A stretch of 33,366 bases of DNA, taken from IMG/VR virus record IMGVR_UViG_3300033067_002516, positions 1 through 33,366 of that record. One strand, given 5' to 3'. Positions 1 to 33,366 of the stretch are shown piece by piece; positions within the stretch are counted from its first letter, which is position 1, and the number at the start of each line of letters is the position of its first letter. Made by a program: the position numbers and the translations under genes. The DNA comes from a virus (lineage: Duplodnaviria > Caudoviricetes). Under the pieces are notes generated by a model that was not told the origin of the DNA, did not search any database, and saw only the letters and a list, made by a program, of their open reading frames with translations.

Positions 1-2
1 TA

Positions 3-212
3 TTCGATGGCTCTGCATCTTTATCAACAGAAAACTCAGGAGTTGGACTCCTTTCTAAAAAGTGGGGATGGTACAGGATCATTATTGAATTGGCGAATAA
101 AGATTTGCAAAAATTTGATGAACTCCTTGAACGACCAATATTCGAAATCCTTAACTTATTATCATACCTTACAGACGAGAATCTCGCAAGTAAAAATAAA
201 TTAGAAATATAA
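3..212 (+). CDS. Partial CDS (5' truncated), tail assembly chaperone-like C-terminal part
   Basis: My translation of frame 3 is FDGSASLSTENSGVGLLSKKWGWYRIIIELANKDLQKFDELLERPIFEILNLLSYLTDENLASKNKLEI*. The KWGWY..LA..D..FD..P..E.LN.LSY pattern resembles the gene that follows TerL in related phages. Not in the ORF track. Confidence 0.7.
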   Translation, partial: FDGSASLSTENSGVGLLSKKWGWYRIIIELANKDLQKFDELLERPIFEILNLLSYLTDENLASKNKLEI

Positions 213-219
213 ATAAAAA

Positions 220-714
220 ATGATATATCAATCGTATTATGACACCTATTCAGGATTAACTACAATGTTGATGCTTGTTGCAAATTCGCATAAAAATGTT
301 GCTGATGTTAATATCGGTGAAGTTGATGATTATACTGTGACAGGTCGTGATGTTTATCCTATGTGTTTTTTTGAATTACCTATCCAGGCGAATTTTACAT
401 TAAATACTATTCAGTGGAATATATCTGTTACAATTGTTGACCAAGTATTACATGAGAGAACAGATGAGCAAGAAAAAATAAATTCATGTTTTAATATTTG
501 TCAAGATTTGATCGAAGCGTATAAAGATTTACCTAATGCAGGATTTTCTGCTTATTCTAATTCCAATCAATATTGGATCAATAATGAATCTGTTAATATT
601 ATGACTTTAACAAGATTTAAAGATGATTTTAATGCTGGAGTTCGACTTGAATTTATGATTGAGCAATCAATTCCTGTCAATACTTGTATATTGTTAAACT
701 CTTTTAATGTATGA
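220..714 (+). CDS. Putative tail terminator / tail completion protein
   Basis: 164 aa with YPMCFFE and RFKDDFNAGVRLEF motifs; position in the tail module. Confidence 0.55.
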   Translation: MIYQSYYDTYSGLTTMLMLVANSHKNVADVNIGEVDDYTVTGRDVYPMCFFELPIQANFTLNTIQWNISVTIVDQVLHERTDEQEKINSCFNICQDLIEAYKDLPNAGFSAYSNSNQYWINNESVNIMTLTRFKDDFNAGVRLEFMIEQSIPVNTCILLNSFNV

Positions 715-1115
715 TTCAGGAATTAATTAATCTTATATTAAATTTAGTTAAATCATCTTGGATTGGGACAGGAATTGATAAAAATTCAGATTTAATAAAA
801 TCTGTACAACTCCAATATTCAAATTCAGATGGAATAATAATTTATGCTAATTCATACGCTGAAAATATTCAAAAAGGAAGAAAAAAATTCTCAAAGAAAA
901 TCCCAATAAATTTTTTAATTGAATTTGTTAAAAAAAATAATAGATCAGCAAAAAATGTAAACAACATTGCTTACGCTATACAGAATTCAATTTATAAAAA
1001 TGGTATTTCCGGTAAAAATATAATTAATGGAATTGAAAAACCATTATTAAATTCAATTGAACCGGTCATCGACAAAAACATACTTAAAATAATCGAACAA
1101 AATGTCAAATATTAA
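711..1115 (+). CDS. Putative neck/tail completion protein (HK97 gp10-like)
   Basis: Basic 134 aa protein with SYAENIQKGRK and IAYAIQNSIYKNGI motifs; ATGA overlap with the previous gene. Confidence 0.55.
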   Translation: MIQELINLILNLVKSSWIGTGIDKNSDLIKSVQLQYSNSDGIIIYANSYAENIQKGRKKFSKKIPINFLIEFVKKNNRSAKNVNNIAYAIQNSIYKNGISGKNIINGIEKPLLNSIEPVIDKNILKIIEQNVKY

Positions 1116-2787
1116 CAGAAATCCTTTTATTTATTTGGTTGCATCAAGTGCAACTGATTATAATGCTTATTCTTTGAATAATAATGTGACGATTATTTCT
1201 TCACCTCCAGTAATTAATGCTGTAAAAAACCCAATTGTTTGGACATTGCAATCTTCAGCGATAACTTCTACTGTAGAATATTCAGAATTATCAATTAATG
1301 TTAATTCTTTAACTGCAGAAGGTGAATATTTTGGATTTTCTGGAGGAACAAATTTTGACTATCCTCAATTTCAGATGGTAAGTAAAAATGAACCTGGAAT
1401 TATGGAGTATTACTCCATTAATACAACTCCATCTAAATCAACAGTTGAAGTTGCGGAGTGTATTTGTTCAGTTTTGAATGAGGATTTTAATTTCAGAGAC
1501 AGATTTTTTGCTGTACAATCAGGAACAACCTTTATTATTCGTTCAATTCAACCTGGTTCAAGATATAACATGAACTTTTCTTCATCTTCATCCGCAATTT
1601 CACAAAATTATGTTATAAATGCAACAGACACAAATCGTGGACAACAATTGAAGGATTATTGTGTGTGGGCTGATATATATTTCGGATCATGGGGATATTA
1701 TGCATCTGCTTCAACAATAAATAGAACTGGTTCTACTTATGTAAGTTCAGTAGAAATAGATTATAACCCCAATAATGTTTATAATTTCAATGTTTCAAAT
1801 TTTCTTGAACCTTATCTTTCAACTGATTTACCATTAGTGTCACAAACCACATTTTGGAGGGATTCTTCTGCAAATAATAATGTATATTTGGTTTATGGAG
1901 AAAAATACGATGAATTTGAAAATAATTTTCGCAGAAGATTTCTTGTTGGACAGACGGAAATTTCATGGGCAAATCATAGTTATGTAAATTATTTAATTGG
2001 AGGTAATTTATCTGGTTATTCTTTTGATTTATTCACAACTTCAGGCGATAATAAAGTATTTTTAACATCAGCACCCTCAGAAAAAGAAACATTAACCAAT
2101 CAATTAGAATATTTAGGAATGTTAATTGAAGGTAATGGTACACTTGCATTGTGTGTTCGTGGTATTTATGAATATTGGGATGGAACGCAATTTACTTATG
2201 AAAAAAATAACACAACTGCTTTTGATTTAGGTGGTCAGTGGTATACAGATGTATCTTATGCTAATCTAAATTTTGGAGCAGGGCAAACTGTTAGAAGATA
2301 TACTTGTGGAATTTATAAATATAATTCAGATATTCCTGATTCATCTCGAACATTAATTTCAGAAATAAGAACTTTTGAAATTCAACCAGATTGTGCTTCA
2401 ACTTATCAAAAACAAATTGTCTGGTTAGATAATGTTTGGGAAACTTTTATTTTTAATGGAGAAATCCAGGAGGAAGTTGATCGTGATTTTGAAACATTCA
2501 GAATAGCGTTGAGTTTTACTCCTTCTCAACAAGATATTTTATCCCAAGTAATAAACATTGATGTAAAAAAAATAATTACAGCAAAAACAAGATGGATAAA
2601 CAAAAAACATTTTGATTGGTTATTAACAATTCTTAAATCTTCAGATGTAAGACTTTATGAAGATGGATTATTTAAATCTATATTCATAACAAAATTTGAT
2701 TATAAATTAAATTCAATTGACCAATTATATAAAGTTGAAATTGAATATATTTTGTCTTCTGGTGAAAATTCATTAAATAATTCTTAA
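1102..2787 (+). CDS. Virion tail structural protein (distal-tail-like C-terminus)
   Basis: 561 aa, beta-rich; C-terminal WLDNVWETFIF...TRWINK..FDWL..IL.S.DV pattern; synteny. Confidence 0.6.
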   Translation: MSNINRNPFIYLVASSATDYNAYSLNNNVTIISSPPVINAVKNPIVWTLQSSAITSTVEYSELSINVNSLTAEGEYFGFSGGTNFDYPQFQMVSKNEPGIMEYYSINTTPSKSTVEVAECICSVLNEDFNFRDRFFAVQSGTTFIIRSIQPGSRYNMNFSSSSSAISQNYVINATDTNRGQQLKDYCVWADIYFGSWGYYASASTINRTGSTYVSSVEIDYNPNNVYNFNVSNFLEPYLSTDLPLVSQTTFWRDSSANNNVYLVYGEKYDEFENNFRRRFLVGQTEISWANHSYVNYLIGGNLSGYSFDLFTTSGDNKVFLTSAPSEKETLTNQLEYLGMLIEGNGTLALCVRGIYEYWDGTQFTYEKNNTTAFDLGGQWYTDVSYANLNFGAGQTVRRYTCGIYKYNSDIPDSSRTLISEIRTFEIQPDCASTYQKQIVWLDNVWETFIFNGEIQEEVDRDFETFRIALSFTPSQQDILSQVINIDVKKIITAKTRWINKKHFDWLLTILKSSDVRLYEDGLFKSIFITKFDYKLNSIDQLYKVEIEYILSSGENSLNNS

Positions 2788-2792
2788 AAGAA

Positions 2793-5255
2793 ATGCAAGA
2801 AAGACTTTATATAAATAATCAAGTTGTCGATTTAGACGCTAAATCGAGTATTAATCTTAATCGAGATTTTAATGATTTACAAAATCCAGAAAGTAGGGTT
2901 GGTGATATATCGCTGAATATCAAATTACCAAAAACAAAGAACAATAAAATAATTTTCGAGCATGTTCAGGTAGAAAATAAACAAGATAAGTTTGTTAAAA
3001 CATTAGATTATACGGCTGAATATTATGTGGATGGTCGTGTTACTTTTCAGGGTATTTTTAGAATTTTATCTGTTGAAAATAATAATTTTAATGGTGTTTT
3101 GATGGGCGATAACATTGCATGGGCAAAAAAGTTATCTGGTAAAACTCTTCGTGATTTAAAAAATGATGATTTGGTTACACCTTGGAGTGCAATATTTTAT
3201 GGTTGGTCAGGAAGTTCAACTCCATACTCTGCAAATTGGTATATAAATAATATTGACTATAATACCCAAGATATTTTATTTCCGCTAATAAGTTATGGTT
3301 CTTTTTTTACAGCACAACAAACACCATACACCAATCAAATATTTTTGGACAGTTTAGCAGGAGATGATGTTCCACCTTCTGTCTATGACTTAAAAATAAT
3401 CAAAAGAATTTTTCAAAATATCGGTATGAATGTTGGTTCAAGTATATTCTCTGTTGTAGAAAACCAAAGAGTATACATGCCTTTTACGGCCAGTGACAGA
3501 TACACTTGGAATTATGGTCAAATCATGGCAGCGAGTGCAAATAATTCTGCTTTTAATGTTGAACAGGTATTTTCTGCTACGACTTTAGCAGATTATTCAG
3601 AAAGAATTAATTTTGTTGCGGAAGCGACAAATTTAAAATATACAGATTTTATTATATTGGATTTTCCTAATATAACAAATAATCCGGCTGGTAATATTGT
3701 CACACAATCTTTTCTTGGTCAAAATGGGATTTTTACAGCACAACAATATAATTGTCCAGTAACAGATTTGTATTCTTTTGATGTTGTAATTAATGATTGG
3801 ATGTTTTACAATAGAGGATTTTATAGGACAGACTTTTCAACACAATTTGCATCTGCTTTAAATCCTGCACTTGCAAGTTCTGCTTATACTCCAACTTATT
3901 TTTTAAGAGATGGAATATTTATTTATCTTGACGATGAGTATGGGAGTTATACCAACCAAGTCATGGAAAATATAACAAGATATTGTTGGCAGTTTTATGA
4001 GACTTATTTTGATGATTTGGCAATTGATAATAATTTGGTTCTTGCAGCTTATATTCCTTCTCATACAGGTACAACAACATTTTTTCAACCATACGATGAT
4101 AATGCAAATATTATTGTTACAGGAACTAATGCTTATACATTATATTCTGGATGGAGCAGTCCATTTGAATATTATGATATAAAAGTAGAAGGCACATCAA
4201 GATTTGAATTTCGTGATATTTTAATTCCATCTGGATTTTCAATTAAGGTTGGTATGTTCGGACCGGCTTATTCGTCTGGAAGTACTGCAACATTTGGTGG
4301 TACAGGAATTGCTGATGAAATAAGTACTGGTTTTTCAGCCAGTTCAGTTCAAATTGAATTTTTTTCATCAAAAAACGATGATATTAATTTAAATATTACA
4401 AATAATCTACCTGATATAGGTCAATTGGATTATGTTAAGAGTTTTTTAAATCGCTATCACTGTTATATTCATTGTGATTATTCGGATAATACAATTTATT
4501 TTGAACCTTATAATTCATACTTCTTGTCAAACGATTTTCAAATTGAAATTGATGATATTTTTGATAATAATTTTTTCGAGCCAGATACTGAGCCGATCAA
4601 ATTACCAAAAAATATATATTTCAAATGGTCAAATGATAACACAGATGCATTACTTAAACAAGATTTAAGTTATGGTAATTTGCAGATAACTTCCGATAAT
4701 GTGTATAATGAAGGTGAAAAAACAATACAACTTTTATTTTCTGCAACAAAAATGAGAGATTTTGATCTTATTACACCTGGGTTTAATGTATCCGCATCAA
4801 CAATTTCTTTACCTTCTATTTCAAATGAAGAGTCTTTTTCAAATTCTGAACTATCAGGTATAACATGGAGTTTTGCTTACACACCAAGATTGTTAAAATT
4901 AACTGGTGAGTATGCTAATCTATCTGGGGTTACCATTTTTACACAAGTTGGAGGGTACAACTCCAAGATTTTAACTTCTGAATTCAAAAATGAGACTGAA
5001 GGTAAATTATCTTTGGCTTATGATGGAGAAAATGGATTATATACAAATTATTTTGAAAGATTTTATTCAGAGATTGGTGATTCGTATATATTAAATTTAG
5101 ATGCGAAGTTAACTCCTGAATATTTTGAAAAGATGCAGACCAATGTTCCATTATCATTAAATGGGCAATCTTATTTTTTAAATTCAATTAAGAATTATAA
5201 TGTTTTTTCAACAAAACCTTCAAAATTAAGCATCATCAAAAAATTCACCAATTAA
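2793..5255 (+). CDS. Tail tip / baseplate hub-like structural protein
   Basis: 820 aa; N-terminus LYINNQVVDL...DLQNPESR..DIS.NIKLPKTKNNKIIF resembles Bacteroidota phage tail-tip proteins. Confidence 0.65.
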   Translation: MQERLYINNQVVDLDAKSSINLNRDFNDLQNPESRVGDISLNIKLPKTKNNKIIFEHVQVENKQDKFVKTLDYTAEYYVDGRVTFQGIFRILSVENNNFNGVLMGDNIAWAKKLSGKTLRDLKNDDLVTPWSAIFYGWSGSSTPYSANWYINNIDYNTQDILFPLISYGSFFTAQQTPYTNQIFLDSLAGDDVPPSVYDLKIIKRIFQNIGMNVGSSIFSVVENQRVYMPFTASDRYTWNYGQIMAASANNSAFNVEQVFSATTLADYSERINFVAEATNLKYTDFIILDFPNITNNPAGNIVTQSFLGQNGIFTAQQYNCPVTDLYSFDVVINDWMFYNRGFYRTDFSTQFASALNPALASSAYTPTYFLRDGIFIYLDDEYGSYTNQVMENITRYCWQFYETYFDDLAIDNNLVLAAYIPSHTGTTTFFQPYDDNANIIVTGTNAYTLYSGWSSPFEYYDIKVEGTSRFEFRDILIPSGFSIKVGMFGPAYSSGSTATFGGTGIADEISTGFSASSVQIEFFSSKNDDINLNITNNLPDIGQLDYVKSFLNRYHCYIHCDYSDNTIYFEPYNSYFLSNDFQIEIDDIFDNNFFEPDTEPIKLPKNIYFKWSNDNTDALLKQDLSYGNLQITSDNVYNEGEKTIQLLFSATKMRDFDLITPGFNVSASTISLPSISNEESFSNSELSGITWSFAYTPRLLKLTGEYANLSGVTIFTQVGGYNSKILTSEFKNETEGKLSLAYDGENGLYTNYFERFYSEIGDSYILNLDAKLTPEYFEKMQTNVPLSLNGQSYFLNSIKNYNVFSTKPSKLSIIKKFTN

Positions 5256-5270
5256 TATTTATATATAGAC

Positions 5271-8200
5271 ATGGCAGAAAGAAAAATAATATATTCCATT
5301 AAAATTAATGGAGTTGAGCAATCAACCAAAGATATAAAAATCCTTGGTGAAGAAATAAATAATCTTGGTGATTCAGTGTCCAGCCTGGACATGAGTGAAA
5401 ATACATTTTCAGTTGATGGTATTGAAAATATAAATACAGAGATAACTCAAACTGGTGAGAAATTTGATTCAGCGGGTAATTCTGTAAATAATTTTGATGC
5501 AAATCTGGATAAATTATCATCAGATAGCGTTGTAAATGTTGGTAAAAATTTAGATTCAACAACAGAGAAAGTTGATAAGTTAACATTCGCTGGTGAGAAA
5601 GGATTTAAGGGATTATCCGATGCATTAAAATTATTTGGTGTTGATACTTCAATTTTAGATAATGTAAAAGAAGGGTTAGGTGCAATAGGTGATTTATTGG
5701 ATTCCAATTCCAAACTTAATGATGTTGCACATAATTCTGCTCCTGCAGCTAAACAAGCGGAAACAATTAAAGAGTTGGCTGGGGCACAAAAGGCTGCAAA
5801 TACTGCAACGAATGCAGGTACAATTGCAACAACCGCATCTTCCACAGCAACTAAAGGTGCAACCTTTGCTACTCAGGCATTTAATGTTGCTTTACGTGCT
5901 TTACCTTTTCTTGCAGTTATCGGGGCTATTACAACAGTTATTGCATTGTATAAAAATTGGAAAGATGCTCAAAAAGAAAATGCTGAAAATTTAGCATCAT
6001 CTTTTAAATTAATTGAACAAGAAATAAATAATGTTTCTGATAAGTATGAAGAATTAAATCAAAATGTAGAGACAAATTCTAAATTTAATCAAATAGGTGC
6101 AGATGCCAGAATTCAACAATTAAATGAAGAGTTAAAATTATTGGAAATAAATGGAGCAACTGCACAACAAATTGCAAATAAAAGAACAGAAATTTTAAAA
6201 GCAGAGATTGCTTTACAACAACAACTTATTACATACAATAATACAGCAATTACTAATGCTGGTAATCAAATTTCTGAGTATGATGCATTGATTAGTAAAT
6301 TAACTAAAGCAAATAATGATTTAAGAGATTTAAATGCAAAAGAAAAAGATTCTGAAATTAGACAAATTAACCAACAATCTATTAATGATAATGAAAAAAT
6401 TATTAATGACACAATTTTAGAGCAAAATAAATTAAATCAAAAGAGAAATGATTTAAATTTAGAAAATGCAAAAATAGAAAATGATATTAATATTAAAAAA
6501 CAATTTGGTGTAAAATTAATTAATGCTCAAACCGCTGAAGAAAATAAAAAATTAGAAGTTTTAAAAGAACAAGAAAAAATAAAATTATCAGAAGAATTAA
6601 AGAAAGTTGGTCTTGAAATATTTCAAAATTATCTTGAATTAAAAAACTTCAATGATGAATTTTTTAGATTATATAATGAACTTGAACAATCTGTTAATAA
6701 AGATAAATTAAAAATTGCGGTTGATGCAGGTGACTTCGATAAAGCGTTTGATTTATTAATTAATTCATTAGATAATTTTGATTTTGAGTTAAAAAATAAA
6801 AAAGAAAATATAATTAAAAACCTTGCCGAACCACTAATCCAGGCAAGAGTATCTTTATTGGATTTTCAAAGTAAAATAAAAGATGAATTAAAAATAAGAT
6901 TAAAGTTAGAAGGTGTTGAAGAAATAAAAATTGATTCAACAATTAAAAACATTGAAGATAAATTATCAAATTTAAAATTTGATATATCTTCTGCTTTTGA
7001 ATTTGATTTACCTGTTAATTTTCAAACACAAGTATTTGATAAAATATTTAAATCAAATATAACTTCAATTCAAAATTATTCTAATGAAGTTATTGATGTT
7101 CGTGAAAAAACCAAAAATGGTTTGGTGGATTTAACTCCTGAAGAATATTTCTTATTTGATTTAGATAAATTATCAAAGAATTTTAATATAACAGACGGAA
7201 TACTAAATCAAAACTTCGTAGAATTCCTATCTTATCAATTAGAATTAAAAAAATCCATTTCTTCAATTAAAGAAGAATTAGATACTGAATTTCAATTAAA
7301 AGGGTTTTCTACAGAAAGTACAGATAGTCTTAATCAATTTGTTAATTCTTTAATTAACACAGATAAATCATTATCTGAAGTTAATAAAAAAGTAACTGAT
7401 ACATTCGACAACCAAACAGTTGTTCAATCAGCAGTCTTAAAGACTTTTACAGAAAAAATTAATGAGACATCAAATTTATTAAAAAATGTTGAAGGAAATT
7501 TTACAGAAAGTTTCGATAACATACAAAATATTGTTGATGCTAATTTGGATGGTCTACAAGATAAATTTAATAATGGAGAAAATTTAAATTTTAAATTGTT
7601 TTTAAACAATGATTTAAAAGAACAATTAAAATTAACTTTATCTGAACCGGTTCAAAAAACAATTGATGATCTCAATAAAAAGAAAGCAGAACTCCAAAGA
7701 ATATTTGAAGAGTTAATTAAATTAAATCCTAATAATGAATCTGAATTAAAAAATGAATTAAATGGTGTGTTATCTGATATTGATGGATTTATTGTAAAAT
7801 TAGAGAAAAAAGTTGAAGATAATAATAAAAAAGTTGAATTAACATTTAAAGAATTTTATGATAAGTACGCACAATTAATTTTTGACACGCTACAGGCATC
7901 AGTAGATTTGTATGCTGCAATAAATGATTTACAAATTCAATCATTGGAACAACAAATGGAAGTTGTTGATGAATATTATGATGGTATTGCAGATAAGTAT
8001 GAAGAAGAAATTGAGAGAACACAGGAGTTTTACGACCAACAGGCACAAATTGCAAATGATTCTATTTCAAAAATTAATGATTATGAAAATCAGTTAAAGA
8101 CAGCAAGGGGAGCAAGAGCAGAATTTTTACTTAAACTTATCGCTGCAGAACAAGAAAAAAATCAAAAAGCAGAAAAAGCAAAATTAGATGCATTAAAAAA

Positions 8201-9347
8201 AGAACAACTTGCAAAAAAAGAAGCAGCAAAAGCAGAGGAAGAGCGAGCTGCTGAATTAGATGCTCTTGCAAGAAAGAGATTTAATTTACAAAAAGCAAAT
8301 AACATGGCTCAGATTATCTTAAGTACAACTGTGGCTGTAATGAAGGCTCTTGCACAAGACCCTGGACCACCTACAACTATTCCTTTAGCAGTAATTACTG
8401 GTGTATTGGGAGCAGTACAATTAGGTATTGCAGCAAGTGCAAAATACGAACAAGGTGGTGTATTGGATGTTATGGAAAATGGTGGTGAATTATCCGGACC
8501 TCGACATTCAGCCGGTGGACTTGCTGTAATTAACATGCAGACTGGTCAAAAAGTTGCAGAGGTAGAAGGAGAAGAATTTATCGTTAACCGCCAATCTACT
8601 GCAAATAAAAATAATTATCGTGTAATTAATAATATTAATAAAGACGCTAATTACATGGATGATAAAATGGTTGTACGTACAACAGATATTGAAAAATTAG
8701 AAAAGTATTCCCAAAGTTTATCTAAAAATAATAAAGAGACAATTAAAGACAATCAAATTCCGCCTGCAATTAAACCTGTTAAGGAATTTGAAGATGGAGG
8801 TTTATTTTTTAAAGATATATATCAAAATTATAAATTTGAAGATGGGGGTAAAATGTCTTCATTGGAGTTTTACGAAAATATTTTTAAATCTGATTCTAAT
8901 TTAAGTAAAAATTCAAATAAAATATCAAAATATAAAATCAATGAAATTGATATTAATGAATTTGATTTGAATAATGTTTCGAAATTCGAAAATGGTGGTA
9001 AATTATATAATTCTATTTTGAATAATAATCAAAGTAATTTATCTTCAACTTCAACATTAAATAAAAATATAAAAAATAATTATTTAGAGACCGGTGGAAT
9101 TTTATCAAAAATTGAAAACTTCTCGACACCTAATTATTCAAACATGATTAATTCTATTACAAATGCAAATAATAATCGTCAACAAGCAGTTAATGTTACG
9201 CCTATAGTTCAGGCTAATGTTGATTCAGAGTCAATTACTAATGCAATTATAGATGGAATGGCAAATGTGAATATTCAGGCGAGCATCCAGGATATTATTC
9301 AACAGAATAATAATCAGGTTCAAATTGATAATCTTCGTAGGATTTAA
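5271..9347 (+). CDS. Tape measure protein
   Basis: 1358 aa; long coiled coil; hydrophobic segments (AFNVALRALPFLAVIGAI, PLAVITGVLGAVQLGI); GPRHSAGG...EVEGEEFIVNR motif. Confidence 0.85.
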   Translation: MAERKIIYSIKINGVEQSTKDIKILGEEINNLGDSVSSLDMSENTFSVDGIENINTEITQTGEKFDSAGNSVNNFDANLDKLSSDSVVNVGKNLDSTTEKVDKLTFAGEKGFKGLSDALKLFGVDTSILDNVKEGLGAIGDLLDSNSKLNDVAHNSAPAAKQAETIKELAGAQKAANTATNAGTIATTASSTATKGATFATQAFNVALRALPFLAVIGAITTVIALYKNWKDAQKENAENLASSFKLIEQEINNVSDKYEELNQNVETNSKFNQIGADARIQQLNEELKLLEINGATAQQIANKRTEILKAEIALQQQLITYNNTAITNAGNQISEYDALISKLTKANNDLRDLNAKEKDSEIRQINQQSINDNEKIINDTILEQNKLNQKRNDLNLENAKIENDINIKKQFGVKLINAQTAEENKKLEVLKEQEKIKLSEELKKVGLEIFQNYLELKNFNDEFFRLYNELEQSVNKDKLKIAVDAGDFDKAFDLLINSLDNFDFELKNKKENIIKNLAEPLIQARVSLLDFQSKIKDELKIRLKLEGVEEIKIDSTIKNIEDKLSNLKFDISSAFEFDLPVNFQTQVFDKIFKSNITSIQNYSNEVIDVREKTKNGLVDLTPEEYFLFDLDKLSKNFNITDGILNQNFVEFLSYQLELKKSISSIKEELDTEFQLKGFSTESTDSLNQFVNSLINTDKSLSEVNKKVTDTFDNQTVVQSAVLKTFTEKINETSNLLKNVEGNFTESFDNIQNIVDANLDGLQDKFNNGENLNFKLFLNNDLKEQLKLTLSEPVQKTIDDLNKKKAELQRIFEELIKLNPNNESELKNELNGVLSDIDGFIVKLEKKVEDNNKKVELTFKEFYDKYAQLIFDTLQASVDLYAAINDLQIQSLEQQMEVVDEYYDGIADKYEEEIERTQEFYDQQAQIANDSISKINDYENQLKTARGARAEFLLKLIAAEQEKNQKAEKAKLDALKKEQLAKKEAAKAEEERAAELDALARKRFNLQKANNMAQIILSTTVAVMKALAQDPGPPTTIPLAVITGVLGAVQLGIAASAKYEQGGVLDVMENGGELSGPRHSAGGLAVINMQTGQKVAEVEGEEFIVNRQSTANKNNYRVINNINKDANYMDDKMVVRTTDIEKLEKYSQSLSKNNKETIKDNQIPPAIKPVKEFEDGGLFFKDIYQNYKFEDGGKMSSLEFYENIFKSDSNLSKNSNKISKYKINEIDINEFDLNNVSKFENGGKLYNSILNNNQSNLSSTSTLNKNIKNNYLETGGILSKIENFSTPNYSNMINSITNANNNRQQAVNVTPIVQANVDSESITNAIIDGMANVNIQASIQDIIQQNNNQVQIDNLRRI

Positions 9348-9352
9348 ATTAA

Positions 9353-9376
9353 AAACCCCCATTTATTTGGGGGTTT
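9353..9376. terminator. Bidirectional intrinsic terminator
   Basis: AAACCCCCA-tttatt-TGGGGGTTT between convergent genes, with A/T tracts on both sides. Confidence 0.8.
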
Positions 9377-10394
9377 CTTTTTTTAATTTAATTTGTTTAT
9401 TGTATAAAATTTTATCATCAATTGATCCTTCTAAATAACTTAAAATTAAACTTTTAAAACTTGCTCTAAAAATTGGTAAATAAGTAAGTGCAATTTTCTC
9501 GTCTTTCAAAACAGAAATTAGATATTGCAAAATATACTTCATTACAGATTCTTCCTTTTTTTCATTAAAATTTTTGGAAGTTATTTTGAATTTTTTTATC
9601 AAATAATTCTTAGCATAAGTTGAAGTCCTGGTATACATGTACATACCCATAATTTTATTTTTTGAAAACATTCTGCTTGCCTGGATATATTTTTCATCAA
9701 GCAAAAAACTTCTAACAACATCAGATTTAATTTGAGAATTTGTTATAAAATATAAATAAGTTGCAATTACTCTACGAACATCCATGTTATCTTCAGTATA
9801 ATCACTTACCAACTCATTGGCAGCACTTTGGATGTCTTTGGTAAGTATTTCTGGTCTGGTTAAAAAAGATCGTCTTGATAACATCTCTCTTTTTGAGATA
9901 AATTCAATTTTACATTTTTTTTGGAAATAATTAAAACATGATTGTATGTCGGAATTGAAATAGTGTTTGACTTGAACCCAATTTTCAAAATTATGCTTTT
10001 TCATGAATCTTTCAAAAACAGACCTATCACCGATATAAATCAAAGCCCTTTCAAAAGTATTTGTTTTTGGATCAATTACTTCTTCTGGTATATTTAATAA
10101 TTTTCGATTTCGTAATAAATTTTTCTTAAAGTGGTCAATCGCAACAGTAAATATATTATCTCTTCTTTTGGTCTGGTATTCTCGTTGGTATTTTTTCCAA
10201 TAATCATAATTCTCAGCCTTAAATTTAATCATTACTTCCTTTTTTGCTTGTGCTACACAATCTAAACATTGGATAATGAATTCATTATAAGGTTTATGTT
10301 TATAGTTTTTTTGATAATGATTAAGATGTTCTTGATCTAAATCTTTAACATCGCCACATTTTTTACAGATAAATTGTTGGTTTCTTTCTTCCAT
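9363..10394 (-). CDS. Hypothetical protein with N-terminal Zn finger (CxxC...CxxC) and basic helical region
   Basis: CKKC...CLDC followed by KKYQREYQTKRR; no catalytic HNH motif seen. Confidence 0.6.
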   Translation of the reverse strand: MEERNQQFICKKCGDVKDLDQEHLNHYQKNYKHKPYNEFIIQCLDCVAQAKKEVMIKFKAENYDYWKKYQREYQTKRRDNIFTVAIDHFKKNLLRNRKLLNIPEEVIDPKTNTFERALIYIGDRSVFERFMKKHNFENWVQVKHYFNSDIQSCFNYFQKKCKIEFISKREMLSRRSFLTRPEILTKDIQSAANELVSDYTEDNMDVRRVIATYLYFITNSQIKSDVVRSFLLDEKYIQASRMFSKNKIMGMYMYTRTSTYAKNYLIKKFKITSKNFNEKKEESVMKYILQYLISVLKDEKIALTYLPIFRASFKSLILSYLEGSIDDKILYNKQIKLKKETPK

Positions 10395-10395
10395 A

Positions 10396-10422
10396 ATTTT
10401 ACAAATATATATAAATAAATAG
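10396..10422 (-). promoter_or_regulatory. Promoter element, copy 1 of an identical 27-bp pair
   Basis: Minus strand reads CTATTTATTTATATATATTTGTAAAAT, containing the Bacteroidota -7 element TAnnTTTG, directly before the ATG at 10394. Confidence 0.65.
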
Positions 10423-10437
10423 AAATAAAAAAATAAA

Positions 10438-10657
10438 TTATAAAATTATTATTTGATCCTCTGTAATATCTGAAGAACGATATATATTTATACCTCTATA
10501 TTGCATTGTTATTATATACCTGGAGATCGACATGTCATTAAACATACTCACATAGTGTATACCAAGCACTGTAATGCATTATAATGCCATTTGGTTGTCT
10601 ATATTGATCTCTTTCGTAAGACCACAACATTTCCTCTAATTTCTCTTTTATATTCAT
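10438..10657 (-). pseudogene. Small gene split by a frameshift
   Basis: ATGA-coupled start gives MNIKEKLEEMLWSYERDQYRQPNGIIMHYSAWYTLCEYV*; the +1 frame continues FNDMSISRYIITMQYRGINIYRSSDITEDQIIIL*. Confidence 0.5.
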
Positions 10658-11001
10658 TTTAATTTATTATTATAATCTTTTACAAATTGTTTAATTTCTG
10701 GTGTCCAATTCTTTTTTATCCATCTATCTGAACATTTTAATTTTATAGCAATTTTCTTTTGGGTTATCTTTTCTTTTGAAGACCATCCAAAAACTTCATC
10801 ATTTATTTTGTTTGTAAGATTTGATGGGTATATTGTTTTTTTTTTATTAATTTTTTTAACTGAATAATATATATTTTTTGCATAATTTATACTGATATTC
10901 AATTCTTTAGATAATATCTCAATATAATACTTATTTTTTAGACCAGGATACTTTTTTAGATTATTAAAAATACATTTTTCAAATTTATTTTCTATTTCCA
11001 T
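10654..11001 (-). CDS. HTH DNA-binding protein, stand-alone paralog of the primase C-terminus
   Basis: Likely start MEIENK at 11001; aligns by eye with the last ~160 aa of 11027..12793; HTH ITQKKIAIKLKCSDRWIKKNW. Confidence 0.75.
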   Translation of the reverse strand: MEIENKFEKCIFNNLKKYPGLKNKYYIEILSKELNISINYAKNIYYSVKKINKKKTIYPSNLTNKINDEVFGWSSKEKITQKKIAIKLKCSDRWIKKNWTPEIKQFVKDYNNKLK

Positions 11002-11026
11002 AATTTTTATTTTTTTTGTAAAGTTA

Positions 11027-12793
11027 TTATAATTTATTATTATAATCTTTAACAAGTTTTTTTATTTCTTCAGTCCAGTTCCTTTTAATTGTAATAATTG
11101 AACAATTTAATTTTTCGGCAATTTGAATTTGTGTAATCTTTCCTTGTTCTTTCCAATTTAAAATTAAATTTTTAATTTTTATATCATTTGGTAACCTGGA
11201 TGGGTATATTGTTTTTTTATTCTTGGTTATTGTTTTAGGATTTAAAATAGCAGGATTTTTATATAATAAAAAATCACTTTTAAAAAAAGTATCAATTAGT
11301 AAGATTCTTTGTCTGTATAATAAAGGCAAGGAATGTTGCACTTTGATACTTTTTTTATCTGTATTAATTTTTTTAACCAAATAATATATATTTTTCGCAT
11401 AATCTATATTGATATTCAGTTCTTTAGATAAAATCTCAATATAATCTTTATTCATTAAATCAGGATACTTTTCAAAATTATCTAAAATACATTTTTCAAA
11501 CTTATTTTCAGGACTTTGATTTTTTAGACGATTAATTTCATAGATTATTTTATATTGTATTTTATCATTACCCTTATATCCAGAATAAACATTAAATAAA
11601 TTAATAAAATTAGATGATCTAATTGATTTACATTTATCAACAATTATTTTAACTTCATTATTTTTAAAGATATTATAAGTAAAAGTGCTTAACTTATTGA
11701 TTTCAGAATCTGAAATTGGAAACATAATTGGTTTTTCACCTTTTTTTGAATCTACATACTTAAGCGTACATCTTGTTTTATTTAAAATATATAAAAAGTT
11801 ATAAATTAGGTTTTTTGTAATTTTATCTTTTTCTAAAGTATTGGTTTTTAAAAAATTAATACAAATTCCAACTATATTTTTTGTTCTTTGTAAATGTGGA
11901 AAATAGGTGTTTTCTAACAATTTTAATTTAATACAAGCAAAATGTTCATCTGGATTAGCAATAGCCATCGTTGCTAATTCATTTCTAATTTTTATTTTTG
12001 AAATTACATCCTGTTCAAAATAAACTTTTAAATCATGAATTGAATCATCATAAATTATTCCTTTTTTATATAAAATAGGCATACCGGTTATTTTATCTAC
12101 CAAAACAAACTTCTGGTCAAAATCCTTTTCAAAGTATGATTTAAACTTTTCATAAATTTCAACATCAAAAAATAATGAACTATCAAATTGATATTTATCT
12201 AAATTATAAGTAATATTATTCTTCAGTTCTTCATTGTCTTCTTCATCCAGATTAAAATTATTAAACTCCTGAACATCAGTCTTTATTAGAATATTTTCAT
12301 CAAAACTTAATGTATTTCTTCTTTTTATATCAGAACAATGTTTGTCAATTCCAATTCCTAATTCATTGTTTAAAAATTTAGCCAGGGATTTATAGGCTAC
12401 TTTATATAGAATTTGATTAGAAATAACTGAACACTTAGCTATACCTCCAATTCCTCTTCCGCCAAAAGAAGACCAGACAGAAATAATAAATGGAAATTGA
12501 AATAAATCATGTTTAATTTGTTTAATATCTTCATTGTTTGAAAAATCACAATCAAAATAAATAAGACCGGTTGGTTTATTTTTAATAAAATCAAATCCCC
12601 ATGTTATACTTTTTGAATTTAATTTTAGATCAAGATAATCTTTATCTTGTTTATTATCTATAATTCTTGCTTGAGATACATTATTTATATTATCTCCATT
12701 TCTAATTAATTCAAAAATTAAATCAATTTTCGTTGTGTTTGGATTTTCATAACCGAAACAATTTTTAAAAAAACTTACTTTTACATTTGACAT
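11027..12793 (-). CDS. BT4734-like/VirE N-terminal primase-polymerase-type replication protein with C-terminal HTH
   Basis: TGLIYFDCD, SVWSSFGGRGIGG and IDKHCSDIKRRNTLSFDENI match the VirE_N/BT4734-like AEP pattern; C-terminal HTH ITQIQIAEKLNCSIITIKRNW. Confidence 0.75.
   Translation of the reverse strand: MSNVKVSFFKNCFGYENPNTTKIDLIFELIRNGDNINNVSQARIIDNKQDKDYLDLKLNSKSITWGFDFIKNKPTGLIYFDCDFSNNEDIKQIKHDLFQFPFIISVWSSFGGRGIGGIAKCSVISNQILYKVAYKSLAKFLNNELGIGIDKHCSDIKRRNTLSFDENILIKTDVQEFNNFNLDEEDNEELKNNITYNLDKYQFDSSLFFDVEIYEKFKSYFEKDFDQKFVLVDKITGMPILYKKGIIYDDSIHDLKVYFEQDVISKIKIRNELATMAIANPDEHFACIKLKLLENTYFPHLQRTKNIVGICINFLKTNTLEKDKITKNLIYNFLYILNKTRCTLKYVDSKKGEKPIMFPISDSEINKLSTFTYNIFKNNEVKIIVDKCKSIRSSNFINLFNVYSGYKGNDKIQYKIIYEINRLKNQSPENKFEKCILDNFEKYPDLMNKDYIEILSKELNINIDYAKNIYYLVKKINTDKKSIKVQHSLPLLYRQRILLIDTFFKSDFLLYKNPAILNPKTITKNKKTIYPSRLPNDIKIKNLILNWKEQGKITQIQIAEKLNCSIITIKRNWTEEIKKLVKDYNNKL
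11281..11357. repeat. Perfect 15-bp inverted repeat inside the primase CDS (candidate origin)
   Basis: TAAAAAAAGTATCAA (11281-11295) and TTGATACTTTTTTTA (11343-11357) with a 47-bp spacer. Confidence 0.8.
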
Positions 12794-12828
12794 TTTTTTA
12801 TATTCATGACATTACTTTTTATATTTTA

Positions 12829-12908
12829 AGTCGAAGAAAGCAAGGGAATGTCTTAACCTCACTTTCTCCGACTGCCCAGGATAGTTAATTAGGCTACCTG
12901 TAAATGGC
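12829..12908 (-). promoter_or_regulatory. Structured 5' leader (two hairpins) of the primase gene
   Basis: Minus strand GCC..CAGG-TAG..CTA-T-CCTG-GGC, then AGTCGGAGAAAGTGAGG...CCTTGCTTTCTTCGACT; mismatches in the second stem are G-U pairs on the sense strand. Confidence 0.55.
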
Positions 12909-12993
12909 TTCAATAAATAGTATAAAAAATTATTTATTTAGATAAATATAAAAAATATAAATTATAAAGTCAATATATTTTTTAAATTATTTT

Positions 12994-13040
12994 ATACATA
13001 AGAAAGTTATGTATTGTTAATACATAGGAGTGTTATGTAT
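12994..13040. promoter_or_regulatory. Two tandem palindromic operators in the divergent promoter region
   Basis: ATACATAA-GAAAG-TTATGTAT (12994-13014) and ATACATAG-GAGTG-TTATGTAT (13020-13040). Confidence 0.65.
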
Positions 13041-13108
13041 TAAAATTGTACTATTTTAATAACTTATTGTATTTTTCTAATATTATTATGTTTTTTGTTT
13101 TTTCTATA

Positions 13109-13135
13109 CTATTTATTTATATATATTTGTAAAAT
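13109..13135 (+). promoter_or_regulatory. Promoter element, copy 2 of an identical 27-bp pair
   Basis: CTATTTATTTATATATATTTGTAAAAT with TAnnTTTG, 10 nt before the ATG at 13146. Confidence 0.65.
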
Positions 13136-13145
13136 AGAAATTAGA

Positions 13146-13517
13146 ATGAAAAAGAAACCTGCAAACAAAACTCAAATTAAATCCTGGATATTAAAAAATA
13201 TTAATAATCAAGAATGGAAGTCAAAATACATTGATAACCTTCAAAAGTTTGTAGACTACATTAAATTAAAAGAGGAAAATAAAAATTTTCCTTACAATAG
13301 TTGGGGAGAGAAAAAAACTTTTAACTTTTCATTAATTGAATTAAGAATTATGTGTTATAATAATAAATCAATTGATGATAATGGAGTTATAATTTGTAAA
13401 GAAATAAGCATAGATGATATAATTGATATACATTATCTTGCCGGTACTTTTAAAGTATCAAGTACAAGTAAAACAAAAGAACAAAATTCTTTTAAAAATT
13501 GGAACGGAGATTATTAA
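13146..13517 (+). CDS. Hypothetical protein
   Basis: The track ORF starts at TTG 13095 upstream of the promoter element; ATG 13146 (MKKKPANK) is more plausible. Confidence 0.6.
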   Translation: MKKKPANKTQIKSWILKNINNQEWKSKYIDNLQKFVDYIKLKEENKNFPYNSWGEKKTFNFSLIELRIMCYNNKSIDDNGVIICKEISIDDIIDIHYLAGTFKVSSTSKTKEQNSFKNWNGDY

Positions 13518-13520
13518 AAA

Positions 13521-14315
13521 ATGAAGAAAGAAATAAAAAAATACTTAAATCTAAAAAAACAATATTATTTAGAACATTCTTGGGAAGGTCATAATCAAGA
13601 TGATATTAATATAGATTTTAAAATAAAATATTTTAAAAAAAATTATAAAACAAAAACACATGTTCAAATTTCAAATTTTTATAATTCACTTTTAAACAAC
13701 CATAAAGTAATACCATTAGATTTTATTGAATTTTTAATTAATGATCCTTATATTATTTCTTTTTATTTTTATGAAGAAGTGCTATATAAGTTAATCCAAC
13801 ATCAATATATTTCTGAAAAATTCATTGAAAAATTTCAAGATAAAATTCATAGTCAGGTTATTTGGGATGAAATTAGTATTCAACAAAAACTTTCTGAAAG
13901 ATTCATTGAAAAGTTTCATGAAAGAGTTGATTGGGGTTTTATTAGTAGACACCAAAAACTTTCTGAAGAATTTATTGAAAAATTTCATGATAGAGTTAAT
14001 TGGGATGAAATTAGTATTAAACAAAAACTATCTGAAGAATTTATTATAAAATTTAAGGATAAAGTTAATTGGGGTTTTATTAGTATGAATCAAAAATTAT
14101 CTGAAAGGTTTCTTGAAAAGTTTCAAAATAAATTTGATTGGGAATGGATTACTGTAAATAAAAAAATAAAAATATCACCCAGATTTATGATTAATTTATA
14201 TAATAATTACGAACATGATCTTTTTAATATTCTTAGATATAAACATGGTTTAAAAACAGTAGCAAAAAGAATAGAATTAGAAATACCAACACTATTAATT
14301 GAATTTAAAATATAA
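13521..14315 (+). CDS. Tryptophan-repeat family protein
   Basis: About five 23-aa units of W(D/G)xISxxQKLSExFIEKFxDxV(N/D). Confidence 0.8.
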   Translation: MKKEIKKYLNLKKQYYLEHSWEGHNQDDINIDFKIKYFKKNYKTKTHVQISNFYNSLLNNHKVIPLDFIEFLINDPYIISFYFYEEVLYKLIQHQYISEKFIEKFQDKIHSQVIWDEISIQQKLSERFIEKFHERVDWGFISRHQKLSEEFIEKFHDRVNWDEISIKQKLSEEFIIKFKDKVNWGFISMNQKLSERFLEKFQNKFDWEWITVNKKIKISPRFMINLYNNYEHDLFNILRYKHGLKTVAKRIELEIPTLLIEFKI

Positions 14316-14318
14316 ACT

Positions 14319-14495
14319 ATGAACAGATTTGAAATGCGTTTAAGAAAAATTGAATTAGAAGGTCAATTAGAGAAATTAAATCAAAAACAATTTAACTTAG
14401 AAAATTTTGAGGAAGTTTATAAACACCGAGAAAATCTAAATAAACTTAAATCAGAAATAAAAGAAATTAATAAAAAATTAGAAATTACAATATAA
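14319..14495 (+). CDS. Small coiled-coil hypothetical protein (58 aa)
   Basis: MNRFEMRLRKIELEGQLEKLNQKQFNLENFEEVYKHRENLNKLKSEIKEINKKLEITI*; fills the operon gap exactly; below the track length cutoff. Confidence 0.65.
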   Translation: MNRFEMRLRKIELEGQLEKLNQKQFNLENFEEVYKHRENLNKLKSEIKEINKKLEITI

Positions 14496-14501
14496 AAAAT
14501 T

Positions 14502-14936
14502 ATGAAAATCCAAACACGAAACTTACTTATCTATTTGATTATTGGAGTTTTACCAATTTTCAATTCTTGTAAAAAAGAAGAAATAACTATTATTGATAAT
14601 TGTGTACCTGTTCAAAAAACACAAACCTATAAACACATAAAAACAAAAATAATATACAGCCCGGATTCTTCTATTATAATACCGCAAGAAACAAACGATA
14701 TATATTTTGTTATTAAAGATGGTCTTCCTTGGCGAGTAATCTATGATTTTCCAAATTATATTCCAATTGATGATATATATATTAATTACAATGATTCTAT
14801 TTTTTATCCTCCTTACCAATCAAAAACAATTATCTGGAAAAGCCATGATTCAACATTAATTAATATTGTTGTAAAAAACCCAGGTCACCCATCAATGATT
14901 GACCAAAAAAGAATAATATTTTTAGAAAGAATTTAA
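14502..14936 (+). CDS. Lipoprotein
   Basis: Signal peptide II ending FNS-C followed by KKEE, resembling the Bacteroidota lipoprotein export signal. Confidence 0.75.
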   Translation: MKIQTRNLLIYLIIGVLPIFNSCKKEEITIIDNCVPVQKTQTYKHIKTKIIYSPDSSIIIPQETNDIYFVIKDGLPWRVIYDFPNYIPIDDIYINYNDSIFYPPYQSKTIIWKSHDSTLINIVVKNPGHPSMIDQKRIIFLERI

Positions 14937-14995
14937 TTTTTTTCTTACTATTTATTAGTAGTAATTCCTAATTAATCTAATTTATTTGTTTAGTT

Positions 14996-15024
14996 AAACC
15001 CTCGATTAAAAGTCGGGGGTTTTT
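14996..15024 (+). terminator. Intrinsic terminator
   Basis: AAACCCTCGAT-taaaa-GTCGGGGGTTT followed by T residues. Confidence 0.75.
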
Positions 15025-15078
15025 CTATTTATATATAAAAGTAAATTTTTTGTATAGTTTTTTATTTATAAACTATAC

Positions 15079-16221
15079 ATGGAAAATAAAAAACTAAAAA
15101 GAAAATCTGTCAATATTGGGAATAAACCAGGTATTGTCAGAAATAGTATAGTAACTGATCCAGCCATTGGTGTTGGTTTTTCTTGTTTTTCAACCGCAGA
15201 AGAAAAGTTAGCAAATGCCAAACTTTTATTTAAGTCAGACGAAACCAGACAAATATTGGTCGGTCCAGTACTTATTCCAGGAATTGATATTTTACGTAAA
15301 GATAAAAAAACCGGTGAATATTTTTATGCTGTTTTTACTAAAGAAGATATTGTAAAACTAAATCGTCTACGCCAATTTAATAGATTAATAAACTCCTACA
15401 CTTTAGAACATGATTCAAATCAAGTGTTCGGTAAAGATGATTTTATTGATGAGCAGATGTGGATTATTCAAGACCCAAAAACTGATACAGCAATAAATTA
15501 CGGATTTACAGATTTACCTGCAGGTACATTAATGAGTGTTGTTTATGTTCAAAATAAGGATTTATACAATAAAATCAAAAATGAATTTAATGGGTTTTCT
15601 ATAGAAGCCTATTTCGATTACATAACAATTGAAGAAAAATACAATTTAAAAAATATAATAAAAATGGAAAAAAATATCTTTTCACAAATTTTAAAATTCT
15701 TATCAAAAGATTCAAATAAAGAAGATGAAAAATCAATGTTTGAAATTTACGAATTTAAACTAATAACTGGTGAAGCAGTAACAATTGATTCAGATACGAT
15801 GGAAGTTAATATAAACGGAGAAATTCCTGCAGATGGTGACTACGAATTAGAAGATGGAACAATCATCACAGTTGCAAGTGGAATTCTTGTTGACGTAAAA
15901 GCACCAGAAATGAAAACTGAGCCGGTTGAAGATAATAAGTCTGAAGAAAAAGCAGATGAAAATCTTTCAAAATTAAATTCTGAATTAATTGAAGTTCTTA
16001 AATCTGAACTTGAAAAAGTTAAAGTTGAAAACGAAAATTCAAAAACAGAATTAGAAAAATTGAAAGCAGAAAATGCTGAACTGGTTAATCAAATTGAACT
16101 GCATAAAAAAATGAAGAGAGCAGTTAAACAACCTGAAGTTTTACCTTCAAATATTACTGAATCTTCAAATAAAAACGAATATTATATAACAAAACTTTCT
16201 AAATTAATTGAAACCAAGTAA
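15079..16221 (+). CDS. XkdF-like prohead serine protease fused to scaffold-like domain
   Basis: LVGPVLIP, LEH, LPAGT and NGFSIE protease motifs; then DGDYELEDGTIITV and a coiled coil; upstream of capsid. Confidence 0.8.
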   Translation: MENKKLKRKSVNIGNKPGIVRNSIVTDPAIGVGFSCFSTAEEKLANAKLLFKSDETRQILVGPVLIPGIDILRKDKKTGEYFYAVFTKEDIVKLNRLRQFNRLINSYTLEHDSNQVFGKDDFIDEQMWIIQDPKTDTAINYGFTDLPAGTLMSVVYVQNKDLYNKIKNEFNGFSIEAYFDYITIEEKYNLKNIIKMEKNIFSQILKFLSKDSNKEDEKSMFEIYEFKLITGEAVTIDSDTMEVNINGEIPADGDYELEDGTIITVASGILVDVKAPEMKTEPVEDNKSEEKADENLSKLNSELIEVLKSELEKVKVENENSKTELEKLKAENAELVNQIELHKKMKRAVKQPEVLPSNITESSNKNEYYITKLSKLIETK

Positions 16222-16299
16222 AAATCCAACAGTATAATTTATTTATACTTTAATGGATTTAATTTATTAAATCAAAAATTAAAAAAAATATAAAATAAA

Positions 16300-17214
16300 A
16301 TGGCAATATCTTTAAGTACAAACTACGCAGGTAAAGCATCATCTTCAATGATTTCTGCTGCAATTTTCGAATCACCAACTGTAAAAGGAAATGGTGTAAC
16401 AGTTATGCCGGACATAAAATATAAAATGAATGTTCGTAAGGCTGATTGGACAAATTTGGTTCAGGCAGACGCATGTGATTATTCCAGCCAGGGTACTCTA
16501 ACCCTTTCTGAGGTAATTTTAGAACCCACAAAATTGATGACAAATCAAACGATCTGTAAATCAACACTTGAGAATTATTGGGTAGCTGACCAAATGCGTC
16601 CAGGAGCAATGAACACGGACCTTCCAAGTGATTTCACATCTTACATTATTAATTCTATGATGATGAAGATTTCTGAAGCATTGGAATTTAATATTTGGTC
16701 TGGTAACTTACCAAATGCTTATTCTGGTTCAACCACTACTGGTTATTCTTCTTTCAATGGATTTATATATACTTTGAATGCAGGAAGCCCAGCAACACAA
16801 GCAGGATTTACAATCACTGATTCTAATGTTGTAAGTGCATTAACTCTTACTTATTTGAAGGTTCCTTCTAAAGCAAGAAATCCAAGATTGACTTTCTATG
16901 TAAGTCCAAACACTGCTGCATACTACCAATTGGCACAAGCAAATAAGTCGGTTGAAACTTACACAAATGGAACTCGCTCTTTGAATTTCATGGGTTACAA
17001 TGTCCTTGCATCTCCTGGTATTCCTGATAATCACATTATCGCTGGTGACCCAGAAAACTTTTTCGTGGGAACTGACCTTTTAGGTGATGAAAACAATATC
17101 CAAACAATCGACATGACTCCTATAGATGGAAGTATGAACGTCAGAATGGTTGCTCGTTACAAATACGGTGTTCAAATCGGATACACTAATGAGGTGGCTT
17201 GGTTCCGTCCTTAA
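16300..17214 (+). CDS. Major capsid protein
   Basis: 304 aa; TNYAGK, VMPDIKYK, QADACDY and FVGTDLLGD...DGSMNVRMVARY motifs; position after protease; followed by a hairpin. Confidence 0.85.
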   Translation: MAISLSTNYAGKASSSMISAAIFESPTVKGNGVTVMPDIKYKMNVRKADWTNLVQADACDYSSQGTLTLSEVILEPTKLMTNQTICKSTLENYWVADQMRPGAMNTDLPSDFTSYIINSMMMKISEALEFNIWSGNLPNAYSGSTTTGYSSFNGFIYTLNAGSPATQAGFTITDSNVVSALTLTYLKVPSKARNPRLTFYVSPNTAAYYQLAQANKSVETYTNGTRSLNFMGYNVLASPGIPDNHIIAGDPENFFVGTDLLGDENNIQTIDMTPIDGSMNVRMVARYKYGVQIGYTNEVAWFRP

Positions 17215-17228
17215 TAAATAAACACATA

Positions 17229-17256
17229 AAGGAGGGTTTGAAACATAATCCTCCTT
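17229..17256 (+). terminator. Stem-loop after capsid (weak terminator or mRNA stabiliser)
   Basis: AAGGAGGGTT-tgaaacat-AATCCTCCTT. Confidence 0.6.
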
Positions 17257-17303
17257 ATTAAAAAAACAAAAATTTAACTCTTAAAAAATAAAAACATAAA
17301 AAC

Positions 17304-17792
17304 ATGGCTTGCTTAATTCAATCATCTATATCTAAATCTTGTGGTTACCTTGTTGGTGGTATTTCAGAAGTATATTTAACAAACTGGGAAGAAATTTCTA
17401 CTATTACTTCCGGTGCTACAACTTGGACAACTGGTGCAACCCAGGCTAAATGGTTCAAATTCGTTCCAGAAAAGAATTCTGGCGGATACATTGACGAATT
17501 GGTTATCAATTCTTCTATGAAATCAAGAAATCACTCTGTGAATTTCTCAATCAATTCTAAAAATCAAGCAGCACTTGATGCGATGGATGAACTTTCCTTA
17601 GCTACAATGATAGCTCTGGTAAAGGATAGAACTGGACAGTATGTAATTTTAGGCAAAGTGAACGGGCTTGAAGCAACTGTTGCAAGTGCGAATTCAGGTA
17701 ATAGCGAAACAGAACCAGCAGCAATTTCTGTAACCCTTGCAGGTTTACAGACTGAGGCTGCATTTGTTTACAGCGGTACAATTGTTGTTTAA
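17304..17792 (+). CDS. Major tail tube protein
   Basis: MAC....C..LVGGI.EVYL and LVKDRTGQYVILGKVNGL motifs; directly after capsid. Confidence 0.7.
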   Translation: MACLIQSSISKSCGYLVGGISEVYLTNWEEISTITSGATTWTTGATQAKWFKFVPEKNSGGYIDELVINSSMKSRNHSVNFSINSKNQAALDAMDELSLATMIALVKDRTGQYVILGKVNGLEATVASANSGNSETEPAAISVTLAGLQTEAAFVYSGTIVV

Positions 17793-17830
17793 TTAAATCT
17801 TCGTTTAATTTAAATATATAATTAGTGTTT

Positions 17831-17877
17831 AAAAAAGGGTGGTGTCATGATATACACATGATGTCACTCTTTTTTTT
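17831..17877 (+). terminator. Intrinsic terminator
   Basis: AAAAAAGGGTGGTGTCATG-atataca-CATGATGTCACTCTTTTTTTT with G-U pairs on the + strand. Confidence 0.75.
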
Positions 17878-17915
17878 GTTTAATGTTTTTTTGATTTATT
17901 ATTTATAACAATACG

Positions 17916-18539
17916 ATGGCATGTATAATTAATTCGGGTATAAATAAATGCAAAGAATATTCTCTTGGAGGAATAAAAAGATTATTTATAACAAATAAAA
18001 GTTGGATAACAGATTATTATTTTTTAACAACAGATGCTGAACTTTCAACTGTTCAAAATTTAGCAACTGGTAATGGATATATACAATGGTATGAATTTCA
18101 AATTACCAAAACTTTTTTAAATACATTTGAAAATTTAGAAGTTTCCGGTCAAAAAGAAGCCTTTATAAAAAATGTAGATGCAACTTTTTTAAAATTAGAT
18201 GCAACAAAAAGAGGAGTTTTACAACGATTAATTAATTCTCCATCTGTAATTGCAGTTCTTGATAATAATGATAAGTGGTGGATTATCGGTGAAGATACAG
18301 GATGCATCAGAAAAGAATATAAAGCCCAAACTTCAACAATTGATGGAACATCTGATTATCGAATTCTATTTGAAAGTAAAGGTAAATACCAAATGAGAAA
18401 TATAGATGCAACTTATGCTTATAATTATATTGCACTTGAACAGGTTTTTGAATGTAATTGTGAAAATTTAATTACTTACCCTCTTTATATTTCAGCGAAT
18501 TGTGAACTTTTACCTTTAGCATCATGTCCTTTATCCTAA
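17916..18539 (+). CDS. Second tail-tube-like paralog with Cys-rich C-terminal extension
   Basis: MACIINSGINKCKEYSLGGIKRLFI and VLDNNDKWWIIGEDTG parallel the previous gene; C-terminus CNC...C...C. Confidence 0.65.
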   Translation: MACIINSGINKCKEYSLGGIKRLFITNKSWITDYYFLTTDAELSTVQNLATGNGYIQWYEFQITKTFLNTFENLEVSGQKEAFIKNVDATFLKLDATKRGVLQRLINSPSVIAVLDNNDKWWIIGEDTGCIRKEYKAQTSTIDGTSDYRILFESKGKYQMRNIDATYAYNYIALEQVFECNCENLITYPLYISANCELLPLASCPLS

Positions 18540-18566
18540 TTCAAATAAAAAAATAAAAATAATAAA

Positions 18567-19178
18567 ATGGCAATACAATTAACTCAAGTAGATATAAATA
18601 CAGATTTGGTTTCAAATTTGGTTACCAAAACAAATAATCACATGGATGTGACTTCTGAAATTATTGGTCGTGTAACAGGTGACACAGGAACAAAATCCAT
18701 TAAAATAAATCAAACAAGTAATCAAGCATTAGGCAGTTATTCAATAGTCGCTGGTCAAAGTAATATTCTTAATTCATCAGCAACCAGATCAATTATGGCT
18801 GGTTCAGGTGTTTATTTAAGTGGTACAACTAATGCTATCGCAACAGGAACCAACTATACAGCATCAACAGCACATTCAAATTGTATAATTGGTAATTCAG
18901 TCGTTGCTATGAACGGTACATTTGTTTTTCAGCAAGTTGGCGCATCAAATAATGTCATGGGTCAAGCAACATTGTCTTCAGGAACAGTTACAATTCCAAA
19001 CGATTTATGGGTAAGTAATTCCACCAGTTTTGTTTTTATCCAACACCAAACCATAAGCGGAACTCCTGGATTTCTTTATGTTGATTCTGGTGCGAGTGGA
19101 GCAGGTAGTCTTGTGATAAATTCAACATCTGCATCAGATAATTCAACTATTATTTGGTGGCTTGTTAGAAAACTTTAA
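18567..19178 (+). CDS. Virion structural / short fibre protein
   Basis: S/T/G/N-rich; GQATLSSGTVTI...LVINSTSASDNSTIIWW C-terminal beta domain. Confidence 0.55.
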   Translation: MAIQLTQVDINTDLVSNLVTKTNNHMDVTSEIIGRVTGDTGTKSIKINQTSNQALGSYSIVAGQSNILNSSATRSIMAGSGVYLSGTTNAIATGTNYTASTAHSNCIIGNSVVAMNGTFVFQQVGASNNVMGQATLSSGTVTIPNDLWVSNSTSFVFIQHQTISGTPGFLYVDSGASGAGSLVINSTSASDNSTIIWWLVRKL

Positions 19179-19209
19179 TTAAATATTTTTTATAAAAAAT
19201 ATAAAATAA

Positions 19210-22200
19210 ATGGCATTTAGAAAAGTCGATAAACCTGTTATTAATTATACACCACCATCTAATGATTCACTTAGATTGGTGACTGGTAATACTGCATTGG
19301 TGACAGTAATTAATGCAGTTGTACCTATTTCTGGCATAACAAATATCGGCAACGGACCTGGTTATGTATTTTCATCTGTTCAAAATAGAATTGCAGAGTT
19401 TAGAGGTTTATCGGGTGATACAAATATTTCGATAAATTATGTCCAGTCAGGTGATACAGTTGGTATTCATCTTAATGATAACATTATTGTAAATTCAATA
19501 TCAGCCACAACTTTTTATTCTGGTTCTACACCATTATCACAATTACTCACAGGAGGCACAGGGAGTTTTACTCAATTATACGTTAGTGGAGGAACAGGTT
19601 CAGAAAGTTTAATTTCAATATTACCTGCATCTGATTCAAATTTAGCAGCAAATAATGCAGTTGTTTTATCAAAATCATCATCTGGACTTTCAACATTTTC
19701 TTCAATTTTTGGAGGTAAAAATAATTTAATTAATTCAACTTCAGATTATTCTTCTGCAGGTGGATATAATAATATAATTAATCCAAGTAGTAATTTTTCT
19801 AAAATATTTGGTAAAACAAATAGAATAAATGGGACTTATACAAATGTTGATGGGTTGTATAATTCAGGTTATACATCTTTCTCTAAAATATCAGGTAAAC
19901 AAAACTATTCAATCGGTAATTATTTTGGAATATTTCAATTGCTTTATAATTGTTACGGCTTAAATACGATTAATGGTGCAAATAATCACACAACAAATGC
20001 AGGTGTTAATAATATACATAATGGATTTTCTAACTGGATTTTTAATGGAAATTATAATTCAATATTAAATGGTACAGAAAATAGAACATACAACTCCTCT
20101 TTAGCATTAATCCAAGGATCATCCAATAAAACATACGGTGTTAATTATTCAACCTTAATCGGAACAAATAATATAACAACAACTGCGAATACAAGTCTTG
20201 TTCAATTTAATTCAATCGTTGGTGCAACTCAATCAAGAATAGAAGATTCTCCTCTTAGTTCAGTTTGGGGTGGTCAATTAAATAAAATAACAGGTATAAC
20301 TCCAGGTTTAAATACTATTTTGAATGGAGATGGAGCAAAAATTCATGGTTCAAGATCAACAGTAATTAATGGATTTAATTCTTTTATTCTAAATTCATCT
20401 GATAACTGTGCGATAATTTCAGGTAATGATAATAATATTTTAGCCGGTAAAAATTCAATTATCTTTAACGGTAATCTAAATGTTGTTAATTCTTCAACAG
20501 GCGTAACATTAATTAATGTAAATAATGTAACAACAAATTCATCGGATGAAAATTTATTAATTACAAATAAAATTAGAAGTTTATACCTTACCGGTGGTAC
20601 CACTCAAATGGTGGTGGCTGATGTAAGTGGTAATTTATCAACACAAGCTATTCCATCAGGTGGAACTGGTACAGCATTATTTTCAGGAACAACAGCAGGT
20701 GGAATTAAACAAATTTATCCTGCTGATAATAATATATCAAATAATGACTATTCAGTTGTTTTAGGTAAAAATAATAAGATTTATAATAAGTATAGTATAA
20801 TATCTAATGGTAACTATAACACTATAAATTTAGGATCAGGTGCTTATTCATTAATTGGAACTGGTGCTTATAATAATATAAATTCTGGAAATTTTAATTC
20901 TATTGGAAATGGTTCTCTTAATTTAATTTCAGGAGCCACACATTATCAATCTGTTGGAAATGGAAAAAGAAATAAAATATATTCATCTTATTTCGCCAGC
21001 ATAAATAATGGATCAAGAAATTATATAAGAAGTTCAAACCATTCAACTGTTCTTGGAGGGTATAGAAATAATATAATAAATAACCAACATTCAACAATTC
21101 TGAATGGAAGTTATAATACAATATTATGTACAGGTAGTACTGACGGAAATGTGATAATAAATGGTGACCATAATACTATTCAATATTCCAGACATTCTGC
21201 AATTTTAGCAGGTAAATACAATTTATTAAACTCCACGAATTATTCTTCAATTATTTCTGGAAGTTATATCACAGGTTCAACACATAATACAGCCTTTGGT
21301 GATAAATTACAATTAAAGAGTTTAACAGGAGCAACCAGTCAAATGGTTATTGCTTCTACTAATGGATTACTTTCAACTCAAGCAATTCCTTCTTCAAATT
21401 CAGTAAACAATGGATTAAATACTTATACAGCCGGGACTTCTACTTTTCAATCGGTTAATGTTTCTGCATTAACAATTAATAATTTAACTGTATCAGCAAG
21501 TACAAGTTTAAATACATTATCTGCAACAACTGTACAAGTTAGAAATCTTTCAGGCGGAACAACAAGAATGGTGGTTGCAAATACCAGTGGTGTGTTATCC
21601 TCACAGGCTATTCCCACTTATACTCAATATTGGGCAATTGGTGGTGTGGCATCTTCTTTGGTGCAAAATAATGGTTATACAACAGCCAATTCAAATTTTT
21701 CAATTGTTGCTGGTAAAAATACAAGTATTGGAATTAATTCTAATTATTCAAATATATTAGGAGGACTTTCAAATCAAAATATAGATAATAATAAATATTC
21801 AGCCATTGTTAATGGATTTGAAAATAATATAAAAGATTATTCAAATCATGCTTTTATTGGATCAGGAAGAGGTGGATATATATACAATTCTAATAATTCA
21901 TCAATTTTAAATGGCTATGGCAATAGAATATATAATTCAGTATCAAACTCTGAATCAAAATATAATACCATTTTAGGTGGATATACAAATAAAATAATCA
22001 GGTCTTTCCATTCAATAGTTTTAGGAGGTTATCTAAATTCAATTGGAACAGGTGATTATTTAAATAAGTATTCATTGGTATTTGGAAAGCAGAATTATGT
22101 CCAAGCGGATTATTCTGCAATAATAGGTGGACAAGGATACACCCTTACAGAAAATAATACTTTAATGACACCTAAATTGAAGATTGGAAATTTACCATCA

Positions 22201-23130
22201 ACATCTTCAACTTATTTATTAAATGCGAATTCATCTGGAAATGTGTACAAAGTTGCAACATCAGGTGGAACAGGAATCCAGATTAATAATTCAGCAGGTT
22301 TATTAACTATAACTTACACTGGAAGTACAACATCTGGTGGAGCAACAGTAAATAATGGATTAAATACTTATACAGCCGGGACTTCAACATTCCAATCAGT
22401 TAATGTATCTGCTCTAACAATAAATAATTTAACTGTATCAGGTTATACAAGTTTAAATACTCTATCAGCATCCTCTGTTCAAATATCTAATCTTGTTTCA
22501 ACAGGTAATACCAAAATGGTTGTTGCGGATATTAATGGAAATCTATCTGCTAATACAATTCCATTTAATATTCTAAATTATAGACAATCTACTTTACCAT
22601 CAAATTCAGCAAAAAGATATTATAGGAATACACCTATTCTTGGAAGTATAGCAAATGGTACGCTGGCTGCGAATTCCATTGTTCTCTCCCCCTGGTATTG
22701 CGGTAAAGATTGTGTTGTCGATGAAATGTTAATAAATGTTACCACTACCGGTGGTACAGGGGTATTTGCATTAGCCGTCTACGATAACCTTACGCCTAAC
22801 GGTTTATTTCCTGGAAACCTAAAACAAAGTTATGGAACCGGAAAAACATCACCTACAGGCATCAAAGCACTTACGGCCAATACGGCAGTTAATTACACAA
22901 CAGGAATGTATTGGATTGCAATTTGGAATTCTACATCCTTTGCAGTAAATGTAACATCTGCTAATGGAATTGACATCGGTACAACATCCGCAAACTTTAC
23001 TAATGCTTTTACATTTACATCTGCAGCGACATTCTCAAATGGTGTATTTCCTTCTCAAATGAGTGGAGTAACAGCAACCAACACAATTGTTCCTATCTTC
23101 AATATCCACATGAAAACAATATATAATTAA
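19210..23130 (+). CDS. Long fibre/adhesin protein with G/N-rich beta-solenoid repeats
   Basis: 1306 aa; many S(I/V)(L/I)(N/G)GxxNxI repeats and repeated MVVA..SG.LS.QAIP linkers. Confidence 0.7.
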   Translation: MAFRKVDKPVINYTPPSNDSLRLVTGNTALVTVINAVVPISGITNIGNGPGYVFSSVQNRIAEFRGLSGDTNISINYVQSGDTVGIHLNDNIIVNSISATTFYSGSTPLSQLLTGGTGSFTQLYVSGGTGSESLISILPASDSNLAANNAVVLSKSSSGLSTFSSIFGGKNNLINSTSDYSSAGGYNNIINPSSNFSKIFGKTNRINGTYTNVDGLYNSGYTSFSKISGKQNYSIGNYFGIFQLLYNCYGLNTINGANNHTTNAGVNNIHNGFSNWIFNGNYNSILNGTENRTYNSSLALIQGSSNKTYGVNYSTLIGTNNITTTANTSLVQFNSIVGATQSRIEDSPLSSVWGGQLNKITGITPGLNTILNGDGAKIHGSRSTVINGFNSFILNSSDNCAIISGNDNNILAGKNSIIFNGNLNVVNSSTGVTLINVNNVTTNSSDENLLITNKIRSLYLTGGTTQMVVADVSGNLSTQAIPSGGTGTALFSGTTAGGIKQIYPADNNISNNDYSVVLGKNNKIYNKYSIISNGNYNTINLGSGAYSLIGTGAYNNINSGNFNSIGNGSLNLISGATHYQSVGNGKRNKIYSSYFASINNGSRNYIRSSNHSTVLGGYRNNIINNQHSTILNGSYNTILCTGSTDGNVIINGDHNTIQYSRHSAILAGKYNLLNSTNYSSIISGSYITGSTHNTAFGDKLQLKSLTGATSQMVIASTNGLLSTQAIPSSNSVNNGLNTYTAGTSTFQSVNVSALTINNLTVSASTSLNTLSATTVQVRNLSGGTTRMVVANTSGVLSSQAIPTYTQYWAIGGVASSLVQNNGYTTANSNFSIVAGKNTSIGINSNYSNILGGLSNQNIDNNKYSAIVNGFENNIKDYSNHAFIGSGRGGYIYNSNNSSILNGYGNRIYNSVSNSESKYNTILGGYTNKIIRSFHSIVLGGYLNSIGTGDYLNKYSLVFGKQNYVQADYSAIIGGQGYTLTENNTLMTPKLKIGNLPSTSSTYLLNANSSGNVYKVATSGGTGIQINNSAGLLTITYTGSTTSGGATVNNGLNTYTAGTSTFQSVNVSALTINNLTVSGYTSLNTLSASSVQISNLVSTGNTKMVVADINGNLSANTIPFNILNYRQSTLPSNSAKRYYRNTPILGSIANGTLAANSIVLSPWYCGKDCVVDEMLINVTTTGGTGVFALAVYDNLTPNGLFPGNLKQSYGTGKTSPTGIKALTANTAVNYTTGMYWIAIWNSTSFAVNVTSANGIDIGTTSANFTNAFTFTSAATFSNGVFPSQMSGVTATNTIVPIFNIHMKTIYN
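21403..22482 (+). repeat. Internal ~135-bp duplication in the fibre gene (21403-21537 and 22348-22482)
   Basis: VNNGLNTYTAGTSTFQSVNVSALTINNLTVS is identical in both copies; nucleotide differences are mostly synonymous. Confidence 0.9.
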
Positions 23131-23182
23131 AAATTACTATTAAAAACTATATTTTAATTTATATTATTATACCAAAATAAAA

Positions 23183-24493
23183 ATGAAACAAGAATCAAAA
23201 ATAATTAAACACCAAGGTTTAGAATTTTTTACAGTAAAATTAAATTCAGAAGTAAGCTACGATCCTAATTACTATTTCCAAAAAGGCAGAAATGAATGGA
23301 TAAACTTCGGTGCTGACAATCTAATGCCAAATACTTTAATTAAGTATTACGAAAATTCACCTACCCATCAATCTTTATGCTATCTCAAACAAGCCATGAC
23401 TTATGGCGGTGGTCTTGATTATGATAAAAATAATAAAGAATTACATTTATTCGTACAAAATTCTAATCTTAATTCTGTATTTAAAAAATTGGTTAAAGAT
23501 TTAATTATATTTAATGGATTTGTTTTCGATATTGGTTGGAATAAACAAGGAGATTATATTGCAGAAATTGGACATTATGATTTAAGTCTTATTCGAAAAG
23601 AAGCAGCCGAAAATAATAAACCTGAATGGTATTATTTAAATGCTAACTGGGCTGAATGGAAAAAGAATGAGATGGTAAAAATCCCAAAGTTCAACATGGA
23701 AAATTCTAAAAAACAACCTAATCAATTACTTTATGTATTAGATTATAATCCAGGGACTTTTACTTATCCTAAACCAGATTATAAATCTTATAAGTTTATT
23801 GAATTTGAAATCATGTTGGGCGAATTCGTTTATTCAAATATAAGTAATGGTATGTCACCTTCAGGTATATTCTCTTTTAAAGAAGTACCAACAAAAGAAG
23901 AAAGACAATTAATTAAACAAGCAATCAAAAGGGATTTTACCGGACCTCAATCCAGTGGTAAGTTCATCGCATTATTCGCTGAGTCAAAAGATAAAGCAGT
24001 TGAATTTATTCCAATTAAAAATGATAACAATAATAATATATATTCTGATTTGAATAATCTTTGTTTACAGAAGATTATATCTTCTCACCACTTAAACAAC
24101 CCAGCAGTTGCAGGTCTACCTTCTCCTGGTGGAATTAGTTTTGGAAATCAATTGGCAACCAGTTATGAGTATTTTTACAATATTGTCATCAAGGAATATC
24201 AAAATAGAATCCTTGATGAATTAGCAAGATTATTAATGATTAATGGCTTGATTCAAGATAGAGAAGAAATAGGAATTAAAACTTTACAGCCATACCAATA
24301 CAAGTTCGACTCTAATATTATTGGCAACAGCGTTACAATAAACGAAATTAGAAAAGAGATGGGGCTCCCTCCAATGGAAGGTGGAGATATTATTCTATTT
24401 AAGAATGGTCAAAATCCTACACCATTTCCAAATAATAACCCTAACGAACAATTACCTCCATTAACAAATCCAGCACCTAATTTCTTTTCTTAA
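23183..24493 (+). CDS. Portal protein
   Basis: 436 aa; WINFGADNL.P..L..YY.NSPTH, YPKPDY, NISNGMSPS, FTG..SSGKF and TINEIR.EMGLPP motifs. Confidence 0.88.
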   Translation: MKQESKIIKHQGLEFFTVKLNSEVSYDPNYYFQKGRNEWINFGADNLMPNTLIKYYENSPTHQSLCYLKQAMTYGGGLDYDKNNKELHLFVQNSNLNSVFKKLVKDLIIFNGFVFDIGWNKQGDYIAEIGHYDLSLIRKEAAENNKPEWYYLNANWAEWKKNEMVKIPKFNMENSKKQPNQLLYVLDYNPGTFTYPKPDYKSYKFIEFEIMLGEFVYSNISNGMSPSGIFSFKEVPTKEERQLIKQAIKRDFTGPQSSGKFIALFAESKDKAVEFIPIKNDNNNNIYSDLNNLCLQKIISSHHLNNPAVAGLPSPGGISFGNQLATSYEYFYNIVIKEYQNRILDELARLLMINGLIQDREEIGIKTLQPYQYKFDSNIIGNSVTINEIRKEMGLPPMEGGDIILFKNGQNPTPFPNNNPNEQLPPLTNPAPNFFS

Positions 24494-24516
24494 CCCAATT
24501 CAAATCAAAAATAAAA

Positions 24517-25089
24517 ATGACATACTTAATTACAACTGAAGATATATTTTCTGGAACAACCATACAAAGGAATGTTCAGGATTTCTTATTAAATCCTTTC
24601 ATCGAAAGAAGTCAGATTGACTTTACAGAAAAACTACTGGGTACAGCATTATATAATGATTTGATTAATCAAGTTGAATTGTATGGCTTAACTGGATTAT
24701 CAGGTACATACTTAACACTACAACAAATTCTTAAACCAATGGGTGTAATGTATACCTGGTATTACGCCACACCTTTCCTTGCTGTAAAATTTGATAACAA
24801 AGGAGTTAATCAATTGGTTAGCGATAACTCCGCTAATGTAAATCAAGAAAGACAAACAGATTTAATTAATAGAATATTGAATTTAGCCCAGGAATCAGAA
24901 TTGAAAGCATTAAAATTCTTAAGAGCGAATTATACTTCATACCCATTGTGGAGAGAGAATATTTACTATGATGATAATAAAGGTAATGATGTAAATACTT
25001 TATTCGGTGGAATTGAATTTGATTCAAATTGGAAGGGAGATATTGTTTATATAGGAGGGAAAGCATATAGAAGAGGCGATCTCTTATAA
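24517..25089 (+). CDS. Head-tail adaptor/connector
   Basis: PFIERSQ....LLGTALYNDL and FLRAN..SYPLW motifs; follows portal. Confidence 0.65.
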   Translation: MTYLITTEDIFSGTTIQRNVQDFLLNPFIERSQIDFTEKLLGTALYNDLINQVELYGLTGLSGTYLTLQQILKPMGVMYTWYYATPFLAVKFDNKGVNQLVSDNSANVNQERQTDLINRILNLAQESELKALKFLRANYTSYPLWRENIYYDDNKGNDVNTLFGGIEFDSNWKGDIVYIGGKAYRRGDLL

Positions 25090-25102
25090 ATATAAACACA
25101 CA

Positions 25103-25579
25103 ATGAAAAAAATATTCTTTATAACTTGTTTAGGATTTGATTCCACAGCAGATTTCTTGAGCACAATTTTTATAACCAAATATAAAATATTAACTATATT
25201 TTCTTTCTTGTTTGGTGCTTTTTCTTTTACAGATCATCTCTGGCAGGATGTAAATGAAATAATATTCCTATGGATATTATTATTTTTAGACTTGATTACC
25301 GGTGTTATAAAGGCTTGGAAATTAAATACTTTTGAAAGTAAAAGACTTCCAAGATGGGCAGGTATTTCTTTTACCTACTCACTTCTTCTTTTTATTTCTT
25401 TTAATTTAGCAAGGTTTGTTCCTTTATTTGGATTTTTGCCGGGTAGCTTGTATGCCCTTTTTTGCGCAGTACTTTTCACAAGTTTAGTGGAAAACCTAAA
25501 TGCAATAGGATTATTAAATATTCAGGTCTATAACTACATAAAAGAAAAAATTAATATTCTTTTAAAAACAAAACTATAA
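25103..25579 (+). CDS. Holin (Phage_holin_4_1-like)
   Basis: Transmembrane segments with LDLITGVIKAW..N.FESKRL and SLVENL..IG. Confidence 0.75.
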   Translation: MKKIFFITCLGFDSTADFLSTIFITKYKILTIFSFLFGAFSFTDHLWQDVNEIIFLWILLFLDLITGVIKAWKLNTFESKRLPRWAGISFTYSLLLFISFNLARFVPLFGFLPGSLYALFCAVLFTSLVENLNAIGLLNIQVYNYIKEKINILLKTKL

Positions 25580-25858
25580 TTCTTTCTTGATATACTTTTT
25601 TAAATCCATCAACAAAGCACAGAATTCAAAATTATTATCATCCTTCTCTGATTCTTCGATTAATATATCAACCACATCCAAGAAATTAACATCATACATT
25701 GATTGTAAAAAACAATAAGAGTATTCTCTTTTATGAAATTCATAAATGTGCTTAAGGTGAATTGAAGTATCTTTTTCTATAAGTTTTTTATTTTCATCAT
25801 AAAACTTTTTATTTAAATCTAAAAATACTCTCTTCCAAAAATCAATTTCCTTTTCCAT
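25574..25858 (-). CDS. Hypothetical protein with C-terminal UVR-like hairpin
   Basis: NFEFCALLMDLKK resembles the ExYExCA motif. Confidence 0.5.
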   Translation of the reverse strand: MEKEIDFWKRVFLDLNKKFYDENKKLIEKDTSIHLKHIYEFHKREYSYCFLQSMYDVNFLDVVDILIEESEKDDNNFEFCALLMDLKKYIKKEL

Positions 25859-25873
25859 AATAATAAATATACT

Positions 25874-26545
25874 TTATAAATAAAAACTATCTAAATCACT
25901 TTTCTTAATCTTTTTAAATTTAATCTTTTCTTTTTCTTCTTTAATTATTAAACGATGAGATAAATTATTATTTGCAAATTGTTGAATAACTGAATCTTTT
26001 ACTTTATTTATTTTTAAGAAAATTGTCCTTGTTGAATAATTTGTCATCTCCCCAATTTTTTTCATGCTCAACCCCGATCTAAAGTAAAACTCAAATATTC
26101 CTACTTCTAATTGTGTATGAGTTTTATTAATGTATTTTCTTATTTCAGAAACCAATACATCTTCTTCTATTTTATTCTTTTCGTTTTGAATTTCTGAAAA
26201 TAAATCATACTCAAACTCTGATTTTAAATATACATGATTTTGAAATACATCATCTGAATCGAACGAAAGATTATGTCCTCTATTCTTTATTATATTTTTC
26301 TTTAATAAAACATTATTGCAACAACTTACAAATAATAAATTCTCAAATGATTTACCTGATAGATTTAAATTTTGAAACCTAAATCCTTTTTTCTGAATTG
26401 AATTATATATTGCCAGAAGTGAGTCGTGAAAAACATCATCTGAAATTTCTTTTTTGAATGAGGATTTCTGAAATCCTGAAAGTAGTTGTTTGTAATTTGA
26501 ATTAATATATTTTAAAAATTCATTAGCCAGTTCTTCGTTCTGCAT
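25874..26545 (-). CDS. Sigma-70/ECF-like transcription factor
   Basis: Region-2-like SDDVFHDSLLAIY and region-4 HTH IFEFYFRSGLSMKKIGEMTNYSTRTIFLKINKVK. Confidence 0.75.
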   Translation of the reverse strand: MQNEELANEFLKYINSNYKQLLSGFQKSSFKKEISDDVFHDSLLAIYNSIQKKGFRFQNLNLSGKSFENLLFVSCCNNVLLKKNIIKNRGHNLSFDSDDVFQNHVYLKSEFEYDLFSEIQNEKNKIEEDVLVSEIRKYINKTHTQLEVGIFEFYFRSGLSMKKIGEMTNYSTRTIFLKINKVKDSVIQQFANNNLSHRLIIKEEKEKIKFKKIKKSDLDSFYL

Positions 26546-26573
26546 CTAAATATTTTTGTGTTCATAATAAATA

Positions 26574-27218
26574 TTAAAAAAAAATAATCTTTCCCTGTTT
26601 TGAATATTTGGTATCAAGCACACAATTAATAACTATTTTCTTTTTTGTTGATCCAGGATGGTCAGCGATCTCTTTTGGTGTATCAAACTCCAACCATAAG
26701 TTATTTAATTTGTAAGAGCGAAAAGAATAATCTGGATAGATACAAAAGTATATTACATCTATATTTTTATTCCTGTTTAGATTTTTGATTCTGAATAAGG
26801 ATTTATACTTTTCCTCAAATAAGAAATCATCATTGTATTTATGTGAACGGAATTTTACTTCTATAAGTTTTATCCTATTTGTTATTGGGCAAATATATAC
26901 TGCATCGAAGTTATCATAGGATTTCTTTTCATCTGAAATAAAAAAATTATTAATTCTATTTGTAATAAAATATTGTAAAAGAAATCCTCGTTCACGAATT
27001 CCAGAATTAACACAAAGATTATATTTGTTTATATCTTTATTGATTGTTCGATCAGATAATATATTTTTATCGTAAAAAATAATATTAGAATTGATATTAC
27101 AATTGGTTACAGTATGAATGGTATTCGCTGATGAATAAACAACACAACCTGTGTATGCAGTTATTATCCTAAAATTCCTTGCTAATTTGATTTCCATTAT
27201 GTATTTTAAATTATACAT
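26574..27218 (-). CDS. PD-(D/E)XK-type nuclease
   Basis: YDNFDA...LIEVKFRSHKY...EEKY..L; start could be 27197. Confidence 0.65.
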   Translation of the reverse strand: MYNLKYIMEIKLARNFRIITAYTGCVVYSSANTIHTVTNCNINSNIIFYDKNILSDRTINKDINKYNLCVNSGIRERGFLLQYFITNRINNFFISDEKKSYDNFDAVYICPITNRIKLIEVKFRSHKYNDDFLFEEKYKSLFRIKNLNRNKNIDVIYFCIYPDYSFRSYKLNNLWLEFDTPKEIADHPGSTKKKIVINCVLDTKYSKQGKIIFF

Positions 27219-27310
27219 AAATAGATTGAATTATGTGAAAAATAAAATGATTTTATATATACTTGATTATCAATGTGATTATTTATTGTTTATTCTATTG
27301 ATAATTAATA

Positions 27311-27347
27311 TAATGGAAACTTTAAAAGTGGACGAAAGTTTCCATTA
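27311..27347. repeat. Perfect 13-bp inverted repeat
   Basis: TAATGGAAACTTT-N11-AAAGTTTCCATTA at the left edge of the non-coding locus. Confidence 0.8.
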
Positions 27348-27413
27348 AAATAAGTTGTTGGTGTGCCTTTAGTTTTTTAAGATGTAATTTCTATTAATTT
27401 TATTAACAATACC

Positions 27414-28317
27414 TGGAGTTTAACTTATCTAACAATTAAAGTTAGGTTAGTCTAACTTATTATCTGAAATGTGTTGGAGTTCTACAAACATTCATTGGAG
27501 TTTTACAATAAAAACCGAGCCTTCTTTTAAAAAAAGGTCAATAGTCAGGGGTAAAACTCCATTTTAACTTAAAAATTGGCTAACCAACCTAAAAATTAAG
27601 AGTTAAACTCCAATTGCTATTTGATTTTTAAAGTATAACTCCATGCTTATACGTTAAACTTCAATGGTTACCTTAAATTTTAAATGTTATCTGAAATTTA
27701 TTCCACATCACAGTTGTTGCTTGGGGTACTCCAGAAACTTAATTGTTGTTTAAGATTTAATTTAAGAATAAAAAGTTATTGAATGGAGTTTAACTTAGAT
27801 TAGTTGGACTTCTACATAAACGAATTGAGTTGTAAAACTCCATTTCAATTTAAGTAAAGATCAAATGGAGTTTGACTGTAATGTAATCATAAAAATTGAT
27901 TGTTATACGATCAGAAAAAAGTTGTCTTTGTTTTGTCATCCTATTGAACATAATATATATTATAGAACACTCACTTTCTTAGAAAAGTACAACTCCTTGT
28001 TAAAATCCAATTTTTCTTTATAATAATCTTAGAATAGTACAAGTTTCTTTTTGTGTCAAAAGTTCCATTATTGGGAACTTTATTTTTATGTGTTAACATT
28101 GGAGTTTTACGTTAATTTTTATTTAAACTGGACTTCTACATTAGATAGACCACCGGGGATAGTATGACTGACTATTTGTCAATTTTTTGCATCTCGGTTC
28201 AAAATAAAAATTTCTATTTTTTCAAGTACCTAAAAGTAAAACTCCATAGTTGTAAAACTCCTGGGATAGAAAGTAGAACTCCAATAAATGTTGTTATAAT
28301 TTAAAAGTTAAACTCCT
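27414..28317. repeat. Array of 17 GGASTTNNAC / GTNNAASTCC sites in both orientations
   Basis: Core starts at 27415, 27476, 27497, 27551, 27602, 27633, 27785, 27806, 27832, 27867, 27987, 28101, 28130, 28236, 28252, 28273, 28307; near-matches at 27653 and 27999. Confidence 0.92.
27943..27970 (-). other. dif-like XerC/XerD recombination site
   Basis: Minus strand GTGTTCTATAA-TATATA-TTATGTTCAAT has the 11-6-11 layout; the right arm differs by one base from the E. coli XerD arm TTATGTTAAAT. Confidence 0.75.
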
Positions 28318-28771
28318 GGGGTGGTATGCTTAAAAGTTTAATTAAATTTTCAGTTTTAATATAATTAAATTTATTTAAATTTATTTCCACCAAATAATCT
28401 ATAGGCATTTTTATAACATAAAAAAAATCAAATTCAGAATTATTTGATAAATATTTTTCACCGAAGCGATAATCAGGTTCAAACTCAAGAAGAAGATTGA
28501 ATTTACAAAAAAATTTAACTTCATAATATTCGTATATTGATTTATTATCCACAAGTTTAAATGCTGTATAAAATACAAGTTCAAAATTTGTATCTTTAAA
28601 AAAAGGAATAAAATAAACATTATAATCCACACAATGATTTTTAAGTAAATTTATAGATAAATCATAAAAATCTTTATTATTATAAATTAAATCATCAAGA
28701 AATTCTTTAACATCATCTTTTAGATTAAAATTTTCACCGAAATATAATTCTGTTTTTAATATTTTATTCAT
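28301..28771 (-). CDS. Hypothetical protein, paralog A
   Basis: FLDDLIYNNKDFYD and LLLEFEPDYRFGE are shared with the next gene. Confidence 0.7.
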   Translation of the reverse strand: MNKILKTELYFGENFNLKDDVKEFLDDLIYNNKDFYDLSINLLKNHCVDYNVYFIPFFKDTNFELVFYTAFKLVDNKSIYEYYEVKFFCKFNLLLEFEPDYRFGEKYLSNNSEFDFFYVIKMPIDYLVEINLNKFNYIKTENLIKLLSIPPQEFNF

Positions 28772-28790
28772 TTTTCAAAGTCTTTTTAAG

Positions 28791-29249
28791 TTAAACTCCA
28801 ATATATTTTTCAAAATTTAATTTTATGTATTTTTCTATCTTACTAAAATCAGGATCAGAATCTACAGGAACAGTAATTTTTAATATTAAACTATTGTGAT
28901 TAATAATTTGATCTTCTGTGCCAAATATAAATTCTTCTCCAAATCTATCATAAGGTTCAAACTCCAATAAAAGTCTTGGTTTAAAATAAAATCTCAAAGA
29001 ATATTTTTTAATTTTTTTATCGGTTTTGTCTCTATAAAATTCATAAAAATGATAAAAAATTTCATAATTTTTATCAAATAAAATATTATCATTAATATCA
29101 TTATAAAATATTTCTTTATGATATATTTTTTTTGTTATAATATCAAAAAAATCTTTATTATAAATTAATTTATTTAAAAAATATTCATCTTCTGGAGATA
29201 AATTAATGTTCTTTTTTAATAAATTAATGGATTGTAGGTGGATTTTCAC
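28791..29249 (-). CDS. Hypothetical protein, paralog B
   Basis: FLNKLIYNKDFFD and LLLEFEPYDRFGE; GTG start. Confidence 0.7.
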   Translation of the reverse strand: MKIHLQSINLLKKNINLSPEDEYFLNKLIYNKDFFDIITKKIYHKEIFYNDINDNILFDKNYEIFYHFYEFYRDKTDKKIKKYSLRFYFKPRLLLEFEPYDRFGEEFIFGTEDQIINHNSLILKITVPVDSDPDFSKIEKYIKLNFEKYIGV

Positions 29250-29288
29250 AGAGGTATTTTAACTCTTATTTTTTTTAATAACTTATAA

Positions 29289-29594
29289 TTAAGTTTTGTT
29301 CTTTTTATTTTCATGAATATTATTTATAAATTGTATCTTGGCTTGGTGCAATAAATCCCAAACATCATCGTGTGGATTATGTCGTTCTTCATTCCCATTA
29401 TAAGAATCATAATTATCAATTTGACTCATTGCTTTTTCTATAGAAGAAATTACATCTCTTTGTTTTATTTCCTCCCATGTCATAGGTTCAATACCAGTGA
29501 CAACATTATTTTCAATAATTAATTTTTTATCGATCATGTCTATAAGTTTAACTAATTTTAATCCTTCTACTTTGTGTGTATTTTTATTTTTCAT
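29289..29594 (-). CDS. Hypothetical protein
   Basis: 101 aa in a tightly packed minus-strand operon. Confidence 0.6.
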   Translation of the reverse strand: MKNKNTHKVEGLKLVKLIDMIDKKLIIENNVVTGIEPMTWEEIKQRDVISSIEKAMSQIDNYDSYNGNEERHNPHDDVWDLLHQAKIQFINNIHENKKNKT

Positions 29595-29596
29595 TT

Positions 29597-30232
29597 TTAT
29601 TTTATATTTTGATATTCTTCAACAATTTTTAATTCATTAATTAATGTTTGTAAATTTTCAATATCAACTGGGATTTTTGAAATAACACAATCAGTAATTA
29701 AATAATTTGAATTATTTATATTAGAAATATACGTTTCAAAATTCATAGAATCATGAATTAAAAATTCTTTTAAAGTTGGGTCTTTTAAATTATATTTAAT
29801 TCCACTAAAATTACAATCATTTACCTGATATTTTTTTCCATAATAATCATAATCAAATTCTATTAATAATTGATTAATATCTAAACTTAATTTTTCTGAC
29901 ATAACTAATACTGTTTTATGTTTGTCTAAGTTAAATATTTTAAATACTTGAATTTTATATTCTTTTATTAATTTAATAATTTGTTTTAGTTTATTTATTT
30001 TCTGTTTAGAAAATAATAATTTATTATTCCCAATTATAGATATACAATTATTTAAATATATACCAGAAATTATATATAAAAAAATATCACAAATAATAGG
30101 TTTTTCTTTGATAAAAAATATAAAAGTTAAACTAATTATAAATCCAAATATATATTTACAAAATTCTTTTATTACCTTTTTCTTTTTATTCTTCAAATCA
30201 TCAAGAAGATTTGGTGTTATAATAATATCCAT
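29597..30232 (-). CDS. Hypothetical membrane protein (two N-terminal TM segments)
   Basis: YIFGFIISLTFIFFI and IFLYIISGIYL; LLIEFDYDYYGK weakly echoes paralogs A/B. Confidence 0.6.
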   Translation of the reverse strand: MDIIITPNLLDDLKNKKKKVIKEFCKYIFGFIISLTFIFFIKEKPIICDIFLYIISGIYLNNCISIIGNNKLLFSKQKINKLKQIIKLIKEYKIQVFKIFNLDKHKTVLVMSEKLSLDINQLLIEFDYDYYGKKYQVNDCNFSGIKYNLKDPTLKEFLIHDSMNFETYISNINNSNYLITDCVISKIPVDIENLQTLINELKIVEEYQNIK

Positions 30233-30546
30233 TATTTTTTTGGATTTAAATAATAATATTCAACCGTAAATTCTTGTTTATCTTCAGATAAATAAATTTT
30301 ATTTATTTGTGGAGTTGTTTTTGGATTTTCAACTCCAAAAGTAAATCCATAAATAAAATTTTTAAATATTTTTATAATAAATTCATCTGTTTCTGAATTT
30401 AAATCTATATTATATTTAAATTTCTGACAATAATTATAAAGTTCATTAATTTTATAATTTCTTGTTTCATAAATAAATTCTTTTTTTGTCTCCTGAATTG
30501 ATTTTAATTCAGAAATAATTTCTTGATAATTTAGTGTGTTGTTCAT
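30232..30546 (-). CDS. Hypothetical protein
   Basis: 104 aa, overlapping starts/stops with neighbours. Confidence 0.6.
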   Translation of the reverse strand: MNNTLNYQEIISELKSIQETKKEFIYETRNYKINELYNYCQKFKYNIDLNSETDEFIIKIFKNFIYGFTFGVENPKTTPQINKIYLSEDKQEFTVEYYYLNPKK

Positions 30547-30923
30547 TTTTTCTTTTTGTTTTTATTTTCTTTTCTTCGTCTTTTTTTATTCTCATTAATT
30601 TGTTTAGATAATTTTTCTTTATTTTTTGCATAGTATTTGCGATAGTATGCATTACACTTGTCAGGGTTATCTAATTTCCATTGTCTTTTTCTTTGCTTTT
30701 TCAATTCCTCTTTCAAAATAAAAATTTGAATATCTGGGGGATAAATATATTTTAGAATATAATTTTTATTGATGATAAAATCATCATCTGAATCTAAATA
30801 TAATATTGTACAAATTGCTTTATTATTTTTTATCTCCTTTTTTGTTTTTAACAGATTGTCCAATAATAAGGTGTTTATTTTTCTTAACAGATAAGTAGGT
30901 AGTCTTTGGTTTTCGAATATCAT
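30543..30923 (-). CDS. Basic hypothetical protein
   Basis: Likely start MIFENQ at 30923; KRQWKLDNPDKCNAYYRKYYAKNKEKL basic helical repeat. Confidence 0.55.
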   Translation of the reverse strand: MIFENQRLPTYLLRKINTLLLDNLLKTKKEIKNNKAICTILYLDSDDDFIINKNYILKYIYPPDIQIFILKEELKKQRKRQWKLDNPDKCNAYYRKYYAKNKEKLSKQINENKKRRRKENKNKKKK

Positions 30924-31131
30924 TATTTTTATTTTTTTGGACTTCAGGTTTAATTCCGGAATCAAAATCATGTTGCAAATAATCAATAATTTGTTGTTTG
31001 GTGATGTGTCTGATTATACATCCAATAATCTTTGACATTGAGTGATTGGTTTGATTTTTGAAATCGTGGATCATCTGGAGTTCTTCTTGTGTGAGCACAA
31101 ATGAGGAAATAATTTTGTTTTTAATTTTCAT
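30823..31131 (-). CDS. Putative ribbon-helix-helix DNA-binding protein
   Basis: IISSFVLTQEELQMIHDFKNQTNHSMSKIIGCII fits the RHH strand-helix-helix pattern; first gene of the operon. Confidence 0.5.
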   Translation of the reverse strand: MKIKNKIISSFVLTQEELQMIHDFKNQTNHSMSKIIGCIIRHITKQQIIDYLQHDFDSGIKPEVQKNKNNDIRKPKTTYLSVKKNKHLIIGQSVKNKKGDKK

Positions 31132-31231
31132 CTTCGTTTATTTTTAAATAAATATAGAAAAATAATTTAAAAATTCAACTTTTAGAAAATTTATTTATAT
31201 TTATTATTAACAACAAAAAAACAAACAAATT

Positions 31232-31504
31232 ATGGGCGAAGGAACAAGTTTTCAAATTGAATTTAATAAATATACAATTGAAGAAGATATTCAATTCATG
31301 GAAGATGTTATTAATGAATTGCTTGACGAAGAGAATTATGAATTAATTGAATGGCACCAAAAATTATTAGAGGATATTTTTGCTTATCAAAGGGGAGAAA
31401 AATTTACAGAAGATCAATTTTTCATGATTAAGTTCAAATTATTAAAAGTTAGAATTGACAAAAATATTAAACAAAAGAAAAATAAATTAAACGAAGATGA
31501 ATAA
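31232..31504 (+). CDS. Hypothetical protein
   Basis: 90 aa, first gene of the operon leading to terminase. Confidence 0.6.
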   Translation: MGEGTSFQIEFNKYTIEEDIQFMEDVINELLDEENYELIEWHQKLLEDIFAYQRGEKFTEDQFFMIKFKLLKVRIDKNIKQKKNKLNEDE

Positions 31505-31970
31505 ATTAATTATTATTATGGTGTTATGCGGTATTTTATATTATTATATTGCTGAATGGTTTACATGGAGAAGTCCATTTATAAACAAATTAAGAAACAA
31601 ATATAAATTTCTTAAAAATAAACCTTGGTCTTGCACTAAATGTATTGCAACCTGGTTAATGATTTTTACATTATATTATTTTTCAGAAAATAATATATAT
31701 TGGTATTTGATTAATATTGTAATTGCATTTATGTACTTCTGTATGGTTAAATTTTTCTCTGAATATCGACAGCCAAAAATTTTATTATTATCAGAAGATA
31801 AAAATTCAAAGTATGAATATATAACATCTGAATTTTTGGATATAAATGCTGATGAAAAATATAAATTAATTATAAAGGTTGATGGAAGAGAAATAGTTAA
31901 TTCAGATTTCAATTCAGATAATGATCGGATAGAATATATTAATGATTGGAACATAATATTTAAAAAATAA
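31497..31970 (+). CDS. Membrane protein with CxxC (DUF1360-like)
   Basis: KPWSCTKCIATW flanked by TM segments. Confidence 0.6.
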   Translation: MNKLIIIMVLCGILYYYIAEWFTWRSPFINKLRNKYKFLKNKPWSCTKCIATWLMIFTLYYFSENNIYWYLINIVIAFMYFCMVKFFSEYRQPKILLLSEDKNSKYEYITSEFLDINADEKYKLIIKVDGREIVNSDFNSDNDRIEYINDWNIIFKK

Positions 31971-31985
31971 TAAAACAAAATAAAA

Positions 31986-32357
31986 ATGATACTAAAATAC
32001 GACACTTATTCAGAAGATGAATTTGAACAAATGCGAGAAAAATTAAAAGCCTATTGTGATCGTCTTGATCGTGGCGAAACAATTGGTGAAAGAGGAGGAG
32101 TTTTGGAATTTTTTCGGTTATACAATACAGTGGTAACAACTTATGCCAATTTCGGGTATGAAAAAGTTCCTGAAAGTGATTGTTCATCTTGCACAAAAAG
32201 ACTCCGTTCAAATATTCATAATTATTTTACATTTTTCCCAATAATTGAAAAAACTATAAACAATGACAGCACAAACAGAGAGCAACAATTCGATGGAAAT
32301 CAATCAAGCCAGGAAAATAAACCAACTAAGCAAAGAGGTCGTCCGAAAAAAGATTAA
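31986..32357 (+). CDS. CxxC protein with C-terminal AT-hook-like RGRP motif
   Basis: SDCSSCTKR and KQRGRPKK; precedes TerS. Confidence 0.65.
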   Translation: MILKYDTYSEDEFEQMREKLKAYCDRLDRGETIGERGGVLEFFRLYNTVVTTYANFGYEKVPESDCSSCTKRLRSNIHNYFTFFPIIEKTINNDSTNREQQFDGNQSSQENKPTKQRGRPKKD

Positions 32358-32868
32358 AAATTTTAATCCTCACTATAATGAGAATGGTAAACTAATTGGT
32401 ATCTCAAAAAAGAAAGAAAAGAGACATGAATTATGTTTAACTGATTTTAATTTAACCAGGTTTGATTTTATATTGGATTTAATTGCGACAGGAAAATCAA
32501 GAAGAGAAATTTTACAAATTTTTGCAAAGAAATTTGATTTAAAATTAACCACTTCTTCAAATTATTATGTTTCTGCTATGAGATATATTAAAGATCAGAA
32601 TGCTGCAGACCGAGATTTTATCAGAGATAAATACGAATTAATGTTAATGTCTCTATTCCAAACAGCCATCGAAAATGGAAATAATTCTGAAGCTCATAGA
32701 TTAATGCAAACATTAATTAAATTGAATGGTGTTTCAGAACCAGAAAAAAGAGAAACATTAACAAAATTTGAATTCAAATTTAATACTTTAACTCCACCGC
32801 CAAACAAGCCAAGTGATATAAAATTTGATGTTGAAGATGTAGATTTTGAGGAGGATAATGATGGGTGA
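32263..32868 (+). CDS. terS: Terminase small subunit (putative)
   Basis: HTH-like ILDLIATGKSRREILQIFAKKFDL, helical middle and LNGVSEPEK; overlaps the TerL start. Confidence 0.65.
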   Translation: MTAQTESNNSMEINQARKINQLSKEVVRKKIKNFNPHYNENGKLIGISKKKEKRHELCLTDFNLTRFDFILDLIATGKSRREILQIFAKKFDLKLTTSSNYYVSAMRYIKDQNAADRDFIRDKYELMLMSLFQTAIENGNNSEAHRLMQTLIKLNGVSEPEKRETLTKFEFKFNTLTPPPNKPSDIKFDVEDVDFEEDNDG

Positions 32869-33366
32869 AAATAAAAAAGAAATTATTGGATTTTCACCAC
32901 ATGCTGGACAAAAAAAAATAATTGATGAAATGTTGGTTAAATTTGAAGAGGCTTATTTTTTGGGTAAAAATAAATCACATTTTGTTTTGAATTTGGGCAG
33001 GTCTTGGGGAAAAACAACATCAGTTGTTCAACTCGGATGTTATATCTGCATAAATTATGATAATAATAATATATTATATATTTCCCCCACATTCAAATTA
33101 GCAAAGAAAGTGTTTAGGGATTTTATGGTTAGTGTTGAAGGAGCAGAATTTATTAAAAATATAAATAAAACTGATTTAATTATAACTTTTTATAATAATA
33201 ATCAAATTAAATTTGGTTCGAGTGAAAATCCAACTGCTCATCGTGGTGACAATTCAAATTCTGTTCTAATTTTAGATGAGACTGCGTTTATTCAGGAAGA
33301 AATGTGGTATGATGTCATGCAACCAGCAATGAACACCAGGGGTAAGTTATGTATTTTTATTTCTAC
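32858..33366 (+). CDS. terL: Terminase large subunit, 3' truncated
   Basis: My translation shows FSPHAGQ (Q motif), GRSWGKT (Walker A), LILDE (Walker B) and FIS at the window end; absent from the track because it has no stop. Confidence 0.92.
   Translation, partial: MMGENKKEIIGFSPHAGQKKIIDEMLVKFEEAYFLGKNKSHFVLNLGRSWGKTTSVVQLGCYICINYDNNNILYISPTFKLAKKVFRDFMVSVEGAEFIKNINKTDLIITFYNNNQIKFGSSENPTAHRGDNSNSVLILDETAFIQEEMWYDVMQPAMNTRGKLCIFIS

Follow-up and report, generated by a model that had tools for sequence, protein, structure and literature searches.

A near-exact copy of a Bacteroidota dif site in a tailed phage with no recognizable recombinase gene

Our analysis of a virus record of 33,366 bp and 27% G+C (the window, i.e., the whole stretch of DNA under study) confirmed by sequence comparison that this tailed phage carries a dif-type site of the Bacteroidota kind, and that this site is a near-exact copy of a chromosomal dif. 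The identity with dif, which includes the asymmetry of the two arms, the recurrence of such a site in two unrelated phages, and its conservation make it highly probable that the XerC and XerD proteins of the host bind and recombine the site, and it is likely that the phage, which has no recombinase gene of its own, borrows these host proteins. As to the use of such a reaction, we tentatively favor the reading that XerC and XerD would act on the near-exact host dif mainly to resolve multimers of a circular, non-integrated phage genome.

The 28-bp site and its chromosomal counterpart

The initial annotation had placed a dif-like site at positions 27943-27970, and the minus-strand string present there, GTGTTCTATAA-TATATA-TTATGTTCAAT, is the one it quoted. 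This 28-bp site has the 11-6-11 layout of dif, with inner inverted repeats and an XerD-type arm close to TTATGTTAAAT, and its reverse complement on the plus strand reads ATTGAACATAA-TATATA-TTATAGAACAC. The site lies in non-coding DNA, within a gap of 1082 bp (27219-28300) that contains no ORF of at least 60 aa and that separates two blocks of leftward genes (Table 1). A small ORF crossing the site was rejected as coding, since the changes between the window and its relative are, in our own reading, mostly non-conservative. We also found no stable hairpin at the site (z = 0.9), and no match to a tRNA, a tmRNA or an Rfam family anywhere in the window.

Table 1. Features of the intergenic region around the dif-type site and the two genes that border it
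Feature	Position	Strand	Remarks
Left neighbor gene, 214 aa	26574..27218	-	51% identical in the collinear relative G003:C21; no Pfam or PHROG hit
GGASTTNNAC array, 17 copies in blocks of alternating orientation	27415..28316		motif scan
XerD-type arm, TTATGTTCAAT	27943..27953	-	10/11 to TTATGTTAAAT
Central region TATATA, palindrome, 6 bp	27954..27959		same as the centers of the chromosomal sites, which were retrieved with a pattern fixing that center
XerC-type arm, GTGTTCTATAA	27960..27970	-	inner CTATAA as in Flavobacteria-class dif sites
Right neighbor gene, 156 aa	28301..28771	-	the gene in the corresponding position of G003:C21 shows no detectable similarity

The dif site of E. coli proved to be a poor yardstick in DNA this rich in A and T. 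The site matches it at 20 of 28 positions, but 83 of 500 dinucleotide-shuffled versions of the window also gave at least 20 matches, so that this match lies within chance and is not evidence by itself. Similarly, the pattern ATAA-N6-XerD arm with at most one mismatch was found in 15 of 100 shuffles, and 8.7 XerD arms with one mismatch are to be expected in a window this AT-rich. As the initial annotation had suggested, we compared the site with dif sites predicted for Bacteroidota. Kono et al. 2011 list predicted sites of 19 Bacteroidetes (PMC3025954, supplement file 2), where most of the non-Bacteroidia sites read nnGTnnTATAA-TTTATA-TTATGTTAAAT. The window site has two mismatches to the Bacteroidota consensus GTNNTATAATTTATATTATGTTAAAT, a match seen in none of 100 shuffles, and the site of the collinear relative (contig G003:C21) has one mismatch, a match seen in none of 200. 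With the core of the chromosomal sites described below, CTATAATATATATTATGTTAAAT, the window shares 22 of 23 positions and the relative all 23, whereas the best of 600 first-order Markov simulations of the window reached 21/23 and none reached 22; i.e., the site beats chance when it is measured against the dif of a plausible host clade.

Searching a metagenome collection with the pattern CTATAATATATATTATGTTMAAT returned approximately 140 matching stretches, of which 119 were listed. Among the sites listed there are 50 distinct 28-mers, and all the variation between them falls within the five outer bases of the XerC arm; in all 119 of them (out of ~140) the core is invariant, the XerD arm is TTATGTTAAAT, and the M position of the pattern is A. 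A gene scan of 14 larger contigs demonstrated that all 14 are bacterial (with genes encoding, e.g., GyrA, a ClpB-like ATPase, ValS, DnaE, and MutS2), that 4 of these dif-bearing contigs encode T9SS sorting domains, and that in 5 the site directly follows gyrA and a TPR gene; on 1 of the 14, an Xer-like recombinase is encoded 4.4 kb from the site. These bacterial genes, the T9SS domains and the gyrA context show that a dif with the center TATATA occurs naturally on chromosomes of Bacteroidota. Of the chromosomal sites, TTGTTCTATAA-TATATA-TTATGTTAAAT (loci L094 and L127) is the nearest, being identical to the window at 26 of 28 positions and to the relative at 27 of 28. A second dif-like site occurs near the chromosomal one at 8 of the 119 listed loci, with no clear pattern. 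One base sets the window apart: the C in its XerD arm is absent from all 119 metagenome sites listed (out of ~140) and from its relatives, which have A at this position. This C was confirmed in contigs of run X2, which is probably the source sample, and since the relative and the variants in run X1 share the change from G to T on the plus strand, the C is private to the window.

Conservation, the repeat array and a second phage lineage

Conservation in related phages is centered on the site. When the 1082-bp intergenic region is compared with G003:C21, an alignment is obtained for only 171 bp of it (27873-28043), which are 85% identical; the genes that flank the region have a DNA identity of 66-71%. 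Approximately 70 bp are thus conserved on each side of the core. Within the site, the two phages differ by a single change, G to T at 27946, which gives the relative the consensus XerD arm TTATGTTAAAT (11/11). At least two further diverged variants in run X1 keep the site with this same change; the contigs of these variants share the exact 30-mer at 27949-27978 with the window and break there. In other relatives the region is cut by contig ends: the contig of G001 ends before the site region, which is thus absent from it, and in the more distant G002 no site is seen at the syntenic place, where the contig breaks inside the array, its two ends being inverted repeats of each other. The exact 28-mer was not found in viral contigs, blastn with the intergenic region found nothing among cultured phages, and the flanking proteins used as queries found no relatives in viral contigs.

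The conserved segment is embedded in an array of short repeats. In the window, 35 copies of the motif GGASTTNNAC were counted, compared with 0.76 expected. The copies nearest to the dif-type site are those named in the initial annotation, at 27867 (+) and 27987 (-), and they form the innermost convergent pair, between which the site lies. The order of orientations across the region is +++ --- ++ - + [dif] - ++ ---- in the window and ++++++ --- ++ -- + [dif] - ++++ ---- in G003:C21, i.e., it is nearly the same around the site, despite the relative having a different array motif, GGAATTTGAC (40 matches versus 2.4 expected). Since the architecture is retained under a different motif, we suspect that a binding protein encoded by the phage co-evolves with the array motif. 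The product of the right neighbor gene is a candidate for such a motif-specific binding protein; for that of the left neighbor gene, a PD-(D/E)XK nuclease fold is a lead only. A KOPS-like polarity of the array was considered and rejected: of the copies to the left of the site, 6 are oriented towards it and 4 in the other direction. Dispersed copies at 39-9619 (5 plus, 4 minus) show no KOPS-like polarity either.

A second phage lineage contains the same kind of site. In the viral collection, the pattern CTATAATATATATTATGTTMAAT matched four records, three of them in one lineage that is unrelated to the window by tblastx. Its complete member, G006, is a siphovirus of 35,963 bp with a 97-bp terminal repeat, rated 100% complete, which encodes a terminase (TerL), portal, tape measure, and endolysin, and whose terminase is closest to those of Croceibacter, Chryseobacterium, and Cellulophaga phages. 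The site of G006, TTGTCCTATAATATATATTATGTTAAAT, is identical at 28 of 28 positions to chromosomal contigs such as L055, L113, and L082, and it sits in a 570-bp intergenic gap that does not contain an array like that of the window. This lineage is abundant: 113 relatives of its terminase were found in the viral collection, and its portal has 770 relatives at E <=1e-30. Among 27 loci in which the DNA upstream of the terminase extends for 5 kb or more, a dif-like site is present at the syntenic place in 5, so that the site is dispensable in this lineage. The centers of the sites in this lineage are TATATA, TAAATA, AAAATA, or TTTTTA, and two of the five sites have XerD-type arms on both sides. No such site was found in the nearest cultured relative, Nonlabens phage P12024S.

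Host, recombinase genes and the search for integrated copies

The recognizable proteins of the window are portal, capsid-like, tape-measure, holin, and sigma-factor-like proteins, a primase-like protein with a BT4734/VirE N-terminal domain, and the N-terminal part of a large terminase that is cut at the contig end. G003:C21, a contig of 33,398 bp in a MAG labelled Coxiellaceae, is collinear with the window but circularly permuted, and it holds the approximately 2 kb missing from the window, with the remainder of the terminase and two more genes. A Shine-Dalgarno core (4 nt) precedes only 1 of 35 window ORFs, and the 20 bases before ORF starts are 57% A; such A-rich, Shine-Dalgarno-poor leaders are the Bacteroidota style of translation start. 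When the portal was compared with 50,697 cultured-phage records, the only matches were two Nonlabens (Flavobacteriaceae) phages, each filed twice. Based on the lack of Shine-Dalgarno sites and on the Nonlabens phages as the only cultured relatives of the portal, a Flavobacteriia-like host is likely, and the expectation that the site could help to identify the host was borne out in that its dif type points to Bacteroidota as the host group. We rejected the Coxiellaceae MAG as a host, as the only dif-type site in this MAG is the phage's own and the phage genes are without Shine-Dalgarno sites. Passages of a study of Legionellales describe XerL with an unrelated dif and no canonical dif in this order (PMC9765430). 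With these host signs of the Flavobacteriia type, no other dif in the MAG, and XerL in Legionellales, the assignment of G003:C21 to this MAG is probably a binning error.

Domain searches upheld the absence of a recombinase gene: PF00589, PF00239, and PF00665 have no match in the window, in G001, G002, or G006, or in G003:C21, where neither the rest of the terminase nor the two additional genes in the extra ~2 kb contains a recombinase domain. PF00589 is also absent from all 47 G006-lineage records, 21 of which are at least 90% complete, and the idea that relatives have swapped an integrase for dif was thus discarded (0/47). The window phage therefore shares with IMEX phages the absence of a recombinase of its own. 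Likewise, we recognized in the window no gene for a partition ATPase, a plasmid replication initiator, a repressor, or a toxin-antitoxin system.

Integration at the host dif, the other mark of an IMEX and one of the two fates that the initial annotation had proposed, did not find support in the collections and read sets that we searched non-exhaustively, where we saw no integrated copy, no hybrid junction, and no provirus record. All 17 portal relatives of the window are on contigs of at most 37,107 bp, the one match in a genome collection of 185,579 species is a free 33-kb contig, and the best 120 of the 770 portal relatives of G006 are on contigs of at most 43,147 bp. None of the 47 G006-lineage records and none of the records G000-G002 is classed as a provirus, and the only record so classed among those examined is an unrelated, Mu-like one. 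Genes of the window type were joined to bacterial genes at none of the 119 listed dif loci. A search of these loci for phage genes of both lineages found them at 3 of the 119, all of the G006 type; wherever both flanks are present, both consist of phage DNA. In run X2, the likely source sample, a contig bridges the site and no joint is listed there. A rare integrated form is compatible with these read contigs, because contigs drop rare variants.

Possible roles of the site and known Xer-exploiting elements

In E. coli, FtsK at the closing septum activates Xer recombination at a dif-type site. We propose, tentatively, that host XerC and XerD would bind and cut the phage-borne dif in the same way, that the phage would persist as a circle in dividing carrier cells, and that Xer recombination would resolve multimers of this circle rather than build a stable prophage. 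The phage-specific array may help to organize the reaction, as an accessory architecture of the kind that the initial annotation had considered, or may be part of one maintenance region together with the site. Since a full dif does not discriminate among its partners, the phage genome would be expected to co-integrate with the chromosome from time to time, in a reversible way, as a by-product. The strong conservation of the site implies that the phage spends a selectively relevant time in dividing cells, and the absence of integrated copies, the origin-like or maintenance-like position of the repeats, and the drift of the center in the G006 lineage are consistent with resolution. This last point favors a non-integrated form because recombination between copies of the phage site tolerates variation in the center, whereas recombination with the host dif would require the host to vary as well. 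The second fate put forward in the initial annotation, a circle resolved by host Xer, would thus fit somewhat better than integration, given the lack of integrated copies and the variable centers.

Several points count against resolution. With no plasmid maintenance gene recognized in the window, there is no sign of a plasmid-like or carrier state, and multimer resolution has no obvious use for a purely lytic phage. In E. coli, a dif placed on a plasmid with no accessory sequences takes part in intermolecular as well as intramolecular recombination, which makes a lone dif a poor resolution site. Also noted against this reading are the dispensability of the site in the G006 lineage, its absence from P12024S, the private C of the window, and the lack of a visible site at the syntenic place in G002, where the contig breaks.

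Host XerC and XerD keep replicons with cer, psi, or pdif sites monomeric. The window phage resembles such elements (ColE1 cer, pSC101 psi, and Acinetobacter pdif) in having an Xer core with conserved DNA beside it on an extrachromosomal circle, the circular state being predicted for the phage. The accessory sequence of cer and psi, approximately 180 bp, is on the XerC side only and is bound by host PepA with ArgR or ArcA; the phage differs in having conservation and a phage-specific array on both sides, a core of the chromosomal type, and a phage replicon. A tailed phage with a circular genome, P1, resolves dimers by site-specific recombination at lox with Cre, as described in passages of a review on Xer (PMC5357621). 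P1, however, encodes its own recombinase together with plasmid replication and partition genes, while the window phage has a host-type site and no recognizable gene for recombination or partition.

Integrase-free lysogeny, in which the circular genome integrates into and excises from the host dif through XerC and XerD, is the alternative that survives best, and we regard it as possible, if doubtful. The identity of both arms and of the center with natural chromosomal dif would make complete strand exchange with the host dif possible, the window and its near-complete relative are without a recombinase gene, and the strong conservation of the site implies a role in dividing cells. The phage is similar to IMEX phages (CTXphi, VGJphi, TLCphi, and the Vibrio double jelly-roll prophages) in having a dif-like site that matches that of the host and no integrase. 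Using blastn, the site matched mostly Microviridae among cultured phages, with many of their records having these matches in non-coding DNA, and no tailed phage with the full site; Microviridae proviruses of Bacteroidetes also belong to the IMEX-type cases. Passages of two studies place non-tailed phages of this kind in the same phylum as the predicted host: PhiCjT23 is described as an Xer-exploiting ssDNA phage of Flavobacterium, where PhiCjT23-like prophages are reported to integrate at dif (PMC9719478), and microvirus cases are described in PMC12715192, which in the passages concerned treats IMEX phages explicitly as non-tailed. The described IMEX phages are non-tailed and known in integrated form, flanked by dif-type sites, whereas the carrier here is a tailed phage of 33-35 kb, without an integrated copy in the searches above. 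Many IMEXs use crippled or single-armed sites, and the window phage has a full dif. In E. coli, FtsK-activated XerCD efficiently removes an insert that has a full dif on either side, and because of this efficient excision a perfect dif would be a poor stable attP. Further evidence against integration is that relatives are on phage-size contigs only, that none of the 119 listed dif loci shows a phage-chromosome junction while the run X2 contig bridges the site, and that relatives without the site have no integrase in its place (0/47). A mobile element of Legionella of tens of kb, LME-1, uses the host's dimer-resolution site and recombinase, as we predict for the phage; in the passages that describe it, LME-1 depends on the single recombinase XerL and a sequence-unrelated dif, and is found integrated (PMC9765430).

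A binding site for Xer that serves another end, i.e., a decoy that titrates Xer or FtsK or a landing pad for small dif-integrating elements, is improbable. The same identity with dif would be expected, the patchy presence in the G006 lineage (5/27) is as expected of an accessory trait, and the carriers are lytic-looking phage lineages never seen integrated; however, no inserted element was seen at any copy of the site, selection on the phage would not conserve a landing pad, and we know of no precedent for either use of a dif on a phage.

We give a similarly low probability to a regulatory or origin element that mimics dif, such as a promoter, an operator, or the AT-rich unwinding core of an iteron-type origin. 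A sigma-70-like TTGTCA-17-TATATT on the plus strand overlaps the site and a terminator-like hairpin follows at 28059-28081, but promoter-like matches are not enriched in the region (12 versus 6.7 +/- 2.6), Bacteroidota promoters follow a consensus other than the sigma-70-like one, and the missing Rfam or tRNA match and stable hairpin described above also speak against such an element. The position of the site in the middle of an iteron-like array would fit an origin, and the ~70 bp conserved on each side are more than an Xer core needs; AT-rich unwinding leaves unexplained the asymmetric arms, with 22-23 of 23 positions matching chromosomal dif, and G006, an unrelated phage, has the same site without such an array. 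Finally, chance resemblance in AT-rich DNA, which the E. coli match alone would allow, is very unlikely, given that none of the 600 simulations matches the Bacteroidota core as well as the site does, and that relatives conserve the site inside an intergenic region that otherwise fails to align.

Exploitation of Xer is known for filamentous, double jelly-roll, and small ssDNA phages and for plasmids. Searching the full texts of articles, we came across no description of a tailed phage that carries the dif of its host, and a term search of the review on Xer gave no mention of tailed phages (PMC5357621). More broadly, it is conceivable, although we consider it rather unlikely, that tailed phages of Flavobacteriia use the dif, XerC/XerD, and FtsK of their hosts for an integrase-free lysogenic or carrier state, with a phage protein bound to the array controlling the reaction in the window lineage. 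If true, these would be the first Caudoviricetes among Xer-exploiting elements, and the G006 lineage, which is abundant in marine metagenomes, would be among the Xer-exploiting phages. The array around the Xer site would then represent a new, phage-specific control of Xer recombination, the dif variant would be a cheap marker of the host clade for uncultured phages, and integrase-less phages that are scored as lytic may have a hidden persistent state.

The repeat array and the putative signals around the dif-like site

The motif GGASTTNNAC occurs 35 times in the window, against an expectation of 0.76, and about half of these copies form an intergenic array (27415-28316) in which blocks alternate in orientation. 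A further 17 copies are dispersed between positions 39 and 23754, and 13 of these are co-directional with the gene that hosts them. In the collinear phage contig G003:C21, the array (L025 6233-7610) keeps this architecture, with the motif replaced by GGAATTTGAC. The 214-aa protein encoded beside the array of the window has structure neighbours in the Atlas belonging to the phage PD-(D/E)XK family PF24579 (TM 0.51-0.57), and we regard its predicted assignment as a PD-(D/E)XK-type protein as a lead only. A promoter-like match and a terminator-like hairpin enclose the right-hand half of the island conserved around the dif-like site, and a short transcript is at most conceivable.

Coordinates of the features described in the window and in other records
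Feature	Record	Position	Strand	Sequence or motif	Location
214-aa protein gene	window	26574-27218	-	D...EVK	adjoins array
Sigma-70-like promoter match	window	27933-27961	+		overlaps dif-like site
Terminator-like hairpin	window	28059-28081	+		~100 bases downstream
Dif-like sequence	G002 (L027)	19433-19460		ATGTTTTATAA-TTTATA-GTTTGTTATAT	58-bp intergenic gap
Dif-like site	Rheinheimera phage vB_RspM_Barba1S, MK719702.1 (L242)	1494-1524		AACCTATAA-GATACA-TTATGTTAAAT	1.25-kb non-coding gap
Dif-like 28-mer	G007 (L040)	47419-47446		ACTTCCTATAATATATATTATGTTAAAT	72 bp from record end, within open frame
Partial look-alike	G006-lineage phages	L162 1703; L163 894; L166 2803; L168 4036; L171 8386; plus others		AACAA-TATATA-TTATGTTTAAA	

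Dif-like sites in other phages and on chromosomes

Phages of the lineage of G006, a complete siphovirus unrelated to the window that carries a chromosomal-type dif, have in common a second, partial look-alike that precedes the terminase gene by 1.1-2 kb. The dif-like site of vB_RspM_Barba1S, a cultured 80-kb myovirus, has a perfect XerD arm, and matches of 21-24 nt are listed at the corresponding place in Barba phage records (tally 83); as one such match in 2.3 Gb, it could be due to chance. The record G007 carries a Mu-type head module and is classed as a provirus; its 28-mer is also present on eight metagenome contigs with differing flanks, and may be the host's own dif, lying at the boundary of the called provirus. 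On Bacteroidota metagenome contigs, the XerC-side flank of chromosomal dif is variable and the XerD-side flank frequently terminates in a G-rich stretch resembling a hairpin; in 5 of the 14 contigs examined (L055, L113, L082, L094, and L103), dif immediately follows gyrA and a gene with TPR repeats.

The related phages G002 and G003:C21

The two contig ends of the more distant relative, G002 (L027 1-120 and the last 120 bases of L028), lie within its array and are mutual reverse complements over ~110 bases. A large inverted repeat may have interrupted the assembly here, with loss of its centre, and it is in this centre that the dif-like site would be expected. The dif-like sequence found elsewhere in G002 combines a good XerC arm and the common chromosomal centre with a poor XerD arm, and may be either a chance match or a second type of site that has degenerated. 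The contig G003:C21 (L004, L025, and L026) was assigned to a MAG that carries the label Coxiellaceae. The collinear window lacks Shine-Dalgarno sites and G003:C21 itself has a Bacteroidota-type dif, both of which argue for a binning error.
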